From: Escherichia coli | Lineage (GTDB): Bacteria > Pseudomonadota > Gammaproteobacteria > Enterobacterales > Enterobacteriaceae | Assembly (NCBI RefSeq): GCF_013122565.1 | Contig: NZ_CP053258.1 | DNA: 64,000 nt | Direction: 5' to 3' (one strand) | Shown: in pieces, positions 1 to 64,000 of the stretch | Numbering within the stretch: the first letter of the stretch is position 1 | How the letters are laid out: every line of letters begins with the position of its first letter | Notes under the pieces: generated by a model | The model's input: the letters and a program-made list of their open reading frames with translations, nothing else | Databases searched by the model: none | What the model was told of the DNA's origin: nothing | Translations under genes and position numbers: made by a program

Positions 1-558
1 TAATATATCCGGATTAATCGCTAACGCGCGGGCTAATCCCACACGTTGACGCATCCCGCCAGAGAGTTCATCCGGGTAGCTGTGGGCATAATTTTCCAGC
101 CCGACCTGACGCAGTGCATCAATGGCTTTTTCCCGGCGTTCTTCGGCATTAATTCCGGCCAATTCCATACCGAACGCAGTATTGTCCAGCACGGTCATAT
201 GCGGCATTAAGGCAAAGGACTGGAAGACCATCGCAATCTTTTTTCTGCGCACCTCACGGAGTTCGGCGTCGGATATTTTGGCAATATCCACACCATCAAT
301 CAGTACTTGCCCGCGGGTGGGTTCAATCAGGCGATTGAGAAGGCGTACCATTGTGGATTTACCCGAGCCGGATAATCCCATGATGACAAATATCTCGCCT
401 TCTTCAATGGCCAGACTGGCGTCTTTTACGCCAAGCGATAGCCCAGTTTTTTCCAGAATTTGTTCTTTTGAAAGTCCTTGTTCGATATATTTGAACGCTC
501 GCTGTGGATGCTCACCAAATATTTTATAAAGATTTTTAATTTCTAATTTAATTGCCAT
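1..558 (-). CDS. proV: Glycine betaine/proline ABC transporter ATP-binding subunit ProV, N-terminal ~186 codons; gene continues beyond window start
   Basis: Reverse translation from ATG at 556-558 gives [69 protein letters not shown] (Walker A) ... [12 protein letters not shown]; runs off the 5' edge. The 122..529 + ORF in the track is the antisense frame. Confidence 0.9.
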
Positions 559-913
559 GCAATAGAAAGATTCCTGTTATTTGTTTATGTCGATATATTA
601 CCCAATGGAAATAGTCACTTTTTTCTACCCTAACATACTGAGAATCTGAGGCAACCCCTGATGGCAAATGTGGCATGAATATTGATGCGAGCAAATCGCC
701 GGAATTTCCCGTGATATAAGGGCTGAGAGCAAATCGAGAAAAGTTGATATTTTTTGTCAAAGATAGCGAAAAAACGCCTGAATATTGTGGTTTCAGGCGA
801 ATAATGCAACAGAGTATCAGTGTAGATCACCACAAAATATTTGCGTGATAAAAAGCTATTTGGCGTGAATTATTTCCCTGTCGCGGGTAGTGATATTTTT
901 GAAAATAACACCC

Positions 914-1882
<969 letters not shown>

Positions 1883-4027
1883 TTAAAGTGCGCAGGAGAC
1901 GCAGCCTTCAATTTCAGTGCCTTCCAGCGCCATCTGACGCAGGCGGATGTAGTAGAGCGTTTTGATACCCTTGCGCCAGGCGTAAATCTGCGCTTTGTTG
2001 ATATCGCGAGTGGTGGCGGTATCGGGGAAAAACAGCGTCAGCGACAGCCCCTGATCGACATGGCGAGTCGCTTCCGCGTAGGTGTCGATGATCTTTTCTG
2101 CGCCGATTTCGTAAGCATCCTGATATAGCGCCAGATTCTCGTTAGTCATAAACGGGGCAGGGTAGTAAACGCGTCCTGTTTTGCCCTCTTTGCGTATCTC
2201 TACTTTCGCCACAATCGGATGAATACTCGACGTAGCATGGTTGATATAAGAGATAGAACCGGTTGGCGGCACCGCCTGAAGATTCTGGTTGTAAATGCCG
2301 TAGCGCATCACGTCGTCGCGCAGCTGCGCCCACATCTCACGGGTAGGTAACGTAATACCGCTACGGGTAAACAGTTCGCCAACTTTCGCCGTTTTCGGCT
2401 GCCAGTTCCCTTGCAGATATTGGCTAAAATATTCACCACTGGCATAGCGTGACTGTTTGTACCCGGCGAAGGTTTCACCGCGTTCGCGTGCCAGCAACAT
2501 CGAGGTACGCAGTGCGTGCCAGGTGATGGCATAGAAATAGAGATTGGTGAAATCCAGTGCTTCCGGCGAACCATAAGCGATGCCTTCTCGCGCCAGATAG
2601 CCGTGTAAATTCATCTGCCCCAGTCCGATGGCGTGCGAGGCGGCATTTCCGGCTTCGATGGACGGCACGCTGCGAATATGACTCATATCTGATACTGCCG
2701 TTAAACCGCGCACGGCAGTCTCTACCGTGCGGGCAAAGTCGGGGGAATCCATGGTGTGGGCAATATTCAACGAACCTAAATTGCAGGAAATATCATGGCC
2801 TGTACGGGCATAGTCGAGATTCTCGTCATACTCTGAGGCACAGTTGACCTGCAAAATCTCTGAGCAAAGATTGCTCATATTTATGCGCCCGGCGATAGGG
2901 TTAGCACGGTTTACCGTGTCTTCATACATGATGTACGGATAGCCGGACTCAAACTGGATTTCTGCCAGCCGCTGGAAGAAATCACGGGCGTTGAGGTATT
3001 TTTTGCGGATGCGTTCATCGGCAACCAGTTCGTCATAGTGTTCGCTAATGGCGATATCGGCAAACGGCTTGCCATAAACTCGCTCAACGTCATAGGGCGA
3101 AAACAGCGCCATCTGCGCATTCTCTTTTGCCAGATGGAAAGTGATATCCGGGATCACCACCCCCAGCGACAGTGTTTTAATGCGGATTTTTTCGTCGGCA
3201 TTTTCCCGCTTTGTATCGAGAAAACGCAGAATATCGGGATGATGAGCATGTAAATAGACTGCCCCAGCCCCCTGACGCGCGCCGAGCTGGTTGGCATAGG
3301 AAAATGCGTCTTCCAGCATTTTCATCACCGGAATCACGCCAGAAGATTGATTTTCAATACGTTTAATTGGCGCGCCCGCTTCTCGCAGATTCGACAGCAA
3401 AAATGCTACGCCGCCGCCGCGTTTCGACAGTTGCAGTGCGGAATTTACCGCCCGGCCAATCGACTCCATATTGTCTTCAATACGCAGCAGAAAACAGGAA
3501 ACCAGTTCGCCGCGCTGCTGCTTACCGCAGTTGAGGAATGTCGGCGTGGCTGGCTGAAAGCGTCCAGACAGCATCTCATCAGTTAGCTGGGTCGCCAGTG
3601 TTTCATCGCCTTGTGCCAGCGTCAGCGCCACCATCGTGACTCGATCGGCAAAATCTTCCAGATAACGCTTACCGTCGAATGTTTTCAGCGTATAGCTGGT
3701 GTAAAACTTCCATGCCCCGAGGAATGTCTGGAAACGAAAACCGCTGGCGTGCGCGTGGGCAAACAGCGTAATGACAAAATCGCGAGAGTAGCGGTTGAGG
3801 ACGTTTTCATCATAGTAACCTTCGTTGACCAGCCAGTTCAGGCGCTGCTGCTGGCTACTGAAGGTCACACTGTTCGGACGCACATGTGTCGTCATAAAGG
3901 CGTCTACTGCCTGGCGGTCTTTATCGAACTGAATGCGACCTGCGCTATCGTAAAGATTAAGCATCGCATTCAGAGCGTGATAATCCATCGTTTCCTGCGT
4001 CAGGCGTTCTGCGGTTGTCGTTGCCAA
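1883..4027 (-). CDS. nrdE: Class Ib ribonucleotide reductase alpha subunit
   Basis: 714-aa ORF; ends with C-terminal redox cysteine pair (…EGCVSCAL); operon context nrdHIEF. Confidence 0.95.
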
Positions 4028-4410
4028 AATTCGGTTACTCCTTTACGAACGTTTTCGATATCGCTTTGCGTACCCATGAGTTCAAAGCGGTACAGCCACG
4101 GCACGCCGCATTTCCGGGCAATCACATCTCCGGCGCGGCCATACGCCTCACCAAAGTTGCGATTACCCGAAGCAATAACGCCGCGCAGCAACGCCCGGTT
4201 ATGCTCGTCGTTTAAAAAGCGAATTACCTGTCGTGGCACCGCGCCAGCTGTACCGCCGCCGCCGTAAGAGGGCACGATCAGGATGTAAGGCTCGTCTACC
4301 TGAATCCGTTCCCGCTCATTGAGCGGGATGCGCACCGCGGGCAGCCCTAAACGTTCGATAAAACGCTGCGTATTTTCGGAGCTGCTGGAGAAGTAGACGA
4401 GCTGGCTCAT
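4000..4410 (-). CDS. nrdI: Flavodoxin-like NrdI
   Basis: 136-aa ORF between nrdH and nrdE; overlaps nrdE start by 28 nt. Confidence 0.92.
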
Positions 4411-4652
4411 GCACTGGCCGCGTGTGGCGCTGGATGCAGACGGTTAATCATGTCCGGACGGAAACCAGACCAGCTAAGATCGCCAGCAATCACTACCGGC
4501 AACTGACGAAAGCCCTGAGCACGCAGCGCTTCTGCCGCTTCAGGTACGCGATCGACATTAATCATTTCAAAATCAAAGCCCCGGTTTTCCATCGCCCGTT
4601 TGGTGGCGTGGCACTGAACGCAATCGTTACGAGTGTAAATAGTAATGCGCAT
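4407..4652 (-). CDS. nrdH: Glutaredoxin-like protein NrdH
   Basis: 81-aa ORF with CVQC redox motif ([21 protein letters not shown]…); 4-nt overlap with nrdI start. Confidence 0.93.
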
Positions 4653-4756
4653 GATTCGTATTTCCGTTTAAAATGAAGATACGGCGCGATGATACGCGTC
4701 GGGTTGTCTCTCTGTTGATACAGAGATACTAGATGTAGTTGAAAAAAGATTCAACC

Positions 4757-4772
4757 ACACAATATATAGCAA
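4757..4772. promoter_or_regulatory. Candidate NrdR box in nrdHIEF promoter region
   Basis: Sequence acacaatatatagcaa matches 13 of 16 positions of the NrdR-box consensus as I recall it (acaCwAtATaTwGtgt); lies upstream of nrdH. Confidence 0.35.
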
Positions 4773-4899
4773 ATAGTGGTCGAAATTACCCTGAGTATGA
4801 GCGTGACGGGGTAGGGGGATTTTTGTGATTCAGCAGACAAAAAGAAACCCCGAAGCCAGGCTTCGGGGTCAAAGACGCGTATTTATTATCATTGTTGCA

Positions 4900-5229
4900 C
4901 TACGATTTGCGCATGCTTAACAGTGCGCCGATAAAAATACCTACCGCAGCTGCTGTACCCACGCTACACCAGGGTCTTTCACGAACAAAAGAATCCGCGC
5001 AGCCAACGGCATCGCGCGCGGCTTGCTGGACGCGAGTACGACCATGCATTCGCGCCCTGGTTTCTTTCAGTAGAGCCTGCGCTTTACTACGAGCGGCTTC
5101 AGCTTCCCCTTTGGCGTCGCTGCCCCAGGACTTCAACACAGACTCGAGGCTGTCAGCTAATTGATTGACATCATTCTGGATATCCTGCACGCCATCATCA
5201 ACGTCGTTGCGGTTCGGTCGGTTAAACAT
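4900..5229 (-). CDS. ygaM: ElaB/YqjD/YgaM family membrane-anchored stress protein
   Basis: ORF track gives 113 aa from 5241; K-12-like start is the internal Met (MFNRPNRNDVDD…), giving 109 aa. C-terminal hydrophobic anchor (AAAVGIFIGALL). Confidence 0.8.
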   Translation of the reverse strand: MFNRPNRNDVDDGVQDIQNDVNQLADSLESVLKSWGSDAKGEAEAARSKAQALLKETRARMHGRTRVQQAARDAVGCADSFVRERPWCSVGTAAAVGIFIGALLSMRKS

Positions 5230-5380
5230 ATGATCCCCCATTAGAATTCGATGTAATTTTCAGTGTAGACCATAATTTTCTTAACTGACGTTCATCGCGG
5301 CTTTATGGACTTTTCTGAAAGCGTTGTGAATGCGCAATCAGGTAAGGTAGGCCCGCGGTTGATAATAACGAGGATCAAAT

Positions 5381-5725
5381 ATGTATTTACGACCAGACGA
5401 GGTGGCGCGCGTACTTGAAAAAGTCGGTTTTACTGTCGATGTGGTAACCCAGAAAGCTTATGGTTACCGCCGTGGGGAAAATTATGTCTATGTTAATCGC
5501 GAAGCGCGAATGGGACGTACCGCCCTGGTGATTCATCCAACATTAAAAGAACGTAGTTCAACACTGGCTGAACCCGCTTCCGATATTAAAACTTGCGATC
5601 ATTATCAACAATTTCCGCTCTATTTAGCGGGTGAACGTCATGAGCATTACGGTATCCCGCATGGCTTTAGTTCGCGTGTTGCGCTTGAACGTTATTTGAA
5701 TGGTTTATTTGGCGAAGCCAGTTAA
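5381..5725 (+). CDS. ygaC: Uncharacterized protein YgaC (DUF2002)
   Basis: 114-aa ORF, synteny between ygaM and alaE. Confidence 0.8.
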
Positions 5726-5761
5726 AGACGCGACTGGCGATGCCAGTCGCGAAAAGAAGAG

Positions 5762-6211
5762 TCAGGCTTTTACCTGCTGGTAACGGCTGACTTTAAACAG
5801 TCGGCGGCAATAATCGAGGAAGTAGCCATAAACCGCCCCCATCAACATCGAAACAACGATGTTTGAACTGACCGCCGCCATAATCTGATGCCAGTCTGCG
5901 CCCACCACTAACAAGATCGCCACATACACCGGTGACTGGAACGTCACATAAGCCATGATATCCGCCAGATTTTTTATCCAGCCCGACGGGCTAACTTTGC
6001 GTGCTGCGCGCATAAACAGATCGCGGTACATACCGTATGGCCATGCAATTAAGATGTTCACCGGAATCGCTACCAATCTGGAATAAAAAGACTGTTCGAA
6101 GCTCATTCCGGAGAGGAAAACTTCAATACACATGTTCACGACAGAACAGTAAACAACCATCGCGAACGTATCTGCAACTGCATGACGCAAGCGTGACTGC
6201 GGTGAGAACAT
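5762..6211 (-). CDS. alaE: L-alanine exporter AlaE (YgaW)
   Basis: 149-aa hydrophobic ORF, synteny next to stpA. Confidence 0.82.
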
Positions 6212-6878
6212 GCTAATGCTCCTTAATAAAAGCGTAATGGAATGTTAATGGAGATGAAAGCAGTGGATCTCATTGCCATCTGCATTTTCGCATAGCGTAT
6301 ATCGCTGGCTATGACTAATCAATTAGTGAAAAATTTTTATTTAAACTGTTTTTGTAGATAAAATATTCCGTAACGGCGCGTTTTTTGTACATTGTGGATT
6401 TTTACATGCCGATATGGTTTATTTTCAATTGAATCAATTAGATATGACCTTGCCTTTAATTACACTAATGAAAGTTTGGGGGTGAGGTAACGCTATAAGC
6501 GTAGAGAATTCGGTGTATGTCGTGACCGGGTCATTTTCAGCATTTTTTATGCCAGAAAATGTACATTGACAGCAGAAAGCACCAGTGAGGGGTGTTTCCA
6601 TTTATTCGGTTAAATTGCATTTTTATTCATTTTTGTTTTGTCAGGCTTGCGGAATTAGCGAGCAGAGAGCGCCGCTCTGCTCACAAATAACCTAAATTAC
6701 TCATCAAAATGGCTAATATATAATCTTGAAATTATTCTGAGAGTTTAAGAAAATAACAGCTGAAATAATCTCGCGCAGGACTGTAAATAGATTAAATTTT
6801 GTGGAAATATAATAAGTGATCGCTTACACTACGCGACGAAATACTTTTTTGTTTTGGCGTTAAAAGGTTTTCTTTATT

Positions 6879-7283
6879 ATGTCCGTAATGTTACAAAGTT
6901 TAAATAACATTCGCACCCTCCGTGCGATGGCTCGCGAATTCTCCATTGACGTTCTTGAAGAAATGCTCGAAAAATTCAGGGTTGTCACTAAAGAAAGACG
7001 TGAAGAAGAAGAACAGCAGCAGCGTGAACTGGCAGAGCGCCAGGAAAAAATTAGCACCTGGCTGGAGCTGATGAAAGCTGACGGAATTAACCCGGAAGAG
7101 TTATTGGGTAATAGCTCTGCGGCTGCCCCACGCGCTGGTAAAAAACGCCAGCCGCGTCCGGCGAAATATAAATTCACCGATGTTAATGGTGAAACTAAAA
7201 CCTGGACCGGTCAGGGCCGTACACCGAAGCCAATCGCTCAGGCGCTGGCAGAAGGTAAATCTCTCGACGATTTCCTGATCTAA
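6879..7283 (+). CDS. stpA: H-NS paralogue / RNA chaperone StpA
   Basis: 134-aa [36 protein letters not shown]…[16 protein letters not shown]; H-NS family DNA-binding motif TWTGQGRTP. Confidence 0.95.
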
Positions 7284-7329
7284 TTACTGAGGCCGGATGT
7301 CGCTGCTATGGCGCGTCCGGCATCGCTTC

Positions 7330-7854
7330 TCAAGCTCGTTGGTTCCACGGCATCTTATCTAACAACCTTGCCATCCCACAAAAACCGCTAATTCCTGCAA
7401 ACAGTAACCCGGCACCAACAAAGCCGCTTAATAAGAAGAAACCGCTATTTACGGTATAACCCAGTATAACGCCGATTAATATTAAACCACCCGCAGCGAT
7501 CTGCACCTGGCGCATTAACGGCAAGGGTTGAGATTTATTTACCGCTACTGGCAATCCTGCTTTTTTCCAGCCATCAATCCCATCTTCGAGTAAAAAGATT
7601 TCTGCGGGGGCGGCAATCACTGCTAATTTATCGGCGTTATTACTGGTGCGTTTACCTGCCTGGCAGTGGAATATAATTTGCTCGCGACGTAATTTAGCCG
7701 GGAGACCTGACTGTTCCAGCACGGATAATGGAGCCAGATCTGCTTCAGGAATATGTTCACGAAGATATTCATCAGCGTCACGAATATCGATTAACTTTGC
7801 ACCGCGTGCGATTAATTTTTGTGCATCATGCGGCGAAATGGTTGTCAAAGCCAT
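7330..7854 (-). CDS. ygaP: Membrane-anchored rhodanese (thiosulfate sulfurtransferase) YgaP
   Basis: 174-aa ORF; rhodanese active-site region (…[11 protein letters not shown]…) plus C-terminal transmembrane segments. Confidence 0.85.
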
Positions 7855-7863
7855 AGTGACTCC

Positions 7864-8163
7864 TTACGGACAATAGACATTTTTCAGGGTGGCGATAATG
7901 GCATTTACCGCCTCATTTTTAATGGAATATAGAATGCGTTGGGCATCCCGTTGGCTGTCGATAAGCCCTTCGTCCCGCATACGAGCGAGATGCTGTGATG
8001 TCGCAGAGGCACTCAGTCCGGTAATGCGCGTCAGCTCTCCCGCGCTGGTGCCGGGGGAACCGCTGAGCATGCACAGAATCAGCAACCGTTTAGGGTGGCT
8101 CATTGCTTTCAATAAGGCCGCTGCCTGTTCGGCACTGGCCTGTAATTGCGCGAGTTCAGTCAT
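7864..8163 (-). CDS. ygaV: ArsR/SmtB-family transcriptional regulator YgaV
   Basis: 99-aa ORF with winged-HTH region (…SAGELTRITGLSASATSQHLARMRDEGLI…), immediately upstream of ygaP (operon ygaVP). Confidence 0.85.
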   Translation of the reverse strand: MTELAQLQASAEQAAALLKAMSHPKRLLILCMLSGSPGTSAGELTRITGLSASATSQHLARMRDEGLIDSQRDAQRILYSIKNEAVNAIIATLKNVYCP

Positions 8164-8345
8164 ATTTATTTAAGTATTTTCTAAATTAAGTAAACTCTAA
8201 ACTAAAAATGCAACGTTTACCAGCCTCAGCAGCGTAAATGAGAGTAAAAGCGTAAGCTGAAACTGGCAGGCTCCGCTAAAATTACTACGCTTAAGAGATA
8301 AAATCTCTTTTTAAACAATGAGTAATTTTCTTATAGGGAGTACAT

Positions 8346-8504
8346 ATGGGTTTCTGGAGAATCGTCATCACCATCATTCTGCCGCCGCTCGGCGTGCTGC
8401 TCGGTAAAGGGTTCGGTTGGGCGTTCATTATTAATATTCTGCTGACACTGCTTGGGTATATCCCCGGTTTGATTCACGCGTTCTGGGTGCAAACCCGCGA
8501 TTAA
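8346..8504 (+). CDS. yqaE: Pmp3/UPF0057 family small membrane protein YqaE (52 aa)
   Basis: Hand translation atg ggt ttc tgg aga … gat taa gives MGFWRIVITIILPPLGVLLGKGFGWAFIINILLTLLGYIPGLIHAFWVQTRD. Below the 60-aa ORF-track cut-off; the overlapping minus-strand ORF 8331..8516 in the track is spurious. Confidence 0.8.
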   Translation: MGFWRIVITIILPPLGVLLGKGFGWAFIINILLTLLGYIPGLIHAFWVQTRD

Positions 8505-8587
8505 ACCTGTGTTCACCCCCGCGGCGTTAACGCGCCGCGTTCCTCTGCTACACTTTCTGAGTGTTTCCGTTAACGAATGAGGTAGCT

Positions 8588-9037
8588 ATGGGTCTGTTCA
8601 ATTTTGTGAAAGATGCCGGAGAAAAACTCTGGGACGCGGTTACAGGTCAGCACGATAAAGACGATCAGGCGAAGAAGGTGCAGGAGCATCTGAACAAAAC
8701 CGGTATACCTGATGCCGATAAAGTGAATATTCAAATTGCCGACGGCAAAGCGACGGTCACTGGTGATGGCCTGAGTCAGGAGGCGAAGGAGAAAATCCTT
8801 GTTGCGGTGGGGAATATTTCCGGTATTGCCAGTGTCGATGATCAGGTGAAAACGGCGACACCAGCCACTGCCAGCCAGTTTTATACCGTTAAGTCTGGCG
8901 ACACTCTGAGTGCCATTTCCAAACAGGTCTACGGTAACGCCAATCTGTACAATAAAATCTTCGAAGCGAATAAACCGATGTTAAAAAGCCCGGATAAAAT
9001 TTACCCGGGGCAAGTGTTGCGTATTCCTGAAGAGTAG
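8588..9037 (+). CDS. ygaU: BON/LysM domain potassium-binding protein YgaU (Kbp)
   Basis: 149-aa ORF starting [15 protein letters not shown]; C-terminal LysM-like region ([49 protein letters not shown]). Confidence 0.85.
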
Positions 9038-9700
9038 TTAAGTGCCAGCCATCGCCTGCTGGATAATGGGAATTGGCGTCAGTAAATGCTGGCGCATTAA
9101 CTCACTGGCGCGCGCGGTATCTCGCGCCAGTACCGCCGCAGTCAGGGTTTGGTGCTGATCGTGTTTATCCTCCAGCATTTCCACCGAAAGCACTGTTCGC
9201 CGCAGCCAGATAAATCGATAGCGCGCCGCCAGATCAAACAACCGTTCACGCATTTGCAGCAAATAGTGAGAACCACAGCCCGCCACAATTGCCGTATGAA
9301 ACGCCTGATGACGCAGATCCCACTCATCAAGCATTTTCTCACTGGCGTCACAGGCCTCAAGCTTACTGAGCAGATGCGCTTTTGCGAGAACGTCTGCCTC
9401 CCATTCATCGCCACCGCGGGCAATCGCCAGACTCACTAACATCGCTTCCATATTGGCGCGGGCGTCGAAAATATCGAGCAGCTCCTGCTCTGACATAGAC
9501 GCCACCCGATACCCTTTTTGATTCACCACCGTGACCAGCCGTTCCGCCACCAGTTGCGAAAGAGCTTCCCGTAACGGCCCAACGCCAAGTGCATAACGCG
9601 ATGTCAGCAAACTCATCCGTAATTTTTCATCCGGTTGAAAATTACCGCGAATAATATCGTTCTTCAGCCAGCGATAGCCATCCAGAGACGTAATGGTCAT
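9038..9700 (-). CDS. csiR: GntR-family repressor CsiR (GabC)
   Basis: GntR-type N-terminal HTH plus FCD domain; track ORF is 226 aa, probable start at the internal Met (MTITSLDGYRW…) giving 220 aa. Confidence 0.82.
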   Translation of the reverse strand: MTITSLDGYRWLKNDIIRGNFQPDEKLRMSLLTSRYALGVGPLREALSQLVAERLVTVVNQKGYRVASMSEQELLDIFDARANMEAMLVSLAIARGGDEWEADVLAKAHLLSKLEACDASEKMLDEWDLRHQAFHTAIVAGCGSHYLLQMRERLFDLAARYRFIWLRRTVLSVEMLEDKHDQHQTLTAAVLARDTARASELMRQHLLTPIPIIQQAMAGT

Positions 9701-9720
9701 GGTGTGACTCCTGATCATTA

Positions 9721-11121
9721 TCAGCGCGTATTATGAACGGGTGTTTTTTGCCACAATACCAGCTTTTTCCAGCGCGCCATAATCGGCACGGTACAGATGA
9801 TCCCTATCGCTAATAAGCCGGTAGAAATGACCTCGAGTTGCTGCGCCGGGCGGAATAACATCACCACCAACACAAAGGTAATAAAGCCAATCACCAGCCA
9901 GGTGAGCCACGGATATAGCCACATGCGCAGGCGAATTTCTCCGCCCTCCGCCAGCAGGATTTTACGCATCCGCAACTGTGAAACGGCGATGACTAAATAA
10001 ACCAGCAGGGCGATAGCGCCGGAGCTGTCGATCAGGAATTTAAACACTTTCGCAGGCGCGTAATAATTCACCACCACCGTTAAAAATGCCGCTCCGGTGG
10101 AGAGTAACACCGCCACGTACGGGGTTTTACTGCGGTTGATTTTACCCATTACTGCGGGCGCATCACCGCGACGGCTTAAGGAGTAGAGCATCCTGGAAGC
10201 GGTATACAGCGCCGAGTTCAGGCAACTGGTTACGGAAAGTAATATCACGCAGTCCATGATTAATTTCGCATGGGGAATATTGAGCAATTCCAGAACCGAG
10301 CGATAAGAACCAACGGCTTTCAGCCCCGGCATATTCCACGGTATTAATGCCACGACGACAAAAATAGAGCACAAATAGAAGATAGAAATACGCCAGATAA
10401 CCGAGTTGGTGGCGCGGACAATATGTTTTTCCGGCGTGTCGGATTCCGCGGCGGCAATGGTGACAATTTCTGCGCCCATAAACGAGAACATGGTGATCAA
10501 CATCGCGCTTAATACCGCACCGAAACCGTTGGGCATAAAGCCGCCGCTATCCCACAATCTTGAGATCCCGCTCACTTCGGCATAAGGGTAAAAACCGCTA
10601 ATTGCGACTGCACCAAGGAAAATAAAGGCCAGGATAGCGATGACTTTGCACAGCGCCAGCCAGAACTCAAATTCGCCGTAGTTTTTAACGCTTAATAAAT
10701 TACTGCCAGTTAAGGCGAGGGTAATGACGAGGGAAAATAACCAGATGGGAATGCCTGGAACCCACGAGTGCAGGATCATAGCGGCGATGTTGGCTTCCAG
10801 GGGGATAACCAGTACCCAAAACCACCAGTACAGCCAGCCGATGGTATAGCCCGCCCAGCGGCCAATGGCTTTATCGGCATAGGTGGAAAACGAACCGGTA
10901 TCGGGCGTGGCAACCGCCATTTCCGCCAACATCCGCATAATCATAACCACCAGTAATCCGGCGAACAGATAGGCCAGTAATACCGCCGGGCCCGCTTCGG
11001 CGATGGCGACGCTGGAACCGACAAACAGACTTGCGCCGATAACACCGGCAATAGACAACATGGTGACGTGGCGTGACTTCAGCCCGCCGCCTAACTCATG
11101 TGGTTGCGATGATTGCCCCAT
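9721..11121 (-). CDS. gabP: GABA permease (APC family)
   Basis: Polytopic amino-acid permease; start set at internal Met (MGQSSQPHELGGGLKSRHVTMLS…) giving 466 aa; downstream of gabDT. Confidence 0.88.
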   Translation of the reverse strand: MGQSSQPHELGGGLKSRHVTMLSIAGVIGASLFVGSSVAIAEAGPAVLLAYLFAGLLVVMIMRMLAEMAVATPDTGSFSTYADKAIGRWAGYTIGWLYWWFWVLVIPLEANIAAMILHSWVPGIPIWLFSLVITLALTGSNLLSVKNYGEFEFWLALCKVIAILAFIFLGAVAISGFYPYAEVSGISRLWDSGGFMPNGFGAVLSAMLITMFSFMGAEIVTIAAAESDTPEKHIVRATNSVIWRISIFYLCSIFVVVALIPWNMPGLKAVGSYRSVLELLNIPHAKLIMDCVILLSVTSCLNSALYTASRMLYSLSRRGDAPAVMGKINRSKTPYVAVLLSTGAAFLTVVVNYYAPAKVFKFLIDSSGAIALLVYLVIAVSQLRMRKILLAEGGEIRLRMWLYPWLTWLVIGFITFVLVVMLFRPAQQLEVISTGLLAIGIICTVPIMARWKKLVLWQKTPVHNTR

Positions 11122-11214
11122 CCTGAATCCTCTCGAAAGTGTGTCACTTGGGAGAGCGCCCCGACATTTCCCGCGTCGGGTCACGCGTTTAATTGTTATT
11201 GATTCTTTTTGCCG

Positions 11215-11345
11215 GAGAGCGGCTCCGCCTTATCCGGCCGACATAGATTTATTCCTGTTCACGTACAGATTGTCGGATGCGGCGTAAACGCCTTATCCGA
11301 CCTGGATCACCGTAGGCCGGACAAGACGCGCAGCGTCGCCTCCGT
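11215..11345. repeat. REP/BIME cluster in gabT-gabP intergenic region
   Basis: Several imperfect palindromic units of the gccggatgcggcgtaaacgccttatccg type (e.g. tgtcggatgcggcgtaaacgccttatccgacc and gtaggccggacaagacgcgcagcgtcgcc). Confidence 0.6.
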
Positions 11346-11358
11346 CATGGGAGCGGTG

Positions 11359-21989: not shown

Positions 21990-22300
21990 AGCAATAACAG
22001 CGTTACGGTGCACCACGCCTGACTGAAGAACTGCGTGCTCAGGGTTACCACTTCAACGTAAAACCGTGGCAGGAGGTCCGGACTGAAAAAACTGCTCAGG
22101 ACATTATCGGCAGGGTACGCACTGGTAGTCTGTAAACTGAACCGACTGGGGCGCAGTATGTGGCATCTTGTCGTGCTGTTGGAGGAGCTGTGCGGACGTG
22201 GTATTAACTTTCGTGCTCTGGCCCAATCTATATTTGCCCAACAATGGGGGGACGGAAGCTGTAAAAGTAAAATAATCTGCGATCTCAGATTTATTGAGTG
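21990..22300 (+). pseudogene. pinH: Frameshifted remnant of a Pin/Hin/Gin-family serine DNA invertase (pinH-like)
   Basis: One frame translates to [52 protein letters not shown], which aligns well with Pin/Gin …PGLKRALKRLQKGDTLVVWKLDRLGRSMKHLISLVGELRERGINFRSLTDSI…; upstream similarity continues only after a frameshift, and no N-terminal catalytic Ser region or C-terminal HTH is present. Confidence 0.55.
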
Positions 22301-22639
22301 ATTTTTATGTGAGCAGAAGATATTCATCAGAAACGATTATGTAAATCATTTTATTTTGCCGACTGCCTGATTGTCGAAAGAAAAGAATACGCCCGTGTTT
22401 CCTGAATAGATTGACTTTTTTATCCAACCACACTTCAGCGCACTGCGTTTAAAAAATGCCTCATTCTTATGCGGAATATCATCATTTCATCATGATGTCT
22501 TTGATGAGCGGTGAACACAATACACTTGCGCTGTCTCTTCAGGATGAATCCCCTGGTCTGGTGCCTGTGGGCTGATGTTGCAGCAAAGCTAAGGTCGCTT
22601 AAACGCTACTCAGTATTCACTTTTCAGAGGATGAAATTT

Positions 22640-25600
22640 ATGAACAGGACCAGTCCCTATTATTGTCGTCGCTCAGTACTTTCCTTATTGATATCTGCCT
22701 TGATATATGCCCCGCCCGGGATGGCTGCCTTCACTCCTGATGTTATTGGTGTGGTAAACGATGAGACTGTAGATGGCAGCCAACGAGTAGATGAACGAGG
22801 TACAACAAATAACACTCATATTATCAACCATGGCCAGCAGAATGTTTATGGCGGGGTATCTAATGGAAGTCTTATTGAATCTGGTGGATATCAAGATGTA
22901 GGAAGGCATAACAATTATGTGGGGCAGTCTAATAATACAACCATTAACGGGGGCAGACAGACAATTCATGACGGGGGTATTTCCACAGGTACGATAATCG
23001 AGAGTGGCAATCAGGACGTTTATACAGGTGGTATCAGCAATAGAACGACAATTAAGGGTGGTAATTCACACATAAGTGGGGGGACTGCGAATGGCACAAT
23101 CATTGATGGTGGCAGCCAACGAGTAACAACTCAGGGGCATGTCGACAGTACAACGATAAATAAGTCTGGCTCTCAGGACATCACGCAAGGAAGTCTGGCA
23201 ACGAACACCATCATAAATGGTGGTCGACAGTATGTTGAACAGAGCACAGTAGAAACAACCACCATTAAAAATGGCGGTGAGCAAAGAGTATATGAGAGCC
23301 GTGCGCTGGACACGACGATTGAAGGCGGAACTCAGTCTCTGAATAGTAAGTCAACGGCAAAAAATACGCAGATCTATTCTGGTGGCACGCAAATTGTTGA
23401 TAACACCAGCACCTCGGATGTTATTGAAGTTTATTCCGGTGGCGTGCTTGATGTTAGTGGTGGTACGGCAACAAATGTTACCCAGCACGATGGTGCAATT
23501 TTAAAAACTAACACTAACGGTACGACGGTGAGCGGTACGAATAGTGAAGGTGCATTCTCCATCCACAATCACGTGGCAGACAATGTGTTGCTGGAAAACG
23601 GTGGTCATTTAGACATAAACGCATATGGTTCGGCAAACAAGACGATTATTAAAGATAAAGGAACAATGTCAGTTTTAACCAATGCTAAAGCTGATGCGAC
23701 CCGAATAGATAATGGCGGGGTTATGGATGTTGCAGGAAACGCGACAAATACCATAATTAATGGTGGCACACAGAATATTAATAATTATGGCATAGCCACA
23801 GGCACCAATATCAACAGCGGAACGCAAAATATCAAAAGCGGCGGGAAAGCTGACACAACAATTATATCCTCCGGGAGCCGGCAGGTTGTTGAGAAAGATG
23901 GTACGGCAATTGGCAGCAATATTAGCGCCGGAGGCTCGCTGATTGTCTATACCGGCGGTATTGCACATGGGGTTAACCAGGAGACGGGCAGTGCTTTAGT
24001 TGCCAACACGGGTGCAGGGACTGATATCGAAGGATACAACAAGCTCTCTCACTTCACTATTACCGGAGGGGAGGCTAATTATGTTGTGCTGGAAAATACC
24101 GGCGAACTGACGGTAGTGGCTAAAACCTCGGCGAAAAATACTACCATTGATGCTGGCGGTAAGCTGATTGTCCAGAAGGAGGCTAAAACAGATAGCACCA
24201 GACTTAATAATGGCGGCGTTCTGGAGGTTCAGGATGGTGGTGAGGCTAAGCATGTTGAGCAACAATCCGGCGGCGCATTAATTGCTTCCACGACTTCCGG
24301 AACACTTATCGAAGGAATCAACAGTTATGGTGATGCTTTCTACATCAGGAATTCAGAAGCTAAAAATGTAGTGCTGGAAAACGCTGGCTCATTAACAGTC
24401 GTCACTGGTTCCCGGGCAGTTGATACGATTATTAATGCCAACGGCAAAATGGATGTTTATGGAAAAGATGTTGGCACTGTACTCAATAGTGCTGGCACCC
24501 AAACAATATATGCCAGTGCCACTTCTGATAAAGCAAATATCAAAGGTGGCAAGCAAACGGTATATGGTTTAGCCACTGAAGCAAATATCGAAAGTGGTGA
24601 ACAAATTGTTGATGGTGGGTCAACAGACAAAACGCACATCAATGGCGGTACGCAAACCGTTCAGAATTATGGTAAGGCAATCAATACCGATATCGTCTCT
24701 GGCCTACAACAAATTATGGCAAACGGGACAGCGGAAGGTTCCATTATTAATGGCGGTTCACAGGTAGTTAATGAGGGCGGTCTGGCTGAAAATTCGGTGC
24801 TTAATGACGGCGGCATACTCGATGTGCGGGAGAAAGGCAGCGCAACGGGGATACAGCAGAGTAGCCAGGGCGCTTTGGTTGCAACCACCAGGGCGACGCG
24901 GGTCAAAGGAACACGCGCGGATGGCGTCGCGTTCAGCATCGAGCAGGGTGCGGCGAACAATATCCTGCTGGCAAATGGCGGCGTGTTAACCGTGGAGTCA
25001 GACACCTCTTCTGACAAAACACAGGTCAAGACGGGCGGACGGGAGATCGTCAAAACAAAAGCCACTGCGACAGGCACGACGCTCACCGGCGGTGAACAAA
25101 TTGTCGAGGGTGTGGCGAATGAGACAACAATTAACGACGGCGGAATACAAACAGTTTCAGCTAACGGAGAGGCAATAAAAACAAAGATCAATGAAGGCGG
25201 TACGCTGACAGTCAACGATAATGGCAAAGCGACAGATATCGTCCAGAACAGCGGTGCCGCTCTCCAGACGAGCACGGCTAACGGTATTGAAATCAGCGGT
25301 ACTCACCAGTACGGCACTTTTTCCATTGTCGGCAATTTAGCGACCAATATGTTGCTGGAAAATGGCGGTAATTTATTGGTATTAGCAGGTACCGAAGCTC
25401 GCGACTCCACGGTTGGCAAGGGTGGGGCAATGCAAAACCTGGGTCAGGACTCCGCTACAAAGGTTAACTCTGGCGGGCAATATACCCTTGGGCGGTCAAA
25501 AGATGAGTTTCAGCCTCTGGCCCGGGCAGAAGATCTCCAGGTCGCTGGCGGTACGGCAATCGTCTACGCAGGTACGCTGGCGGATGCATCGGTCAGTGGC

Positions 25601-27220
25601 GCGACAGGAAGCCTGTCGTTAATGACGCCACGGGATAATGTTACGCCAGTTAAACTCGAAGGGGCGGTCCGGATTACCGATAGCGCGACATTAACTCTGG
25701 GAAATGGCGTCGATACAACGCTTGCCGACCTGACGGCTGCCAGCCGGGGCAGTGTCTGGCTTAACAGCAATAATTCCTGTGCAGGTACCAGCAACTGCGA
25801 ATATAGAGTAAACAGTTTGCTACTCAACGACGGTGATGTTTATTTATCAGCACAAACAGCTGCGCCTGCCACAACTAACGGTATCTACAATACGCTGACA
25901 ACCAATGAACTTTCCGGTAGCGGTAATTTCTACCTGCATACCAACGTTGCTGGCTCCCGCGGTGATCAACTGGTCGTCAGCAACAACGCCACTGGTAATT
26001 TTAAAATCTTTGTTCAGGATACCGGCGTCAGCCCTCAGTCTGACGATGCGATGACGCTGGTGAAAACAGGGGGAGGGGATGCGTCGTTTACGCTGGGCAA
26101 TACCGGCGGTTTCGTTGATCTTGGGACCTATGAGTATGTCCTGAAAAGCGACGGCAACAGCAACTGGAACCTGACCAATGATGTCAAACCCAACCCGGAC
26201 CCCAACCCAAATCCAAAGCCAGACCCAAAACCCGATCCAACGCCAGACCCAAATCCAAAACCAGACCCGACTCCCGAGCCAACGCCGACACCCGTTCCGG
26301 AGAAACGCATTACGCCTTCTACGGCAGCCGTACTCAATATGGCAGCAACATTACCGTTGGTATTTGATGCTGAGCTAAACAGTATTCGCGAGCGGTTGAA
26401 CATAATGAAAGCGAGTCCACACAACAATAATGTCTGGGGGGCGACGTATAACACCCGTAATAATGTCACCACCGATGCGGGGGCTGGGTTTGAGCAGACG
26501 CTGACCGGAATGACAGTGGGGATCGACAGTCGTAATGATATTCCTGAAGGGATTGCCACGCTGGGCGCTTTTATGGGCTATTCACATTCACATATCGGTT
26601 TTGATCGCGGAGGACATGGCAGTGTGGGCAGTTATTCTCTGGGCGGCTATGCCAGTTGGGAACATGAAAGTGGTTTTTATCTGGACGGTGTCGTGAAGCT
26701 GAACCGTTTTGAAAGTAACGTAGCCGGTAAAATGAGCAGCGGTGGAGCCGCCAACGGCAGTTATCGCAGCAACGGGCTGGGCGGTCACATTGAAACCGGG
26801 ATGCGATTTACCGATGGTAACTGGAACCTGACGCCGTATGCATCGTTAACGGGGTTCACCGCTGATAACCCCGAATATCATTTATCCAATGGCATGGAAT
26901 CGAAATCAGTCGATACTCGCAGTATATATCGCGAACTGGGCGCAACGCTGAGTTACAACATGCGTCTGGGGAACGGTATGGAAATTGAGCCGTGGCTGAA
27001 GGCGGCTGTACGCAAAGAATTTGTCGATGATAACCGGGTGAAGGTGAATAATGACGGTAATTTCGTCAATGATTTGTCGGGCAGACGTGGAATATACCAG
27101 GCAGGTATTAAAGCCTCATTCAGCAGTACGTTAAGCGGGCATCTCGGGGTGGGGTATAGCCATGGTGCCGGTGTGGAATCACCGTGGAACGCGGTAGCTG
27201 GTGTGAACTGGTCGTTCTGA
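22640..27220 (+). CDS. ypjA: AIDA-I/YpjA-type autotransporter adhesin (type Va secretion)
   Basis: Track ORF 22511..27220; start placed at MNRTSPYYCRRSVLSLLISALIYAPPGMAA (extended signal peptide, SD agagga upstream) giving 1526 aa. Long passenger with ~19-residue degenerate repeats (…T.INGG.Q.V…GG…), Pro-rich linker KPNPDPNPNPKPDPKPDPTPDPNPKPDPTPEPTPTPVP, C-terminal beta-barrel ending …GVNWSF. Confidence 0.9.
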   Translation: MNRTSPYYCRRSVLSLLISALIYAPPGMAAFTPDVIGVVNDETVDGSQRVDERGTTNNTHIINHGQQNVYGGVSNGSLIESGGYQDVGRHNNYVGQSNNTTINGGRQTIHDGGISTGTIIESGNQDVYTGGISNRTTIKGGNSHISGGTANGTIIDGGSQRVTTQGHVDSTTINKSGSQDITQGSLATNTIINGGRQYVEQSTVETTTIKNGGEQRVYESRALDTTIEGGTQSLNSKSTAKNTQIYSGGTQIVDNTSTSDVIEVYSGGVLDVSGGTATNVTQHDGAILKTNTNGTTVSGTNSEGAFSIHNHVADNVLLENGGHLDINAYGSANKTIIKDKGTMSVLTNAKADATRIDNGGVMDVAGNATNTIINGGTQNINNYGIATGTNINSGTQNIKSGGKADTTIISSGSRQVVEKDGTAIGSNISAGGSLIVYTGGIAHGVNQETGSALVANTGAGTDIEGYNKLSHFTITGGEANYVVLENTGELTVVAKTSAKNTTIDAGGKLIVQKEAKTDSTRLNNGGVLEVQDGGEAKHVEQQSGGALIASTTSGTLIEGINSYGDAFYIRNSEAKNVVLENAGSLTVVTGSRAVDTIINANGKMDVYGKDVGTVLNSAGTQTIYASATSDKANIKGGKQTVYGLATEANIESGEQIVDGGSTDKTHINGGTQTVQNYGKAINTDIVSGLQQIMANGTAEGSIINGGSQVVNEGGLAENSVLNDGGILDVREKGSATGIQQSSQGALVATTRATRVKGTRADGVAFSIEQGAANNILLANGGVLTVESDTSSDKTQVKTGGREIVKTKATATGTTLTGGEQIVEGVANETTINDGGIQTVSANGEAIKTKINEGGTLTVNDNGKATDIVQNSGAALQTSTANGIEISGTHQYGTFSIVGNLATNMLLENGGNLLVLAGTEARDSTVGKGGAMQNLGQDSATKVNSGGQYTLGRSKDEFQPLARAEDLQVAGGTAIVYAGTLADASVSGATGSLSLMTPRDNVTPVKLEGAVRITDSATLTLGNGVDTTLADLTAASRGSVWLNSNNSCAGTSNCEYRVNSLLLNDGDVYLSAQTAAPATTNGIYNTLTTNELSGSGNFYLHTNVAGSRGDQLVVSNNATGNFKIFVQDTGVSPQSDDAMTLVKTGGGDASFTLGNTGGFVDLGTYEYVLKSDGNSNWNLTNDVKPNPDPNPNPKPDPKPDPTPDPNPKPDPTPEPTPTPVPEKRITPSTAAVLNMAATLPLVFDAELNSIRERLNIMKASPHNNNVWGATYNTRNNVTTDAGAGFEQTLTGMTVGIDSRNDIPEGIATLGAFMGYSHSHIGFDRGGHGSVGSYSLGGYASWEHESGFYLDGVVKLNRFESNVAGKMSSGGAANGSYRSNGLGGHIETGMRFTDGNWNLTPYASLTGFTADNPEYHLSNGMESKSVDTRSIYRELGATLSYNMRLGNGMEIEPWLKAAVRKEFVDDNRVKVNNDGNFVNDLSGRRGIYQAGIKASFSSTLSGHLGVGYSHGAGVESPWNAVAGVNWSF

Positions 27221-27232
27221 CCATCAACGAAA

Positions 27233-27255
27233 AAGCCCACATCTGTGGGCTTTCA
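27233..27255 (+). terminator. Putative intrinsic terminator after ypjA
   Basis: aaaaagcccacatctgtgggctttc: GC stem gcccac/gtgggc followed by a short T tract. Confidence 0.45.
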
Positions 27256-27380
27256 TGTTACCAGGAGCCGCGGCTCCTTTGCGTATCCTTTTTTGTCTCC
27301 TCACCGTCTGGTCGGTGTCCTGCTGAGACTGCTAACTTCCTGTTTTTGTTGGTGTTGTCCTTACACCGTCCAATCATGAT

Positions 27381-27743
27381 TGGTGGAGCTGGCGGGAGTT
27401 GAACCCGCGTCCGAAATTCCTACATCCTCGGTACTACATGCTTAGTCAGTCTTTACATTCGCTTGCCAGCTGCGGACGGACACGCCACTAACAAACTAGC
27501 CTGATTAAGTTTTAACGCTTCAACCCCAGGCAGGGCTTCCACGCGATCTCTTTTGGGTTTGACCTCTCTTGATCCCCGTCCTAAGAGCGGAGGCTAGGGA
27601 GAGAGGGCTCTAAGCAGGTTATTAAGCTGCTAAAGCGTAGTTTTCGTCGTTTGCGACTATTTTTTGCGGCTTTTTACGAGGCCAACCGCCCCTCGGCATG
27701 CACCTTGGGTTTCGCAAATCCCGTCGAATCCAGAATCAGCCCC
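27381..27743 (-). ncRNA. ssrA: tmRNA (SsrA), 363 nt
   Basis: Reverse complement reads GGGGCTGATTCTGGATTCGACGGGATTTGCGAAACCCAAGGTGCATGCCGAGG … and contains the tag reading frame GCAAACGACGAAAACTACGCTTTAGCAGCTTAA (ANDENYALAA*) and the tRNA-like 3' end …GGGTTCAACTCCCGCCAGCTCCACCA. Confidence 0.96.
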
Positions 27744-27957
27744 AATGTGTAACGGCAAGTATACCAGATTTATGAGCGCCATGACCAGCCTCAATGGCGT
27801 TATCGTTAAAGATTTAGCACCCATGTAGCCTGATTTTTATTCGATTAAGCAATGGAATGGCAACATTTGTGTCGGATGTGATAACCAATAAGATGTTCAT
27901 TCGCGCCGCCGGAGAGGGAGGCGCGGTGAGGAACTGGTCAATAATTGGAGTGCAGGT

Positions 27958-28440
27958 TTAACGGTGGGCGTTTTTCATGATACGCGCTTTATCCACCTGC
28001 CATTCGCGCTCTTTGATATCTGAACGTTTATCATGCTGTTTCTTACCTTTGGCGACGCCGATTTTCACTTTGCACCAGGCATTTTTCCAGTACAGGGAAA
28101 GCGCCACTACGGTATAGCCTTCTCGATTGACGCGACCGTACAATGAGTCCAGTTCGCGCTGGTTGAGAAGTAACTTGCGGGTACGGGTAGGATCGCACAC
28201 CACATGCGTGGAGGCCACGGCCATTGGCGTGATGTTAGCGCCAAACAGAAATGCCTCTCCGTCACGCAGAAGGACGTAGCTGTCGCTGATATTGGCTTTT
28301 CCTGCGCGCAGGGATTTAACCTCCCAGCCTTGCAGGGCAAGTCCCGCTTCGAACTCTTCTTCGATAAAGTATTCGTGACGGGCGCGCTTGTTAAGCGCGA
28401 TGGTCGCTGAACCAGGTTTATGTGCTTTTTTCTTCGTCAT
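27958..28440 (-). CDS. smpB: SsrA-binding protein SmpB
   Basis: 160-aa [31 protein letters not shown]…; adjacent to ssrA. Confidence 0.95.
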
Positions 28441-28571
28441 AAGCGTCGTGAATCATCGGTAATCTGAAATCGAAAACACCCCATATCAATCCTGCGGGGG
28501 ACAAGGCTCTATCTTAGCATGAACCCGATGTTACCCAGCGCAGGGATAGCGTTTTTTTTACAGCAGGATAA

Positions 28572-29048
28572 ATGATATTATTTGTTGGATTTTTGTTGAT
28601 GGAAATTGTTATGCCTCAGATTAGCCGGACCGCACTGGTACCCTACAGCGCGGAGCAAATGTATCAGTTAGTGAATGACGTTCAGTCTTATCCTCAGTTT
28701 TTGCCGGGTTGTACCGGAAGTCGGATTCTGGAGTCCACTCCTGGGCAGATGACTGCGGCGGTAGATGTCTCTAAGGCTGGGATCAGCAAAACGTTTACTA
28801 CCCGCAACCAGTTGACCAGTAACCAAAGTATTCTTATGAATCTGGTGGATGGGCCGTTCAAGAAATTGATTGGTGGATGGAAGTTTACGCCGCTGAGCCA
28901 GGAGGCGTGTCGTATCGAGTTTCATCTCGACTTTGAGTTTACCAATAAGTTGATTGAACTCGCCTTTGGTCGCGTGTTTAAAGAGCTGGCGGCTAATATG
29001 GTCCAGGCTTTTACGGTTCGTGCGAAAGAGGTTTATAGTGCCAGGTAA
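28572..29048 (+). CDS. ratA: Ribosome-association toxin RatA (YfjG), SRPBCC family
   Basis: 158-aa ORF, synteny smpB / ratA / ratB / bamE. Confidence 0.82.
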
Positions 29049-29328
29049 AATTGCCGTTGAGGTGGCTTATGCGCTACCTGAGAAGCAGTACATGCAGCGT
29101 GTGACGCTGCAGGAGGGTGCGACGGTTGAAGAAGCTATTCGCGCCAGTGGCTTGCTGGAATTGCGTACCGATATCGATTTAACTAAAAACAAAGTCGGCA
29201 TTTACAGCCGTCCGGCAAAACTAAGCGATAGTGTGCATGATGGCGATCGGGTGGAGATTTATCGCCCTCTCATTGCCGATCCGAAAGAGCTTCGCAGGCA
29301 ACGAGCAGAAAAATCAGCGAATAAATAA
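29038..29328 (+). CDS. ratB: RnfH-family protein RatB (YfjF)
   Basis: Frame read from GTG at 29038 gives [39 protein letters not shown]… (96 aa); overlaps ratA 3' end by 11 nt. Confidence 0.8.
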
Positions 29329-29389
29329 CGGACAGAAAAAAGGTGCTCATTGAGCACCTTTTTTAACGTCTTTGAGAGCAACTTTATTA

Positions 29390-29731
29390 TTAGTTACCAC
29401 TCAGCGCAGGTTTGTTATCAATATTGGTCAACACACCGCTACTGTTAAAGGTCAGCGTCAGCGTTTGCTGCGTTACACCTTCATGACCTGGTTGCTGGCG
29501 GAAGACATAGAACCAGGTATTCGTACCAAATGGATCGGACATCAGCGGTGTACCCAATGCGTACGCAACTTGTTGTTGCGTCATGCCAACACGTATTTTG
29601 GATACGTCGTTAGCGGTCAGATAGTTCCCCTGGTTGATGTCAGGACGGTAAACCACTCGCTCCAGAGTGGAACAGCCTGCGGTCAACATCAATAGTACTG
29701 CTGCTGCAGCAGTCAGCGTTTTACAGCGCAT
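29390..29731 (-). CDS. bamE: Outer-membrane protein assembly factor BamE (SmpA) lipoprotein
   Basis: 113-aa ORF with lipobox LTAGC and BamE-type sequence. Confidence 0.9.
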
Positions 29732-29879
29732 AGTGATTTGATTCCTTTTCGGGCCCGAGCAGTACGTGGCTCATCTGTAATATGCCGATGATAATAGACC
29801 TTTCATCACTTTAAAACCTTTTGCTTTCCGGTCCTACGGCGTTTTGCTGTTTACTCTGACCGTGAAGCAGGAAAAAAGT

Positions 29880-31541
29880 TTACGCCGCAAGCAGTTCTTT
29901 CGCATTCGCCAGTGTGTTACGTGTGACTTCGCTGCCACCAAGCAGGCGCGCCAGCTCTTGTAACCGCGCTTTTTTATCCAGGGATTGCATATGCGTTTCT
30001 GTCATCGCACCATCGGTTTCTTTGCTGACAAAATAGTGTTGATGACCACATCCCGCGACTTGTGGCAGGTGGGTAACACACATCACCTGAGTTGATTCGC
30101 CGAGTTGACGCAGCAGTTTGCCGACAACTGCCGCTGTTGGACCGCTAATCCCTACATCCACTTCATCAAAAATCAGTGCCGGGGTTTCCATTTTACGCGC
30201 CGTGATGACCTGAATTGCCAGTGCGATGCGTGACAATTCACCACCGGATGCGACTTTGGCAATAGGCTGCATTGGCTGACCTGGGTTGGTGGTTACCCGA
30301 AACTCAATACGATCGGCACCGTCAGCGCCCAGGTGATGCTCGTCAAATTTAACATCGATCGTAAACTGCCCATGCGGCATTGAGAGTGCATGCATACTGT
30401 CGGTGATCAGCAGTGCAAGTTCTTCTGCATACTGCTGGCGTTGCTGGTGTAATGCGCGCGCGGTTTCCAGTGCCTGCTGATGATGTTTCGTTACCGCCAG
30501 CGCGAGCGTTTCTTGTGAGTCGGCCTGATCGTCCAGTTGCTGCTGTTCTTCCAGTAGCGACTGGTAATACTGTGGCAATGCCTCAGGGCTGACGTGATGT
30601 TTACGTGCCAGCGAAATCTGTTTTGAGATGCGCTGTTCAAGTTCAAACAGTCGGTTGGGATCGAGATCCAGACGATCGCAGTAGTGGCGCAGTTCATCGC
30701 TGGCTTCAGCAATCTGGATGGTAGCTTCTTCCAGCATATCAAGTACGCCGGACAGTTTGCTGTCCATGCCAATCAATTCGCTCACCAGTTGTTTAGCCGT
30801 GTAAAGCTGACTTTGCAGGTTTGCGTCTTCACCGTCGGCCATTAATGCCAATGCATTCTGGCTGGTGGTCAGCAATTGACCGCTGTTCGCCAGACGTTTG
30901 TACTCTTCGTCGATTTGCTCAAACTCTCCGGGCTGCGGATTAAATTCGTTAAGTTCTTTTAATTGGTATTGCAGCAGTTCTGCACGGGCGGCGCGTTCCT
31001 GACTTAACTGTTGATGATGCGCGAGGTCGCGGCAGCTTTGATGCCACAATTGATAACGTGCGGTCATTTCCTGAAGCAGAGAGGTTTCATTGGCATAGCC
31101 ATCAAGCAGGAATTTTTGGTGCTCGGGTTTGGTGAGTAATTGATGAGCGTGCTGACCATGGATCTGAATCAGCAACTGACCCAGTTCGCGCAGTTGTGAC
31201 AGAGGAACAGCTGTACCGTTGATGAAACCACGGGAGCGACCATCACTGCTGATCACGCGACGAAGCAAACATTCATGCCCGTCTTCAAGCTGGTTTTCTT
31301 CCAGCCAGCGCAGGGCCGCTGGCGTATCTTTCAGAGAAAAACGGGCGCACAGGTCAGCGCGAGCAGCGCCGGTACGCACCATGTCGGCTTCAGCGCGACC
31401 ACCGAGACACAGACCGAGGGCATCTATTGCAATAGATTTACCCGCGCCGGTCTCGCCAGTTATTACGGTCATGCCGCTATGAAAATCAATCTCAAGCTCA
31501 CGAACGATAGCAAAGTTGCTGATGGTCAGTTGTGCCAACAT
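29880..31541 (-). CDS. recN: DNA repair protein RecN (SMC-like ATPase)
   Basis: 553-aa ORF; Walker A GETGAGKS near N-terminus; coiled-coil middle; LexA boxes upstream. Confidence 0.95.
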
Positions 31542-31567
31542 AGTTGTTTTCCTGTATGAAAAACCAT

Positions 31568-31609
31568 TACTGTTATTGTGTACAGTATAAACTGGTTTTA
31601 TATACAGTA
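31568..31609. promoter_or_regulatory. Two LexA (SOS) boxes in recN promoter
   Basis: tactgttattgtgtacagta (31568-31587; CTGT-N8-ACAG) and aactggttttatatacagta (31590-31609; CTGG-N8-ACAG), 27-60 bp upstream of the recN start. Confidence 0.75.
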
Positions 31610-31626
31610 AAGAGGCTGGCGTAAAA

Positions 31627-32505
31627 TTAGAATAATTTTTTTGACCAGCCGAGCTTGGTGCTTAATGTGTTGAAATAACTGTAATCTTTCGGATGAATCA
31701 GATTCAGATGGTAATCACAGCGACGAATCAGGACATCTTCACCTTCCTGAATCGGCAGTGCTATCTGGCTGTCGCAACTGATTTCCAGGTCGTTACGGCG
31801 ATGCGAAAAACGCAGACGGATCGTGCTGCTGCTGTTTATGACCAGTGGTCGTGCTGACAACGTATGCGGGAACATGGGCACCAGGGTAATCGCATCCAGA
31901 GAGGGTGTCAGAATAGGACCGCCCGCAGAGAGGGAATAGGCGGTGGAGCCTGTTGGTGTCGAAATAATCAGGCCATCGGAACGCTGAGAAAACGCAAAGA
32001 TCTCGTCGATATACACTTCGAACTCAATCATATGCGCCACTTTGCCTGGATGAAGTACCACTTCATTTATCGCGGTGCTGATGCGCTTTTGGCAATCTTG
32101 CTGACAGACTTGCGCTTCCAGCAAAAAACGTTTTTCGCTGATGTAGTGACCTTCCAGCACATCGGCTAATTGTTGCTGGGCGTTATCGGGGTCAAGGTCA
32201 GTCAGGAAACCCAGGTTGCCACGGTTGATTCCAATAACTTTAATATCGTAGCGTGCGAGCGTGCGCGCCGCGCCCAGCATATTACCGTCGCCGCCAACGA
32301 CTACCGCGAGATCAGCCAGTTGCCCAATCTCCGCGAGCGTGCCAGTTTTCACATTCTTCAGTTGCAGTTCGTGAGCGATTTGTTGCTCAACGATGACCTC
32401 GTAACCTTTTGTGCACAGCCAGCGGTAGAGCATTTCATGTGTTGTCAGTGCAGTAGGGTGCCGTGGGTGTCCCACAATGCCAATACACTTGAAATGATTA
32501 TTCAT
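31627..32505 (-). CDS. nadK: NAD kinase
   Basis: 292-aa ORF with GGDG motif (…[14 protein letters not shown]…). Confidence 0.92.
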
Positions 32506-32552
32506 TTTTCCGAGGTCCTTGTTGCGAAGATTGATGACAATGTGAGTGCTTC

Positions 32553-32578
32553 CCTTGAAACCCTGAAACTGATCCCCA
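32553..32578 (+). promoter_or_regulatory. Sigma-32 heat-shock promoter of grpE
   Basis: -35 cccttgaaa (CTTGAAA at 32553-32559) and -10 ccccataat (32573-32580) separated by 13 nt; fits the sigma-32 consensus CTTGAAA-N13-15-CCCCATNT. Confidence 0.7.
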
Positions 32579-32594
32579 TAATAAGCGAAGTTAG

Positions 32595-33221
<627 letters not shown>

Positions 33222-33243
33222 TTTCTGTTTTCGTAATAATTCA

Positions 33244-33277
33244 CGGCCCAGCATGCGAATGCCGGGCCGTTTTTTTA
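33244..33277. terminator. Bidirectional intrinsic terminator between convergent grpE and yfjD
   Basis: cggccc…gggccg stem followed by a T7 run on the + strand; lies exactly between the two stop codons. Confidence 0.6.
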
Positions 33278-34537
33278 CTCCGCCACACTCTCGCGCAGCG
33301 GTTTCACAGGAAAAACTTTTACCTGCTTAATCATATTGTCCTGTACGTCGAGAATATCGATATCGTACTCGCCAATACGCACGCGGGTGCCAGCGACAGG
33401 GATCTCTTCCAGAGCTTCAAGAATGACGCCATTAACCGTGCGGGCATCGTCTTCAGGTAGATGCCAGTTAAAGGCTTTGTTGATTTCCCGCACGTTGGCG
33501 GTGCCATCGATAATCACCGAACCGTCGTTTTGCGGCGTGACCTCTTCGGCAAGTGTTGGCGACATCGACGTAGTAAAATCGCCGACAATCTCTTCCAGAA
33601 TATCTTCAACCGTCACCAGCCCCTGAATGTCTCCATACTCGTTGACGACCAGACCGACTTTCTTTTTGTTGCGCTGAAACTTCACCAACTGCGTGCTGAG
33701 CGGCGTACCTTCGGGCACAAAATAGATCTCGTCCGCGGCGCGCAGCATGGTTTCTTTGGTGAACTCTTTTTTCTCCGACATCAACCGCCAGGCTTCACGT
33801 ACTCGCAGCATACTGATGGCGTCGTCCAGCGAATCACGGTAGAGCACGATGCGCCCGTGAGGTGAGTGGGAGAGTTGGCGCAGAATCGATTTCCAGTCAT
33901 CGTTGATATCAATACCGATAATTTCACTGCGCGGAACCATGATGTCATCAACGGTCATTTTTTCCAGATCGAGCACCGACAGCAGCATATCCTGATTGCG
34001 ACGGGAAATTTGTGAGCGCGATTCGTGCACGATAGTGCGCAACTCTTCTTTGCTCAAAGAGCCGCTAACCACGATATCGGTTTTGATACCCATCATGCGC
34101 ATCAGCATACGGGTGATAGCATTCAGCAACCAGACCAGCGGCATCATCAAAATTTGCAGCGGAGCCAGCAGAAAACTACTCGGATAAGCGACTTTTTCCG
34201 GGTACAGCGCGGCAATGGTTTTCGGCAATACCTCAGCAAAAACCAGTACGACAAAAGTCAGCACACCAGTCGCAATTGCCACGCCCGCATCGCCGTACAA
34301 ACGCATCCCAACAATAGTGCCGAGCGCGGAGGCAAGAATATTGACCAGGTTATTGCCGATTAACACCAGGCTTATCAGGCGGTCTGGCTTACGCAGCAAT
34401 TTTTCGACGCGTTTGGCCGAGCGATTACCCTGTTTCGCCATATGTCGCAGACGATAGCGGTTGAGGGTCATCATTCCGGTTTCGGACCCGGAAAAATAGG
34501 CTGAAATGACCACCATGATGATCAGAATAATGATCAA
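33275..34537 (-). CDS. yfjD: CNNM/CorC-family (DUF21-CBS-CorC) membrane protein YfjD
   Basis: 420-aa ORF with N-terminal TM segments and CBS-pair region; synteny between grpE and ypjD. Confidence 0.82.
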   Translation of the reverse strand: MIIILIIMVVISAYFSGSETGMMTLNRYRLRHMAKQGNRSAKRVEKLLRKPDRLISLVLIGNNLVNILASALGTIVGMRLYGDAGVAIATGVLTFVVLVFAEVLPKTIAALYPEKVAYPSSFLLAPLQILMMPLVWLLNAITRMLMRMMGIKTDIVVSGSLSKEELRTIVHESRSQISRRNQDMLLSVLDLEKMTVDDIMVPRSEIIGIDINDDWKSILRQLSHSPHGRIVLYRDSLDDAISMLRVREAWRLMSEKKEFTKETMLRAADEIYFVPEGTPLSTQLVKFQRNKKKVGLVVNEYGDIQGLVTVEDILEEIVGDFTTSMSPTLAEEVTPQNDGSVIIDGTANVREINKAFNWHLPEDDARTVNGVILEALEEIPVAGTRVRIGEYDIDILDVQDNMIKQVKVFPVKPLRESVAE

Positions 34538-34581
34538 CGTAGTAGTAGAAATGTGTTCCAGGGGAAACTCCTTTTCTGGGT

Positions 34582-35373
34582 TTAGCTGATTAACTGCTGG
34601 ACAATTCGGCTGCCGAAGTAGGCCAGTGTCAGAATTACCGCGCCCGCAACGTTAAACCAGACGACGCGGCGTCCACGCCATCCTTCATGGTAATGTCCCC
34701 ACAGCAGCACAATATAGACAAACCACGCCACGATAGAGAGCACAGCCTTGTCGATATTTTCCATGCTAAATAGGTTGTGCATGTAGAACAGGCCAGTGCA
34801 AAGCGTGAGCGTTAGCAGCACCACGCCAATCTGCGTGATGTGGAACATTTTACGCTCGATACTCATCAATGGCGGCATTTCCTGGTTAAATGCCAGCTTC
34901 TTGTTCTTCAGTTGGTAATCAATCCACGCCAGTTGCAGCGCGTACAGGGCGGCGATAATTAGCGTGGCATAGGAAAAGAGCGATAAGCCAATGTGCACCA
35001 GCATCCCAGGCGTTGCTTCCAGATGGGTGATGTATTCATTGGGCATGAAGGTCGCCAGCGCCAGGTTGATAAGCGCAAAGGCATAGACAATGGGTAGCAG
35101 CAACCAGCCACGATTGCGAGAAGCCACAATGGTCATTACCGTACAGATCATCAAACTGACCAATGAACCAACGTTCAGCAGGCTGAGGTTTTGTCCGCTA
35201 TCACCGTCGGGCAGGATGCGGGCTTCCAGAGCGATTGCGTGGCAGACCAGCGCAATGACCGCAGAAATAATAGCCATGCGTCGCCAGCCGCCGTTTTTTT
35301 GCAGCAGACCGGGAACAATCAGCGCAAGACTGACGGAGTAGGCGACAAGCGCGAGCAGAGCAAAAACGGGCAT
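34582..35373 (-). CDS. ypjD: Cytochrome c assembly (CcmC/CcsA-like) family inner-membrane protein YpjD
   Basis: Polytopic membrane ORF; start placed at internal Met (MPVFALLALVAYSV…) giving 263 aa; the track's 288-aa version may be over-extended. Confidence 0.78.
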   Translation of the reverse strand: MPVFALLALVAYSVSLALIVPGLLQKNGGWRRMAIISAVIALVCHAIALEARILPDGDSGQNLSLLNVGSLVSLMICTVMTIVASRNRGWLLLPIVYAFALINLALATFMPNEYITHLEATPGMLVHIGLSLFSYATLIIAALYALQLAWIDYQLKNKKLAFNQEMPPLMSIERKMFHITQIGVVLLTLTLCTGLFYMHNLFSMENIDKAVLSIVAWFVYIVLLWGHYHEGWRGRRVVWFNVAGAVILTLAYFGSRIVQQLIS

Positions 35374-35539
35374 AGTAATGTCGACAGTTTGAGCAATAAG
35401 AAAGAGAAGCAGTATAGCGTCAGGTGAACGCTGCTCCAACCGTTGCATAACAACAAAGACGCCTTCATGTTATACTGCGGCAAAATACTGATGATGTGTC
35501 GCGATTGCGGCCAACCGTTTCCACCCCAGGCGAGAGACA

Positions 35540-36901
35540 ATGTTTGATAATTTAACCGATCGTTTGTCGCGCACGCTGCGCAATATCAGTGGCCGTGGAC
35601 GCCTCACTGAAGACAACGTAAAAGATACGCTGCGCGAAGTGCGCATGGCGCTGCTGGAGGCGGACGTCGCTCTGCCGGTAGTGCGTGAGTTTATCAATCG
35701 CGTAAAAGAGAAAGCGGTTGGTCATGAAGTTAATAAGAGCCTGACGCCGGGGCAGGAGTTCGTCAAAATCGTCCGTAACGAACTGGTTGCGGCGATGGGC
35801 GAAGAGAACCAGACCCTGAACCTGGCGGCGCAACCGCCTGCGGTCGTGCTGATGGCGGGCCTGCAAGGTGCCGGTAAAACAACCAGCGTTGGTAAACTCG
35901 GTAAGTTCCTGCGCGAGAAGCACAAGAAGAAAGTGCTGGTGGTTTCTGCCGACGTTTATCGCCCGGCGGCAATCAAACAGCTTGAGACGCTGGCAGAGCA
36001 GGTGGGCGTTGATTTCTTCCCTTCTGATGTTGGTCAGAAGCCGGTAGATATCGTTAACGCGGCGCTGAAAGAAGCCAAACTGAAATTCTACGACGTGCTG
36101 CTGGTGGATACCGCCGGTCGTCTGCACGTTGACGAAGCGATGATGGACGAGATCAAACAAGTCCATGCGTCGATTAACCCGGTTGAAACCCTGTTTGTGG
36201 TTGACGCCATGACCGGTCAGGATGCGGCCAATACGGCAAAAGCATTCAATGAAGCGTTACCGCTTACCGGCGTAGTGTTGACCAAAGTGGACGGCGATGC
36301 CCGCGGCGGTGCGGCGCTCTCTATTCGTCACATCACTGGCAAACCGATCAAGTTCCTCGGTGTTGGCGAGAAAACTGAGGCGCTGGAGCCGTTCCATCCG
36401 GACCGCATCGCGTCGCGTATTCTCGGCATGGGCGACGTACTGTCGCTGATCGAAGATATCGAAAGCAAAGTTGACCGCGCGCAGGCAGAGAAATTAGCCA
36501 GCAAGCTGAAAAAAGGCGACGGCTTCGATCTCAACGATTTTCTTGAGCAACTGCGCCAGATGAAAAATATGGGCGGCATGGCTAGCCTGATGGGCAAGCT
36601 GCCGGGCATGGGGCAGATCCCGGATAACGTCAAGTCGCAGATGGACGATAAAGTGCTGGTGCGTATGGAGGCCATCATCAACTCGATGACGATGAAAGAG
36701 CGCGCTAAGCCAGAAATCATCAAAGGTTCGCGTAAGCGTCGTATCGCCGCTGGTTGCGGGATGCAGGTACAGGACGTTAACCGCCTTCTGAAGCAGTTCG
36801 ACGACATGCAGCGCATGATGAAGAAAATGAAGAAGGGCGGAATGGCGAAGATGATGAGAAGCATGAAAGGGATGATGCCGCCGGGATTTCCTGGTCGCTA
36901 A
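35540..36901 (+). CDS. ffh: Signal recognition particle protein Ffh
   Basis: 453-aa ORF; GTPase motifs (GLQGAGKTTS, DTAGR) and Met-rich C-terminal M domain. Confidence 0.96.
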   Translation: MFDNLTDRLSRTLRNISGRGRLTEDNVKDTLREVRMALLEADVALPVVREFINRVKEKAVGHEVNKSLTPGQEFVKIVRNELVAAMGEENQTLNLAAQPPAVVLMAGLQGAGKTTSVGKLGKFLREKHKKKVLVVSADVYRPAAIKQLETLAEQVGVDFFPSDVGQKPVDIVNAALKEAKLKFYDVLLVDTAGRLHVDEAMMDEIKQVHASINPVETLFVVDAMTGQDAANTAKAFNEALPLTGVVLTKVDGDARGGAALSIRHITGKPIKFLGVGEKTEALEPFHPDRIASRILGMGDVLSLIEDIESKVDRAQAEKLASKLKKGDGFDLNDFLEQLRQMKNMGGMASLMGKLPGMGQIPDNVKSQMDDKVLVRMEAIINSMTMKERAKPEIIKGSRKRRIAAGCGMQVQDVNRLLKQFDDMQRMMKKMKKGGMAKMMRSMKGMMPPGFPGR

Positions 36902-37071
36902 TCGGCCTGGCTTGTTTGCCATTTTGGCACCGGGGTGTGCTCGTCATCCTCACGTACTGCGTGTACGCTCCGGTGACTGCGCGCACTCCGGCACCAAACT
37001 GGCTGCACCGCCGACGGCCTTTTACAGCAGAGTTAGCAACTGTTGATTGCAATTTCCGCAAAAATGAGTAA

Positions 37072-37398
<327 letters not shown>

Positions 37399-37416
37399 TC
37401 TGTCACGGTGGTCATG

Positions 37417-37965
37417 ATGAGCAAACAACTCACCGCGCAAGCACCTGTTGATCCCATCGTTTTGGGAAAAATGGGTTCGTCTTACGGTATTCGTGGGTGG
37501 CTCAGAGTGTTTTCTTCCACCGAAGACGCCGAAAGCATTTTTGACTATCAGCCCTGGTTTATCCAGAAGGCGGGTCAGTGGCAGCAAGTCCAGCTGGAAA
37601 GCTGGAAGCACCACAATCAGGACATGATCATCAAGCTGAAAGGCATTGACGATCGTGATGCGGCGAACCTGCTGACGAATTGTGAAATTGTCGTGGATTC
37701 ATCGCAGCTGCCTCAGCTTGAAGAGGGGGACTACTACTGGAAAGACCTGATGGGCTGCCAGGTAGTAACCACTGAAGGCTACGATCTCGGTAAAGTCGTC
37801 GATATGATGGAAACCGGATCCAATGACGTTCTCGTCATTAAGGCAAACCTGAAAGATGCGTTTGGTATCAAGGAACGTCTCGTACCGTTCCTCGATGGGC
37901 AGGTTATCAAGAAAGTCGATCTCACTACTCGTTCAATCGAAGTAGATTGGGATCCTGGTTTTTAA
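37417..37965 (+). CDS. rimM: 16S rRNA processing protein RimM
   Basis: Start taken at [28 protein letters not shown] (182 aa); operon rpsP-rimM-trmD-rplS. Confidence 0.92.
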
Positions 37966-37995
37966 ACCACCGGATAAACGGTAAAAGACGGCGCT

Positions 37996-38763
37996 ATGTG
38001 GATTGGCATAATTAGCCTGTTTCCTGAAATGTTCCGCGCAATTACCGATTACGGGGTAACTGGCCGGGCAGTTAAAAATGGCCTGCTGAGCATCCAGAGC
38101 TGGAGTCCTCGCGACTTCACGCATGACCGGCACCGTACCGTGGACGATCGTCCTTACGGCGGCGGACCGGGGATGTTAATGATGGTGCAACCCTTGCGGG
38201 ACGCCATTCATGCAGCAAAAGCCGCGGCGGGTGAAGGCGCAAAGGTGATTTATCTGTCACCACAGGGACGCAAGCTTGATCAAGCGGGCGTCAGCGAACT
38301 GGCAACGAATCAAAAATTGATTCTGGTGTGCGGTCGCTACGAAGGTATAGATGAGCGCGTGATCCAAACCGAAATTGACGAAGAATGGTCAATCGGCGAT
38401 TACGTTCTCAGTGGTGGTGAGTTACCAGCAATGACGCTGATTGACTCCGTTTCCCGGTTTATTCCGGGAGTACTGGGACATGAAGCCTCAGCAACAGAAG
38501 ATTCCTTTGCTGAAGGATTGCTGGATTGCCCGCACTATACGCGGCCTGAGGTGTTAGAAGGGATGGAAGTTCCGCCAGTGTTACTGTCGGGCAACCATGC
38601 CGAGATACGTCGCTGGCGTTTGAAACAGTCGCTGGGCCGTACCTGGCTTAGAAGACCTGAACTTCTGGAAAACCTGGCTCTGACTGAAGAGCAAGCAAGG
38701 TTGCTGGCGGAGTTCAAAACGGAACACGCACAACAGCAACATAAACATGATGGGATGGCGTAA
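37996..38763 (+). CDS. trmD: tRNA (guanine37-N1)-methyltransferase TrmD
   Basis: 255-aa [34 protein letters not shown]… (SPOUT fold). Confidence 0.95.
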
Positions 38764-38801
38764 GCCCCCGAGATATCAGTTTACCCAGGATAAGAGATTA
38801 A

Positions 38802-39152
<351 letters not shown>

Positions 39153-39182
39153 GATTTCGCTTAAGCGACATCCTGTTAAGAA

Positions 39183-39211
39183 GGGCTGGCCAATTGGCTG
39201 GCCCTTTTTTT
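39183..39211. terminator. Intrinsic terminator after rplS (possibly bidirectional with yfiB)
   Basis: gggctggcc-aatt-ggctggccc hairpin followed by T7 run; 30 nt after the rplS stop and 18 nt before the yfiB stop. Confidence 0.65.
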
Positions 39212-39228
39212 ATCTGTTTGCTCGTGTT

Positions 39229-39711
39229 TTAAGGGGTAGTAATCACCACTGCGACGCGGCGGTTCTCGGCGCGGCCCTGGGCGGTCTTGTTACTGGCTAT
39301 GGGATATTTTTTTCCTAAACCCTGTGTGGTGAGATTGCTGCGCGGAATTTGTCCACCCTTAGCCCATGCATCGGCCACGACATTCGCCCGTTTCAATGAT
39401 AAGCCTTCGTTGTAACTGTCTTCACCATAGTTATCGGTGTGTCCATCCATACGGGCATGTGTTAGCCCTGTCGAGGCCAATTTGGCTGCCATGGTTTGGA
39501 TCTGTTGCTGGCTTTCCGGGAGCAATTTGTAGTCATTTTTGGCGAACAGAATGGCATCTGATAAGCCCAGCGACCAGTCGCCGGCGGATTCAGTAAATCC
39601 ATAAGATTGCATAGCGGCGACTTGCTCAGGAGTAAACTTTCCCTGAGGGGACTGGCAGCCAGTCAGTATTAGTGAGGTGAAAATCAGGGGTGCTACCAGG
39701 TGCTTTATCAT
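39229..39711 (-). CDS. yfiB: OmpA-family outer-membrane lipoprotein YfiB
   Basis: 160-aa ORF with lipobox LTGC and OmpA-like peptidoglycan-binding C-terminus (…NRRVAVVITTP). Confidence 0.85.
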   Translation of the reverse strand: MIKHLVAPLIFTSLILTGCQSPQGKFTPEQVAAMQSYGFTESAGDWSLGLSDAILFAKNDYKLLPESQQQIQTMAAKLASTGLTHARMDGHTDNYGEDSYNEGLSLKRANVVADAWAKGGQIPRSNLTTQGLGKKYPIASNKTAQGRAENRRVAVVITTP

Positions 39712-39726
39712 ATCGATATATCCTTG

Positions 39727-40953
39727 TTATCTCACCAGCTTTTCGGCACGCTGGTGTTTGGCCTGATACATATTGTGATCGGCAAGCTCTTGTAATTTTT
39801 CCGCAGAGGCGTGCTCAATGGTCATCGCGTAACCAATGCTTAATGTCATGGTGGTCTGATAGCCATTATGAAGATCAAACGGGAGATTAAAGATTTGTGT
39901 CAGTGCTGAACATATCTGCTGCACTTCAGATTCCGACTGTACATCATAGAGCACCATAGCGAATTCATCGCCGCCTATGCGGTATGCTTTATGTCGCAGC
40001 CCGCCAAATTCAGCTAACCGTTTTGCGATTTCAATCAAGACTCGATCGCCCGTCGCATGACCCCAGGTATCATTGATATATTTGAAATTATCGCCATCAA
40101 GAAATAGTAACGCCGACGTTTTTCGGGCATCGGAACTGTTCATCAACGTGTTGATACCGCTACGAAACGCTGCGCGGTTAGCCAGCCCGGTTAATGGGTC
40201 ATGTAGTGCGGTACGTAGAAGCTGCGCATTTTTGGCCTGTAAACGAAGCTGCCACTCTTCCATTTCATCCAGCAGACTGTTGAAGTCGAGAGCGAATCGG
40301 TGAAACTCAGCGATACGTTCTTCCGAAACTCGTCGGGAAAAATTGCGGTTGGAACGCACATCATGTACGACATCGGTGATATTTTTCAGCGCTTCCACCA
40401 GGCCATTGTGCAAATGGCGGGTGAGGGTAATTGCGATGCCTGATGCCAGCAGAATACAACCGGTCAGTACGGCGAGCGAAAACCAGATAAAATGGCTGAT
40501 TGAACTGTCGCGAGCGGTTAAGCGTACTTCGCCAATGGTTTCACCATTGTGACGAATCGGCTGAATAATGGGGGCAGGGAAGAGCCAGTGGCTTATGAAA
40601 TTGCTGAAAGTATCGCCTGGATCCTTACGGGTGTAATGCCAGGATGCCAGAATATTTTGCTGCTTATCACGTACTTCTGCAGTTGAAAATTGCCCTTGCT
40701 GGCCCAGCGCTGCCAGTGTTTCAGTTGCTGCAGGGCCATCGGCAAAAACGACAGCTGCTTCCAGACTGTAAGTCATTGTTGCTGCTGTCAGTGCCAGGTT
40801 TTTTTGCGCGTACTGTTTCAGGGTCAGCACCGAGGTCACGGAAAGCAGCAACCAGATCAGCATCATAGTGATAAATATGCTGGTCATACTGATGTTGCGT
40901 AATGCTCTTTTAAACGTGGGGCGCTTATTAAGAGAATTATCGTTATCCATCAT
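39727..40953 (-). CDS. dgcN: Membrane diguanylate cyclase DgcN (YfiN), GGDEF domain
   Basis: 408-aa ORF with TM/HAMP region and GGDEF motif (…[11 protein letters not shown]…). Confidence 0.88.
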
Positions 40954-41461
40954 TTTTCTTCCGTGCGAGCATTAAGACATCCGGGTTGACCTTTACACCG
41001 CTACGCGATAAGGCATCCAGGTTTACGGCAAATCTGACGTCATTATTGTGGATGATCAGACAAAAGGCGCTACCAATAATGCACTCGGTATTTTGTTCGG
41101 CAATTAATAATAACGCCTTTGACGGATATTGTTCGGTTAATTCCATCTGGAATGTCGGTGACTCGTTGCCAAAATAAAAACCATTGCAGCCTGAAATCAT
41201 CGCCTCTTGTTGAGTGTGAATGATGACAGGCAGATAAGGCAAAGATGTCGCGGCATTCTCTTGTAGGGCGGTACTAAAACGTGAAGATGAAAAGATACAT
41301 AACTTTGGTGGCCCTGATAGCGCAGGCCAGCGGGTGTAACTGACAATACCGGAAACCATCATACGCACGTTTTTCGCAACGTCAGAAGGCTCCTGAGCGA
41401 GTATTGGTGCTCCCGTCAGCAGGAGAATCAGAAGTAAGAACAGTCGGTGAGAAAAACGCAT
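40943..41461 (-). CDS. yfiR: Periplasmic DgcN inhibitor YfiR
   Basis: 172-aa ORF with signal peptide; overlaps dgcN start by 11 nt (operon yfiRNB). Confidence 0.85.
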
Positions 41462-41610
41462 TCAGGGATCCCCACCATCTTCGCTCGAAATGCATCGATA
41501 TTTTTTCAGAATGCTCATTAAAATATCATTTTTTCATGCGATCGTCATCAATGTGAGAAATAAAACACAATGAGTAAAATCTTATGTTTAATTTATTTGT
41601 GGGGTTTTAA

Positions 41611-41976
41611 TTAATTTAATCGTATTGTGCTGGCATTTTCATCAGTCCCTTTTTGCCAAACTTCATGCAGTTGGCTGGCATTTTCAACATTGTTACAGCT
41701 GGCAGGAAAGCTTTTACCGGAAAGTCCCCGGGCATAAGTAAAATCGGTCTGGCAAGTTTTCTTTTGTCCTTCGGCATATCCTTTAAGGTATAGACCGCGA
41801 TCCGCCTGTGAATCGCTAAATGCATCGTCATCTTTTATGGCGCTGCCCGATATCGCATCTTCCATACCGACATCATACCAGTCGGTGCTGGTCAAGGTTG
41901 GCGCGTGAGTATAAGGATCAATCTGACATCCGCTAACCAGTAAAGCCAACAAGGGGGCGATAAACTTTTTCATCAT
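41611..41976 (-). CDS. yfiL: Lipoprotein YfiL (DUF2799)
   Basis: Start chosen at MKKFIAPLLALLVSGC (lipobox), 121 aa; the track ORF is 13 codons longer. Confidence 0.75.
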   Translation of the reverse strand: MMKKFIAPLLALLVSGCQIDPYTHAPTLTSTDWYDVGMEDAISGSAIKDDDAFSDSQADRGLYLKGYAEGQKKTCQTDFTYARGLSGKSFPASCNNVENASQLHEVWQKGTDENASTIRLN

Positions 41977-42021
41977 TTCTTTCTCCTTTTTCAAAGCATA
42001 GCGGATTGTTTTCAAAGGGAG

Positions 42022-42091
42022 TGTAAATTTATCTATACAGAGGTAAGGGTTGAAAGCGCGACTAAATTGCCTGTGTAAATAAAAATGTACG
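42022..42091. promoter_or_regulatory. TyrR boxes of the aroF-tyrA promoter
   Basis: tgtaaatttatctataca (42022-42039) and tgtaaataaaaatgtacg (42074-42091) resemble TGTAAA-N6-TTTACA; located 95-165 bp upstream of the aroF start. Confidence 0.6.
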
Positions 42092-42185
42092 AAATATGGA
42101 TTGAAAACTTTACTTTATGTGTTATCGTTACGTCATCCTCGCTGAGGATCAACTATCGCAAACGAGCATAAACAGGATCGCCATC

Positions 42186-43256
42186 ATGCAAAAAGACGCG
42201 CTGAATAACGTACATATTACCGACGAACAGGTTTTAATGACTCCGGAACAACTGAAGGCCGCTTTTCCATTGAGCCTGCAACAAGAAGCCCAGATTGCTG
42301 ACTCGCGTAAAAGCATTTCAGATATTATCGCCGGGCGCGATCCTCGTCTGCTGGTAGTATGTGGTCCTTGTTCCATTCATGATCCTGAAACTGCTCTGGA
42401 ATATGCTCGTCGATTTAAAGCCCTTGCCGCAGAGGTCAGCGATAGCCTCTATCTGGTAATGCGCGTCTATTTTGAAAAACCCCGTACCACTGTCGGCTGG
42501 AAAGGGTTAATTAACGATCCCCATATGGATGGCTCTTTTGATGTAGAAGCCGGGCTGCAGATCGCGCGTAAATTGCTGCTTGAGCTGGTGAATATGGGAC
42601 TGCCACTGGCGACGGAAGCGTTAGATCCGAATAGCCCGCAATACCTGGGCGATCTGTTTAGCTGGTCAGCAATTGGTGCTCGTACAACGGAATCGCAAAC
42701 TCACCGTGAAATGGCCTCCGGGCTTTCCATGCCGGTTGGTTTTAAAAACGGCACCGATGGCAGTCTGGCAACGGCAATTAACGCTATGCGCGCCGCCGCC
42801 CAGCCGCACCGTTTTGTTGGCATTAACCAGGCAGGGCAGGTTGCGTTGCTACAAACTCAGGGAAATCCGGACGGGCATGTGATCCTGCGTGGTGGTAAAG
42901 CGCCGAACTATAGCCCTGCGGATGTTGCGCAATGTGAAAAAGAGATGGAACAGGCGGGACTGCGCCCGTCTCTGATGGTAGATTGCAGCCACGGTAATTC
43001 CAATAAAGATTATCGCCGTCAGCCTGCGGTGGCAGAATCCGTGGTTGCTCAAATCAAAGATGGCAATCGCTCAATTATTGGTCTGATGATCGAAAGTAAT
43101 ATCCACGAGGGCAATCAGTCTTCCGAGCAACCGCGCAGTGAAATGAAATACGGTGTATCCGTAACCGATGCCTGCATTAGCTGGGAAATGACCGATGCCT
43201 TGCTGCGTGAAATTCACCAGGATCTGAACGGGCAGCTGACGGCTCGCGTGGCTTAA
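42186..43256 (+). CDS. aroF: Tyr-sensitive DAHP synthase
   Basis: Start at [27 protein letters not shown]… (356 aa); the track ORF is N-terminally over-extended. Confidence 0.95.
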
Positions 43257-43266
43257 GAGGTTTATT

Positions 43267-44388
43267 ATGGTTGCTGAATTGACCGCATTACGCGATCAAA
43301 TTGATGAAGTCGATAAAGCGCTGCTGAATTTATTAGCGAAGCGTCTGGAACTGGTTGCTGAAGTGGGCGAGGTGAAAAGCCGCTTTGGACTGCCTATTTA
43401 TGTTCCGGAGCGCGAGGCATCTATGCTGGCCTCACGTCGTGCAGAGGCGGAAGCTCTGGGTGTACCGCCAGATCTGATTGAGGATGTTTTGCGTCGGGTG
43501 ATGCGTGAATCTTACTCCAGTGAAAACGACAAAGGATTTAAAACACTTTGTCCGTCACTGCGTCCGGTGGTTATCGTCGGTGGTGGCGGTCAGATGGGAC
43601 GTCTGTTCGAGAAGATGCTGATACTCTCGGGTTATCAGGTGCGGATTCTGGAGCAACATGACTGGGATCGAGCGGCTGATATTGTTGCCGATGCTGGAAT
43701 GGTGATTGTTAGTGTGCCCATTCATGTTACTGAGCAAGTTATCGGCAAATTACCGCCTTTACCGAAAGATTGTATTCTGGTTGATCTGGCATCAGTGAAA
43801 AATGGACCGTTACAGGCCATGCTGGCGGCGCACGATGGCCCGGTACTGGGGTTACACCCAATGTTCGGTCCGGACAGCGGTAGCCTGGCAAAGCAAGTTG
43901 TGGTCTGGTGTGATGGACGTAAGCCGGAAGCATACCAATGGTTTCTGGAGCAAATTCAGGTCTGGGGCGCTCGGCTGCATCGTATTAGCGCTGTCGAGCA
44001 CGATCAGAATATGGCGTTTATTCAGGCTCTGCGCCACTTTGCTACTTTTGCTTATGGGCTGCACCTGGCAGAAGAAAATGTTCAGCTTGAGCAACTTCTG
44101 GCGCTCTCTTCGCCGATTTACCGCCTTGAACTGGCGATGGTTGGGCGACTGTTTGCTCAGGATCCGCAGCTTTATGCCGACATTATTATGTCGTCAGAGC
44201 GTAATCTGGCGTTAATCAAACGTTACTATAAGCGTTTCGGCGAGGCGATTGAGTTGCTGGAGCAGGGCGATAAGCAGGCGTTTATTGACAGTTTCCGCAA
44301 GGTGGAGCACTGGTTCGGCGATTACGCACAGCGTTTTCAGAGTGAAAGCCGCGTGTTATTGCGTCAGGCGAATGACAACCGCCAGTAA
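43267..44388 (+). CDS. tyrA: Bifunctional chorismate mutase / prephenate dehydrogenase (T-protein)
   Basis: 373-aa [36 protein letters not shown]…. Confidence 0.95.
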
Positions 44389-44397
44389 TAATCCAGT

Positions 44398-44430
44398 GCC
44401 GGGTGATTCACATCATCCGGCACCTTTTCA
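44398..44430. terminator. Bidirectional terminator between convergent tyrA and pheA
   Basis: gtgccgg…ccggcac stem followed by ctttt; sits in the 42-bp gap between the two stop codons. Confidence 0.6.
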
Positions 44431-45591
44431 TCAGGTTGGATCAACAGGCACTACGTTCTCACTTGGGTAACAGCCCAATACCTTCATCGAACGGGTGATG
44501 TCCCCTAACTCTTTCAATGCTTTTTGCATTTCCGCTGATTCAAGATTGGCCTGAATATCCAGATAAAACATCTCTTCCCATGGATTACCGTGAATCGGGC
44601 GTGACTCCAGACGGGTCATAATCAGATTGTGGTTGCGCAATACCAGCAATGCTTCAACCAGCGCACCAGCTTGTTGTCCGGTCGCCATTAACAACGTCGT
44701 TTTCGCCGGAACCTGGTCAGACACATTAATGGCTTTACGTGCCAACACCACAAATCGGGTGAAGTTTTGTCGCTGATTCGCTTCAATACGCTCCAGTACC
44801 TGCAAACCGTACAAAGTGCCGCCAGCTTCGCTTCCCAACGCAGCAACATGCGGTGATTTTGCCTGTGCAACCTTTTCCATTGCCGCAGACGTACTTTCGG
44901 TATATTCAATCTTCCAGTGCGGATAACGATTAAGGAATTTGCTGCATTGCTGGAATGGCTGCGGATGGCTGTAGACCGTATTAATGGTGGATAAATCAGT
45001 CGTGCCGGAGACCAACAAACAATGGTCGATAGTTAACGTCATCTCGCCAATAATCGACAAGCTGGTATGTTGCAGCAGATCGTAAACGTCGTTTATGGCA
45101 CCGGAGCTGGTATTTTCAATCGGTACGACGGCATAGTCGGCCTGGCCGGTTTCCACCTGATTAAAAATATCGGCAAATTTGGCGCAGCCACTTTCAATGA
45201 ATTGCTCAAAGTGACGGGCAGCATACTGGCGCGCCGCAAGATGGGAATAAGAACCTTTGGGGCCGAGAAAAGCGATGCGTGCTGAGTGCGGATTAATTTT
45301 ATTGAGATGTTGCTGGAGCAAAGCCTGCTGAGTTAATACGGAATCTTCAATGATGAGCTGGAACAGGCGAGTAATGTAATGGGCGTCCAGATGGTGCGCT
45401 TTACCGAGCGTAATTAATCTTTCCAGTAAATCGCGTTCACGATCAATATCACGTACCGGGCGATGCGAGAGCAGTTTGGCTTTTCCCACCTCGACGGCCA
45501 GTTCGCGCCGCTCTGCGAGTAATGCTAATAATTTTTCATCCAGCGCGCTGATTTTCTCTCGCAGCGCCAGTAACGGGTTTTCCGATGTCAT
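44431..45591 (-). CDS. pheA: Bifunctional chorismate mutase / prephenate dehydratase (P-protein)
   Basis: 386-aa [38 protein letters not shown]…. Confidence 0.95.
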
Positions 45592-45612
45592 AGTGTTGCC
45601 TTTTTGTTATCA

Positions 45613-45642
45613 ATAAAAAAGGCCCCCCGATTTGGGAGGCCT
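45613..45642 (-). terminator. pheA attenuator terminator
   Basis: Minus strand reads ggcctcccaaatcggggggccttttttatt: GC-rich hairpin plus U-run between pheL and pheA. Confidence 0.8.
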
Positions 45643-45689
45643 TATTGTTCGTCTTCGCATTCTGTTTCACACGACGAAACGCCTCCCAT

Positions 45690-45737
45690 TCAGGGGAAGG
45701 TAAAAAAGAATGCGAAGAAAAACGGTGTGTGTTTCAT
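45690..45737 (-). CDS. pheL: pheA leader peptide PheL (15 aa, Phe-rich)
   Basis: Minus-strand atgaaacacacaccgtttttcttcgcattcttttttaccttcccctga gives MKHTPFFFAFFFTFP*; 7 of 15 codons are Phe. Confidence 0.85.
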   Translation of the reverse strand: MKHTPFFFAFFFTFP

Positions 45738-45840
45738 GTTTGTTTCCTTAAGTGACTTTAGTACAGTACCCGTACTGTTTTCACGCTGTCAACAAAAAAC
45801 GCGCCCGAAGGCGCGTTGGCGATACACTCAATATAAAGGA

Positions 45841-46236
<396 letters not shown>

Positions 46237-46404
46237 TCAAAATGTGTGATGGAAATCTCATAATTTTGTCACTTTTTGTCAACGAATCTTTTTTGTGAGA
46301 AATCGCAGGAAGAGGTGTTTTTTTACTTGAGGAATATCTCAAAGCGAGCCATATTTGATGAGATCGATAGTGACTAAATCGCTTCAGTTTCACAACTAAC
46401 AGAA

Positions 46405-46437
46405 TAAAAAAACGGCAGCTCAAGGGCTGCCGTTTTG
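46405..46437. terminator. Terminator downstream of bamD
   Basis: aaaaaaacggcagc-tcaagg-gctgccgttttg: hairpin flanked by A-run and T-run, 16 nt after the bamD stop. Confidence 0.6.
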
Positions 46438-46452
46438 TGTTTCAGGTTTTTG

Positions 46453-47190
46453 TTATGTATTGCTGCGGTTTGCAGCGATGATTTTCGCTACTTTTTCAGC
46501 TTGCGCATTCATCTGCATCTGGCGGTATGCATTTTCCATCAGCGGCAGCGCATCACGCGTAGCTTGGGTATCCGGGTAGTCGCGCAACATGCCTTCTACG
46601 CGGTTAACGACGGCAACCCATGCGCCACGTTCTGTATAGTACTCGGCAACGGAGTATTCATATTTCGCCAGACGATCTTTCAGGAATACCAGACGTTTGG
46701 TGGCATCGGTGGTGTACTGACTGTTCGGATAGCCGCGCACCAGTTTGGAAAAGTCACTAAACGCAGCTCGTGCATGTTGAGGATCGCGATCGCTACGATC
46801 GACGCCAAAGAACCCTTGCAGCGCACTGTCATCCAGCGCCATATTGGTCAGGCCACGCATGTACATAACATAATCGATATTCGGATGGGTCGGGTTAAGG
46901 CGAATAAAACGATCGATGGCAGCCTGTGCTAACGGCAAATCGGCGTTTTTATAGTAGGCGTAGATGAGATCCAGCTGCACCTGCTGCGAATACGGACCAA
47001 ACGGATAGCGATTATCTAACGCTTCCAGTTGCGTTATTGCCTGTCTCCAGTTACCGTCCTGCAGCTTTTGTTGTGCAGTCGCGTAAATTTCATTTGGCGG
47101 ATTATCAGGTACTTCTTCCTTTGACCCCGAGCAACCCGCCAAAAACAGGCTTAGTGTGGCGGCTGCCACCAGATATTTCATGCGCGTCAT
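46453..47190 (-). CDS. bamD: Outer-membrane protein assembly factor BamD (YfiO), TPR lipoprotein
   Basis: 245-aa ORF with lipobox LAGC. Confidence 0.9.
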
Positions 47191-47324
47191 GACGTTTTGA
47201 CTTTCCTCAAAATGTAATACGGGAGATTCTCTGTTCCTGCTCCCGGTTAAGACCAGCTACAATAGCACACTATATTAAACGGCAAAGCCGTAAAACCCCA
47301 ACGATAAACGAAGAAGCAGTATAT

Positions 47325-48305
47325 ATGGCACAACGAGTACAGCTCACTGCAACGGTGTCCGAAAACCAACTCGGTCAACGCTTAGATCAGGCTTTGGCCG
47401 AAATGTTCCCGGATTATTCACGTTCGCGGATAAAAGAATGGATCCTCGACCAGCGCGTGCTGGTTAACGGCAAAGTTTGTGATAAGCCGAAAGAAAAAGT
47501 ATTGGGTGGCGAGCAGGTTGCCATCAACGCTGAGATTGAAGAAGAAGCGCGTTTTGAACCGCAGGATATCCCGCTGGATATCGTCTATGAAGATGAAGAC
47601 ATTATTATCATTAATAAACCGCGCGACCTGGTGGTACATCCTGGCGCGGGTAACCCGGATGGCACGGTACTGAATGCGTTGCTTCATTACTATCCACCCA
47701 TTGCCGATGTACCGCGTGCGGGCATCGTCCATCGTCTGGATAAAGACACCACTGGCCTGATGGTTGTGGCAAAAACCGTTCCGGCTCAGACGCGTTTAGT
47801 CGAATCTTTGCAACGGCGTGAAATTACTCGTGAGTATGAAGCGGTGGCGATTGGTCATATGACCGCAGGTGGCACGGTGGATGAGCCAATCAGTCGCCAC
47901 CCGACCAAACGTACTCACATGGCGGTGCATCCGATGGGCAAACCAGCGGTGACTCACTATCGCATCATGGAACACTTCCGTGTGCACACGCGTCTGCGGT
48001 TGCGTCTGGAAACTGGACGTACGCACCAGATCCGCGTGCATATGGCCCATATCACTCATCCGCTGGTGGGCGATCCGGTTTATGGTGGCCGTCCGCGTCC
48101 GCCAAAAGGTGCTTCGGAAGCGTTTATCTCCACGCTGCGTAAGTTTGACCGCCAGGCGCTTCATGCAACCATGCTGCGTCTTTATCACCCGATCTCCGGC
48201 ATCGAAATGGAATGGCATGCGCCTATTCCACAAGATATGGTGGAGCTGATTGAGGTGATGCGCGCCGATTTCGAAGAGCATAAGGATGAAGTGGACTGGT
48301 TATGA
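47325..48305 (+). CDS. rluD: 23S rRNA pseudouridine(1911/1915/1917) synthase RluD
   Basis: 326-aa ORF with S4 domain and RluA-family catalytic motif (…HRLDKDTTGLMVVAK…). Confidence 0.93.
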   Translation: MAQRVQLTATVSENQLGQRLDQALAEMFPDYSRSRIKEWILDQRVLVNGKVCDKPKEKVLGGEQVAINAEIEEEARFEPQDIPLDIVYEDEDIIIINKPRDLVVHPGAGNPDGTVLNALLHYYPPIADVPRAGIVHRLDKDTTGLMVVAKTVPAQTRLVESLQRREITREYEAVAIGHMTAGGTVDEPISRHPTKRTHMAVHPMGKPAVTHYRIMEHFRVHTRLRLRLETGRTHQIRVHMAHITHPLVGDPVYGGRPRPPKGASEAFISTLRKFDRQALHATMLRLYHPISGIEMEWHAPIPQDMVELIEVMRADFEEHKDEVDWL

Positions 48306-49033
48306 GTAAGCTGATTGTCCCGCAGTGGCCGCTGCCAAAAGGTGTTGCGGCCTGTAGCTCTACTCGTATCGGCGGCGTGAGCTTGCCCCCGTATGACTCG
48401 CTCAACCTCGGTGCTCATTGTGGCGATAATCCGGATCACGTTGAGGAGAATCGCAAGCGACTTTTTGCTGCGGGCAATTTGCCTTCTAAACCGGTCTGGC
48501 TTGAGCAGGTACACGGCAAAGATGTGCTTAAGCTTACTGGCGAACCTTATGCCTCAAAACGAGCAGATGCCTCTTATAGCAATACGCCCGGCACGGTTTG
48601 CGCAGTGATGACTGCCGACTGCCTCCCTGTGCTGTTTTGCAATCGAGCGGGAACGGAAGTCGCCGCCGCTCATGCTGGTTGGCGTGGACTGTGCGCAGGC
48701 GTGCTGGAAGAGACGGTTTCCTGTTTTGCTGATAATCCGGAAAATATTCTCGCCTGGTTAGGGCCGGCAATTGGTCCACGCGCGTTCGAAGTGGGGGCGG
48801 AGGTTCGCGAGGCGTTTATGGCAGCAGACGCCAAAGCGAGTACAGCTTTCATTCAGCATGGTGATAAGTATCTGGCAGATATTTATCAGCTTGCCCGGCA
48901 GCGTCTGGCGAGCGTTGGTGTTGAACAAATTTTCGGCGGCGACCGTTGTACATATACGGAAAATGAGACTTTCTTCTCTTATCGTCGCGACAAGACCACC
49001 GGTCGTATGGCAAGTTTCATTTGGCTGATATAA
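48302..49033 (+). CDS. pgeF: Laccase-domain / purine nucleoside phosphorylase-like protein YfiH (PgeF)
   Basis: 243-aa ORF; ATGA overlap with rluD stop. Confidence 0.88.
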   Translation: MSKLIVPQWPLPKGVAACSSTRIGGVSLPPYDSLNLGAHCGDNPDHVEENRKRLFAAGNLPSKPVWLEQVHGKDVLKLTGEPYASKRADASYSNTPGTVCAVMTADCLPVLFCNRAGTEVAAAHAGWRGLCAGVLEETVSCFADNPENILAWLGPAIGPRAFEVGAEVREAFMAADAKASTAFIQHGDKYLADIYQLARQRLASVGVEQIFGGDRCTYTENETFFSYRRDKTTGRMASFIWLI

Positions 49034-49095
49034 CCTAAAGAATCAAGACGATCCGGTACGCGTGATTTTCTTTTCACATTAATCTGGTCAATAAC

Positions 49096-49124
49096 CTTGA
49101 ATAATTGAGGGATGACCTCATTTA
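49096..49124 (+). promoter_or_regulatory. Sigma-32 heat-shock promoter of clpB
   Basis: cttgaa (49096-49101) -N14- cctcattta (49116-49124); matches sigma-32 consensus CTTGAA…CCCCATNT. Confidence 0.7.
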
Positions 49125-49162
49125 ATCTCCAGTAGCAACTTTGATCCGTTATGGGAGGAGTT

Positions 49163-51736
49163 ATGCGTCTGGATCGTCTTACTAATAAATTCCAGCTTGC
49201 TCTTGCCGATGCCCAATCACTTGCACTCGGGCACGACAACCAATTCATCGAACCACTTCATTTAATGAGCGCCCTGCTGAATCAGGAAGGGGGTTCGGTT
49301 AGTCCTTTGTTAACATCCGCTGGCATTAATGCTGGCCAGTTGCGCACAGATATCAATCAGGCATTAAATCGTTTACCGCAGGTTGAAGGTACTGGTGGTG
49401 ATGTCCAGCCATCACAAGATCTGGTGCGCGTTCTTAATCTTTGCGACAAGCTGGCGCAAAAACGTGGTGATAACTTTATCTCGTCAGAACTGTTCGTTCT
49501 GGCGGCACTTGAGTCTCGCGGCACGCTGGCCGACATCCTGAAAGCAGCAGGGGCGACCACCGCCAACATTACTCAAGCGATTGAACAAATGCGTGGAGGT
49601 GAAAGCGTGAACGATCAAGGTGCTGAAGACCAACGTCAGGCTTTGAAAAAATATACCATCGACCTTACCGAACGAGCCGAACAAGGCAAACTCGATCCGG
49701 TGATTGGTCGTGATGAAGAAATTCGCCGTACCATTCAGGTGCTGCAACGTCGTACTAAAAATAACCCGGTACTGATTGGTGAACCCGGCGTCGGTAAAAC
49801 TGCCATCGTTGAAGGTCTGGCGCAGCGTATTATCAACGGCGAAGTGCCGGAAGGGTTGAAAGGCCGCCGGGTACTGGCGCTGGATATGGGCGCGCTGGTG
49901 GCTGGGGCGAAATATCGCGGTGAGTTTGAAGAACGTTTAAAAGGCGTGCTTAACGATCTTGCCAAACAGGAAGGCAACGTCATCCTGTTTATCGACGAAT
50001 TACATACCATGGTCGGCGCGGGTAAAGCCGATGGCGCAATGGACGCCGGAAACATGCTGAAACCGGCGCTGGCGCGTGGTGAATTGCACTGCGTAGGTGC
50101 CACGACGCTTGACGAATATCGCCAGTACATCGAAAAAGATGCTGCGCTGGAACGTCGTTTCCAGAAAGTGTTTGTTGCCGAGCCTTCTGTTGAAGATACC
50201 ATTGCGATTCTGCGTGGCCTGAAAGAACGTTACGAATTGCACCACCATGTGCAAATTACTGACCCGGCAATTGTTGCAGCGGCGACGTTGTCTCATCGCT
50301 ACATTGCTGACCGTCAGCTGCCGGATAAAGCCATCGACCTGATCGATGAAGCAGCATCCAGCATTCGTATGCAGATTGACTCAAAACCAGAAGAACTCGA
50401 CCGACTCGATCGTCGTATCATCCAGCTCAAACTGGAACAACAGGCGTTAATGAAAGAGTCTGATGAAGCCAGTAAAAAACGCCTGGATATGCTCAACGAA
50501 GAACTGAGCGACAAAGAACGTCAGTACTCCGAGTTAGAAGAAGAGTGGAAAGCAGAGAAGGCATCGCTTTCTGGTACGCAGACCATTAAAGCGGAACTGG
50601 AACAGGCGAAAATCGCTATTGAACAGGCTCGCCGTGTGGGTGACCTGGCGCGGATGTCTGAACTGCAATACGGCAAAATCCCGGAACTGGAAAAGCAACT
50701 GGAAGCCGCAACGCAGCTCGAAGGCAAAACTATGCGTCTGTTGCGTAATAAAGTGACCGACGCCGAAATTGCTGAAGTGCTGGCGCGTTGGACGGGGATT
50801 CCGGTTTCTCGCATGATGGAAAGCGAGCGCGAAAAACTGCTGCGTATGGAGCAAGAACTGCACCATCGCGTAATTGGTCAGAACGAAGCGGTTGATGCGG
50901 TATCTAACGCTATTCGTCGTAGCCGTGCGGGGCTGGCGGATCCAAATCGCCCGATTGGTTCATTCCTGTTCCTCGGCCCAACTGGTGTGGGGAAAACAGA
51001 GCTTTGTAAGGCGCTGGCGAACTTTATGTTTGATAGCGACGAGGCGATGGTCCGTATCGATATGTCCGAGTTTATGGAGAAACACTCGGTGTCTCGTCTG
51101 GTTGGTGCGCCTCCGGGATATGTCGGTTATGAAGAAGGTGGCTACCTGACCGAAGCTGTGCGTCGTCGTCCGTATTCCGTCATCCTGCTGGATGAAGTGG
51201 AAAAAGCGCATCCGGATGTCTTCAATATTCTGTTGCAGGTACTGGATGATGGGCGTCTGACTGACGGGCAGGGGAGAACGGTCGACTTCCGTAATACGGT
51301 TGTCATTATGACCTCTAACCTCGGTTCCGATCTGATTCAGGAACGCTTCGGTGAACTGGATTATGCGCACATGAAAGAGCTGGTGCTCGGTGTGGTTAGC
51401 CATAACTTCCGTCCGGAATTCATTAACCGTATCGATGAAGTGGTGGTCTTCCATCCGCTGGGTGAACAGCACATTGCGTCGATTGCGCAGATTCAATTGA
51501 AACGTCTGTATAAACGTCTGGAAGAACGTGGTTATGAAATCCACATTTCTGACGAGGCGCTGAAACTGCTGAGCGAGAACGGTTACGATCCGGTCTATGG
51601 TGCACGTCCTCTGAAACGTGCAATTCAGCAGCAGATCGAAAACCCGCTGGCACAGCAAATACTGTCTGGTGAATTGGTTCCGGGTAAAGTGATTCGCCTG
51701 GAAGTTAATGAAGACCGGATTGTCGCCGTCCAGTAA
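49163..51736 (+). CDS. clpB: Disaggregase chaperone ClpB (AAA+)
   Basis: Start at [34 protein letters not shown]… (857 aa); two Walker A motifs ([16 protein letters not shown]). Confidence 0.96.
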
Positions 51737-51741
51737 ATGAT

Positions 51742-51769
51742 AAAACGAGCCCTTCGGGGCTCGTTTTTG
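51742..51769 (+). terminator. Intrinsic terminator of clpB
   Basis: aaaacgagccc-ttcg-gggctcgttttt perfect hairpin with T-run, 6 nt after the stop. Confidence 0.8.
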
Positions 51770-51851
51770 TCTATAAGTTAGACGGAAAAGACTATATTTA
51801 AGATGTTTTGCCTGAAAAGTAAGCGAACGATAAAGTTTTTATATTTTTCGC

Positions 51852-51998
51852 TTGTCAGGCCGGAATAACTCCCTATAATGCGCCACCACTGACACGGAAC
51901 AACGGCAAACACGCCGCCGGGTCAGCGGGGTTCTCCTGAGAATTCCGGCAGAGAAAGCAAAAATAAATGCTTGACTCTGTAGCGGGAAAGCGTATTAT
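51852..51998 (+). promoter_or_regulatory. rRNA operon tandem promoters P1 and P2
   Basis: P1: ttgtca (51852-51857) -N26- tataat (51884-51889) with GC-rich discriminator gcgccacc; P2: ttgact (51971-51976) -N16- tattat (51993-51998). AT-rich UP/Fis region upstream (51780-51850). Confidence 0.8.
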
Positions 51999-52179
51999 GC
52001 ACACCCCGCGCCGCTGAGAAAAAGCGAAGCGGCACTGCTCTTTAACAATTTATCAGACAATCTGTGTGGGCACTCGAAGATACGGATTCTTAACGTCGCA
52101 AGACGAAAAATGAATACCAAGTCTCAAGAGTGAACACGTAATTCATTACGAAGTTTAATTCTTTGAGCATCAAACTTTT

Positions 52180-53721
<1,542 letters not shown>

Positions 53722-53806
53722 CCTTAAAGAAGCGTTCTTTGAAGTGCTCACACAGATTGTCTGATAGAAAGTGAAAAGCAAGGCGTCTTGCGAAGCAGAC
53801 TGATAC

Positions 53807-53882
53807 GTCCCCTTCGTCTAGAGGCCCAGGACACCGCCCTTTCACGGCGGTAACAGGGGTTCGAATCCCCTAGGGGACGCCA
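53807..53882 (+). tRNA. gltW: tRNA-Glu (anticodon UUC) in 16S-23S spacer
   Basis: GTCCCCTTCGTCTAGAGGCCCAGGACACCGCCCTTTCACGGCGGTAACAGGGGTTCGAATCCCCTAGGGGACGCCA; anticodon loop CT-TTC-AC. Confidence 0.95.
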
Positions 53883-54066
53883 CTTGCTGGTTTGTGAGTG
53901 AAAGTCACCTGCCTTAATATCTCAAAACTCATCTTCGGGTGATGTTTGAGATATTTGCTCTTTAAAAATCTGGATCAAGCTGAAAATTGAAACACTGAAC
54001 AACGAATGTTGTTCGTGAGTCTCTCAAATTTTCGCAACTCTGAAGTGAAACATCTTCGGGTTGTGA

Positions 54067-56970
<2,904 letters not shown>

Positions 56971-57063
56971 ACAACGCCGAAGCTGTTTTGGCGGATTGAG
57001 AGAAGATTTTCAGCCTGATACAGATTAAATCAGAACGCAGAAGCGGTCTGATAAAACAGAATT

Positions 57064-57183
57064 TGCCTGGCGGCCTTAGCGCGGTGGTCCCACCTGACCC
57101 CATGCCGAACTCAGAAGTGAAACGCCGTAGCGCCGATGGTAGTGTGGGGTCTCCCCATGCGAGAGTAGGGAACTGCCAGGCAT
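57064..57183 (+). rRNA. rrfG: 5S ribosomal RNA (120 nt)
   Basis: TGCCTGGCGGCCTTAGCGCGGTGGTCCCACCTGACCCCATGCCGAACTCAGAAGTGAAACGCCGTAGCGCCGATGGTAGTGTGGGGTCTCCCCATGCGAGAGTAGGGAACTGCCAGGCAT. Confidence 0.96.
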
Positions 57184-57197
57184 CAAATTAAGCGAAA

Positions 57198-57222
57198 GGC
57201 CATCCTGACGGATGGCCTTTTT
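57198..57222 (+). terminator. rRNA operon intrinsic terminator
   Basis: ggccatcc-tgac-ggatggcc hairpin followed by ttttt, 15 nt after the 5S 3' end. Confidence 0.8.
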
Positions 57223-57242
57223 GCATTGGCGCAGAAAAAAAT

Positions 57243-57270
57243 GCCTGATGCGACGCTGCGCGTCTTATAC
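57243..57270. repeat. REP element
   Basis: gcctgatgcgacgctgcgcgtcttatac, classic REP-type sequence. Confidence 0.5.
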
Positions 57271-57506
57271 TCCCACATATGCCAGATTCAGCAGCGAATA
57301 CGGCTTCCCCAACTTGCTCACTTCCATACGTGTCCTCCTTACCAGAAATCTATCGTTAAGCTCCTCAATAACCATTTTCCTGCTAACTAAATTCATGGTT
57401 AAGGTTGCATAATGATACGCAACAAATGTATAACATTTTCTTCACCAAAAGAAATAAACAAAAGCGACCGACAAAAGCATCGGATTACGGCAGGAGACAT
57501 AATGGC

Positions 57507-58805
57507 ATGGCTGAAAGTACTGTAACGGCAGACAGCAAACTGACAAGTAGTGATACTCGTCGCCGCATTTGGGCAATTGTGGGGGCCTCTTCAGGTAATC
57601 TGGTCGAGTGGTTCGATTTCTATGTCTACTCGTTCTGTTCACTCTACTTCGCCCACATCTTCTTCCCTTCCGGGAACACGACGACTCAACTACTACAAAC
57701 AGCAGGTGTTTTTGCTGCGGGATTCCTGATGCGCCCAATAGGCGGTTGGCTATTTGGCCGCATAGCCGATAAACATGGTCGCAAAAAATCGATGCTGCTA
57801 TCGGTGTGTATGATGTGTTTCGGCTCACTGGTAATCGCCTGTTTGCCTGGTTATGAAACAATCGGTACGTGGGCTCCGGCATTATTGCTTCTCGCGCGTT
57901 TATTTCAGGGATTATCCGTTGGCGGAGAATATGGCACCAGCGCCACCTATATGAGTGAAGTTGCCGTTGAAGGGCGCAAAGGTTTTTACGCATCATTTCA
58001 GTATGTGACGTTGATCGGCGGACAACTGCTAGCCCTACTGGTTGTCGTGGTTTTACAACACACCATGGAAGACGCTGCACTCAGAGAGTGGGGATGGCGT
58101 ATTCCTTTCGCGTTAGGAGCTGTGTTAGCTGTTGTGGCGTTGTGGTTACGTCGTCAGTTAGATGAAACTTCGCAACAAGAAACGCGCGCTTTAAAAGAAG
58201 CTGGATCTCTGAAAGGATTATGGCGCAATCGCCGTGCATTCATCATGGTTCTCGGTTTTACCGCTGCGGGCTCCCTTTGTTTCTATACCTTCACCACTTA
58301 TATGCAGAAGTATCTGGTAAACACTGCGGGAATGCATGCCAACGTGGCGAGTGGCATTATGACTGCCGCATTGTTTGTATTTATGCTTATTCAACCACTC
58401 ATTGGCGCGCTGTCGGATAAGATTGGTCGCCGTACCTCAATGTTATGTTTCGGTTCGCTGGCAGCCATTTTTACCGTTCCTATTCTCTCAGCATTGCAAA
58501 ACGTTTCCTCGCCTTATGCCGCTTTTGGTCTGGTGATGTGTGCCCTGCTGATCGTGAGTTTTTATACTTCAATCAGTGGAATACTGAAGGCTGAGATGTT
58601 TCCCGCACAGGTTCGTGCATTAGGTGTTGGTCTGTCATATGCGGTCGCCAATGCTATATTTGGTGGTTCGGCGGAGTACGTAGCGTTGTCGCTGAAATCA
58701 ATAGGAATGGAAACAGCCTTCTTCTGGTATGTGACCTTGATGGCCGTGGTGGCGTTTCTGGTTTCTTTGATGCTACATCGCAAAGGGAAGGGGATGCGTC
58801 TTTAG
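57507..58805 (+). CDS. kgtP: Alpha-ketoglutarate:H+ symporter (MFS)
   Basis: Start at [41 protein letters not shown]… (432 aa); the 466-aa track ORF is N-terminally over-extended. Confidence 0.9.
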
Positions 58806-59146
58806 TGACGGGTCAGTTGCCAGACGGTATAGCCGGTGCTTGCACCGGCGACATCCCAGGCCAAATCTTTCCAGCTCCAGCCGCTCCCTTCGGGGCGGCT
58901 ATCCCAAAGCTCTTTTGACGCCCCCAGACTGACAGAGAACATCAATCCAAACATGGCACTGCGATCCCGGCTCATCCCCTGATGCTGTGAATATTCATTT
59001 CCGGCGGCGGAAAGCATCGCCGAGGCGATAAAGTGTTGAGCTTTATCCTGCCCGCTCCAGCTATCGTTAGCCATATGGCTGCATCCAGAAAGTAACAATA
59101 GCGAACAGACAAAAAGAATACGCAAAACGTGGCCTCCAAAAAACAA
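58802..59146 (-). CDS. yfiM: Lipoprotein YfiM
   Basis: ORF with lipobox LLSGC (…[20 protein letters not shown]…); the true start may be a few codons inside the 114-aa track ORF. Confidence 0.7.
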
Positions 59147-59147
59147 A

Positions 59148-59164
59148 CCCCGTACAGGACGGGG
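59148..59164 (-). terminator. Hairpin between pssA and yfiM
   Basis: ccccgt-acagg-acgggg stem; on the minus strand it is followed by a T-rich tract (tttgttttttgg), 7 nt after the pssA stop. Confidence 0.45.
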
Positions 59165-59170
59165 TTGTGA

Positions 59171-60526
59171 TTACAGGATGCGGCTAATTAATCGGTCGAT
59201 GCGGATACGGCGCAAACGGCGGATGAGTTTACGAACCTTCACCGGATAATCGGCAATACTTTGCAGATCGCGATAGTGCTTAACGATGGTGGTATGCTCG
59301 CGGATCAGCTCCAGTTCTTTCTCTCGCTGTGGCGCAAGCTCCAGTTGCGGATCGTGGATCAAAATGGCGTTTTCCAGATCCAGACGCCAGGCGCGCGGGT
59401 TCAGGTTATTACCGGTGATCAACATCCACTTATCATCAACCCACATCCCTTTCAGGTGATAGGTGTTGTCGTCATCTTTCCATAACCGAACCACTAGCTG
59501 GTCAGTATTGACGTAATACTGCAAACGGCTCAGGAAACGACGCAGATTGATCTCATATAGATAAGGCAATGCGCCAATTATCTTGAAAGGTTCATCTTCC
59601 GGAATGTAGAAGTCATTCGCGGTTTTATCACCAACAATAATTTCGACCTTTTTCCCTTCGCGCAGCAACTGGATAATATTGCGCACAAGGATTGCTGGCA
59701 GGTTGAAGTATGGCGTACAGATGGTTAGTTTCTGCTCGGCACAAGGCATAAGATGGAAAATGGTCTTGTTCAACAGACTCGATTTCCCCAGCCCCACTAG
59801 CGGCGTTACGGAAAGCTGATCGTTGTCGGCATCGCCCTGGAAATGATAAGCGGCATCACGCAGCTCCTGGCGGAACAGACGAATATCGTTCTTGATTTCC
59901 GGGCTTTTTGGCCGATTAACATCATCCAGACGATTAACGCCGCGGCCATTCATAATATTCTGTGTAACCCATTCAAACATAATGTCTGACATCTTACGGT
60001 TACGGATCAGATGATAACGGTCGTAGCGATATTTATCGTGCTGATGCAGGTAAACATCGTTCAGGCTGGCACCGCTATAAAGTACGCTATCGTCGATGAT
60101 AAAGCCTTTAAAGTGCAGAACACCAAGGGCTTCACGGGTATTGATTGGAACGCCATAAACTGGAACATCTACGCCCGGATTTTCCTGCGCCATGCGGCAG
60201 TACCAGTCAGCGTTAGTGTTAGATGCCGCAGCGCCAATACGTCCACGTTGTGCACGATGCCAGTCGACCAGCACCCGTACATCCAGTTCCGGACGCTGCC
60301 TTTTAGCCTCATACAACGCGTTCAGAATGCCTTTGCCACCGTCATCCTGTTCGAGATACAGGGCGACAATGCAAATGCGCTGCTTCGCGCTGGCTATTTT
60401 TTCCAGCAGCGTCTCCCGGAAGTCGGCGGGAGCGTAAAAGAAATCGACATCATCAACTGATTGAGAAATCTTGGGTAGTTGGGCAAGGTGTTGTTGATGT
60501 TTATTACGCTTAAATTTTGACAACAT
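59171..60526 (-). CDS. pssA: Phosphatidylserine synthase (PLD superfamily)
   Basis: Begins MLSKFKRNKHQQHLAQLPKISQSVDDVDFFYAPADFRETLLEKIASAKQRICIVALY…; 451 aa from the second Met of the track ORF. Confidence 0.93.
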   Translation of the reverse strand: MLSKFKRNKHQQHLAQLPKISQSVDDVDFFYAPADFRETLLEKIASAKQRICIVALYLEQDDGGKGILNALYEAKRQRPELDVRVLVDWHRAQRGRIGAAASNTNADWYCRMAQENPGVDVPVYGVPINTREALGVLHFKGFIIDDSVLYSGASLNDVYLHQHDKYRYDRYHLIRNRKMSDIMFEWVTQNIMNGRGVNRLDDVNRPKSPEIKNDIRLFRQELRDAAYHFQGDADNDQLSVTPLVGLGKSSLLNKTIFHLMPCAEQKLTICTPYFNLPAILVRNIIQLLREGKKVEIIVGDKTANDFYIPEDEPFKIIGALPYLYEINLRRFLSRLQYYVNTDQLVVRLWKDDDNTYHLKGMWVDDKWMLITGNNLNPRAWRLDLENAILIHDPQLELAPQREKELELIREHTTIVKHYRDLQSIADYPVKVRKLIRRLRRIRIDRLISRIL

Positions 60527-60639
60527 CACAGTGCATTTCTTCTCTGTTCATTGAAGGGTCCTCTGTGCAATGCAGACGACATAAGCGGGCAATAATAACA
60601 CCAGTCCCGATTAAGTGGTCAACATTTCCAGTACCTTAC

Positions 60640-64000: not shown

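Follow-up and report, generated by a model that had tools for sequence, protein, structure and literature searches.

The nrdHIEF operon of an Escherichia coli genome, from its promoter and leader to the first gene junctions: a two-box NrdR operator and Fur binding over the nrdH start codon

Organization of the nrdHIEF locus

The stretch of E. coli DNA analyzed here, 64,000 nucleotides long and referred to as the window, contains on its minus strand nrdHIEF, the operon for the class Ib ribonucleotide reductase (RNR), a backup enzyme of E. coli, and the region under study comprises the promoter, the leader and the first gene junctions of this operon. As evidenced by the open reading frames and the K-12 annotation, nrdH (4407-4652) encodes a glutaredoxin-like protein of 81 aa, nrdI (4000-4410) a flavodoxin-like cofactor-assembly protein of 136 aa, nrdE (1883-4027) the alpha subunit of 714 aa, starting with TTG, and nrdF (914-1873) the beta subunit of 319 aa. 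The upstream neighbor, ygaM (4900-5241, minus strand), belongs to the ElaB/YgaM/YqjD family (DUF883) and constitutes a separate transcription unit. The locus was matched in 5421 of 5426 E. coli genomes, whose annotation of these genes reads nrdE, nrdI, nrdH and ygaM and agrees with the K-12 RefSeq annotation. The earlier note on this DNA had named the operon correctly.

The nrdHIEF operon of E. coli K-12, regulated by NrdR, Fur and IscR, is found at the same locus, with the same 247-bp spacer between ygaM and nrdH and the same gene overlaps as in the window. Identity to K-12 is approximately 97.5% over the region and 96.6% in nrdE. The spacer differs by six substitutions, at positions 4794, 4795, 4833, 4837, 4856 and 4894, none of them inside the NrdR boxes, the -35 and -10 elements, the leader or the start region, all of which are base-identical. 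Note that nrdHIEF itself, the NrdR operator in front of it and the regulation by Fur have all been documented before and leave little for discovery here.

Within the species, the spacer is not always continuous. In 1388 of the 5426 genomes (26%) a two-gene cassette (pdxR-like/CMD) lies between the ygaM side and nrdH. Alignment to L002 and the sequence of CFT073 place the break in homology with such cassette-bearing E. coli at approximately 4828-4836, the upstream limit of nrdH-linked DNA. The intrinsic terminator of ygaM, identified by a terminator scan as an 11-bp stem with a T-run at 4836-4870 on the minus strand, remains with ygaM in the cassette-bearing genomes, and so does a Fur-like 19-mer that lies between this terminator and the ygaM stop codon. 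In CFT073 and L002 the distance from the 19-mer to nrdH is 2109-2111 bp.

Gene overlaps

The stop codon of nrdH and the start codon of nrdI share the four nucleotides ATGA (4407-4410, minus strand, read from the sequence), and nrdI and nrdE overlap by 28 nt (4000-4027, minus strand, from the reading frames and the sequence). Both overlaps had been described in the earlier note, and the K-12 RefSeq annotation contains the latter in the same form. In a comparison of 82 loci from about 80 species of Enterobacteriaceae, the nrdH/nrdI junction was ATGA or GTGA in 81 and the nrdI/nrdE overlap measured 28 nt in 78, while the TTG start of nrdE was kept in 81. At both junctions the upstream stop thus overlaps the downstream start in a conserved manner, and the two overlaps are ancient, fixed features. 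This conservation fits a translational coupling of nrdH, nrdI and nrdE, as far as can be judged from sequence, and the overlaps would probably couple or tune the translation of the downstream genes.

The alternative, that the overlaps reflect genome compaction only and that nrdI and nrdE are translated without dependence on the upstream gene, deserves consideration but appears rather improbable to us. The nrdE gene owns a strong and conserved Shine-Dalgarno sequence, AAGGAG at 4038-4043 (minus strand), situated within nrdI at a distance of 10 nt from the TTG codon; its (A/G)GGAG core was found in all loci listed, and independent initiation at nrdE is therefore possible. Against compaction as the sole cause stand the fixed overlap lengths and the retention of a non-ATG start across these species, as well as the lack of an obvious Shine-Dalgarno sequence ahead of the nrdI ATG when the sequence is read by eye, although all three points are suggestive only.

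The NrdR operator and the promoter

In the earlier note a single 16-mer upstream of nrdH, acacaatatatagcaa, had been taken to resemble the NrdR operator, and PWM scans for NrdR and Fur had been proposed as a check. The 16-mer is found exactly at 4757-4772 and is a true NrdR box (box 1, TTGCTATATATTGTGT, minus strand), but it is only one half of the operator, as a second box, overlooked at the time, is present at 4726-4741 (box 2, CAACTACATCTAGTAT, minus strand). Both match the 16-bp palindromic consensus acaCwAtATaTwGtgt and are the same as in a published binding probe. With a PWM trained on the four boxes of nrdAB and nrdDG alone, leaving out those of nrdHIEF, box 1 scored 12.28 bits and ranked first in the 64 kb, and box 2 ranked third with 11.37 bits. 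The pair reaches 23.65 bits, whereas the second-best pair of the window attains 11.07 bits and no pair in shuffled sequence exceeded 15.5 bits. The boxes are separated by 15 bp (4742-4756), in line with the 15-16 bp, or 31-32 bp from center to center, expected for NrdR. In all 80 species loci the best pair is spaced by the same 15 bp and ends 71-75 nt before the nrdH ATG, the distance in the window being 74 nt. Box 2 is nearly invariant across genera.

The operator overlaps a conserved promoter of the form TTGAAT-17 bp-TAGTAT, with the -35 element (4749-4754, minus strand, read from the sequence) within the spacer between the boxes and the -10 element (4726-4731, minus strand) within box 2. 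The sequence GGTTGAA at the -35 position is conserved to more than 90%. Judged by these elements, transcription of nrdHIEF most likely starts at about 4719. A promoter scan also returned TCAACA-18-TATCAT (4718-4689), a candidate that was rejected, its -10 element falling in the variable loop of a hairpin in the leader. A palindrome, TCTCTGT-ATCA-ACAGAGA, spans the inferred start site; it is specific to E. coli and not conserved in other genera. The -35 element reportedly also overlaps with a type II binding site for IscR.

Binding of NrdR to this DNA has been measured in vitro. The 57-bp probe used in that study corresponds exactly to window positions 4721-4777, and E. coli NrdR bound it with a KD of 138 nM in the ATP-dATP state and 187 nM in the ADP-dATP state (PMC12176259). 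The operators of nrdDG and nrdAB are built, like that of nrdH, from a pair of 16-bp palindromes that each have AT at their center and stand 15 bp apart, and their affinity for ATP/dATP-loaded NrdR is similar (PMC12176259). They are not placed alike, however: at nrdH the -35 element is in the spacer and the -10 element inside box 2, whereas the functional pair of nrdAB is located partly downstream of the promoter (PMC12176259). Since the two boxes of nrdH bracket the -35 element and cover the -10 element, NrdR bound to both would most likely act by excluding RNA polymerase. In Salmonella Typhimurium, nrdHIEF is repressed by both Fur and NrdR, as in E. coli, and mutation of the NrdR boxes leads to derepression (Panosa et al. 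2010).

The Fur-like 19-mer downstream of ygaM

The earlier note had further pointed to an AT-rich motif near 4885-4900 that vaguely resembled a Fur box. The motif, tatttattatcattgtt, is located at 4880-4896, about 5 nt off that position, within a 19-mer at 4878-4896 (sense AACAATGATAATAAATACG) in the 3' UTR of ygaM. The 19-mer agrees with the Fur consensus in 13 of 19 positions and shares AATGATAAT with it; 29 sites in the window match the consensus equally well. A home-built PWM derived from 30 Fur sites of K-12 rated it higher than did consensus counting. The score of 12.05 bits is attained or exceeded at 10 positions of the window, so that about 0.04 such sites would be expected in the 247-bp spacer, and the 19-mer is the best match to be found there. 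In K-12 the copy scores 14.4 bits, and the one difference, a C for an A, accounts for the lower value in the window. The weaker training sites, those at fhuE (10.3 bits), exbB (11.3 bits) and tonB (12.7 bits), score in a comparable range. The 19-mer is thus a fair match to a Fur box, albeit not a compelling one on sequence alone.

Its context is less favorable. Most of the classical operators in the training set (fhuA, fepA-fes, ryhB, sodA and others) form clusters of sites above 13 bits, which both the 19-mer and the start-codon region discussed below lack, and the sole neighbor of the 19-mer in the 6-bp phasing, at 4872, scores 2.7 bits. The element is found approximately 160-178 bp upstream of the inferred transcription start and is not adjacent to the promoter. 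Only 6 of 74 loci, all of them from Escherichia, contain it at 8 bits or more, and outside those loci just its right part, ATAAATACGCGTC, recurs. The loci of S. diarizonae and S. arizonae have no Fur PWM site of at least 8 bits within 700 nt upstream. In the published ChIP-exo and ChIP-seq tables for eight strains, MG1655, W3110, CFT073 (two data sets), W, 042, BL21(DE3), ATCC 8739 and Sakai, no Fur peak covers 4878-4896 or its equivalent. This includes CFT073, where the 19-mer scores 14.4 bits and is separated from nrdH by 2.1 kb, and where the genes c3222-c3225 are without an entry among the Fur peaks. A role of the 19-mer as the operative Fur site is not supported by these data. The resemblance to a Fur box that had been noted for the motif is real at the level of sequence, but the site itself is linked to ygaM, attains 8 bits in Escherichia only and is without a ChIP peak.

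This raises the question whether the 19-mer might still serve as an auxiliary Fur box of nrdHIEF in strains without the cassette, such as K-12, cooperating with Fur bound close to the promoter or looping toward it. Its rank in the spacer and a score in the range of the weaker training sites speak for this, and so does the distal Fur box of Salmonella, which is functional. In Salmonella Typhimurium that box was placed at -309 from the transcription start (Panosa et al. 2010), in contrast to E. coli, where Fur is found at the start codon. A second Fur region in the ChIP-exo data of MG1655, P87, lies 74 bp from the motif and could be read in the same way. Converted from U00096.2, P87 corresponds to window positions 4770-4804; it was seen in MG1655 only, and the Fur PWM lends it no support (0.9 bits). 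It falls approximately where Vassinova and Kozyrev proposed a consensus Fur box, at which Chen 2007 recorded 'extremely weak' Fur binding (PMC2189734). The same work gave no site at the 19-mer. The peaks of MG1655 and W3110 do not cover the motif either, the ygaM terminator separates it from the promoter, nrdH-F are Fur targets in nine of nine strains of the pan-regulon study, and the remote copy in CFT073 has no peak. Together with the missing cluster and the narrow distribution, this makes an auxiliary role very unlikely.

Fur binding at the nrdH start codon

Control of the operon by Fur is nevertheless real, but the mapped binding is in a different place than the motif named in the earlier note. 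The published ChIP-exo and ChIP-seq data position Fur over the nrdH start codon, at approximately 4625-4665. In MG1655 the ChIP-exo regions P88 and P89 correspond to window positions 4625-4654 and 4636-4644, or -2 to +27 and +8 to +16 with the A of the ATG as 0. The peak in W3110 extends from +7 to +19 from the same base, and in CFT073 ChIP-exo places Fur on bases 2-14 of nrdH (+1 to +13), while ChIP-seq from a second laboratory is centered 18 bp past the A. Such coordinates should be read with some tolerance, as the ChIP-exo peaks are not tabulated to the exact base, the one for ryhB being listed more than 100 bp from the site of Chen 2007. The height of the nrdH peak in the CFT073 Fur data is 849. 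In W, 042, BL21(DE3), ATCC 8739, Sakai and CFT073 there is one Fur peak each for nrdHIEF, labeled intragenic, and the published start-codon peaks appear under iron-replete conditions only. An information-theoretical model had likewise predicted a Fur site, rated at 10.1 bits, on the nucleotide directly preceding the nrdH ATG (Chen 2007; PMC2189734).

The bound region coincides with a conserved block at 4625-4673 that comprises the ribosome-binding site of nrdH, the start codon and the first nine codons. Its sequence TGGAAATACGAATCATG(C/A)GCATTACTATTTACACTCG hardly changes among about 80 species, even at synonymous sites, while the remaining leader varies, and it constitutes a phylogenetic footprint. 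With our PWM the match is weak: two sites of 6.0 and 3.9 bits are spaced by 6 bp, the phasing usual for classical Fur operators, but both are weak, and across 82 loci the score at this position likewise has a median of 6.0 bits. A further difference to the classical operators is that the site bound at nrdH lies downstream of the inferred transcription start. Repression by Fe-Fur is most likely exerted from the ribosome-binding site and start codon of nrdH, approximately +55 to +95 relative to that start, and from such a downstream position Fur may work as a roadblock or by spreading toward the promoter. Some observations run counter to Fur acting at the start codon, namely that the PWM match is weak there while the 19-mer scores best in the spacer, that the extra MG1655 peak P87 is as close to the 19-mer as stated above, and that the box at -309 in Salmonella shows distal Fur sites to be capable of a role in this operon.

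The start-codon block might also be conserved for reasons that concern the RNA, such as the ribosome-binding site, structure in the start region or a target for an sRNA, with Fur being incidental or repressing from elsewhere. The block does take in the Shine-Dalgarno region and the start codon, its resemblance to a Fur site is weak, and the neighboring leader hairpin covaries, which shows that RNA-level features exist in the nrdH leader. However, iron-replete-only ChIP-exo peaks are located exactly there in MG1655, W3110 and CFT073, the CFT073 ChIP-seq data of the second laboratory agree, and the independent sequence model of Chen 2007 puts its best site at the same position. We thus consider a purely RNA-based explanation unlikely; note that constraints on the RNA and binding of Fur are not mutually exclusive.

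The leader hairpin

The hairpin in question, CGACGCG-6 nt-CGCGCCG at 4682-4701 (minus strand), is part of the nrdH 5' UTR and is followed by a U-rich stretch. Across the alignment 81.7% of cells are paired, compensatory changes occur in five of the seven pairs, and the median dG for 79 sequences is -7.3 kcal/mol. The pairing was tested with the hairpin as a named structure; RNAalifold on a 110-nt alignment gave none. A search of Rfam yielded no match for it, only sub-threshold chance matches on the ygaM terminator, and a literature search for an attenuator or roadblock in the nrdH leader returned nothing relevant.

One may speculate that Fur, bound to the non-canonical start-codon block of about 50 bp, acts as a roadblock to elongation and that the GC-rich hairpin with its U-rich tail releases the stalled polymerase. 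We regard this as decidedly doubtful. If true, it would represent a protein-assisted termination in the leader, a mechanism that has not been described for nrdHIEF.

Conclusions

Taken as a whole, the locus is with high probability to be read as a K-12-type promoter with a two-box NrdR operator, with Fur acting at the nrdH start codon and not at the 19-mer, and with gene overlaps that are conserved in about 80 species of the family. For the recognition of Fur sites the locus holds a lesson, in that Fur does not bind at the sequence of the spacer that looks most like its box. The real site resembles the consensus poorly and is revealed only by ChIP data and by conservation across genera.

The nrdHIEF operon and its gene junctions

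The minus strand of window 900-5250 holds the nrdHIEF operon and its upstream neighbor ygaM, with open reading frames, all on that strand, at 914-1873 (nrdF), 1883-4027 (nrdE), 4000-4410 (nrdI), 4407-4652 (nrdH) and 4900-5241 (ygaM). Searching with a 1.4-kb query around the finding gave matches of 95-99% identity in 5421 of the 5426 complete E. coli genomes; the genes matched are annotated as nrdE, nrdI, nrdH and ygaM. The layout is identical in the K-12 annotation, where the ygaM-nrdH spacer likewise spans 247 bp; six substitutions separate the two spacers, none in the described regulatory elements. Note that nrdE is 96.6% identical to K-12, with 74 substitutions, as against 99.2% for nrdH, 98.1% for nrdI and 98.3% for nrdF, and this greater divergence may stem from recombination inside the operon.

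Both gene overlaps described in the earlier note are present. The ATGA at 4407-4410 combines the nrdH stop with the nrdI start, and nrdE begins with a TTG at 4025-4027, overlapping nrdI by 28 nt up to the nrdI stop. One locus per species was fetched for 80 Enterobacteriaceae species, the three genes were projected onto each, and 82 loci were counted. The 4-nt overlap, as (A/G)TGA, was found in 81/82 loci, the 28-nt overlap in 78/82 and the TTG start in 81/82, the departing loci being mostly partial BLAST alignments. Both junctions are old and fixed. A Shine-Dalgarno sequence, AAGGAG (4038-4043, minus strand), lies ahead of the TTG, while a clear one ahead of the nrdI ATG was looked for in the window sequence and not seen. 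Translational coupling at both junctions, as the note had proposed, can reasonably be inferred.

NrdR operator, promoter and leader of nrdH

The 16-mer put forward as an NrdR operator (4757-4772) reads, on the opposite strand, TTGCTATATATTGTGT. E. coli NrdR binds a 57-bp probe, ACTATTTGCTATATATTGTGTGGTTGAATCTTTTTTCAACTACATCTAGTATCTCTG, with a KD of 138 nM in the presence of ATP and dATP and of 187 nM with ADP and dATP (PMC12176259), and this probe is the sense strand of window 4777..4721 with no differences. Its design of 5-nt flanks, two 16-bp boxes and a 15-bp linker (PMC12176259) places box 1 at 4757-4772 and box 2 at 4726-4741, both on the minus strand. As an independent test, a position weight matrix (PWM) was trained solely on the nrdAB and nrdDG boxes, four in all; in the 64-kb window it ranked box 1 first and box 2 third, and the pair scored 23.65 bits versus 11.07 for the next pair and a maximum of 15.5 in 20 shuffles. 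The 16-mer is a real box, but the operator as first described was incomplete, box 2 having been missed. Across the 80 species loci, the pair with the highest score always had a 15-bp spacer and ended 71-75 nt before the ATG, and box 2 and GGTTGAA were near-invariant.

We take TTGAAT (4749-4754, minus strand), within the inter-box spacer, as the -35 and TAGTAT (4726-4731, minus strand), 17 bp away within box 2, as the -10 element, which would place the transcription start site (TSS) near 4719. IscR has been reported to activate this promoter through a type II site that overlaps the -35. An E. coli-specific inverted repeat, TCTCTGT-ATCA-ACAGAGA (4709-4726), covers the end of the -10 element and extends over the inferred TSS; it was not conserved in the other genera compared.

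The 5' UTR of nrdH contains a conserved, GC-rich stem-loop (4682-4701, minus strand) with a variable 6-nt loop and a U-rich tail. In the alignment 81.7% of cells were paired, compensatory changes occurred at 5/7 pairs in several genera, and the observed values of the both-side-change measures were reached in only 1-7 of 500 shuffles. Its stability is modest (median dG -7.3); weak intrinsic terminators or attenuators look similar, as do stabilizing hairpins. No Rfam family matched the hairpin, and a literature search for it turned up nothing.

The Fur-like sequence downstream of ygaM

The earlier note had also named tatttattatcattgtt as a weak match to a Fur box; this string lies at 4880-4896. 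The complete 19-mer, 4878-4896, reads AACAATGATAATAAATACG in the sense direction and agrees with the Fur consensus at 13/19 positions, a value equalled by 29 window sites. A palindromic 19-bp PWM was built from 30 sites in 16 classical Fur-regulated K-12 promoter regions (consensus GATAATGATAATCATTATC, 15.1 bits of information). With it the motif scored 12.05 bits, within the 10.3-12.7 spanned by the weaker training sites; ten window positions score as high, so that about 0.04 are expected per 247-bp spacer. As the top Fur-like sequence of the ygaM-nrdH spacer, it was undersold by its grading. The top matches of the window lie at 17332-17350 (18.5 bits) and, in 6-bp phase within 19349-19373, at 19349 and 19355 (14.3 and 16.1 bits), in an AT-rich stretch where other E. 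coli annotate an alpha-amylase-family (ygaQ-like) gene and tRNA-Ile; an MG1655 ChIP-exo peak labelled ygaQ_2 falls in this neighborhood.

All evidence other than sequence similarity nevertheless speaks against 4878-4896 as the Fur site of nrdHIEF. The motif sits between the ygaM stop codon (4900-4902, minus strand) and the ygaM intrinsic terminator found by a terminator scan (4836-4870, minus strand), which puts it upstream of the inferred TSS by about 160-178 bp. Between ygaM and nrdH, 1388/5426 complete E. coli genomes carry a two-gene cassette that is missing from the window and from K-12 (439-2292 in the E. coli locus L002, 902-2809 in the compared locus L082; junction at window ~4828-4836) and that also occurs in many other Enterobacteriaceae. 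Its two genes, which diverge, code for a pdxR-like MocR/PLP-dependent regulator and a carboxymuconolactone-decarboxylase-family protein. In the E. coli genomes bearing the cassette, nrdH-side homology resumes only at about window 4828, and motif and terminator remain next to ygaM, leaving the motif 2109-2111 bp away from the nrdH ATG. Upstream of NrdR box 1, the nrdH-proximal 50 bp come in two divergent haplotypes. In the cassette-bearing strain CFT073 the motif copy scores 14.4 bits, and the ChIP-seq table lists a single nrdH Fur peak (centre 3081278, height 849; nrdH ATG at 3081260) and none for c3222-c3225. None of the MG1655 ChIP-exo regions P87, P88 and P89 overlaps 4878-4896, and the motif reaches at least 8 bits in just 6/74 loci having ygaM, all of them Escherichia.

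An auxiliary Fur site in cassette-less strains is very improbable on this evidence. The small chance we leave it reflects the ChIP-exo table, whose positions are not exact to the base (for ryhB, peak and Chen 2007 site are >100 bp apart), the nearness of P87, only 74 bp away, and a distal Fur box at -309 reported functional in Salmonella. The right part of the motif, ATAAATACGCGTC, recurs together with the terminator in the ygaM 3' UTR of several genera, which points to an element of the ygaM 3' end and not to a Fur site. Right before the terminator stem, (G)ATAAYAAATACGCGTC (window 4871-4890) is conserved in Trabulsiella, Klebsiella, Raoultella and others; at these orthologous ygaM 3' ends (for example loci L036, L049, L071 and L073) the Fur-like left half is not conserved. 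A ygaM 3'-UTR element and a piece of a bidirectional terminator are both conceivable.

Fur occupancy at the nrdH start codon

In a ChIP-exo pan-regulon study nrdH-F were Fur targets in all nine strains; W, 042, BL21(DE3), ATCC 8739, Sakai and CFT073 each had one nrdHIEF peak, labelled intragenic, with neighboring Fur peaks >15 kb off in these six looked-up strains (PMC10164565). The peak lies at 3081261-3081273 in CFT073 and at 2799386-2799398 in W3110, where the nrdH ATG is at 2799379 (PMC10164565). The MG1655 regions, in U00096.2 coordinates as confirmed by the Chen 2007 positions for gpmA, feoA, fhuE and exbB, are P88 (2798743-2798772, window 4654-4625), P89 (2798753-2798761, window 4644-4636) and P87 (2798593-2798627, window 4804-4770). 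The mapped peaks thus meet at the nrdH translation start, with P87 in addition in MG1655. Chen et al. scanned this neighborhood in 2007 and gave a 10.1-bit Fur site at the base preceding the nrdH ATG and a 7.4-bit one adjoining ygaC, and they described the consensus box proposed by Vassinova and Kozyrev as 'extremely weakly' bound (PMC2189734); the position of that box, ~600 bases from ygaC on the upstream side, corresponds to about window 4781.

The Fur-bound DNA falls within the best-conserved part of the entire upstream region. A block of ~50 bp (4625-4673) that covers the ribosome-binding site of nrdH and its first 9 codons is near-invariant in ~80 Enterobacteriaceae species, synonymous sites included; it is better conserved than the promoter and coincides with the Fur ChIP peaks. 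Its sequence TGGAAATACGAATCATG(C/A)GCATTACTATTTACACTCG is near-invariant from Escherichia to Klebsiella, Enterobacter, Kosakonia and Raoultella down to third-codon positions, while the remaining leader varies freely. The Fur PWM yields only 6.0 and 3.9 bits here, 6 bp apart. Despite strong occupancy, the site matches the consensus poorly.

The initial observation is thereby confirmed, and its interpretation holds for the junctions and, though incomplete, for NrdR, but is wrong for the named Fur motif. Operon, NrdR and Fur control are already in the literature. Since the site is situated between about +55 and +95 relative to the inferred TSS, Fur would probably repress nrdHIEF by a roadblock or by spreading toward the promoter, and P87, seen in MG1655 only and just upstream of box 1, may be a trace of such spreading.

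Follow-up and report, generated by a model that had tools for sequence, protein, structure and literature searches.

What fills the long gap between the divergently transcribed genes alaE and stpA of Escherichia coli; is it coding sequence, structured RNA or regulatory DNA, and does the inverted repeat embedded in it have a function? We pursued these questions in a stretch of 64,000 nucleotides of E. coli DNA (contig NZ_CP053258.1 of assembly GCF_013122565.1), which we call the window, and the features discussed are collected in Table 1. It is highly probable, in our view, that the gap is a shared divergent control region of alaE and stpA that acts as protein-binding DNA and not as RNA or coding sequence, with the repeat as a by-product. 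Such a region would control alaE leftward and stpA rightward. The alaE-stpA control region is already known, and the proteins that chiefly regulate it are in the literature. As a long, AT-rich divergent promoter region controlled by nucleoid proteins, the locus could stand in a textbook, and its value as a discovery is small.

Table 1. Features of the alaE-stpA locus, in positions of the window
Feature	Position	Strand	Remarks
alaE (ygaW), L-alanine exporter CDS	5762..6211	-	149-aa ORF; annotated as alaE in matching E. coli records; left boundary
alaE-stpA divergent intergenic regulatory region	6212..6878	.	667 bp, 34.9% GC
alaE-proximal conserved cis-regulatory block	6262..6445	-	columns 70-100% identical across 53 non-Escherichia species
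GC-richer spacer patch 1	6470..6531	.	50% GC, poorly conserved
ARG-box-like pair, candidate ArgR operator	6593..6631	.	box 2 core TGCATTTTTATTCA at 6616-6629; weaker box 1 core at 6595-6608
GC-rich patch 2, containing the repeat	6640..6685	.	46 bp, 60.9% GC; gapped or unalignable outside E. coli
Perfect 8-bp inverted repeat GAGCAGAG-N7-CTCTGCTC	6660..6682	.	judged incidental
stpA -10 hexamer TATAAT	6808..6813	+	identical to K-12; TGGAAATATAAT block conserved across genera
Start of stpA transcription (A at 6819) and 60-nt 5' UTR, which includes the ribosome-binding region	6819..6878	+	by transfer of the K-12 start site
stpA CDS	6879..7283	+	134-aa ORF, protein 100% identical to K-12 StpA; right boundary

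The original prediction, made from the letters of the window alone, had placed a gap of 667 bp at 6212-6878 and had called it unusually long, and both statements hold. The K-12 counterpart, at 668 bp and with zero annotated features in the RefSeq record, ranks second largest among the roughly 50 inter-feature gaps in the homologous 49.5 kb of K-12. Blattner and colleagues reportedly gave in 1997 a mean gap of 118 bp and some 70 gaps longer than 600 bp. A search with AlaE returned 80 loci from different species, in 58 of which stpA divergently adjoins alaE, and these 58 loci plus K-12 make up our 59 Enterobacteriaceae comparison sequences; in every one of them the gap is long (475-789 bp), and its GC content lies between 31 and 43%. 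A brief look at the species without stpA beside alaE was uninformative. Two records labelled E. coli stand apart at this locus. The first, NZ_JAATUR010000021.1 (SCPM-O-B-8794), groups with E. whittamii and Escherichia sp. E1V33, has a StpA that is 95.5% identical and a gap sequence of the E. whittamii/E1V33 type, not of the E. coli type, and is probably a cryptic-clade Escherichia under an E. coli label. The second, NZ_CP044293.1 (E. coli P276M), has frameshift annotations on both alaE and stpA and many small indels throughout the gap, which looks like an artefact of assembly quality and not like biology.

The composition of the gap is as extreme as had been claimed. Its GC content is 34.9% vs 49.5% for the window, tracts of five or more A or T occur at 13.5 per kb vs 4.1 per kb window-wide, and only 3% of all 667-bp segments of the window are as AT-rich, the remaining ones all falling within a single island at 16-21 kb. 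That sole other stretch, at 16400-21400, reaches its minimum of 28.8% GC near 18700 and may be a horizontally acquired island.

Could the gap code for a protein or an RNA? As predicted, 6212-6878 holds no ORF of 60 amino acids or more, the longest inside the gap being one of 55 amino acids on the minus strand (6434-6601). A conserved small ORF was not found in the gap either, where start codons and reading frames are not preserved across species; the small ORFs that do show similarity between genera were rejected as candidates, their similarity being owed to conserved DNA and present whichever strand is read, and a 25-aa small ORF has no ATG in the majority of genera and is interrupted by an in-frame stop codon in K-12. 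With respect to RNA, an Rfam scan of 5000-8500 with E values up to 10 returned three noise hits only (E 6.5-9.4), far below the gathering scores, and the Term-seq tables that Adams et al. compiled for K-12 list no RNA 3' end within the gap; these tables represent limited growth conditions and skip from K-12 position 2,798,243, inside stpA, to 2,800,533. It is probable that alaE was poorly expressed in the Term-seq growth conditions. We also considered a structured alaE leader, i.e. a riboswitch or an attenuator, which is ruled out by RNAalifold: 0 consensus pairs in the 240 nt upstream of alaE across 23 genera. The transcript ends on either side of the gap can be noted here as well. The Term-seq tables place the main stpA 3' end at K-12 2,798,048, and the end at 2,798,243 corresponds to about 7131, within the stpA CDS and 252 nt past its start codon. 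At 5729-5750, between the convergent stop codons of ygaC and alaE, lies a strong GC-rich palindrome, GCGACTGGCGATGCCAGTCGC, which is a likely bidirectional terminator.

If the gap is regulatory DNA, then where are its promoters and which proteins bind there? The stpA side is the better defined. In K-12, in-vitro run-off transcription and RNA-seq place the stpA start at 2,798,556, behind a perfect TATAAT -10; this start is seen with purified E-sigma70 and in a delta-hns strain, is absent in the wild type, and is in line with Thomason et al. and with RegulonDB (PMC10301672). An exact copy of the 25 nt that precede it is present in the window, which puts the start at the A at 6819 and the -10 at 6808-6813. 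From -25 to +1, and in the -10, the window is thus identical to the K-12 promoter, which is described as H-NS-repressed and Lrp-activated (Free & Dorman 1997, cited in PMC10301672 and PMC4668568); the flanking genes are the same too, and the gap length is within 1 bp. The stpA 5' UTR and the Shine-Dalgarno region are strongly conserved in the cross-species alignment. A promoter consensus scan did not call the true stpA promoter because its -35 is poor. That an AT-rich stpA promoter is governed by H-NS, as originally proposed, finds support in the appearance of the start in delta-hns but not in wild type (PMC10301672) and in genomic SELEX, in which the stpA-alaE spacer was bound by H-NS and by the RpoD holoenzyme (PMC3946193). 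In its AT-richness and its abundance of A/T tracts, the gap has the composition of H-NS-silenced DNA. We take the high-affinity nucleation motif of H-NS to be TCGATAAATT, and this motif is not enriched, with one match at ≤2 mismatches in the gap (1.5 per kb vs 1.6 per kb window-wide). StpA, in turn, reportedly represses its own gene (work of 1996 attributed to Sondén and Uhlin and to Zhang and co-workers). Taken together, the published experiments and the exact sequence transfer establish an H-NS-silenced sigma-70 promoter for stpA at 6808-6819; from it stpA is transcribed rightward, with its -10 at 6808-6813 and its start at 6819, and in wild-type cells it is silent.

The binders named in the original prediction were H-NS and StpA; H-NS was named rightly, and the best-documented ones, Lrp (PMC10127797) and ArgR (PMC4381063), were left out. 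For Lrp, the published record is extensive: strong ChIP peaks are found at the stpA-alaE region; in minimal medium alaE is under weak repression by Lrp, which gives way to strong activation when leucine, isoleucine and valine are present; ~5-fold of the Lrp-dependent activation of stpA requires a further Lrp site, situated in ygaP more than 1 kb away; and by AFM the DNA of the stpA-alaE locus is bridged by Lrp, bridging that leucine abolishes (PMC10127797, Ziegler & Freddolino 2023). The Lrp-bridged locus of that work and of Kroner 2019, cited there, is the same locus as ours. Induction of alaE by L-alanine through Lrp, and its strong up-regulation, with activation by ppGpp, are in the literature as well. 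Published work thus establishes that Lrp occupies the locus, regulates both genes and bridges the DNA. In the window, Lrp would occupy the gap, activate stpA and bridge the gap DNA to the second site inside ygaP, and leucine or alanine would switch the effect of Lrp on alaE from weak repression to strong activation.

Where in the gap might Lrp bind? The conserved AT-rich blocks that we find fall in the region for which Lrp occupancy of the stpA and alaE promoters has been reported (PMC10127797). In the alaE-proximal block, 6262-6445, AT-rich boxes are spaced ~30 bp apart, and 6293-6307 encloses a palindrome that reads AGCGATATACGCT on the alaE strand. The two arms of this palindrome covary, being AGCG/CGCT in Escherichia and AGAG/CTCT elsewhere; the stretch 6293-6307 matches the Lrp SELEX consensus with 3 mismatches. 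A conserved ORF and a consensus RNA structure were both looked for in this block, and neither was found. The block probably carries the alaE promoter together with Lrp sites; a tentative alaE -10 around 6304-6298 would give a 5' end near 6291, and the SELEX-based prediction would place that end near 6429. Unlike the reported occupancy (PMC10127797), matches to the Lrp consensus in the gap are not above chance, with only two at ≤3 mismatches, and across the window a scan with YAGHAWATTWTDCTR gave 100 matches vs 91 expected and is not discriminating. Scans with Lrp and H-NS motifs fail to recover the published binders because these binders are degenerate, as is to be expected. The only zero-mismatch match to the Lrp SELEX consensus in the window is CAGAATATTTTGCTG at 40648-40662, inside the dgcN (yfiN) CDS.

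For ArgR, ChIP-exo has revealed a new association upstream of ygaW, i.e. alaE, which was confirmed by EMSA (Cho et al. 2015, PMC4381063), so that ArgR binding somewhere upstream of alaE is established by the literature. The gap offers a candidate at base level. Two ARG-box-like sequences lie 21 bp apart at 6593-6631, and against the consensus that we assumed for scoring, TGAATWWWWATTCA, box 2 matches at 13/14 positions, the best single ARG-box match in the 64-kb window, and box 1 at 9/14. Their pair score of 22/28 is likewise the best in the window, under a scoring that is lenient in that the best pairs were picked with the assumed consensus; scored identically, the K-12 operators reach 24 (carAB), 26 (argF), 26 (argI), 24 (argE-argC) and 19 (argR), and the candidate pair falls within this range. 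Like known ArgR operators, which consist of paired 18-bp ARG boxes with a 3-bp spacer (PMC4381063), the candidate has the core geometry TGNAT-N4-ATNCA and a second box 21 bp off. It differs from them in its weak box 1 and also in its position: classical ArgR repressor sites overlap the promoter, and the candidate precedes the stpA start by ~190-225 bp and is separated from the alaE ATG by 382-420 bp. All seven gap sequences from Escherichia retain the core TGCATTTTTATTCA (-261 to -264 relative to the stpA ATG), and so do all long-gap genera (-231 to -392), where the surroundings are unalignable. On the strength of this sequence pattern, the palindrome at 6616-6629 with its weak partner is probably the ArgR site that was reported upstream of ygaW/alaE, and ArgR would bind there upstream of alaE. 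For those who work on this locus, 6593-6631 may be a helpful by-product, a base-level candidate for the reported site.

How is the gap constrained as a whole? Against 53 non-Escherichia species, conservation is sharply uneven: both promoter-proximal ends are kept, the stpA end being the stretch 6801-6878 with the -10, the leader and the ribosome-binding site, and the middle evolves fast, with 6637-6722, which includes the repeat, gapped in most genera. The same is seen at closer range. E. coli and E. albertii are 50% identical in 6446-6700 vs 80-84% at the third codon positions of alaE and stpA, and among 10 strains a 50-bp stretch has as many as 8-12 variable sites in 6410-6700 and 0-1 in 6708-6906. 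Within E. coli, only 24 of 5,419 genomes are at least 99% identical to the window over 6100-7000 vs 3,600 of 5,422 for a 501-bp stretch of dgcN. The window strain itself differs from K-12 at ~3.5% of positions over the 901 bp of 6100-7000; these differences cluster in 6410-6700, and one of them is the base on which the perfect match of the repeat depends. That upstream gaps bound by H-NS evolve faster is a general observation already in the literature (PMC4720273). A second by-product of this work, which may also be of help, is a conservation map of the locus, with two constrained parts, 6262-6445 and 6801-6878, vs parts that are free to vary.

Two rises in GC content recur across the species, one at +261 to +320 from the alaE ATG, which patch 1 matches, and one at -200 to -260 from the stpA ATG, which patch 2 matches. 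Are these patches, with or without cruciform extrusion, boundaries between AT-rich nucleoprotein domains of Lrp, ArgR and H-NS? Across 59 species the rises keep constant distances from the two start codons, which would fit such a role, as would the steadiness of the gap length in Escherichia (661-669 bp) despite ~50% identity in mid-gap and the presence of the best local hairpin at -190 to -265 from the stpA ATG in ~26 of 60 sequences. However, the segment from -290 to -170 folds no better in the 60 sequences than composition-matched shuffles (mean z -0.23; window z +0.3), and with this control the clustering vanished and the positionally conserved hairpin was dropped as a candidate; a lack of constraint between selected AT-rich sites explains the rises equally well; and across genera the gap length does vary, from 475 to 789 bp. 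We think it very unlikely that the patches are such boundaries. Slightly less improbable, though still unlikely, is the broader idea that the gap is constrained by architecture and not by sequence, with AT-rich modules separated by GC-richer boundary patches at fixed distances from the genes. If true, it would mean that an alaE/Lrp, a central ArgR/Lrp and a stpA/H-NS module are separated by spacer that turns over faster than synonymous sites while its length is held at 661-669 bp in Escherichia, and that the derived perfect hairpin allele could alter a boundary beside the stpA module. Because the segment folds no better than shuffles, the rises look like unconstrained spacer, and under our preferred reading the patches at 6470-6531 and 6640-6685 would be just that, lying between AT-rich protein-binding modules.

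This leaves the repeat. A perfect 8-bp repeat at 6660-6682 in a GC-rich patch had been claimed, and it is there: the arms are GAGCAGAG (6660-6667) and CTCTGCTC (6675-6682), the loop is AGCGCCG, and the symmetry extends to 12/14 bp. We judge it incidental, that is, a chance, strain-specific feature with no demonstrable function, which would be a by-product of the GC content of patch 2. A perfect 8-bp repeat with a loop of 3-10 nt arises in 14% of 2,000 dinucleotide-preserving shuffles of the gap. Counted against the incidental reading is the isolated 43-nt hairpin, which folds at -14 to -19 kcal/mol and better than shuffles (z -2.3 on the plus strand, -3.3 on the minus strand).

Might this hairpin function as RNA, either in a long stpA leader made from a distal promoter or as the 3' end of a small RNA? 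The original prediction had proposed to check for a fold in the stpA 5' UTR; this placement does not hold, because the stpA start maps to 6819 and the repeat thus lies upstream of the promoter, at -159 to -137, where it cannot be a cis-regulatory element of the 5' UTR. A distal promoter is not without a candidate, since a promoter-like TTTACA-17-TTTAAT some 450 bp ahead of stpA was predicted from genomic SELEX (PMC3946193), and the arm substitutions found within E. coli, all of which are C-to-T on the plus strand, keep G-U pairs in plus-strand RNA and are thereby weakly compatible with an RNA stem. This pattern is, however, what mutation bias alone would give, transcripts that span the repeat are not known, the mapped start follows the repeat at a distance of 137 bp, the sequence that sister species show in place of the repeat is unrelated, and the gap has neither K-12 Term-seq 3' ends nor an Rfam match. 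There is also no T-run after the stem on either strand (ACAAATAACC follows on the plus strand, GCTAATTCCG on the minus strand), and a terminator scan did not call the repeat; as an intrinsic terminator it was rejected on these two grounds and for want of a Term-seq 3' end, under limited conditions. The repeat resembles intrinsic terminators and REP-type palindromes in being a short GC-rich stem-loop in intergenic DNA, but unlike them it has no T-run and no RNA 3' end, is single-copy and has unconserved arms. A functional RNA hairpin here seems to us extremely unlikely.

The distribution of alleles bears on a second possibility, namely that a dimeric transcription factor uses the repeat as a palindromic operator to regulate stpA or alaE. 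We counted alleles by exact 30-mer searches in 5,426 complete E. coli genomes, about 950 of which carry none of the sampled alleles. The window allele, with its 8/8 arm match, occurs in 464 genomes (8.6%). At least 4,005 carry an imperfect allele: the K-12 allele, with the change C6680T and right arm CTCTGTTC (7/8; 1,841 genomes), the O157-type allele, with right arm TTCTGTTC (6/8; 1,172 genomes), the EC958-type allele, with loop AGAGCCG (7/8; 578 genomes), and two further alleles, both 7/8 (231 and 183 genomes). At the variable position, T is also the base of Escherichia sp. MOD1-EC7003, the closest outgroup that can be aligned, and because it shares this T the perfect repeat is the derived state; a T-to-C change in a minority lineage of E. 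coli would have made it perfect. In E. albertii, E. whittamii and related cryptic clades, the sequence at the place of the repeat is unrelated. The conservation of both half-sites among strains and species that marks an operator is therefore not seen in the repeat. Perfect symmetry at 8 bp, reaching 12/14 bp, and a position between two regulated promoters would suit an operator, but the right arm has one or two mismatches in most E. coli, the loop changes too, nothing is conserved outside E. coli, and the chance rate is 14%; we give this proposal hardly any credence. The negative outcome is useful in itself: the repeat is outside the stpA leader, is unconserved and needs no functional explanation.

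A last possibility is that the GC-rich patch and the repeat are the scar of a small mobile or repeated element of REP/BIME or MITE type in the Escherichia lineage. The composition of the patch is unlike that of its surroundings, ~6637-6722 is gapped against most other genera, and in one Citrobacter locus an unrelated insertion, GC-rich and palindromic, lies closer to alaE. Each of 5,418 complete E. coli genomes nevertheless has the 65-bp segment around the repeat once and only once, and no plasmid has it; because it is single-copy, the repeat belongs to no repeat family, and the multiple copies typical of REP/BIME, ERIC or MITE elements are not seen in these genomes, where it occupies one place each. 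Moreover, at the corresponding position other genera do not simply lack the patch but have GC-richer sequence that cannot be aligned, and neither terminal repeats nor a target duplication is seen. An element scar is, on balance, very unlikely, and we retain the reading of the repeat as a by-product of patch 2. As for the Citrobacter locus, that of Citrobacter amalonaticus, its insertion of ~130 bp is GC-rich, contains nested palindromes (e.g. GCCCCTGAGGGGC), lies just upstream of the alaE ribosome-binding site and has no counterpart in any of the other species; its appearance is that of a REP/MITE-type insertion into the leader region of alaE.

Follow-up and report, generated by a model that had tools for sequence, protein, structure and literature searches.

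The Escherichia coli pseudogene pinH upstream of ypjA joins fragments of IS3 and of a Pin-type DNA invertase

The DNA analyzed here, referred to as the window, is a stretch of 64,000 nucleotides from Escherichia coli. A short scar is located in it within the interval delimited by the 3' ends of ileY and ssrA, between ypjCB and the adhesin-like autotransporter gene ypjA/ehaD (Table 1). The GC content of this locus is 30-45%, compared to ~50-58% in the flanking core genes. The part of the scar that derives from a DNA invertase gene reads towards ypjA/ehaD, whose start codon follows ~390-420 bp further downstream. The region 21700-22650 is collinear with the corresponding regions of K-12 and LHM10-1 (96-97% identity). 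In K-12, the pseudogene pinH is placed between ypjA and ypjB/ypjC, with ileY beyond, and in collinear RefSeq loci PGAP labels the same DNA 'recombinase family protein' (incomplete, missing N-terminus and C-terminus). Locus, orientation relative to ypjA and the IS3/pin junction described below are all the same in K-12 pinH and in the window. The preliminary description of this DNA had named pinH as a sequence to compare, and the scar is indeed this catalogued pseudogene, which was already known. In a literature search, pinH surfaced only in a genome-announcement paper. The window differs from K-12 by strain-level substitutions in the scar, by an intact ypjCB and by the absence of the CP4-57 prophage between ypjA and ssrA. 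The ssrA 3' end is located 160 bp from the ypjA stop codon, where K-12 has a 22 kb prophage in between; since ssrA directly follows ypjA, this strain is without a CP4-57-type prophage at ssrA.

Table 1. Positions of the scar and of neighbouring features in the window.
Feature	Position	Strand	Basis
ileY tRNA	19538-19613	+	Rfam
ypjCB, intact 444-aa ORF, left neighbour	20370-21704	+	ORF list; 'YpjCB family protein' in LHM10-1
IS3 left terminal inverted repeat remnant, 18 nt, TGATCTTACCCAGCAATA; left boundary of the scar	21979-21996	+	15/15 match with K-12 IS3A at its annotated start
Internal IS3 orfB (insF) fragment, IS3 nt ~541-615, codons ~62-86, with a 1-nt deletion	21997-22070	+	blastn, tblastn
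Equivalent of K-12 pseudogene pinH (b2648, NC_000913.3 2783065-2783304, minus strand)	22062-22301	+	Annotation and alignment-converted coordinates
Illegitimate junction, IS3 nt 615 / pin nt 124	22071-22073		Comparison of IS3 nt 600-640, pinE nt 100-135 and window 22055-22085
Pin-type serine invertase remnant, central part of the catalytic domain	22074-22220	+	blastn, Pfam Resolvase
Decayed pin tail, to pinE nt ~302 (about codon 101) of 555; frame shifted by a 4-nt deletion	22221-22248	+	Local alignment, weak alone
ypjA 5' leader module, outside the remnant; sets the right boundary	22260-22640	+	87% identity to paralogous locus
ypjA/ehaD, adhesin-like autotransporter gene	22641-27220	+	ORF, PGAP annotation of collinear loci, K-12 ypjA
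ssrA (tmRNA)	27381-27743	-	Rfam

The preliminary description had recognized a decayed invertase of the Pin/Gin/Hin type beside the YpjA/EhaD gene, and this identification was confirmed. In a blastn comparison with K-12 pinE, 22074-22220 on the + strand matched pinE nt 124-270 (codons 42-90) with 124 identities over 147 nt (84%, E 1e-43). The tblastn search of the window with the invertase placed PinE aa 38-94 at 22062-22232 (72% identity, E 1.3e-19). The Pfam Resolvase model PF00239 was matched with 32.8 bits (E 9e-8; curated cut-off 23.3 bits), the remnant covering profile positions 52-103 of 145. The peptide quoted in the preliminary description is read in frame 3 of the + strand from 21963. 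However, only part of the interval 21990-22300, which had been assigned to the invertase as a whole, belongs to it: the left third (21990-22070) is a fragment of IS3. Of the 184 codons of the gene, between about a quarter and a third are retained (~150-175 bp).

The remnant shares the Resolvase catalytic-domain region with pinE (b1158, prophage e14) and with the invertases of P2-like and other E. coli phages, to which it is 84% identical at the nucleotide level and 72-80% at the amino acid level over codons 42-90. Compared to the PinE protein, 10 of 49 residues differ. Unlike these relatives, it is without the region of the serine nucleophile, the E-helix, the HTH domain, pix sites and adjoining tail-fibre genes. 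The homology begins at pinE nt 124 (codon 42), the 5' 123 nt of the gene being missing. Neither the N-terminal active site with its nucleophilic serine (PinE residues ~1-41, YVRVST motif) nor PinE aa 95-184, comprising the E-helix and the C-terminal HTH, gave a tblastn match in the 64-kb window, and no further PinE-like or IS3 pieces were found elsewhere in it. The loss of both ends had been correctly noted before and can now be given as codons 1-41 and the codons from about 102 onward. Within the retained part, the conserved Asp of the DRLGR catalytic motif is replaced by Asn (NRLGR), and a W-to-C and an R-to-W change are located close to this motif. Homology to the resolvase/invertase family thus shows descent from the Hin/Gin/Cin/Pin invertases only; none of the functional hallmarks of the family is preserved.

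The DNA immediately to the left of the invertase remnant derives from IS3. In blastn, 21984-22070 corresponded to IS3A nt 528-615 with 78 identities over 88 nt (89%, E 4e-28), and in a tblastn search against the window InsF aa 54-83 was matched with 70% identity (E 5e-8). A Pfam HTH_21 match to the orfB piece (E 2e-4) stayed under the curated cut-off. The scar begins with the remnant of an IS3 left terminal repeat, in which the TGA preceding the 15 matched nucleotides agrees with the TGATC terminus of the right end of IS3A; the DNA to the left of 21979 is the 3' flank of ypjCB, conserved in K-12 and LHM10-1. A resemblance to IS3 OrfB had been considered in the preliminary description and dismissed. 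In view of the 88-nt match and the 18-nt terminal repeat, this dismissal was mistaken.

Between the terminal repeat and the orfB fragment, IS3 nt ~19-540 are deleted between two TTACCC microhomologies. About 93% of the 1,258-bp element is gone, and with it orfA, the DDE domain and the right repeat. Of the TG...CA repeats that bound IS3 on both sides only the left one is present, the right end being absent from the window, and of the orfA-orfB transposase with its DDE domain only InsF aa ~54-86 remain. The reading frame of the invertase had been reported as broken upstream. The break is real, but its cause is the junction with foreign IS3 DNA and not a frameshift within pin. The so far unannotated IS3 remnant with its terminal repeat accounts for the missing 5' end of the invertase gene, and constitutes a minor addition to the annotation.

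The right boundary of the scar is set by the leader of ypjA. Starting exactly at 22260, the window is 87% identical to the leader and the 5' coding region of a YpjA-like autotransporter paralogue. This paralogue is situated between ymgI/ymgJ and minE, without an invertase; in K-12 only the pseudogene ycgI remains of it. As the same leader occurs at an invertase-free locus, it was not supplied by an invertible element. The leader is thus the gene's own, with the pin fragment merely abutting it. The ~11 nt at 22249-22259, between the pin tail and the leader, are uninformative.

Several minor observations concern the leader. Its last ~220 nt (22420-22640) are invariant in the window, K-12 and LHM10-1 and, by eye, differ less between the paralogues than does the coding sequence downstream. 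An annotated 39-aa ORF is located in this leader (22456-22575), in which, also by eye, all five differences between the paralogues are non-synonymous; the conservation therefore looks to be at the nucleotide level (regulatory DNA or gene conversion). The predicted RNA fold of the leader is unremarkable (z = +0.41). Ahead of the annotated ATG at 22641, the ypjA frame contains no stop for 43 codons, as far back as a GTG at 22511, which is probably due to chance, though it falls in the hyper-conserved part of the leader. An RpoS-holoenzyme site listed for the ypjA-ileY spacer in a genomic-SELEX table was set aside, as the estimated offset between K-12 genome versions puts the site upstream of ypjC and not at pinH.

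The paralogous leader also bears on the origin of the invertase fragment. The fragment might have come from the e14/ycg neighbourhood in one block with the ypjA module, if a deletion had joined pin to the ymgJ-autotransporter leader and the resulting block had been copied into the ileY-ssrA region. Indeed, K-12 pinE (1209685-1210239, +) shares its strand with ymgJ-ycgI (1223264-1223907), the paralogue of the ypjA leader and gene, from which it is located 13 kb upstream, and the two segments are similarly diverged (pin 84%, leader 87% identity). However, the intervening genes left no trace, invertases of free phages resemble the remnant just as closely (84%), the mobile prophage e14 is absent from some strains, and the short stretch at 22249-22259 between the two segments carries no information. 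We therefore consider joint travel unlikely. This idea is speculative and concerns the origin only; the verdict of an inert scar is unchanged by it.

The distribution of the scar was analyzed in 5,426 complete E. coli genomes. The 951-bp region 21700-22650 was present in one collinear piece in 3,002 of them. Chimeric queries, in which pin 5' or 3' sequence was contiguous with the remnant, found such an arrangement in none of the 5,426 genomes. When the 54-aa remnant was used as a protein query, all matches were further copies of it (45-95 aa, E. coli), and an intact parent gene was not among them. One 72-aa chromosomal E. coli protein at NCBI is identical to the translation of 22083-22298 except for its first residue, where a CTG start codon is read as Met. 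The remnant ORF varies between lineages: the variants have the IS3/pin junction in common, show many substitutions and changes of frame, and in some cases retain the ancestral W and R residues that are lost here. This variation is typical of an old, drifting pseudogene.

Full copies of IS3 near the left flank of the scar were found in five of the 5,426 genomes. Both of the two that were inspected are modern secondary insertions, 99.8-99.9% identical to IS3A, at the window equivalents 22013/14 and 22476-79. They represent independent insertions into the short intergenic region (positions 3755-5012 in locus L008 and 4222-5479 in locus L009). One is located inside the old IS3 remnant, with everything downstream lost, including pin and ypjA; the other lies in the ypjA leader. 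While the modern IS3 copies are 99.8-99.9% identical to each other, the IS3 remnant of the scar is ~11% diverged from them. A search of contigs from other species with YpjCB returned only two short contigs, from a Planococcaceae MAG and an Arthrobacter agilis assembly, which give no outgroup information. The ypjCB-like DNA on these contigs has 84-86% amino acid identity and is most likely assembly contamination.

Phase variation of adhesins is common, and in the Hin system the invertase gene hin reads towards fljB. The preliminary description had raised the question whether an ancestral invertible switch once controlled the autotransporter gene. In such a scenario, the scar would be all that is left of an invertible promoter element of the Hin kind, by which YpjA/EhaD was phase-varied. 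The invertase would have lain inside the segment, its 3' end directed at the adhesin gene together with an outward-reading promoter, and IS3-associated deletions would have erased the crossover sites as well as the 5' and 3' parts of pin before the diversification of E. coli. The geometry, and only the geometry, fits: the pin fragment reads towards ypjA at the distance given above, as hin does for fljB. The crossover sites of such a switch were searched for directly. The real e14 crossover sites served as a yardstick, pixL (CTCTCGAAAACCTTGGTTTGGGAGAA) and pixR (TTCTCCCAAACCAACGTTTATGAAAA) each having 1 mismatch in 18 to the family consensus. With this 26-bp consensus (TTNTCNNAAACCNNGGTTTNNGANAA), no match at ≤3 mismatches was found in the 64 kb. 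Between 21400 and 23000, the best 26-mer had 7 of 18 mismatches and the best half-sites 2 of 9, so that this region contains no full or half site of the hix/gix/pix type; the 26-bp repeats of the hix/gix type proposed earlier for this locus are thus absent from it. The 12-bp core (AAACCNNGGTTT) occurred at chance frequency in the window and nowhere near the locus. Inverted repeats in 21400-23000 have arms of 12-25 nt with 71-93% complementarity, and none resembles a crossover site. An inverted pair of 26-bp sites (hix/gix/cix/pix) flanking an invertible segment, as is characteristic of the family, was accordingly not found. In Hin and Gin, the Fis-dependent recombinational enhancer is located in the 5' part of the invertase gene, of which the first 123 nt are deleted here.

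Further evidence speaks against a switch at this locus. The junctions at both ends of the remnant are illegitimate, and the 380 bp of ypjA leader from 22260 are common to the invertase-free paralogous locus. The start of the leader at 22260 and its sharing with the paralogue argue against any invertase-based control of the adhesin. The arrangement was seen in a single orientation in all ~3,000 collinear genomes, none of which has a fuller pin gene. Finally, the remnant is 84% identical to phage tail-fibre invertases, and its nearest intact relatives are phage invertases that lie beside oppositely oriented tail-fibre and tail-fibre-assembly genes. An ancestral switch at ypjA is thus highly improbable.

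The scar is very probably an inert composite that consists of a piece of a phage-type invertase gene (Pin/e14-like or P2-like) and of IS3-like pieces (the left repeat and ~75 bp of orfB), abutting the native ypjA leader, and represents an old prophage/IS scar in the ileY-ssrA integration region. The following course of events may be envisaged. A prophage or island with an invertase would once have resided in the AT-rich ileY-ssrA interval. An IS3-like element would have inserted beside or inside the invertase region, and illegitimate or short-homology deletions would then have removed all but the present pieces. The scar would have been fixed before the diversification of the E. coli lineages that bear the locus, with point mutations and small indels accumulating afterwards. 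Hints of prophages in the interval are provided by the K-12 prophage at ssrA and by an integrase beside ileY in LHM10-1. Searches for att-like repeats of the ileY or ssrA 3' ends in 19.6-27.4 kb returned only chance matches of ≤10 nt, and no island was delimited. An intact ancestral arrangement was found in none of the 5,426 complete E. coli genomes, and the history given here is a reconstruction: the order of IS3 insertion and deletions cannot be recovered, and we infer both this order and the prophage origin.

The scar is inert today, the dimerization helix and the recombination sites being among its missing parts, and no current function is expected. The conservation of the fragment in about 3,000 genomes and the presence of a callable ORF, which some annotations list as a protein, could be taken to mean that some benefit keeps it in place, whether as a small protein (47-72-aa ORF, 22083/22158-22301) or as regulatory DNA of ypjA. 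Against this, neither start nor frame nor end is constant among the lineage variants, which have many non-conservative changes, and the fragment is without any functional element of a serine recombinase. In a promoter/terminator scan, no promoter-like site was found on the + strand of the scar, counts being at the level of shuffled sequences. Rfam had no match in the scar or in the leader, the only matches being ileY tRNA and ssrA. Usefulness is therefore almost certainly not the reason for its persistence; the inert remnant is retained because of its linkage inside a conserved intergenic region. The dN/dS ratio of the remnant versus pinE is 0.29, a value that mixes divergence from the functional era with divergence after decay, and it neither supports nor refutes decay, because most of the divergence could predate it. 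As no functional part survives, the scar itself matters little, and the use of its description lies in a tidy annotation of the ileY-ssrA region.

Some observations were made on the neighbouring genes. The intact ypjCB of the window is split into ypjC and ypjB in K-12, and carries internal stops or frameshifts in two other strains (DUF5507/DUF5508). On the opposite side of ileY, an uninterrupted ORF of 750 aa (16726-18978, minus strand) may represent an intact allele of ygaQ. The ygaQ pseudogene of K-12 has the same position and the same length of 2,253 nt; the assignment as ygaQ follows from position only. In other strains, this position is taken by an 'alpha-amylase family glycosyl hydrolase' gene that is frameshifted. 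The locus 19000-22650 is unusually polymorphic: the best identity over 21700-22650 among the 5,426 complete E. coli genomes is 97.3%, and other strains are ~94% identical over 19000-22479.

Follow-up and report, generated by a model that had tools for sequence, protein, structure and literature searches.

In-frame length variation in the proline-rich linker of the Escherichia coli autotransporter YpjA (EhaD)

The question raised by this locus is whether a repeat-rich autotransporter gene varies in length among strains of E. coli and, if so, in which of its repeats and how fast. The gene lies in the window, that is, the whole stretch of 64,000 nucleotides of E. coli DNA that was analysed. An earlier note on this DNA had identified it as ypjA, an AIDA/Ag43-type beta-helix autotransporter gene, and had suggested that both the passenger and a short proline-rich linker could change in length.

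22640..27220, plus strand: ypjA/ehaD coding sequence, 1526 amino acids and a stop codon (single terminal stop; synteny with annotated ypjA)

This reading frame is intact and corresponds to the E. coli autotransporter gene ypjA/ehaD as annotated. YpjA/EhaD is described as a biofilm-associated autotransporter of the Ag43/AIDA/TibA group, for which a beta-helix is predicted and no structure has been published (PMC9289746; PMC12547504; PMC4076661); reviews state that it promotes biofilm and group it with the Ag43, AIDA-I and TibA autotransporters (PMC9289746; PMC4076661). The open reading frame listing contains a longer reading from an upstream GTG (22511..27220, plus strand; 1569 amino acids), and the ATG at 22640, which gives the 1526-residue protein, matches the RefSeq ypjA start exactly in syntenic genomes. 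Annotated ypjA genes of E. coli genomes are 97-98.5% identical to the window gene at the nucleotide level and fully syntenic with it (gabD..ileY-ypjCB-ypjA-ssrA-smpB). The site, beside ssrA and smpB, is the normal chromosomal one, and YpjA/EhaD of both K-12 and O157:H7 is the same gene with the same neighbours. K-12 MG1655 ypjA is of equal length (1526 amino acids), with 97.5% nucleotide identity over 5 kb and a linker three amino acid substitutions away. None of 5,426 complete E. coli genomes comes closer to the window allele than 98.5% identity, a divergence of at least 1.5%. In the window ypjA directly abuts ssrA, whereas in K-12 the match stops short of ssrA; the CP4-57 prophage lies between the two genes in that strain. 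It is highly probable that the locus is chromosomal ypjA (ehaD), encoding a classical type Va autotransporter adhesin whose linker varies slowly, by slippage or short-repeat deletion.

The encoded protein can be divided into six parts.

22640..22726, plus strand: probable Sec signal peptide, MNRTSPYYCRRSVLSLLISALIYAPPGMA, followed by AFTPD (translation inspected by eye)
22775..25582, plus strand: beta-helix passenger, residues 46-981, of degenerate 18-19-residue rungs (about 38 detectable, about 50 inferred)
25808..26176, plus strand: pertactin-like C-terminal passenger domain (autochaperone region), residues 1057-1179 (Pfam PF03212, E-value: 1.8e-45)
26186..26299, plus strand: Pro-X linker, residues 1183-1220, (P-X)19 with X = N, D, K, T, E or V; imperfect 12-nt repeats, length-polymorphic
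26315..26407, plus strand: alpha-helical segment, residues 1226-1256 (AF2 helix at model residues 227-257, pLDDT about 85-90)
26432..27217, plus strand: 12-stranded outer-membrane beta-barrel translocator, residues 1265-1526 (Pfam PF03797, TIGR01414, AF2)

The N-terminus has the basic N-region, hydrophobic core and small-residue GMA motif of a probable Sec signal peptide. AIDA repeats are found in 11 stretches by Pfam (E-value: 1e-145), and NCBIfam TIGR04415 (strand-loop-strand repeat) has 10 matches in YpjA. Over residues 40-1050, BLOSUM autocorrelation is highest at offsets of 18 (z 9.5) and 19 (z 8.8) residues, and harmonics appear at 35-37 and 54; a self-trained HMM detects 38 units within residues 46-981, most of them 15-22 residues apart. 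Both results agree with the units of about 19 residues described earlier, and the consensus proposed for them (T.INGGxQxV..G.A..T) agrees with the family consensus from the alignment. A larger motif, G.FSI....A.N.LLENGG, recurs four times in the passenger. As had been anticipated, the passenger models as a beta-helix matching Ag43, TibA and pertactin: the AF2 model is all-beta (pLDDT 80.9), and its best Foldseek matches are Ag43 (7KO9/7KOH; E-value about 1e-25) and TibA (4Q1Q). Residues 1057-1179 match pertactin (1DAB) and IgA1 protease (3H09) among PDB sequences, and 1DAB again in Foldseek. The barrel has the Pfam domain PF03797 (Autotransporter beta-domain; residues 1265-1504, E-value: 7e-46), AF2 strands within model residues 264-526 (C-terminal model pLDDT 83.7) and a Foldseek match to the BrkA beta-domain (3QQ2, TM 0.91). 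By analogy with the transport units of EspP, AIDA-I and BrkA, which it matches, the helix at 1226-1256 is predicted to sit inside the barrel pore.

The PDB sequence homologues of YpjA are Ag43, TibA, BrkA and pertactin; together with the Pfam and NCBIfam domains, the Foldseek matches and the ypjA alignment, they bear out the identity first proposed. Antigen 43, AIDA-I and TibA share with YpjA the 19-residue beta-helix rungs, the pertactin-like C-terminal passenger domain and the 12-strand barrel (sequence and fold matches: 7KO9, 7KOH, 4KH3, 4Q1Q and 4MEE). They are, however, only 32-37% identical to YpjA, which scores 344 against the NCBIfam equivalog cut-off of 1200 for Ag43 and 259 against 1200 for AIDA-I. 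The YpjA passenger is roughly twice as long as theirs, no heptosyltransferase gene adjoins ypjA, and the long Pro-X linker present in YpjA is missing from most Ag43-like homologues.

The linker DNA at 26186-26299 translates to KPNPDPNPNPKPDPKPDPTPDPNPKPDPTPEPTPTPVP, identical to the sequence in the earlier note. Its repeats are confirmed by TRF, with a period of 12 (4.2 copies, 71% matches) and one of 42 (2 copies, 87%, score 129), and a repeat search finds six 42-nt copies spaced 12/18 nt. In the AF2 model, residues 1185-1221 have pLDDT below 50 and no secondary structure. Given this low confidence and general knowledge of Pro-X repeats, the linker is most likely an extended, polyproline-II-like spacer. 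The proline-rich spacer of TonB is also an alternating Pro-X segment (X = Glu/Lys) and rod-like, and the TonB model weakly matches YpjA residues 1182-1226 (E-value: 0.0014; 18.5 bits against a cut-off of 315). This likeness is compositional only, as protein, compartment and function all differ from those of YpjA.

Comparison of linker alleles brings out two short repeats:

26201..26212, plus strand: 12-nt unit CCCAACCCAAAT (Pro-Asn-Pro-Asn), from codon-by-codon comparison of the alleles
26218..26253, plus strand: exact 12-nt direct-repeat pair GCCAGACCCAAA, copies at 26218-26229 and 26242-26253, from the exact-repeat listing

Linker length and repeat number are not identical among strains. Measured between the LTN and EKR anchors, E. 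coli genomes contain five linker alleles (96, 114, 120, 126 and 138 nt) that differ in every case by a multiple of 6 nt and hence always in frame, giving spacers of 30-44 residues (K..VP). The CCCAACCCAAAT unit is present once in the window and K-12, twice, in exact tandem, in O157:H7 EDL933 and CUWW11, and three times in O55:H7 DEC5A, which has a 24-nt insertion at 26205. In strain ZF8-1 (96-nt allele), a 24-nt deletion spans exactly the interval from the 26218 repeat copy to the 26242 copy. The suggestion that these repeats expand and contract is thus well founded, and the structure of the alleles points to slippage as their origin. Among eight aligned full genes, indels concentrate in the 114-nt linker, and the remainder of the gene has a single 6-bp in-frame indel, in the passenger.

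The linker changes slowly, and its length follows lineage. Two genome samples, drawn independently at even spacing and each of about 58 genomes (about 115 sampled out of about 2,500), gave length classes of 0, -6 and +6 nt in 31, 18 and 8 genomes and in 30, 18 and 9, plus one -24 allele; three alleles therefore dominate, making up about 99% of the roughly 115 genomes, and each is fixed within its lineage. Matches of equal score always shared one linker length in both samples, and length was uniform in 28/28 and 25/25 K-12-like matches and in all sampled O157:H7 genomes.

A second copy of the gene bears on how these alleles arose. A ypjA paralogue is found at the minE-ymgJ locus, the position of the K-12 ycgI pseudogene, and is also labelled 'YpjA/EhaD' by PGAP. 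Homology begins at window position 22260, upstream of the following feature, which is conserved before both genes.

22456..22575, plus strand: 39-amino-acid open reading frame MPHSYAEYHHFIMMSLMSGEHNTLALSLQDESPGLVPVG (RefSeq hypothetical protein WP_001120794.1, at an equal offset in syntenic genomes)

The paralogue shares this upstream region, the barrel and the linker ending DPTPDPTPTPVPEKR with YpjA (91.5% amino acid identity over 1106 aligned residues). YpjA residues 118-334 and 528-726 are absent from it (in-register block indels of 217 and 199 amino acids), and the XJ5.2 protein has 1132 amino acids. The linker of the paralogue consists almost entirely of an (Asn-Pro)n tract, specified by (AACCCR)n, a true repeat that has 10, 26, 26, 27, 31 and 37 units in six genomes. 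In many strains the paralogue is reduced to remnants.

The length alleles could instead be old and have been spread by homologous recombination among ypjA alleles, or by gene conversion with this paralogue as donor, with ongoing slippage playing a minor part. Divergence within ypjA is indeed mosaic (in one strain pair, identity per 300-nt window varies between 82% and 100%), strains carry reshuffled combinations of the amino acid variants in rungs 125-190, and allele length tracks lineage. Over 22260-27230 the paralogue is 87% identical to the ypjA locus in the 5' part and 92.5% identical in the 3' part, and several ypjA alleles have a DPTPDPTPTPVP ending identical to that of the paralogue. 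Recombination among alleles or with the paralogue may therefore have spread some linker alleles, or even generated them. As a general account this is possible but doubtful. Recombination moves alleles but can generate neither the series of one, two and three exact 12-mers nor a deletion whose ends lie in exact 12-nt repeats, so slippage or short-repeat deletion is needed at their origin; moreover, the long (NP)n tract of the paralogue occurs in no ypjA allele in the samples examined.

Recombination between the 19-residue units, with strain differences in rung number, had been proposed for the passenger itself, and the paralogue offers some precedent. The two blocks that distinguish it from ypjA (651 and 597 nt) have junctions at equivalent repeat positions, between T and II on both sides in one case and between LN(N/D)GG(V/I) and L(E/D)V on both sides in the other, with short DNA microhomology at both (ACGATWAT; CTTAATRAYGGCGGC). 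A 1320-bp deletion in strain WP8 is flanked by imperfect GCA..GGTGG.GC repeats, but the linker and part of the barrel are lost with it, and what remains of the gene is a pseudogene. Among ypjA alleles the proposal is not supported: no change in rung number was seen in the eight aligned genes or in 18 spread-sampled full-length loci, 17 of which span -13 to +18 nt relative to the query (the 18th has an IS insertion). The passenger repeats exist at the protein level only, the best DNA pairs being 34-54 nt at 60-76% identity, and nowhere in the gene does an exact DNA repeat exceed 16 nt. In E. coli, recombination through RecA requires about 20-30 bp of perfectly matched sequence. Homologous recombination between such diverged rungs is therefore not expected, and this reading is very unlikely.

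It is highly implausible that the linker is a rapidly mutating contingency repeat that switches YpjA properties at high frequency like phase-variable surface genes: it is a tandem repeat, and close relatives do differ (three PNPN units in O55:H7 DEC5A, two in O157:H7 EDL933), but its repeats are imperfect, changes in multiples of 6 nt allow no on/off frameshift, and length is constant per identity class, with so few alleles in nearly all sampled genomes.

Two antisense reading frames overlap the gene:

24667..25275, minus strand: open reading frame of 202 amino acids (ORF listing), most likely not a gene
26128..26559, minus strand: open reading frame of 143 amino acids in which the linker becomes a Gly/Ser-rich (GVGSGFG-type) stretch, within codon-shuffle range and most likely not a gene

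Antisense open runs extend to 211 amino acids at most, against a maximum of 168 +/- 38 in codon-order shuffles, 12% of which reach 211; antisense length is thus compatible with chance. Such frames had been dismissed as noise from the repeats. Noise they appear to be, but codon and amino acid composition accounts for them rather than the repeats.

The proposed model for YpjA, which for export draws on knowledge of the family, is as follows. The Sec signal peptide would direct the protein to the periplasm, and the C-terminal 12-stranded barrel would insert in the outer membrane with the alpha-helix in its pore. About 1150 passenger residues would be threaded out, and folding would begin at the pertactin-like C-terminal domain to give a long right-handed beta-helix with rungs of 18-19 residues. 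The 38-residue (Pro-X)19 segment, which links the foot of this beta-helix to the pore helix, would form an extended, polyproline-II-like, unstructured spacer that keeps the adhesin off the barrel. In the run of imperfect 12-nt repeats that encodes it (two Pro-X dipeptides each), occasional replication slippage or short-direct-repeat deletion would gain or lose whole multiples of 6 nt, such events being rare. Rung number is constant among the ypjA alleles compared, and changes in blocks of rungs are seen only across the longer time separating ypjA from its paralogue.

Variation of this kind has a parallel in Bordetella pertactin, in which the copy number of the R1/R2 proline-rich repeats differs between alleles, changing in frame and slowly, over epidemiological or evolutionary time (PMC8931430). 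Pertactin is, like YpjA, an autotransporter with slowly varying in-frame proline-rich repeats, and its C-terminal passenger region is matched by YpjA residues 1057-1180. The R1/R2 repeats, however, form loops located on the beta-helix or at its end and are known antigenic sites, whereas the YpjA repeat connects the passenger base to the pore helix. Because about half of the inspected full-length ypjA loci carry a pseudogene annotation, selection on ypjA, and hence on linker length, may be weak. ypjA (ehaD) is an already known E. coli surface-adhesin gene, and the length variation of its linker is an ordinary feature of a known kind.

The ORF listing contains a single long plus-strand frame at 22511..27220, which from the ATG at 22640 encodes a protein of 1526 aa; this ATG is the ypjA start in the RefSeq annotation of syntenic E. 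coli genomes. When 22400-27400 was compared by megablast with 5,426 complete E. coli genomes, 2,434 of them contained 80% or more of the query, and the gene is annotated as "adhesin-like autotransporter YpjA/EhaD" in the matched genomes. The closest match is strain AB66 (98.5% nucleotide identity), with K-12 at 97.5%, over 5 kb and without passenger indels. The allele of the source strain is absent from this collection, in which no genome exceeds 98.5% identity over 22400-27400. The gene order (gabD-lhgD-glaH-amylase-like-tRNA-ypjCB-recombinase remnant-39-aa ORF-ypjA-ssrA-smpB-ratA-yfjF-bamE-recN), with ypjA between the ypjCB/pin remnant and ssrA, is the same as in AB66. By full-length identity and chromosomal position the gene belongs to the YpjA/EhaD orthologue group, and its surroundings are ordinary chromosome. 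The neighboring features are as follows.

19538-19613, tRNA: tRNA-Met with anticodon CAT according to ARAGORN; the syntenic AB66 gene is annotated as tRNA-Ile
20370-21704, ORF at the YpjCB position, 444 aa, intact; the AB66 counterpart is a 449-aa "YpjCB family protein"
22456-22575, 39-aa ORF, a hypothetical protein in the annotation, within the 380 nt upstream of ypjA (22260-22640)
27381-27743, minus strand, ssrA (tmRNA), 160 nt beyond the stop codon of ypjA and without an integrated element between them

The disagreement between tRNA-Met and tRNA-Ile at 19538-19613 presumably reflects the ambiguity usual for lysidine-modified tRNAs of the ileX/ileY type, and K-12 presumably carries split ypjC/ypjB pseudogenes where the window has the intact 444-aa ORF. 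The upstream region with the 39-aa ORF could have a regulatory role. A promoter and terminator scan gave hit counts near chance (11 against 8.1 and 11 against 6.3 expected from shuffled sequence), and its hits were left out of account. Because the tmRNA gene directly follows ypjA, no prophage is integrated on the ssrA side. The K-12 match to the window stops short of ssrA, a position that we take to be occupied by the CP4-57 prophage in K-12, and 27221-27743 would therefore show the unoccupied attachment site.

Pfam detects 11 AIDA stretches in YpjA, the Pertactin domain at residues 1057-1179 and, at residues 1265-1504, the Autotransporter beta-domain (PF03797; E-value: 7e-46). In NCBIfam, the barrel model TIGR01414 scores 333 bits (cut-off 16) and the strand-loop-strand repeat TIGR04415 matches ten times. 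By eye, the YpjA N-terminus (MNRTSPYYCRRSVLSLLISALIYAPPGMA/AF) resembles a Sec signal peptide. A PDB sequence search returned Ag43 family passengers (7KO9, 7KOH, 7KOB and 4KH3) and TibA (4Q1Q), as well as the barrels of BrkA and Vag8 and pertactin in its C-terminal part. A protein-database homologue search, used for the AlphaFold2 alignments and the Escherichia albertii orthologue only, was limited to 8000 scored candidates and for that reason gave mainly fragments and Ag43-like proteins, with no full-length YpjA cluster among them. Two AlphaFold2 models were built, each on an alignment of 34-35 homologues. The passenger (residues 28-1200) is predicted to form short beta-strands throughout (mean pLDDT 80.9) and in Foldseek is most similar to Ag43 (E-value about 1e-25), followed by TibA and pertactin, with the IcsA autochaperone (3ML3) also matched. 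The C-terminal 527 residues (mean pLDDT 83.7) are modeled as the last rungs, an unstructured stretch (residues 1185-1221; pLDDT <50, no secondary structure), an alpha-helix (residues 1226-1256) and a 12-strand barrel. The barrel is most similar to the BrkA beta-domain (3QQ2, TM 0.91), with further matches to EspP, NalP and the transport unit of AIDA-I (4MEE).

Based on its barrel and pore helix, YpjA can be classified as a classical (type Va) autotransporter, and the models predict the beta-helical passenger and C-terminal autochaperone-type domain of this class. Its scores lie far under the 1200-bit equivalog cut-offs for Ag43/Cah (NF033177, 344 bits) and AIDA-I (NF033176, 259 bits), and it is therefore a relative of these proteins and not an orthologue. 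The literature groups YpjA/EhaD with Ag43, AIDA-I and TibA, ties it to biofilm formation and gives its structure as unpublished (PMC9289746, PMC12547504, PMC4076661); the biofilm association is a literature statement (PMC9289746, PMC12547504). The TIGR04415 model that the repeats match is an "O-heptosylation target" repeat model. There is no heptosyltransferase gene of the aah/tibC type within 9 kb of ypjA, where the neighbors are ypjCB, the recombinase remnant, the 39-aa ORF, ssrA, smpB and ratA; glycosylation of YpjA by an enzyme encoded elsewhere is possible from the repeat match.

The earlier note described the passenger as dozens of degenerate ~19-residue units, and this description holds. 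Compared with 50 shuffles, similarity autocorrelation over residues 40-1050 peaks at offsets 18 (z 9.5) and 19 (z 8.8); harmonics appear at 35-37 and 54. A self-trained profile finds 38 units in residues 46-981, spaced mostly 15-22 residues apart; the five gaps of 54-62 residues between these units are diverged rungs that the profile missed. At the DNA level, the direct repeats of the passenger are at best 34-54 nt long with 60-76% identity, and the longest exact repeat anywhere in ypjA is 16 nt. As RecA-dependent recombination in E. coli requires roughly 20-30 bp of exact homology, the units are poor recombination substrates. In an even sample of 18 full-length loci, spans deviate from that of the query by -13 to +18 nt, with the exception of one locus carrying an IS insertion, and the number of rungs is therefore constant in ypjA. 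In an alignment with eight other strains, the sole in-frame indel outside the linker is 6 bp at 23613-23618, and the other changes are gene-destroying (1-nt frameshifts or a 1320-bp deletion). Recombinational length variation of the passenger, which the same note had put forward, is not supported for ypjA alleles; traces of such recombination are visible between paralogues, as discussed below.

Divergence between ypjA alleles has a hot spot at 22700-23300, where 300-nt windows are 82-95% identical versus 97-100% in their neighbors, and strains carry mosaic combinations of the amino acid variants found in the rungs around residues 125-190. Such a pattern is suggestive of recombination between alleles, or of diversifying selection, at the distal passenger end. 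Conversion between repeat units was considered as the origin of the hot spot (22950-23350) and rejected, as neither the gene nor the paralogue contains an alternative donor.

Two long ORFs lie antisense to ypjA.

24667-25275, minus strand, antisense ORF of 202 aa
26128-26559, minus strand, antisense ORF of 143 aa

Neither is interrupted in any of the compared strains. Shuffling the order of the ypjA codons gives a longest antisense open run of 168 +/- 38 aa on average, and 12% of the shuffles reach the observed 211 aa. The ORFs are thus compatible with chance from codon and amino acid composition, in agreement with their initial dismissal as noise.

About half of the inspected full-length ypjA loci are annotated as pseudogenes, disrupted by a frameshift, internal stop, IS insertion or deletion (alleles from locus records L003, L005, L007, L008 and L014 and genome matches H4, H20 and H21). 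These disruptions include 1-nt frameshifts at the equivalents of window positions 25423 and 23077, an internal stop and insertions of ISVsa5, an IS66 family element and IS1203. The 1320-bp deletion corresponds to 25416-26735, and its ends bear short imperfect repeats. This deletion, or one of equal size, occurs in two strains. The frequency of pseudogenes argues for weak selection on ypjA in many lineages.

Length does vary between strains in the ypjA linker, located between the passenger base and the pore helix. Positions 26186-26299 encode KPNPDPNPNPKPDPKPDPTPDPNPKPDPTPEPTPTPVP, in which proline occupies every second position (19 dipeptides). The tandem repetition noted here from the sequence is recovered by TRF with periods of 12 (71% matches) and 42 (87%, score 129). 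The linker segment was cut between the conserved anchors …WNLTN and EKRIT… (TGGAAYCTGACYAAY and GAGAAACGCAT) in 13 genomes.

Length alleles of the ypjA linker segment
138 nt: O55:H7 DEC5A
126 nt: O157:H7 EDL933, CUWW11
120 nt: this window, K-12, AB66, PigCaeca_1
114 nt: four strains
96 nt: ZF8-1

The 12-mer CCCAACCCAAAT (26201-26212) is found as one, two or three exact tandem copies, depending on the strain, and the 24 nt lost from ZF8-1 are the interval between exact copies of GCCAGACCCAAA at 26218 and 26242. All length changes are multiples of 6 nt, such that the frame and the Pro-X register are kept, and the flanks are 93-99% identical while copy number differs. The changes bear the signature of slippage or short-repeat deletion, and the linker can be classified as a coding-sequence variable-number tandem repeat (VNTR). 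Where YpjA proteins differ by 2-8 codons, the cause is real linker alleles and not assembly errors.

The tempo of these changes was assessed in two evenly spaced samples from roughly 2,500 genomes carrying the linker region. Relative to the window, the linker differs by 0, -6 or +6 nt in 31, 18 and 8 genomes of one sample and in 30, 18 and 9 of the other, plus one -24 allele. Within groups of matches with identical scores, linker length is always the same (for example, in all sampled K-12-like and all sampled O157:H7 genomes). The linker varies slowly and marks lineages rather than acting as a contingency repeat. A contingency or phase-variable locus was rejected because the repeats are imperfect, every change is a multiple of 6 nt inside the ORF and close relatives share tract length (constant per identity class of matches). 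The proposal that the linker expands or contracts by slipped-strand mispairing therefore stands as an in-frame polymorphism, with a slow pace. In this respect the YpjA linker is similar to R1 and R2, the proline-rich repeat regions of Bordetella pertactin, which also change slowly in copy number from allele to allele (PMC8931430). For the generic E. coli MLVA loci (CVN001-017 and CCR001; primer table in PMC8143711), none of 20 primers matched the 64-kb window or the paralogue locus with <=3 mismatches. The literature search found nothing mentioning ypjA alongside VNTR, tandem-repeat or MLVA.

A long (NP)n linker in E. coli XJ5.2 (579-nt span) was considered as an expanded ypjA allele and rejected because the gene lies between minE and ymgJ and is a paralogue; XJ5.2 was left out of the ypjA allele count.

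L015:712-4110 (locus record from E. coli XJ5.2), minus strand, paralogue of 1132 aa, between minE and ymgJ

In K-12, the ycgI pseudogene presumably occupies this position. The paralogue and YpjA share 91.5% identity across 1106 residues. The duplication begins 380 nt before the start codon, taking in the 39-aa ORF, and ends 10 nt beyond the stop; its DNA is 87% identical in the 5' part (likewise 87% in the upstream 380 nt) and 92.5% identical in the 3' part. The paralogue is without YpjA passenger blocks 118-334 and 528-726, and both block junctions lie at equivalent positions of the repeat motif, with short microhomology. In-register changes of rung blocks, by loss or gain, did occur over the divergence time of the paralogues. 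The paralogue linker is nearly pure (Asn-Pro)n encoded by (AACCCR)n, with 10, 26, 26, 27, 31 and 37 units in six genomes (locus records L010 and L017-L021), and the region spans 483 to 645 nt among the 60 best matches. Genome matches with "11% coverage" beside ymgJ are explained as leftovers of the paralogue. As PGAP gives both loci the single name "YpjA/EhaD", surveys of presence/absence and length can conflate two genes. The hexanucleotide tract (AACCCR)n (10-37 units) is coding, strongly polymorphic and outside the generic MLVA loci checked, and could be a typing marker. The E. albertii orthologue (P0011; 1475 aa, 51% identity) has a linker of 60 residues that is a higher-order repeat of about 3.5 copies of PDPKPDPDPKPN. 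Across species the Pro-X spacer is thus a conserved feature, but one with turnover of both sequence and length.

What the analysis shows directly is domain architecture, fold predictions, protein and DNA repeat structure, and the structures and distribution of alleles. By analogy with the family, YpjA would be exported by the Sec pathway, its barrel inserted and its passenger secreted from the C- to the N-terminus, with folding starting from the pertactin-like domain. Given the low model confidence in this region and the general behavior of Pro-X sequences, the linker would be an extended spacer on the extracellular side, immediately outside the barrel. Polyproline II extends about 0.3 nm per residue. 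If extended, the 38 linker residues would be about 12 nm long, with a range of about 9-14 nm over the ypjA alleles; for the YpjA and paralogue linkers together (30 to about 86 Pro-X residues), our own estimate is roughly 9 to 27 nm. Linker length in both proteins might be selected to match the thickness of the lineage's O-antigen or capsule, acting as a slow "height adjuster" that exposes or masks the adhesin tip. The lineage-specific, in-frame alleles that keep the P-X register fit this reading, as does the paralogue range of 10-37 NP units, but frequent pseudogenisation counts against it and we consider it improbable.

Because ypjA/ehaD and its family are already annotated and reviewed, the discovery value of these results is small: the gene is known, the initial observation is confirmed and linker slippage is supported as a slow in-frame polymorphism. 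The ypjA gene and its paralogue nevertheless provide a natural linker-length series for asking what distance from the outer membrane the passenger needs.

What the first reader, a model, noticed from the sequence alone, without database searches (positions are those of the whole stretch)
27221..27380. Prophage-free tmRNA attachment site
The 3' end of ssrA is a classic integration site for P4-like elements, with CP4-57 there in K-12. Here the 160 bp following the tmRNA 3' end run straight into the ypjA terminator, with no integrase and no obvious duplicated copy of the ssrA 3' end. That makes this an unoccupied site useful as a reference for island boundaries.
Basis: partly seen in the sequence, partly recalled or inferred. 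Interest (0 to 1): 0.3.

Follow-up and report, generated by a model that had tools for sequence, protein, structure and literature searches.

The report
Empty tmRNA integration site, conserved trailer
The tmRNA gene in this E. coli-like window has no prophage or island at its 3' end, a common and known state, and the 160 bp after it are the gene's own conserved, folded trailer and terminator, which some temperate phages also carry.

Summary
ssrA (tmRNA) is at 27381-27743 (-), the ypjA ORF ends at 27220 (+), and exactly 160 bp lie between. The window holds no second copy of the ssrA 3' end and nothing resembling four ssrA-site integrases. The spacer is colinear with the 160 bp that in K-12 lie between the 14-bp pseudo-ssrA at the right end of CP4-57 and ypjA. 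ssrA is 363/363 identical to the K-12 mature sequence and keeps T357, so it lacks the inactivating excision scar. The state is ordinary: 1522 of 5426 complete E. coli genomes show the same ypjA-spacer-ssrA contiguity.

The spacer is not inert. Bases 27230-27380 (ssrA sense) form a 151-nt trailer with four covarying hairpins, ending in a terminator that doubles as the ypjA terminator. The same block occurs across Enterobacterales and at the attachment site of LLS-like phages, so for that family the island boundary is the terminator (27230), not the ssrA end.

The adjoining 10.7 kb (ygaQ, ileY, ypjCB, pinH', ypjA) is absent from one E. coli genome (SA186) and from E. whittamii, so the flank may be old acquired DNA.

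The finding is correct but of low interest; the trailer is a modest lead.

The parts
27381..27743 (-). ssrA (tmRNA) gene, tag peptide ANDENYALAA. It is identical to the K-12 mature sequence and keeps T357.
27758..27787 (-). Sigma-70-like promoter match just upstream of ssrA (TGGTCA, 18-nt spacer, TATACT). This is a consensus match only.
27221..27380 (.). The 160-bp spacer of the finding. It is colinear with the K-12 psaA-ypjA spacer, with 4 substitutions and no indels.
27230..27380 (-). 151-nt ssrA 3' trailer, conserved across Enterobacterales and in temperate phages. It has four covarying hairpins and 7 GGA motifs.
27351..27367 (-). Hairpin PA, GGUGU[AAGGACA]ACACC. The inner pair occurs as A-U, U-A or C-G in different sequences.
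27295..27329 (-). Hairpin PB. Outer stem GUCUC/GAGAC, with U-A, U-G or C-G at one pair; inner stem CACCG/CGGUG.
27264..27277 (-). Hairpin P2, the palindrome GGAGCCGCGGCUCC. The host-side copy in SA186 reads GGAGUCGCGACUCC.
27230..27256 (.). Terminator hairpin P1. The stem is GCCCAC/GUGGGC (27235-27250). UUUUU (27234-27230) follows on the ssrA strand and UUUCAUGUU on the ypjA strand, so it is bidirectional but stronger for ssrA.
27370..27383 (.). Perfect 14-bp palindrome CCAATCATGATTGG spanning the CCA end of ssrA.
27381..27395 (-). The last 15 nt of ssrA, the identity segment used by the P4-like element CP4-57. K-12 annotation starts CP4-57 15 nt before the ssrA end, and psaA is 14 bp.
27400..27419 (-). 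TGAACCCGCGTCCGAAATTC, which matches 18 of 20 positions of the attP core annotated in phage LLS. It is the inner edge of the 190-bp block duplicated by LLS-like prophages.
22511..27220 (+). Intact ypjA/ehaD autotransporter adhesin ORF, listed from its first possible start codon.
16536..27229 (.). 10.7-kb low-GC segment (ygaQ, ileY, ypjCB, pinH', ypjA). E. coli SA186 and E. whittamii have about 0.3-0.4 kb in its place. It abuts the ssrA terminator.
22062..22301 (+). pinH', a fragment of a serine recombinase (Pfam Resolvase, E=9.5e-10). It is the only recombinase remnant near the site, 5 kb away.
19538..19613 (+). ileY, tRNA-Ile(CAU); ARAGORN calls it Met(cat).

Best explanation
This is an unoccupied attachment site at the 3' end of the tmRNA gene. 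Shown: ssrA is intact and wild type. It is followed directly by its native downstream DNA and then by convergent ypjA, with no integrase, no duplicated ssrA 3' segment and no excision scar. Also shown: the 160-bp spacer is mostly (27230-27380) a conserved 151-nt sequence in the ssrA sense. It has four hairpins kept by compensatory changes, and the last hairpin is followed by a U-tract. Inferred: this is the 3' trailer and intrinsic terminator of the ssrA transcription unit. RNA polymerase reads about 150 nt past the mature CCA end and stops at P1. That insulates ypjA from the strong ssrA promoter, and the same hairpin terminates ypjA from the other side. Shown: LLS-like temperate phages carry their own copy of the last ~40 nt of ssrA plus trailer and terminator next to their attP core. 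Inferred: lysogeny by such a phage swaps in an equivalent 3' end, trailer and terminator. P4-like islands such as CP4-57 cross over in the last ~15 nt and bring an unrelated downstream sequence.
For: Location of tmRNA and the ypjA stop. No repeat and no integrase. K-12 has CP4-57 inserted exactly here, with the same 160-bp flank on the ypjA side. ssrA is 363/363 identical to K-12 including T357, whereas CP4-57 excision leaves an inactive ssrA lacking T357 (PMC10107115). 1522 of 5426 complete E. coli genomes have the same contiguity, and 2536 have an intact ssrA/trailer junction. The trailer fold has z = -2.95 and the terminator hairpin is -17.4 kcal/mol with z = -4.6. The trailer motif sits 62 nt after an intact tmRNA gene in 12 of 21 species-representative loci from ten or more genera. 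On 105 distinct sequences 91.7% of cells are paired, against 38-53% when partners are slid. Pairs switch between A-U, U-A and C-G, and G-U wobbles (38, 19 and 32 sequences at three pairs) occur in the ssrA sense. Phage LLS annotates a 'tmRNA pseudogene' plus attP core over this block. The SA186 prophage has an Int 85% identical to the LLS Int and is flanked by two copies of the block. At least 120 IMG/VR contigs carry the motif.
Against: No transcript data were available, so read-through to P1, processing of the trailer and termination are inferred from sequence only. The comparative set was collected with an exact 22-base motif inside the trailer, which inflates apparent conservation around hairpin PB. 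Many copies are phage-borne, so conservation across genera may partly reflect phage spread rather than selection in the host. Whether the site was never occupied or was cleanly vacated cannot be decided from sequence.
Confidence: 0.88

Rival explanations
1. The site is a scar. An island such as CP4-57 sat here and excised, or was deleted, leaving a remnant.
For: ssrA is a very busy integration site: 53% of complete E. coli genomes lack the intact ssrA/trailer junction. Clean excision would restore exactly this sequence, so past occupancy cannot be excluded.
Against: There is no partial repeat, integrase fragment or foreign DNA. The spacer has the same 160-bp length and order as the K-12 attR flank. 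ssrA keeps T357, unlike the product of K-12 CP4-57 excision.
Confidence: 0.05
2. The site is not really empty. The adjoining 10.7 kb (ygaQ, ileY, ypjCB, pinH', ypjA; 16536-27229) is itself an old, decayed acquired island lying against the ssrA terminator.
For: The segment is absent from E. coli SA186 and from E. whittamii, which have about 0.3-0.4 kb between the terminator and glaH. Its GC content is 34-46% against 50-59% on either side. It contains a serine-recombinase fragment, a tRNA gene and an adhesin.
Against: There is no tyrosine integrase and no ssrA-derived direct repeat at its far end. Its edge is the distal side of the terminator, not a crossover point inside ssrA. Only one outgroup species was available, so a deletion in the short-form lineages is not excluded. 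This reading does not contradict the main explanation.
Confidence: 0.3
3. The trailer is conserved because it is a phage attP arm, with DNA sites for Int, Xis or IHF, spread among hosts by phage traffic. On this reading it has no RNA function for the host.
For: The block lies directly beside the annotated attP core of LLS. It is abundant in viral contigs. The GGA/AGGA motifs are spaced 11, 20, 20, 20, 12 and 11 nt apart, close to the DNA helical repeat.
Against: Compensatory changes keep four hairpins, and G-U wobbles occur in the ssrA sense only, which DNA-binding sites do not require. The block is also found next to displaced ssrA fragments at the far end of P4-type islands that do not carry it, in K-12 and Citrobacter portucalensis. 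A 13-mer shared by both arms in LLS is absent from the related SA186 prophage.
Confidence: 0.2
4. After processing, the trailer is released as a regulatory RNA of its own. It could be a 3'-external-spacer-type sponge for the GGA-binding protein CsrA or for Hfq.
For: There are seven GGA motifs in 151 nt. AGGA occurs 6 times against 1.6 in dinucleotide shuffles (P about 0.002). Four GGA motifs are invariant in 29 of 29 sequences, and two more are conserved in 23 and 25. One lies in a 7-nt hairpin loop (AAGGACA) and several lie in unpaired linkers. An A-rich ARN-like stretch and a terminator with a U-tail resemble Hfq-binding small RNAs (my reading of the sequence).
Against: Plain GGA enrichment is weak (7 against 4.4, P about 0.07). 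There is no usable match to the Rfam Csr/Rsm models (RsmY 10.3 bits against a gathering score of 57). No expression or binding data exist, and nothing was found in the literature searches.
Confidence: 0.1

Closest known systems
attB of the CP4-57 cryptic prophage (P4-like integrase IntA) at ssrA in E. coli K-12
   Same: It is the same locus and the same flanks. K-12 has smpB-ssrA on one side and the 14-bp pseudo-ssrA (psaA), 160-bp spacer and ypjA on the other. The window is the joined, empty form.
   Different: There is no prophage here. The ssrA 3' end is wild type, whereas the K-12 attR copy lacks one base, so K-12 excision inactivates tmRNA (PMC10107115).
ssrA-integrating temperate phages of the LLS type (Escherichia phage LLS PQ299149; prophage in E. 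coli SA186)
   Same: Their attP-adjacent block, annotated 'tmRNA pseudogene' plus core, is homologous to window 27230-27419 at 88-95% identity. It includes all hairpins and the terminator.
   Different: The window has one copy only and no phage genes. The phage integrase is unrelated to IntA.
Phages that carry a replacement 3' end of their target gene (phage 21 and e14 at icd; tRNA-gene integrating elements). This comparison is from my own knowledge.
   Same: The element supplies a substitute 3' portion so that the target gene stays functional after integration.
   Different: Here the substitute extends about 150 nt beyond the mature RNA end and covers the trailer and terminator.
ssrA terminator read-through into an adjacent prophage gene (speA) in Streptococcus pyogenes M1UK
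   Same: It illustrates that the terminator after ssrA controls what the strong ssrA promoter does to neighbouring DNA (PMC9951164, listed; I saw only its title and the start of its abstract).
   Different: It is a different organism and sequence, and no read-through variant is evident here.
3' external transcribed spacers of tRNA operons acting as small-RNA sponges (3'ETS-leuZ; from my own knowledge), and Csr/Rsm sponge RNAs
   Same: They are by-products of a stable-RNA transcript ending in a terminator, and Csr/Rsm RNAs carry multiple GGA motifs in unpaired positions.
   Different: No evidence of accumulation or binding exists here, and the Rfam Csr/Rsm models do not match.

Membership tests
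Unoccupied ssrA attachment site (attB) | Intact, full-length tmRNA gene with a wild-type 3' end | tested here: met
   ARAGORN and Rfam give a full-length match. The gene is 363/363 identical to K-12 and ends CGCCAGCTCCACCA.
Unoccupied ssrA attachment site (attB) | No integrase gene or fragment next to the 3' end | tested here: met
   tblastn with four ssrA-site integrases found nothing below E=1 in 64 kb. The colinear annotated genome shows only ypjA next to ssrA.
Unoccupied ssrA attachment site (attB) | No direct repeat of the ssrA 3' segment marking a second junction | tested here: met
   The 23-mer with up to 3 mismatches occurs once. Word-7 BLAST found only the inverted tRNA-like match in ileY.
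Unoccupied ssrA attachment site (attB) | The downstream flank equals the flank found beyond attR in occupied genomes | tested here: met
   The 160-bp spacer aligns without gaps to the K-12 psaA-ypjA spacer.
CP4-57 excision scar (ssrA lacking T357) | One-base deletion in the acceptor arm (CGCCAGC-CCACCA) | tested here: not met
   The window has CGCCAGCTCCACCA. The scar is defined in PMC10107115.
Intrinsic (Rho-independent) terminator | GC-rich hairpin immediately followed by a U-tract | tested here: met
   On the - strand, GCCCAC-AGAU-GUGGGC is followed by UUUUU at -17.4 kcal/mol and z = -4.6. The stem covaries as G-C or A-U, and the U-tract is present in most copies across genera. The + strand tail is weaker (UUUCAUGUU). 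The simple terminator scan did not list this hairpin, probably because it extends the stem into the A and U runs.
Intrinsic (Rho-independent) terminator | Transcripts actually end there | not testable with these tools
   No RNA 3'-end data were available.
Csr/Rsm-type protein-sponge RNA | Match to the CsrB, CsrC or RsmX/Y/Z covariance models | tested here: not met
   The best - strand hit is RsmY at 10.3 bits against a gathering score of 57, E=1.9.
Csr/Rsm-type protein-sponge RNA | Many GGA motifs in loops or unpaired stretches | tested here: inconclusive
   There are 7 GGA motifs and four are invariant across 29 sequences. AGGA is enriched (P about 0.002) but GGA only weakly (P about 0.07). 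Only one lies in a hairpin loop.
tRNA/tmRNA-linked genomic island (for the ygaQ-ypjA segment) | Tyrosine integrase plus flanking direct repeats derived from the target gene | tested here: not met
   There is no integrase and no repeat. Only a serine-recombinase fragment is present.
tRNA/tmRNA-linked genomic island (for the ygaQ-ypjA segment) | Presence/absence polymorphism and atypical base composition | tested here: met
   The segment is absent in SA186 and E. whittamii. Its GC is 34-46% against 50-59% in the flanks.

The most novel reading that the evidence does not exclude
The ~150 nt after ssrA may be a functional structured RNA element that is not in Rfam. It is conserved from Escherichia to Erwinia and Mixta and is copied by a family of temperate phages as part of their attachment region. 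If so, host and phage both maintain a specific tmRNA 3' trailer. Possible roles are precursor processing and insulation of downstream DNA, or release as a small RNA with several GGA motifs that could bind a protein such as CsrA. K-12 studies would have missed it, because CP4-57 separates the trailer from ssrA in that strain.
Probability: 0.3. Interest if true: 0.55.

Novelty: already known. Interest (0 to 1): 0.22.

Why it matters
As stated, the finding has only practical value. It gives a clean reference for the empty ssrA site, against which island junctions in other strains can be read. The work here refines that use in three ways. First, P4-like islands end within the last ~15 nt of ssrA, while LLS-like phages duplicate everything out to the terminator at 27230. 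Second, an intact ssrA/spacer junction does not prove the site is empty. Third, the ypjA side is itself variable DNA. The conserved trailer matters somewhat more. tmRNA is one of the most abundant RNAs in the cell, yet its native 3' flank in E. coli has not been visible in the K-12 model strain.

Tried and rejected
1. Hidden att repeat. Searches with the ssrA 3' 23-mer and 12-mer and a word-7 BLAST found only the ileY tRNA 3' end (79% identity, inverted), which is generic tRNA-like similarity.

2. Small protein in the spacer. I read a 39-codon ORF on the - strand starting 3 nt after the CCA end (by eye; one search listed only ORFs of 40 aa or more). It has no Shine-Dalgarno sequence. One-base indels within conserved trailer blocks in other genera break any reading frame, so I rejected it.

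3. Known RNA family. Two Rfam scans found nothing near a gathering score in 27221-27380. The weak hits (rsmX on the + strand, RsmY, Phe_leader, STnc350) all centre on the terminator hairpin.

4. attP arm sites. A 13-mer (GTCCTGCTGAGAC) lies on both sides of the LLS core. It is not repeated in the related SA186 prophage or in any other locus, so it is probably chance.

5. Literature. Searches on the ssrA downstream region, pre-tmRNA and the ypjF/ypjA intergenic region found nothing about this trailer. Williams 2003, 'Traffic at the tmRNA gene', is not held in the library and is cited only through Table 1 of PMC10107115.

6. Source organism. The best complete E. coli genome is only 97.8% identical over 25-49 kb. 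I did not pursue this.

Full report
**Observation.** ARAGORN and Rfam place a full-length tmRNA gene at 27381-27743 on the - strand. A long + strand ORF ends with TGA at 27218-27220. It has AIDA, Pertactin and Autotransporter domains and corresponds to ypjA/ehaD in the colinear annotated genome WP8-S18-CRE-02.

**No repeat and no integrase.** The last 23 nt of ssrA occur once in the window, allowing up to three mismatches. A word-7 BLAST of the last 60 nt found one further hit, the 3' end of tRNA ileY (19581-19613, 79% identity). It is in inverted orientation and reflects the tRNA-like shape of the tmRNA end. tblastn with four integrases that work at or near this site found nothing below E=1 in the 64 kb. 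These were IntA of CP4-57, the SA186 prophage Int, the LLS Int and the Ayreon Int.

**Comparison with K-12.** In NC_000913, cryptic prophage CP4-57 (intA to ypjF) begins 15 nt before the end of ssrA. It ends at a 14-bp pseudogene, psaA, a copy of the ssrA 3' end that lacks one base. Then come 160 bp and ypjA. The window spacer aligns to those 160 bp without gaps and with four substitutions. The window is thus the joined, empty form of the K-12 site.

**Not an excision scar.** Onodera et al. 2022 (PMC10107115) showed that CP4-57 excision in K-12 leaves ssrA without T357, which gives inactive tmRNA. The window's ssrA is 363/363 identical to the mature K-12 gene and ends CGCCAGCTCCACCA. It therefore does not carry that scar. 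A perfectly clean earlier excision cannot be excluded from sequence.

**How common the state is.** A 360-bp query spanning ypjA, spacer and ssrA is covered contiguously in 1522 of 5426 complete E. coli genomes. A 160-bp query across the ssrA/spacer junction is covered in 2536. Other genomes split the query at different points inside ssrA. Alignments with the ypjA side reach window 27386, 27394, 27403 or 27413, and a further spacer-side match ends at 27419. This fits several integrase families using different sublocations in the gene, as PMC10107115 tabulates from Williams 2003. The empty state is therefore ordinary and already known.

**An intact junction is not enough.** Strain SA186 has a junction 100% identical to the window over the 160-bp query. 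Beyond the spacer lies a restriction-modification pair and a lambdoid prophage, with its integrase at the far end. After the integrase and two small genes comes a second copy of window 27230-27418, at 90.6% identity. This copy comprises the last 38 nt of ssrA plus the whole spacer up to the hairpin. SA186 thus carries two copies of a ~190-bp block, one on each side of the prophage.

**The same block in isolated phages.** The block occurs at 89% identity in Escherichia phage LLS. There it is annotated 'tmRNA pseudogene' with the attP core TGAACCCGCGCCCGTAATTC at its inner edge, and the integrase lies two genes away. The window equivalent of that core is 27400-27419. The SA186 Int is 85% identical to the LLS Int and unrelated to IntA. 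Citrobacter phage phiNP and the PhiR12 phages carry most of the block, while Ayreon and LMessi carry shorter partial matches. At least 120 IMG/VR contigs contain its core motif.

**The block as host DNA in other genera.** A 22-base motif from the spacer, scanned over one genome per species, gave 21 loci. They come from Citrobacter, Klebsiella, Enterobacter, Lelliottia, Leclercia, Pluralibacter, Trabulsiella, Pseudenterobacter, Mixta, Erwinia and Escherichia whittamii. In 12 of them the motif starts 62 nt after an intact tmRNA gene, the same spacing as in the window. In the others it follows a displaced ssrA fragment of the one-base or five-base deletion type or of the T-loop type. Those are the far junctions of islands, and include islands of the P4 type that do not carry the block.

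**Structure of the spacer.** Read in the ssrA sense, 27380 to 27230 folds into four hairpins, PA, PB, P2 and P1, with a whole-trailer z-score of -2.95. On an alignment of 109 sequences (105 distinct), 91.7% of cells form standard pairs, against 38-53% when partners are slid by 1-3 columns. Individual pairs behave as follows.

| Hairpin | Pair (alignment columns) | Pair types observed |
|---|---|---|
| PA | 42-50 | A-U 42, U-A 34, C-G 23 |
| PA | 38-54 | G-C 55, A-U 37 |
| PB | 79-107 | U-A 59, U-G 38, C-G 6 |
| P2 | 132-137 | C-G 98, U-A 6 |
| P2 | 128-141 | G-C 85, G-U 19 |
| P1 | 161-170 | G-C 78, A-U 18 |
| P1 | 154-177 | A-U 68, G-U 32 |

- G-U wobbles in the ssrA sense would be A-C mismatches on the other strand. 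This points to an RNA read in the ssrA direction.
- P1 (GCCCAC-AGAU-GUGGGC, -17.4 kcal/mol) is followed by UUUUU on the ssrA strand in the window, and by five to seven U in most other copies.
- In SA186 and E. whittamii there is no ypjA next to P1, and the flanks beyond it differ in the other genera.
- On the ypjA strand the tail in the window is only UUUCAUGUU.
- One caveat applies: the motif used for collection lies in PB, so invariance there is by construction. Many copies are also phage-borne.

**Most likely mechanism.** This part is inferred. ssrA transcription runs about 150 nt past the mature 3' end through a structured trailer and stops at P1. P1 also stops ypjA transcription coming from the other side. 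LLS-like phages integrate at a core about 20-40 nt inside ssrA. They bring their own copy of the 3' end, trailer and terminator, so the lysogen keeps a working and insulated ssrA. P4-like islands cross over in the last ~15 nt and supply unrelated downstream DNA. For island mapping, the outer boundary of LLS-type prophages is therefore the distal edge of the terminator (27230), not the end of ssrA.

**What the trailer does beyond termination is open.** It holds seven GGA motifs at trailer positions 10, 21, 41, 61, 81, 93 and 104. AGGA occurs 6 times against 1.6 in dinucleotide shuffles (P about 0.002), while plain GGA occurs 7 times against 4.4 (P about 0.07). Four GGA motifs are invariant in 29 of 29 sequences, and one lies in the PA loop, AAGGACA. 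This resembles Csr/Rsm sponge RNAs, but the Rfam models do not match (RsmY 10.3 bits against 57) and no expression data exist. The spacing close to 10.4 nt could equally suggest protein sites on one face of the DNA in an attP arm. The only repeat I found shared by both arms of LLS is not present in the related SA186 prophage. Neither Rfam nor the literature searches describe the element.

**The ypjA side.** E. whittamii and E. coli SA186 have only about 0.3-0.4 kb between the ssrA terminator and the glaH upstream region. The window has 10.7 kb there (16536-27229) holding ygaQ, ileY, ypjCB, a serine-recombinase fragment (pinH', 22062-22301; Pfam Resolvase E=9.5e-10) and ypjA. Its GC content is 34-46% against 50-59% in the flanks. 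It has no tyrosine integrase and no ssrA-derived repeat, so it is not a classical ssrA island. It does look like old acquired DNA lying against the terminator. 'Prophage-free' is correct, but 'pristine core flank' may not be.

**Verdict.** The state is common and already known, so interest is low. The conserved structured trailer, shared between hosts and phages, is a modest lead that is new as far as I could check, and it needs transcript data.

Noticed in passing
window 27230-27380 (- strand); loci L005, L007, L012-L032, L033-L152: The ssrA trailer is conserved at roughly 80-95% identity from Escherichia to Erwinia and Mixta and in at least 120 IMG/VR viral contigs. It has covarying hairpins and is not in Rfam 15.
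   Followed up: partly
window 27277-27371 (- strand): Seven GGA motifs sit at trailer positions 10, 21, 41, 61, 81, 93 and 104, a spacing of 11, 20, 20, 20, 12 and 11 nt. AGGA is enriched against dinucleotide shuffles (6 against 1.6).
   Followed up: partly
window 16536-27229: A 10.7-kb low-GC block (ygaQ, ileY, ypjCB, pinH', ypjA) is replaced by about 0.3-0.4 kb in E. coli SA186 and in E. whittamii. Its right edge is exactly the distal end of the ssrA terminator.
   Followed up: partly
window 16726-18978 (-) and 20370-21704 (+): ygaQ (750 aa, alpha-amylase domains) and a fused ypjCB (444 aa, DUF5507 plus DUF5508) are intact ORFs here. In K-12, ygaQ is annotated as a pseudogene and ypjB/ypjC as separate genes. 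In WP8-S18-CRE-02 both carry internal stops.
   Followed up: no
window 3001-52002: The window is colinear with E. coli but only 97.8-97.9% identical to the best of 5426 complete genomes, ranging from 93% to 100% per kb. It may come from a lineage poorly represented among complete E. coli assemblies.
   Followed up: no
window 27370-27383: A perfect 14-bp palindrome, CCAATCATGATTGG, spans the mature CCA end of tmRNA. It is present at the K-12 attR flank but not after the functional K-12 ssrA, so it is not essential for tmRNA maturation.
   Followed up: no
L011 1226-1332 (E. coli strain 2196, next to prfC); L006 (phage Ayreon): A 107-nt part of the trailer (window 27264-27376), without the ssrA end or terminator, occurs in phage Ayreon and at a prophage end beside prfC. 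Pieces of the block therefore circulate as a mosaic module in phages that use other attachment sites.
   Followed up: no
L021 and L023 (Enterobacter hormaechei, Pseudenterobacter timonensis): The DNA just beyond the ssrA trailer terminator is identical in these two genera. This suggests the same mobile element sits at ssrA in both.
   Followed up: no
L026, L028, L030 (MAGs labelled Collinsella and Lachnospiraceae; a Chryseobacterium assembly): Enterobacterial ssrA-trailer sequence appears in contigs assigned to unrelated taxa. This is most likely binning error or contamination.
   Followed up: no

Follow-up and report, generated by a model that had tools for sequence, protein, structure and literature searches.

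The closest described systems to the locus analysed here are the ratAB genes of Escherichia coli K-12 (b2619-b2618) and the pasTI genes of the UPEC strain CFT073. Zhang & Inouye (2011), as relayed by later papers (PMC11988751, PMC3464220), first described these genes as a toxin-antitoxin (TA) module. Fino et al. (2020) later described PasT as a bacterial homologue of Coq10 (PMC7424257), and Fasnacht et al. (2026) reported that RatA binds ubiquinone and proposed the new name UbiM (bioRxiv 10.64898/2026.05.04.722385). The same studies report experiments in which RatA supports respiration, human COQ10 complements mutants, and RatA and Coq10 are functionally equivalent according to this literature (bioRxiv 10.64898/2026.05.04.722385; PMC7424257). 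RatA has thus been shown to be a non-toxic, Coq10-like chaperone or shuttle for ubiquinone (PMC7424257, bioRxiv 10.64898/2026.05.04.722385, PMC11988751). It shares the START/SRPBCC fold family with mitochondrial Coq10 and with Caulobacter CC1736 (PDB 1T17). However, genes of the Coq10 type are mostly solitary, and it is only the beta- and gammaproteobacterial ones that have an overlapping rnfH-family gene immediately downstream. The relatives of the product of that second gene, RatB, include RnfH of the Azotobacter vinelandii Rnf1 complex (8AHX chain H) and the Haemophilus influenzae HI0395-type protein 2HJ1, which share with it the Ub-RnfH beta-grasp family.

The window, by which we mean the whole stretch of 64,000 nucleotides that was analysed, carries the E. 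coli ratA-ratB locus (yfjG-yfjF, pasTI), which is a known two-gene housekeeping operon. Its portion at about 28.5-29.4 kb is E. coli chromosome, for which the best of 5,426 complete genomes is 99.5% identical at the DNA level, and ratA-ratB was matched in 5,425 of these 5,426 genomes at one chromosomal place. The locus is the same one as K-12 ratAB and CFT073 pasTI, with identical genes, order, overlap and neighbours (smpB, ssrA, bamE and recN). There are two differences from the K-12/CFT073 form, namely a rare Leu19Met allele of RatB (17 of the 5,426 genomes) and a synonymous change from TAC to TAT just 5' of the ratB GTG. We consider it very probable that this region is a core, syntenic, sigma-70-driven bicistronic housekeeping operon in which RatA is made from the ATG at 28611 and RatB from the overlapping GTG at 29038.

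The ratA gene (yfjG/pasT; proposed ubiM) occupies positions 28611-29048 of the plus strand and encodes 145 amino acids. The ratB gene (yfjF/pasI) follows on the same strand at 29038-29328, where it encodes 96 amino acids from a GTG start and has the same coordinates in the PGAP annotation. On the other side of ratA, and on the minus strand, are the divergent smpB gene (27958-28440; Pfam PF01668) and the tmRNA gene ssrA (27381-27743; Rfam RF00023, 295.8 bits), which confirms that the pair adjoins smpB and ssrA as originally predicted. The bamE gene (smpA; 29390-29731, minus strand; Pfam PF04355 and the PGAP annotation) is convergent with ratB, and beyond it lies recN (29880-31541, minus strand), as given by the list of open reading frames and the annotation. 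An open reading frame of 1,569 amino acids for an AIDA/pertactin-type autotransporter (YpjA/EhaD) is located at 22511-27220 on the plus strand, and its end lies some 160 bp short of the ssrA 3' end. The surrounding stretch of 19000-27380 appears to be a divergent allele in a variable region abutting ssrA, because no complete E. coli genome matches it at more than 96.8% identity.

A scan of one genome per species yielded 80 loci, which span the Enterobacterales, Pasteurellales, Alteromonadales, Vibrionales, Aeromonadales and a few Betaproteobacteria. The ratA gene is located directly upstream of ratB in 73 of these loci, and in 69 of the 73 it is adjoined by a divergent smpB gene. The order smpB-ratA-ratB-bamE is kept across the Enterobacterales and beyond. 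There are seven loci with a solitary ratB gene, all from the Pasteurellaceae (L055, L057, L058, L061, L066, L067 and L076) and belonging to Haemophilus, Rodentibacter, Aggregatibacter segnis and Cricetibacter. The neighbours are unrelated open reading frames, with no ratA or smpB nearby, and the match to ratB lies at about position 3001 in six of the loci and at 2054 in L055. Two further Pasteurellaceae loci (L053 and L077) have kept ratA-ratB but not smpB. The solitary genes hint at a role for RatB that is independent of RatA.

The conserved neighbourhood of smpB, START, RnfH and smpA genes, with its divergent smpB in nearly every ratA-ratB locus, is the basis for a proposal that RatA and RatB act with SmpB and tmRNA on ribosomes or in protein tagging. 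Iyer et al. (2006) remarked on this neighbourhood and found RnfH to be closest to the RNA-binding TGS domains. In addition, there is one short metagenomic contig (L083) on which a 241-amino-acid START-RnfH fusion (P0253; 1595-2320) is followed directly on the same strand by smpB (2317-2778), the two overlapping by 4 nt. A Rosetta-stone fusion is one possible reading, although this is a single instance and an assembly error is also possible. The proposal rests on gene neighbourhood, and no experiment links SmpB or tmRNA to RatA or RatB. Moreover, the short form of RatA is found in the free-protein fraction of ribosome gradients (PMC11988751), the ubiquinone binding and the complementation by human COQ10 cited above point to another function, and the seven solitary ratB genes of the Pasteurellaceae are located away from smpB. 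A joint action with the tmRNA system is accordingly regarded here as very unlikely.

The assignment of RatA to the SRPBCC/START family, which was part of the original prediction, is well supported. The START-type Polyketide_cyc profile PF03364 matches with E = 1.3e-38 over positions 1-126 of 126, the NCBIfam model NF007999 matches over positions 1-144 of 144, and the solved structure 1t17 aligns with E = 1.7e-19. The domain thus spans RatA, as is found in the Coq10-like family. What did not survive is the start of ratA at 28572, which gives a protein of 158 amino acids and corresponds to the old K-12 annotation, a mis-annotated long form. PGAP places the start at the equivalent of 28611, giving 145 amino acids, and the extent of homology and published work (PMC11988751) agree with this position. 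There are 71 of the 73 loci in which ratA is not cut by the end of the locus, and in all of them homology begins at an ATG-CCN-CAG equivalent to Met14 of the long form. Of 48 Enterobacterales loci, only 15 could encode a long form that begins with an in-frame ATG and is free of stop codons. Thus, the 13-codon N-terminal extension at 28572-28610 lies outside the physiological RatA protein. Fasnacht et al. (2025) found the Met14-initiated protein to be the sole detectable form of RatA, and also reported a sigma-70 -10 box within the annotated open reading frame, with a transcription start downstream of Met1 (PMC11988751).

The conservation of the 5' region suggests which bases form this promoter element. 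An extended -10 element, TGaTATTAT (TGATATTAT), can be assigned to positions 28573-28581 of the plus strand by the conservation of the pattern TGnTAnnAT, and the TG of TGATATTAT comes from the annotated Met1 ATG (28572-28574). The TGnTAnnAT motif recurs at 47 of the 48 Enterobacterales loci; at 43 of them it is located 38-39 nt 5' of the true ATG, whatever the reading frame. Because the motif is kept at a near-fixed distance regardless of frame, the 'Met1' ATG appears to be conserved as promoter DNA. A simple promoter scan did not pick up the ratA promoter, whose -35 element is poor. A separate promoter-like match at 29010-29039 (TTTACG, an 18-nt spacer and TATAGT) ends at the ratB GTG. Its TATAGT hexamer includes the T at 29036 of the window, where two other aligned E. 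coli genomes have C (TACAGT), and this match is probably due to chance.

The corrected start bears directly on the proposal that ratAB is a type II TA module, in which RatA would block 70S association and RatB, co-translated by means of the overlap, would neutralize it. A small operon of two overlapping genes has a superficial resemblance to such a module, and the label 'type II toxin-antitoxin system RatA family toxin' is still current in NCBIfam and PGAP. In addition to the 2011 description, Norton & Mulvey reported that over-expression of PasI relieved the toxicity of over-expressed long-form PasT in liquid cultures of CFT073 (PMC3464220). However, this rescue concerns an artefactual protein. 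Toxicity is confined to the mis-annotated 158-amino-acid form when it is over-expressed, cells make only the Met14 form (PMC11988751), and the reading frame for the long form is closed in most Enterobacterales (open in the 15 of 48 loci given above). Fino et al. (2020) concluded that pasTI is not a TA module and observed no growth inhibition (PMC7424257). Furthermore, a ratB deletion is viable, and neither a complex between RatA and RatB nor neutralization on plates was seen (bioRxiv 10.64898/2026.05.04.722385; PMC11988751).

Genomic evidence points the same way. The ratAB genes are core to E. coli and syntenic across orders, unlike TA loci, for which an accessory, patchy and often mobile distribution is typical although not strictly defining. 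The sole domain of RatB found with Pfam and NCBIfam is Ub-RnfH (residues 5-87 of 96), and these databases reveal no DNA-binding domain and no known antitoxin domain in the protein. It also counts against a TA module that the gene for the putative toxin stands first in the operon. Thus, the TA proposal has already been largely refuted, and we regard it as highly improbable. The description of RatA in the original prediction as a ribosome-association toxin, and of the pair as TA-like, is outdated, since only the over-expressed, mis-annotated long form is toxic (PMC11988751). The accompanying caution that RatB had not been shown to be an antitoxin was justified.

Translationally coupled gene pairs in bacterial operons classically overlap by 4 nt (ATGA) or by 1 nt, for example at the junctions of the trp operon. 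The ratA-ratB junction shares with these pairs a same-strand overlap of stop and start and a downstream Shine-Dalgarno (SD) sequence that is located inside the upstream coding sequence. However, it differs in that the overlap is 11 nt in length (8 nt in most other Enterobacterales), the start codon is GTG, and coupling is a matter of inference. The ratA stop codon, TAA, is located at 29046-29048, which is 11 nt inside ratB, as is evident from the sequence and from the list of open reading frames. The in-frame GTG at 29038-29040 opens a frame of 96 codons that ends at 29328. Thus, the segment 29038-29048 of the plus strand is read in two frames, as GTG-CCA-GGT-AA in ratB and as AGT-GCC-AGG-TAA at the end of ratA. 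RefSeq/PGAP annotations of E. coli genomes have an identical ratB (yfjF) start and the same overlap, and the 11-nt overlap therefore stands as originally proposed.

The overlap is a general property of the adjacent pairs. In all 73 loci, which include those of the Enterobacteriaceae, a ratB start codon is available that overlaps the ratA stop by 1-20 nt, so the conservation that the original prediction had offered as a check is indeed found. Four classes predominate, with a GTG and an 8-nt overlap in 31 loci, a GTG and 11 nt in 20, an ATG and 8 nt in seven, and an ATG and 4 nt in five; the remaining overlaps are 1, 4, 8, 11, 17 or 20 nt in length. An ATG with an 8-nt overlap is also present at locus L052. 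The overlap is 11 nt in the Enterobacteriaceae and 8 nt in the other Enterobacterales families, and the consensus for the Enterobacterales junction is cgN gcN AAA GAG GTN TAY NGT GNN (NNN) TRA. Since none of the 73 loci lacks such a start, the overlap exceeds what chance would produce.

There are two loci in which extra codons separate the overlapping start and its SD from the RnfH domain. In Acerihabitans arboris (L049, 2833-3007) there are some 50 such codons, many of them for Pro, Gly, Ala and Thr. In a metagenome-assembled genome of the Alteromonadaceae (L072, 2902-3001) there are some 30. The extra codons may be N-terminal extensions of the protein, or else spacers that precede a new internal start.

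Five lines of evidence support the GTG at 29038 as the start of ratB, in agreement with the original prediction: its SD, the extent of the domain, the rarity of the ATG further downstream, the 73 loci and synonymous constraint. The predicted SD is AAGAGG at 29026-29031 of the plus strand, which is located 6 nt upstream of the GTG and is formed by the ratA codons Lys-Glu-Val (AAA GAG GTT). This has the strongest pairing with the anti-SD sequence among the in-frame candidates (-6.5 kcal/mol), whereas the GTG at 29020 and the TTG codons have -2.5 kcal/mol or weaker. When all candidate starts are compared, the best anti-SD duplex is located at the overlapping start in most loci.

The codons that contain the SD are also unusually biased. 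At the Glu codon of the SD, GAG outnumbers GAA by 46 to 1, as against 131 to 95 at five further columns of ratA in which Glu is conserved (Fisher p = 6e-9), and at the Lys codon AAA outnumbers AAG by 38 to 1, as against 98 to 44 (p = 1e-4), although both p-values overstate the independence of loci that are phylogenetically related. This bias indicates that the synonymous sites of the ratA Lys-Glu codons are held fixed to preserve the ribosome-binding site of ratB. The domain boundaries agree with the same start. The Pfam Ub-RnfH profile aligns over positions 1-83 of 83 to residues 5-87 of the 96-amino-acid RatB, and its alignments with 2hj1 and with the RnfH chain of 8ahx likewise begin at the VEVxYA strand. 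Among the 150 best of 3,567 cluster representatives, this strand is found only a few residues after the annotated N-terminus.

Two other codons in the ratB frame of the window were weighed as starts, the ATG at 29092-29094 (plus strand), which would leave no overlap, and the GTG at 29020, which would give a 29-nt overlap. That RatB is initiated at either one is exceedingly unlikely. The ATG is codon 19 of ratB and is the Leu19Met allele mentioned above. A probe whose match requires the A of this ATG finds it in 17 of 5,426 E. coli genomes, whereas codon 19 is CTG (Leu) in other E. coli and in E. albertii, Salmonella, Citrobacter and Kosakonia. The hosts of the allele among the ten matches listed are pig, pigeon and bovine. 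Initiation at this codon would remove the first strand, VEVxYA, which is invariant in 61 diverse aligned relatives and opens the domain in Pfam and in two solved homologues. Thus, the downstream, non-overlapping ATG start that the original prediction had named as its refutation is rejected, since it is a rare allele that would truncate the domain.

The GTG at 29020 arises incidentally from a CGT Arg codon, is present in about 12 of some 50 Enterobacterales loci and, by the pairing energies given above, has no SD. This codon and the TTG at 28954 were rejected as starts for lack of an SD and of conservation. No experimentally determined N-terminus of RatB was found. The supplements of TRAINSPOTTER and INRI-seq (start-site and N-terminomics studies) contain nothing on ratB; for ratA, the INRI-seq supplement does list internal initiation at an in-frame ATG, at +27. 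Tagged RatB was undetectable in the hands of Fasnacht et al. (bioRxiv 10.64898/2026.05.04.722385).

The arrangement of these features suggests how the operon might be expressed. A single sigma-70 promoter, whose extended -10 element shares bases with the mis-annotated 'Met1' codon of ratA, would drive a transcript that encodes the 145-amino-acid RatA from the ATG at 28611 and the 96-amino-acid RatB from the GTG at 29038. Ribosomes that finish ratA would stop 6-8 nt past the ratB start, and RatB would be made together with RatA, whether ribosomes reinitiate or newly bind at a site that lacks structure. The output of RatB is probably held below that of RatA by its weak GTG start. In this model ratB has no promoter of its own and the operon ends at a strong bidirectional terminator. 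The predicted terminator is located at 29336-29364, between the convergent ratB and bamE genes, and consists of an A-tract, a 13-bp stem and a T-tract. Although a simple terminator scan did not pick up this hairpin, RNA folding did, with a free energy of -20.7 kcal/mol (z = -6.3) and with none of 200 shuffled sequences folding as well.

Translation of ratB may be coupled to that of ratA, as the junction has a same-strand overlap and a ratB SD inside ratA, both conserved among relatives, which are the features expected of a coupled pair. An alternative that we regard as possible but somewhat unlikely is that the overlap is incidental packing and that ratB is translated independently from its own strong SD, with no coupling and no stoichiometric role for the overlap. 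The RNA at the junction is not unusually structured (z = +0.34), and so translation of ratB need not depend on translation of ratA and fresh initiation is probably possible. The ribosome-binding site of ratB is good and under selection, and the overlap drifts between clades among lengths of 1, 4, 8, 11, 17 and 20 nt. These observations favour incidental packing. However, not one of the 73 loci, across Enterobacterales, Alteromonadales and Betaproteobacteria, has swapped the overlap for a clean intergenic spacer. Its presence in all of them argues that the proximity of stop and start is useful. In addition, GTG has been retained across the Enterobacterales even though the poorly conserved tail of RatA would readily allow an ATG, which suggests selection for lower output of RatB.

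An experimental observation that might seem to bear on coupling is that ratB is reduced by a log2 fold change of -6.75 (about 100-fold) in a ratA deletion (bioRxiv 10.64898/2026.05.04.722385). This drop is in keeping with an operon. Loss of the shared promoter may equally explain it, and it is no proof of coupling because a deletion that starts from the annotated Met1 would take the -10 box with it.

Two specific mechanisms were also considered for the junction. The classical coupling mechanism, in which an RNA hairpin occludes the downstream start, is unsupported for ratB given the z-score of +0.34. A programmed +1 frameshift that would produce a RatA-RatB fusion from the ribosome-binding site, AGG and TAA, in a loosely prfB-like arrangement, was rejected because there is no slippery codon and because the junction sequence varies between clades. 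Fused RatA-RatB proteins in databases look like the results of single-base indels or one-off contigs.

The membership of RatB in the RnfH family, with its ubiquitin-like beta-grasp fold, was correctly predicted. PF03658 matches with 120.4 bits against a cut-off of 23.7 (E = 4.3e-35; positions 1-83 of 83), and the NCBIfam equivalog NF002490 matches with 153.8 bits against a cut-off of 75. Among solved structures, 2hj1 aligns with E = 1e-27 and chain H of 8ahx (RnfH) with E = 8e-14. Unlike the RnfH of Rnf complexes, RatB has a basic C-terminal tail and its gene has no adjacent rnf or rsx genes, either in the window or at any of the 80 loci. The C-terminal Gly-Gly of ThiS, MoaD and ubiquitin is absent from RatB, which is not what is expected of a conjugatable protein or a sulfur carrier, and Iyer et al. 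(2006) linked no ubiquitin-like transfer system to RnfH. In the A. vinelandii Rnf1 complex, RnfH is a cytoplasmic subunit without cofactors that contacts RnfB and a long helix of RnfC, and a RatB-like protein of Legionella binds an RnfB homologue in a two-hybrid assay. No function has been established for RatB, because ratA on its own restores all the phenotypes of a double deletion (bioRxiv 10.64898/2026.05.04.722385; PMC7424257).

We infer from these relationships that RatB, a ubiquitin-fold protein without cofactors, would be a protein-protein adaptor in membrane electron transport, acting with an Rsx/Rnf-type complex or with the ubiquinone machinery, rather than an antitoxin. A more specific and quite speculative possibility, which we consider improbable as formulated, is that RatB is an orphan RnfH-type adaptor that docks with a partner of the RnfB/RnfC kind (in E. 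coli, RsxB/RsxC) or with a ubiquinone-synthesis metabolon. The overlap would then serve to keep the quinone shuttle and the electron-transport adaptor in constant proportion as they are made. The basis for this reading is the homology to subunit H of Rnf1, the interaction with RnfB in Legionella and the persistence of solitary ratB genes in the Pasteurellaceae.

The essentials of the biology described here have already been published: the overlap, the operon, constructs that use the GTG start, the evidence that refutes the TA model and the revised ratA start. The overlap and the antitoxin idea that it prompted are likewise treated in the preprint (bioRxiv 10.64898/2026.05.04.722385). By comparing loci, the present analysis strengthens the case for the GTG as the ratB start and for selection on the ribosome-binding site that ratB has inside ratA, and it adds the finding that the 'Met1' ATG seems to be a conserved promoter element. 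For annotation, ratA of the window should start at 28611 and not at 28572, and the name 'type II toxin-antitoxin system toxin RatA' (NF007999, PGAP), which is carried by thousands of genomes, is misleading. RatB is a widely conserved protein of the RnfH family, and its function is called 'elusive' (bioRxiv 10.64898/2026.05.04.722385). What is new is the suggestion that RatB may be an RnfH-type adaptor for Rsx/Rnf-like or ubiquinone machinery, and if the orphan-adaptor reading is true, it would give RatB a first function.

Follow-up and report, generated by a model that had tools for sequence, protein, structure and literature searches.

Predicted sigma-70 promoter interleaved with LexA operators upstream of recN in Escherichia coli

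The spacer that separates nadK from recN is almost certainly the native promoter-operator of E. coli recN, an arrangement in which a sigma-70 promoter is interleaved with LexA operators. The spacer lies in a stretch of 64,000 nucleotides of the E. coli chromosome (hereafter the window, meaning the whole of the DNA that was analyzed), and the LexA boxes in it are referred to here as distal, middle and proximal, according to their distance from the recN start codon. LexA binding and the SOS induction of recN are known from the literature; the exact start site, repression by occlusion and any contribution of the third (proximal) site are what we infer.

The regulated gene, recN, occupies 31541..29880 on the minus strand and encodes a protein of 553 aa that matches the NCBIfam model NF008121 ('DNA repair protein RecN') over 553/553 residues with a score of 1068 bits. 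Its upstream neighbor is nadK (NAD kinase, 292 aa; 32505..31627, minus strand), assigned by NCBIfam NF002893 (567 bits) and by the K-12 annotation, and the genes for GrpE (32628-33221, plus strand) and BamE (29731..29390, minus strand) are found next to nadK and recN, respectively. This is the locus and the gene order (grpE / nadK / recN / bamE) of E. coli K-12 recN (b2616; Rostas, Morton, Picksley & Lloyd 1987, Nucleic Acids Res 15:5041), and 401 bp taken around the spacer find a match in 5425 of 5426 complete E. coli genomes, annotated as nadK and recN throughout. The spacer itself (31542-31626, 85 bp, 32% G+C) is bounded by the nadK stop codon (31627-31629) and the recN ATG (31541-31539); in the recN sense it reads ...TTTTACGCCAGCCTCT-TTACTGTATATAAAACCAGTT-TA-TACTGTACACAATAACAGTAATGGTTTTTCATACAGGA-AAACAACT-ATG. 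Because recN is on the minus strand, 'upstream' of recN means higher plus-strand coordinates. A scan found no terminator near the nadK stop codon, so nadK transcription may continue toward recN by read-through. An inverted repeat, GGCTGG...CCAGCC with a loop of about 25 nt, flanks this stop codon (31614-31650); its first arm is nadK coding sequence and its second arm is variable among species, and we rejected the repeat as an element on the grounds of this unconserved arm and of the scan that returned no terminator. Elsewhere in the window are ssrA (tmRNA; tag peptide ANDENYALAA) at 27381-27743 on the minus strand, about 2.1 kb downstream of the recN stop codon, and genes for tRNA-Met and tRNA-Glu (19538-19613 and 53807-53882, both on the plus strand).

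A reading made from the sequence only had described two near-consensus SOS boxes 22 bp apart, immediately upstream of recN. Both 20-mers occur exactly on the plus strand, as tactgttattgtgtacagta at 31568-31587 and aactggttttatatacagta at 31590-31609, and both are in the nadK-recN spacer; one correction is needed, in that the gene identified as recN by NF008121 is on the minus strand. In the recN sense they are the middle operator, TACTGTACACAATAACAGTA (31568-31587, minus strand; 17.47 bits, with 0.035 matches expected per 64 kb), and the distal operator, TACTGTATATAAAACCAGTT (31590-31609, minus strand; 24.85 bits, 0.00015 expected per 64 kb). Their spacing is 22 bp whether taken start to start or center to center, with the 20-mers 2 bp apart and the 16-bp CTG..CAG cores 6 bp apart. 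The possible third, weaker box of the same reading can now be placed at 31550-31569 (minus strand), where a proximal, weak operator, TAATGGTTTTTCATACAGGA, scores 13.02 bits (0.38 expected per 64 kb) and overlaps the middle box by 2 bp. The range proposed for the whole element, 31560-31626, therefore holds for the distal and middle boxes, which are inside it, and fails for the third, which is half outside and begins 10 bp beyond. The boxes end 48 bp (distal), 26 bp (middle) and 8 bp (proximal) before the recN ATG; when compared with the recN coding sequence, as had been suggested, the distal and middle boxes both lie outside it. The proximal box contains the Shine-Dalgarno sequence AGGA (31553-31550), 8 nt from the ATG.

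The LexA consensus that we used for class membership, TACTGTATATATATACAGTA, is the gammaproteobacterial SOS box, CTGT-N8-ACAG with an AT-rich center. The middle box is an exact CTGT-N8-ACAG with perfect TACTGTA/ACAGTA arms, one of only two exact matches in the 64-kb window. The other, TACTGTAACGGCAGACAGCA at 57518-57537, has a GC-rich center, scores 9.07 bits and is inside an open reading frame of 466 aa (57405-58805, plus strand); it is probably not a LexA site, as about 2.3 matches of this strength are expected by chance. The distal box has the form CTGT-N8-CCAG, which occurs also in the published dinI, uvrD and dinB sites (PMC3009722). The proximal box is ATGG-N8-ACAG, with a single good arm, and so has the palindrome feature in part only; its right arm, ATACAG, shows no variation and stays in register with the middle box at a distance of 18 bp.

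All scores were obtained with a symmetric LexA PWM derived from 17 LexA sites that precede E. coli genes inducible by UV (Table 4 of PMC3009722), with the recN entry excluded to avoid circularity. The three recN boxes are the top three of the 63,981 scored positions in the window (the distal and middle boxes, which were not below threshold in this previously proposed scan, rank first and second), and the search for additional LexA sites in the 64 kb gave 9.07 bits as the best remaining score, which is at chance level. The PWM training sites score between 13.4 and 28.4 bits; the distal and middle boxes are within this range, and the proximal box is just under the weakest training site and thus borderline. 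The probability per position is 2.3e-9 for the distal box and 5.5e-7 for the middle box. The best score in 300 simulated windows was 11.4 bits on average, and it came to 13.0 bits or more in 71 of them. The distal and middle boxes are far beyond chance, and the proximal box is significant only given its location.

The boxes had also been said to overlap the expected promoter, and they do overlap the sole sigma-70-like match in the spacer. This predicted promoter, the only such match in the interval 31400-31800, consists of a -35 hexamer TTTACT (31611-31606, minus strand) followed after 16 bp by a -10 hexamer TATACT (31589-31584, minus strand). Both hexamers are invariant in 80/80 relatives, as are the two T's of the -35 hexamer not included in the distal 20-mer and the TA that separates the distal box from the middle box; we placed the promoter inside the operators because the hexamers are invariant, including bases that LexA recognition does not require. 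Four of the six -35 bases and the entire promoter spacer fall within the distal box; the middle box takes in four of the six -10 bases as well as the predicted start site. From the position of the hexamers, recN transcription is predicted to start near 31577 (no measured recN start site was found in our literature search), which would put the proximal box at about +9 to +28. An alternative promoter picked out by eye, TTTACG (31625-31620) and TATAAA (31602-31597) with 17 bp between them, is less likely, its -35 region being unconserved (pairwise identity of about 0.50).

Within E. coli, the window and K-12 MG1655 agree at 160 of 161 aligned bases (spacer plus flanks), with the three boxes and both promoter hexamers 100% identical; the sole difference, at 31545 (A here versus G), falls 4 bases ahead of the ATG and in none of the boxes. 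The exact 85-bp spacer is present in 1752 complete E. coli genomes, and in the majority of complete E. coli genomes the spacer departs from that of the window at about one base. The 62-bp promoter/operator block from the -35 hexamer to the third box (31550-31611) recurs unchanged in 5357 of 5425 complete E. coli genomes.

We extended the comparison to 80 Enterobacteriaceae recN loci (from a scan of species-representative genomes; 83-99% protein identity), applying the same LexA PWM to the 130 bp that precede each ATG. The distal and middle boxes are found in all 81 sequences at 48 and 26 bp from the ATG, to within 1 bp (four of the 80 related loci are shifted, with the distal box 47-49 bp from the ATG). 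The full 48/26/8-bp geometry is present in 70 of the 81; at the proximal position, 71 of the 81 have a score of 8 bits or more, and in most relatives the score there is only 8.7 bits. The mean pairwise identity of the distal box is 0.91, that of the middle box 0.84 and that of the proximal box 0.92. By comparison, the four-fold degenerate sites of recN have 0.46, and the stretch of 15 bp from the nadK stop codon to the distal box (31612-31626), the only rapidly evolving part of the spacer, has 0.50. Within the middle box, pairwise identity over the 80 species is 0.997 in the CTGT/ACAG core versus 0.686 in the central 8 bp, which is the pattern expected of a protein-contact footprint. The corresponding values for the distal box are 0.922 (core) and 0.896 (center), the center doubling as promoter spacer; those for the proximal box, 0.963 and 0.918, are without the footprint contrast and are not diagnostic, and its left arm is ATGG in almost all species. 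Nine loci of the Enterobacter clade carry a fourth weak LexA-like match of 9-11 bits (for example, TTCTGATTTTGCATCCAGCA), located about 71 bp before the recN ATG, where it overlaps the nadK stop codon upstream of the -35 hexamer; this match is absent from E. coli.

LexA control of recN, likewise part of the sequence-only reading, agrees with the published record, in that these boxes are the published recN LexA boxes and strong SOS induction of the gene is reported. The recN LexA box sequences given in the PMC6015884 supplement, with a citation of Rostas et al. 1987, equal the distal and middle boxes letter for letter, and the recN LexA box sequence printed in Table 4 of PMC3009722 is identical to that found here. 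Three SOS boxes at recN are counted in PMC10714372 and in PMC3323433, recN is among the most prominent UV-induced genes (PMC3009722) and serves as an example of a multi-operator SOS promoter (PMC7440846), and mutational information footprints obtained by Reg-Seq contain a repressor site at recN that is lost upon addition of H2O2 (PMC12133099). A chromosomal recN-lacZ fusion was only 2-3-fold derepressed in a lexA deletion, and DnaA was invoked as a co-repressor (PMC6015884).

The closest parallel outside E. coli is Salmonella enterica recN (STM14_3289; PMC8072944), where three boxes end 8, 26 and 48 bp before the ATG, as here, and where nalidixic acid induces the gene 39-fold (PMC8072944); the S. 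enterica subsp. arizonae locus in our set has the box layout of the E. coli window as well. The box centers differ between the two organisms (the Salmonella middle box is TACTGTATTTAAATACAGTC), and the Salmonella proximal box starts with TCATGG as opposed to TAATGG here (9.6 versus 12.9 bits). Several LexA sites per promoter are also known from lexA (two boxes) and from colicin genes (two overlapping boxes), and the second lexA operator is reported to add little (PMC7440846). The recN promoter differs from these in having three sites. We take the 2-bp overlap of its middle and proximal boxes to resemble that of the overlapping colicin operators, which Lloubes et al. reportedly treated in 1991.

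Three other readings of the region deserve consideration. If the palindromes had arisen by chance in an AT-rich intergenic spacer and played no part in regulation, the low G+C content of the spacer and the AT-richness of the LexA consensus would favor their appearance, but even at the spacer's own composition only 1.3e-6 (distal), 1.5e-4 (middle) and 1.3e-3 (proximal) matches are expected in its 66 positions. The boxes are conserved across 80 species and the adjacent 15 bp are not, and the boxes are identical to experimentally studied sites; the PWM ranking, the chance expectations and the cross-species geometry and conservation refute this reading, to which we give next to no credence. A different proposal makes DnaA a co-repressor of recN alongside LexA, acting from a DnaA box that overlaps the LexA boxes. 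It draws on expression of recN-lacZ that was 2-3-fold higher in dnaA(A345S), additively with a lexA deletion, and on a DnaA box said to overlap the recN LexA box (PMC6015884), a claim of co-repression that is repeated in a review (PMC8203912). One-mismatch matches to TTWTNCACA do fall inside the proximal and distal LexA boxes (31555-31563, minus strand, and 31598-31606, plus strand), but such matches occur at chance frequency (130 found in the window versus 118 +/- 12 expected), and the spacer has no exact match to the DnaA box. The recN column of Table S1 in PMC6015884, in the portion of the source available to us, is without a marked DnaA box, and the center of the middle box, where the E. 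coli sequence comes closest to a DnaA box, varies freely among species. We consider DnaA binding here distinctly unlikely, and reject the DnaA box at recN as a candidate, as the spacer offers only these chance-level one-mismatch matches. The sequence lends no support to the published co-repression; such binding would in any case add to LexA control, not replace LexA.

The third reading concerns the proximal box, whose role as a LexA operator is less certain than that of the other two: a location in the 5' untranslated region (UTR) would account for its conservation just as well. That only the distal and middle sites are working operators, and that the third is a chance resemblance kept as recN 5' UTR or ribosome-binding site, perhaps as a hairpin, is a real possibility, if an unlikely one. 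The E. coli score of the third site is under those of all 17 training sites and drops further in most relatives, its left arm is defective in nearly all species (ATGG instead of CTGT), its central 8 bp are conserved like its arms (0.918, as compared with 0.686 in the middle box), the AGGA within it is the Shine-Dalgarno sequence, and the Salmonella third box was missed by FIMO and added by hand by the authors (PMC8072944). The minimum-free-energy fold is moreover a 7-bp hairpin (31564-31558 with 31552-31546), whose pairs can form in 93.5% of cells. Against this, the site is the third best PWM match in 64 kb, at a place where so few matches are expected, its right arm is invariant and in register with the middle box, and the literature counts a third SOS box at recN (PMC8072944, PMC10714372, PMC3323433). 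The hairpin, for its part, did not hold up as a candidate RNA element: no compensatory substitutions were found in 62 distinct sequences, pairing was no better than in shuffled columns, and the folding energy is not unusual (z = -1.64). A bolder variant, in which 31550-31569 is conserved beyond what LexA needs and has a second, undescribed function in the 5' UTR, such as a hairpin that hides the ribosome-binding site, seems to us very unlikely; if true, the hairpin would limit translation of leaky transcripts and so reinforce, at the post-transcriptional level, a control of RecN that is tight already.

In the SOS circuit, LexA dimers on their operators block RNA polymerase until RecA filaments on damaged DNA bring about LexA self-cleavage and thereby derepression. 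Since the promoter is embedded in the distal and middle boxes, LexA most likely represses recN by blocking RNA polymerase. In undamaged cells, LexA dimers would occupy the recN sites and keep RNA polymerase off the promoter, the strong distal operator lying over the -35 hexamer and promoter spacer, the middle operator over the -10 hexamer and start site, and the weak third operator, presumably, over the early transcribed region and the DNA of the ribosome-binding site. Upon DNA damage, RecA filaments would form, LexA would cleave itself, and the sites would be vacated, allowing strong transcription of recN.

The recN SOS operator has already been described, and nothing about it is new here; it is a textbook example of an SOS operator, at a core E. 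coli gene, and of little importance outside annotation. Conservation of the third box should be read with caution, as by itself it is no proof of LexA binding. What the analysis adds is the exact coordinates and strand of all three LexA sites, together with a conservation-based argument for a TTTACT/TATACT promoter embedded in the operators.

Follow-up and report, generated by a model that had tools for sequence, protein, structure and literature searches.

In the window, a 64,000-nucleotide stretch of Escherichia coli DNA, three co-directional and tightly packed minus-strand genes follow one another in the order yfiR - yfiN - yfiB that characterizes YfiBNR modules. The first, yfiR (40943..41461, minus strand; ORF of 172 aa), encodes a periplasmic repressor of DgcN with an N-terminal signal peptide, the second, dgcN or yfiN (39727..40953, minus strand; ORF of 408 aa), an inner-membrane diguanylate cyclase, and the third, yfiB (39229..39711, minus strand; ORF of 160 aa), an outer-membrane OmpA/Pal-like lipoprotein. 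The neighbourhood is that of K-12: beyond yfiR follow yfiL, aroF and tyrA, beyond yfiB rplS, trmD, rimM and rpsP. An earlier note had described a complete YfiR/DgcN/YfiB module at this place, and its gene identities, order and coordinates proved exact, with all three proteins scoring above the respective NCBIfam equivalog cut-offs. ORFs on the plus strand within the module do not exceed 90 aa and are without support.

Direct reading of the sequence bore out the reported 11-nt overlap between the yfiR stop and the dgcN start (40943..40953, minus strand), which reads ATGATGGATAA on the coding strand and is likely a translational-coupling junction. The overlap shortens to 8 nt if dgcN starts at the second in-frame ATG. 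The dgcN Shine-Dalgarno sequence GGAAG precedes the first ATG by 4 nt and the second by 7 nt, and the RefSeq annotation of K-12 places the dgcN start at the first. The spacer between dgcN and yfiB (39712..39726, minus strand) comprises 15 nt, includes the Shine-Dalgarno sequence AAGGA and is the same as in K-12. Upstream of the module, the AT-rich yfiL-yfiR intergenic region of 149 nt (41462..41610, minus strand), which presumably harbours the yfiRNB promoter and 5' UTR, differs from K-12 by a single substitution. A sigma-70 promoter scan found no minus-strand site within this spacer, and the 6 sites it called compare with 5.1±2.2 by chance. An Rfam scan of both strands of positions 37000-44000 (E<=1) gave no match, and hence neither the module nor the DNA adjoining it contains a known RNA element.

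At the other end, yfiB converges with rplS (38805-39152, plus strand) across a spacer of 76 nt, in which the sole strong hairpin is found at 39178-39209. It begins 19 nt past the yfiB stop and is the only hairpin downstream of this gene. Read on the rplS strand, it forms the intrinsic terminator of rplS, that is, of the trmD operon (39178..39211, plus strand), consisting of a 14-bp stem that includes two G·U pairs, an AAUU loop and a U7 tract, with a folding energy of -22.3 kcal/mol. In line with this, a very strong 3' end in K-12 Term-seq data on the rplS strand (2744124; read scores 192,836 and 95,327; PMC7815308, supplementary file 1) maps by exact sequence context to position 39212 of the window, directly after the U tract.

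The hairpin had been described as shared between yfiB and the convergent rplS. It is indeed physically common to both 3' ends, but the GC-rich stem followed by a U-tract, which a bidirectional intrinsic terminator would display on both strands, is present on the rplS strand only. That the structure is nevertheless a genuinely bidirectional terminator, ending the transcripts of both genes, appears to us possible, if rather less probable than the one-sided reading. The convergent spacer holds no other stable structure, and the minus-strand version of the hairpin, although the two G·U pairs turn into two C·A mismatches, persists with 6+3 bp (-14.7 kcal/mol). Upstream of this minus-strand hairpin runs an A7 tract, a feature typical of bidirectional terminators. 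Against such a role, the minus-strand tail UUCUUAAC contains only 4 U in 8, and the terminator scan called the hairpin on the plus strand alone. A 3' end on the yfiB strand at the hairpin is absent from the published K-12 Term-seq tables (PMC7815308), but this negative evidence is weak because yfiRNB is poorly expressed. A literature search for a shared yfiB/rplS terminator returned nothing. The hairpin is thus shared physically, and a terminator of yfiB only putatively.

The three proteins carry the hallmarks of their families. YfiR matched the Pfam family DUF4154, 'YfiR/HmsC-like' (E 4.9e-31), as well as the NCBIfam equivalog sequest_YfiR (168 bits; cut-off 85), and starts with a hydrophobic N-terminus (residues 3-25). 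Its alignment with solved P. aeruginosa YfiR structures (E 1e-16) brought both cysteine pairs into register, such that Cys55, 92, 127 and 134 correspond to the pairs Cys71-Cys110 and Cys145-Cys152, the latter of which is needed for folding of the P. aeruginosa protein (PMC4887326). By these features, YfiR of the window qualifies as a secreted member of the DUF4154 family whose disulfide cysteines are conserved.

For DgcN, Pfam placed a CHASE8 domain at residues 45-146 (E 1.2e-33) and a GGDEF domain at residues 249-403 (E 2.3e-42), and the protein scored 500.9 bits against the NCBIfam DgcN/YfiN equivalog (cut-off 325). Hydrophobic segments on either side of CHASE8 (residues 20-46 and 150-179) show the YfiN architecture of two predicted transmembrane helices enclosing a periplasmic sensor, followed by a GGDEF domain that should be catalytically competent. 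No HAMP domain was matched in DgcN by a Pfam search at E<=10, whereas PMC4992967 terms the linker between the second transmembrane helix and GGDEF a HAMP linker. Residues 17-232 resemble the N-terminal module of YfiR-associated histidine kinases in NCBIfam, with an E value of 8e-23 and a score below the cut-off of that model.

The integrity of the GGDEF motif and of the I-site had been singled out as points to check. A regular-expression search of the translation found the GGDEF motif intact at residues 327-331, encoded by GGC GGC GAT GAA TTC (39961..39975, minus strand), and in an alignment with P. aeruginosa TpbB, whose catalytic domain has been solved and whose GGDEF domain matched DgcN with E 8e-29, a 19-residue stretch of DgcN corresponds residue for residue. 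The I-site check, in turn, presumed a site that DgcN does not have. In the register of the primary I-site (39991..40002, minus strand), residues 318-321 read GLRH, and RxxD was not found anywhere in the 408-aa translation. DgcN thereby lacks the RxxD five residues upstream of GGDEF that marks product-inhibited diguanylate cyclases of the PleD/WspR type. The K-12 protein likewise has GLRH, because all three substitutions between the two DgcN proteins sit elsewhere, and E. coli YfiN is reported to be natively devoid of both primary and secondary I-sites, as are more than 90% of YfiN homologues (PMC10127611). When the I-sites were rebuilt in E. coli YfiN by converting GLRH to RxxD together with 'N280'R, growth arrest by GTP depletion was abolished (PMC10127611). 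Absence of the I-site from DgcN is thus native and functionally important, and not a sign of decay. The predicted secondary I-site residue is given as 'N280' in PMC10127611, which is at odds with the serine that occupies residue 280 in both K-12 and window DgcN in the 408-aa numbering; even if N273S of the window fell at that position, neither asparagine nor serine would supply the arginine required at a secondary I-site.

YfiB combines a Pfam OmpA domain (residues 55-151, E 2.4e-18) with strong matches to the NCBIfam models PRK09967 (348 bits; cut-off 155) and OMP_LP_YfiB (232 bits; cut-off 128) and to the P. aeruginosa YfiB structures (E 4.6e-32). Its translation contains the lipobox L-T-G-C at residues 16-19 (39655..39666, minus strand), with Cys19 as the predicted lipidated residue and Gln at position +2, in alignment with the LAGC of P. 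aeruginosa YfiB. The peptidoglycan-binding residues N68, D102, G105 and R117 of the P. aeruginosa protein are represented by N59, D93, G96 and R108, and the YfiR-contacting residues F48 and W55 by F39 and W46. Judged by these features, YfiB is a lipoprotein that has an OmpA/Pal-like domain for peptidoglycan binding and, towards its N-terminus, a segment for binding YfiR.

These architectures fit the published mode of action of the system, for which we draw on the literature with regard to repression, sequestration and phenotypes: YfiR repression, its release by reductive stress or YfiB, and the c-di-GMP phenotypes have all been reported (PMC4992967, PMC10127611, PMC4887326). In the window, the three genes would be co-transcribed from the minus strand across the overlapping yfiR/dgcN junction, and DgcN would act as an inner-membrane cyclase with a periplasmic, PAS-like CHASE8 sensor, two transmembrane helices and a cytoplasmic GGDEF domain, kept in the off state by binding of periplasmic YfiR. 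Under reducing or redox stress, the disulfide-dependent YfiR would misfold and free DgcN, while under envelope stress the peptidoglycan-binding YfiB in the outer membrane would, according to the Pseudomonas model, sequester YfiR with the same result. Freed DgcN would then produce c-di-GMP, lowering motility and raising cellulose and biofilm formation. In E. coli, DgcN is in addition reported to arrest division: envelope stress sends the protein to the division site, where it works via FtsZ and ZipA (PMC4992967). Growth arrest would follow from runaway GTP consumption, since DgcN is without feedback I-sites; on gluconeogenic carbon, the I-site-less cyclase has been reported to deplete GTP until growth stops (PMC10127611).

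The tripartite logic worked out in Pseudomonas may hold for E. coli only in part. DgcN activity could be set essentially by the redox state of YfiR and by transcription, making the cyclase chiefly a factor that arrests growth and division in response to stress, with YfiB as an accessory or serving a separate envelope role. YfiN still relocates to mid-cell under envelope stress in a yfiB knockout, Salmonella is without yfiB, and native YfiN is too scarce to be seen (all PMC4992967); the dependence of GTP-depletion growth arrest on I-site absence (PMC10127611) and the reported effects of YfiB on virulence in Shigella flexneri (PMC8948675) point the same way. On the other hand, the counterparts of F48 and W55, which touch YfiR in the P. 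aeruginosa co-crystal, and the residues for peptidoglycan binding are conserved in the window YfiB, and yfiB is tightly linked, following dgcN after 15 nt, and matched in nearly all complete E. coli genomes. On balance, we consider this restricted reading unlikely, though a serious contender.

A further layer of control may reside in yfiR itself. Native YfiN expression is very low and requires transcriptional activation (PMC10127611, PMC4992967), and Rho-dependent 3' ends inside yfiR are contained in published K-12 data, where they were left undiscussed. Using supplementary files 2 and 3 of PMC7815308 and exact sequence context, we mapped the region of these ends to 41165..41381 on the minus strand of the window. 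It is bounded by a yfiR-internal 3' end at K-12 position 2741955, 80 nt into the ORF (Rho score 2.89; PMC7815308), corresponding to window position 41381, and by the peak of a Rho termination region at K-12 position 2742171 (Rho score 3.62, p 9e-13), corresponding to 41165, downstream of which reads increased from 71 to 348 with bicyclomycin (PMC7815308). An orphan K-12 3' end that precedes the yfiR ATG by 3 nt (PMC7815308) maps to 41464. The yfiRNB genes do not appear in the SMRT-Cappable-seq supplements (PMC6131387).

As yfiR is identical to its K-12 counterpart, the same Rho-dependent 3' ends are to be expected in the window, and premature termination in yfiR would limit expression of the distal genes here as well. 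Such termination agrees with reports of a native YfiN that can scarcely be detected and needs transcriptional activation. A bolder proposal, which we put forward as speculative and regard as improbable, is that termination 80 nt and ~300 nt into yfiR constitutes a regulated attenuation point, which would hold down transcription of dgcN and yfiB and keep the ratio of YfiR to DgcN high, up to the point at which a signal suppresses Rho, for instance by altering yfiR translation or secretion. If true, attenuation within yfiR would help to explain the long-noted silence of native dgcN.

Alignment with the K-12 operon, which the earlier note had recommended, revealed neither a frameshift nor a length change in any of the three genes. 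yfiR (b2603 in K-12) and rplS are 100% identical to K-12 at the DNA level. dgcN differs by 13 nucleotides that result in three amino-acid changes (N273S, L326I and H365Y), and yfiB by 5 nucleotides and two amino-acid changes (V10I and M118K), giving 5 amino-acid changes in total over the three proteins. The L326I exchange, located directly before GGDEF, arises from a two-base change of CTG to ATA, a rare codon. Its 41-mer sequence context was found in 98 out of 5426 complete E. coli genomes, so that L326I is a minority allele circulating naturally.

Public genomes place the locus firmly in the E. coli chromosome. A 2551-bp query covering it was matched in 5425 of 5426 complete E. coli genomes, in every case on the chromosome, and in 5368 of them a single place covered >=80% of the query. 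The exact DgcN protein is encoded on 231 public E. coli contigs, including one complete chromosome, and the exact YfiB and YfiR proteins on at least 1000 contigs each. No complete genome was identical over the 2551 bp; the closest ones (for example LHM10-1 and AH04) reached 99.7% identity. Differences between the window and its best match lie in the 5' half of dgcN, at one yfiR position, in the yfiL-yfiR spacer and in yfiL. Most of these dgcN positions, and the one in yfiR, have the K-12 base in the window, which therefore represents a mosaic of common alleles. In some other E. coli strains, IS1 is inserted in yfiR or IS1203 in yfiB.

The intactness of the genes, their domain architecture, the state of the motifs, the conservation of contact residues and the near-identity with the K-12 operon were all determined directly for the window, and we conclude with great confidence that the locus is the intact chromosomal yfiR-dgcN(yfiN)-yfiB operon, a core-genome c-di-GMP signalling module of E. 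coli. The statement that this is a known system holds, given the near-identical K-12 operon, the exact proteins already public, the solved structures of homologues and an extensive literature; the operon is ordinary and intact, and nothing is unusual about the copy in the window. Functional decay of the module, such as has befallen certain c-di-GMP genes in individual lineages of E. coli and Shigella, could be argued from the three DgcN substitutions, one of them adjoining GGDEF, and from the insertion elements in other strains, but is extremely improbable, as all three ORFs are full length with K-12 starts and stops, the GGDEF motif and the catalytic stretch aligned with TpbB are preserved, scores lie far beyond the equivalog cut-offs, identical proteins recur in hundreds of isolates and the change from L to I before GGDEF is conservative. 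An inactive cyclase or pseudogene was rejected for this strain on these grounds.

The intact operon is expected, from its near-identity to K-12, to behave like the K-12 allele, including YfiR repression and its relief by YfiB or redox stress. The points counted against our reading of the locus are the minority L326I allele, the missing Pfam HAMP match, a role of YfiB that is less established in E. coli than in Pseudomonas, and the very low native expression. For annotation, this means that the strain should possess a working YfiR/DgcN/YfiB stress-to-c-di-GMP pathway, probably including the I-site-less 'runaway' cyclase. What is left to pursue is modest: the minority allele with Ile before GGDEF, the Rho-dependent 3' ends in yfiR and the effect of the rplS terminator on yfiB transcripts.

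Compared with known systems, the locus is closest to that of K-12 MG1655 (b2603-b2605), with which it shares gene order, lengths, starts, stops, the 11-nt overlap, the 15-nt spacer and the flanking genes, as well as the intact GGDEF and absent I-site; the rplS terminator tract is T7 in the window versus T6 in K-12. A homologous tripartite system is HmsCDE of Yersinia pestis, composed of the YfiR-like HmsC, the cyclase HmsD and the YfiB-like HmsE, which are likened here by family name and published description; HmsCDE is reported to control the biofilm of flea blockage (PMC5550408). The YfiBNR/TpbB system of P. aeruginosa (PA1119-PA1121) has the same three-component architecture and gene order, its solved structures matched all three window proteins at the E values given above, and the YfiR disulfide cysteines as well as the peptidoglycan-binding and YfiR-contact residues of YfiB are conserved between the two. 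The cyclases differ in their feedback site: P. aeruginosa TpbB keeps the primary RxxD five residues before GGDEF (RESD-LVARL-GGDEF), whereas E. coli DgcN has a 2-residue gap and GLRH in its place, and division arrest and GTP-depletion growth arrest have been reported for E. coli and Salmonella (PMC10127611, PMC4992967).

Within the GGDEF domain region of the diguanylate cyclase DgcN, codon 326 of dgcN (window 39976-39978) reads ATA (Ile) instead of the CTG (Leu) of E. coli K-12. The resulting L326I exchange requires a two-base change, introduces a rare codon and directly adjoins the GGDEF motif on its upstream side. The 41-nt context carrying this ATA codon was found in 98 of the 5426 complete E. 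coli genomes searched.

The 2551-bp yfi-locus query matched 5425 of these genomes, of which 57 contained no place covering at least 80% of it. In strain XJ5.2, an IS1 element apparently splits yfiR, which encodes the periplasmic repressor of DgcN, and YfiR is annotated twice there. In strains NT1N25, NT1W25, and CUVET18-789, it is the yfiB end that carries an IS element, the IS3-family IS1203. These IS-carrying loci are natural knock-outs, in which DgcN could be derepressed or decoupled.

In the divergent yfiL-aroF spacer (window 41977-42116), approximately 19 differences within ~100 nt separate the window from the genome closest to it in the yfi genes, and at all of these clustered positions the window is identical to K-12. 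The difference cluster together with the K-12 match suggests a recombination breakpoint near yfiL. At the other end of the locus, the U-tract of the terminator of rplS, convergent with yfiB, comprises seven Ts in the window (39205-39211) and six in K-12. A further polymorphism was observed in the ffh-rpsP intergenic region, where a segment of ~112 nt (window 36902-37013) is present or absent depending on the genome: it is missing in LHM10-1, otherwise the closest genome, and the spacer measures 248 nt in both the window and K-12. A 131-nt query across the segment gave a single-copy match in 2225 of the 5426 complete genomes.

The stretch 22511-27743 comprises a gene for an AIDA/pertactin-type autotransporter (1569 aa), annotated as YpjA/EhaD in related genomes, and, ~160 nt from its end, the tmRNA gene ssrA (27381-27743); a tRNA with CAT anticodon lies at 19538. 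Because the best identity of window 19400-27800 to any complete E. coli genome is only 96.9%, the autotransporter gene is, judged by sequence identity, a divergent ypjA allele. No stretch of prophage size lies between ssrA and this gene in the window; in K-12, ssrA is adjoined by the CP4-57 prophage.

In K-12, Term-seq and bicyclomycin data place Rho-dependent 3' ends within the yfiR coding sequence, one 80 nt and another ~300 nt from its start, and a further 3' end 3 nt upstream of the ATG (PMC7815308 supplements); the main-text passages covered do not discuss them. Across the corresponding region inside and just upstream of yfiR (window 41165-41464, minus strand), the window is identical to K-12, and the Rho-dependent 3' ends in yfiR could be a reason for low native dgcN expression.
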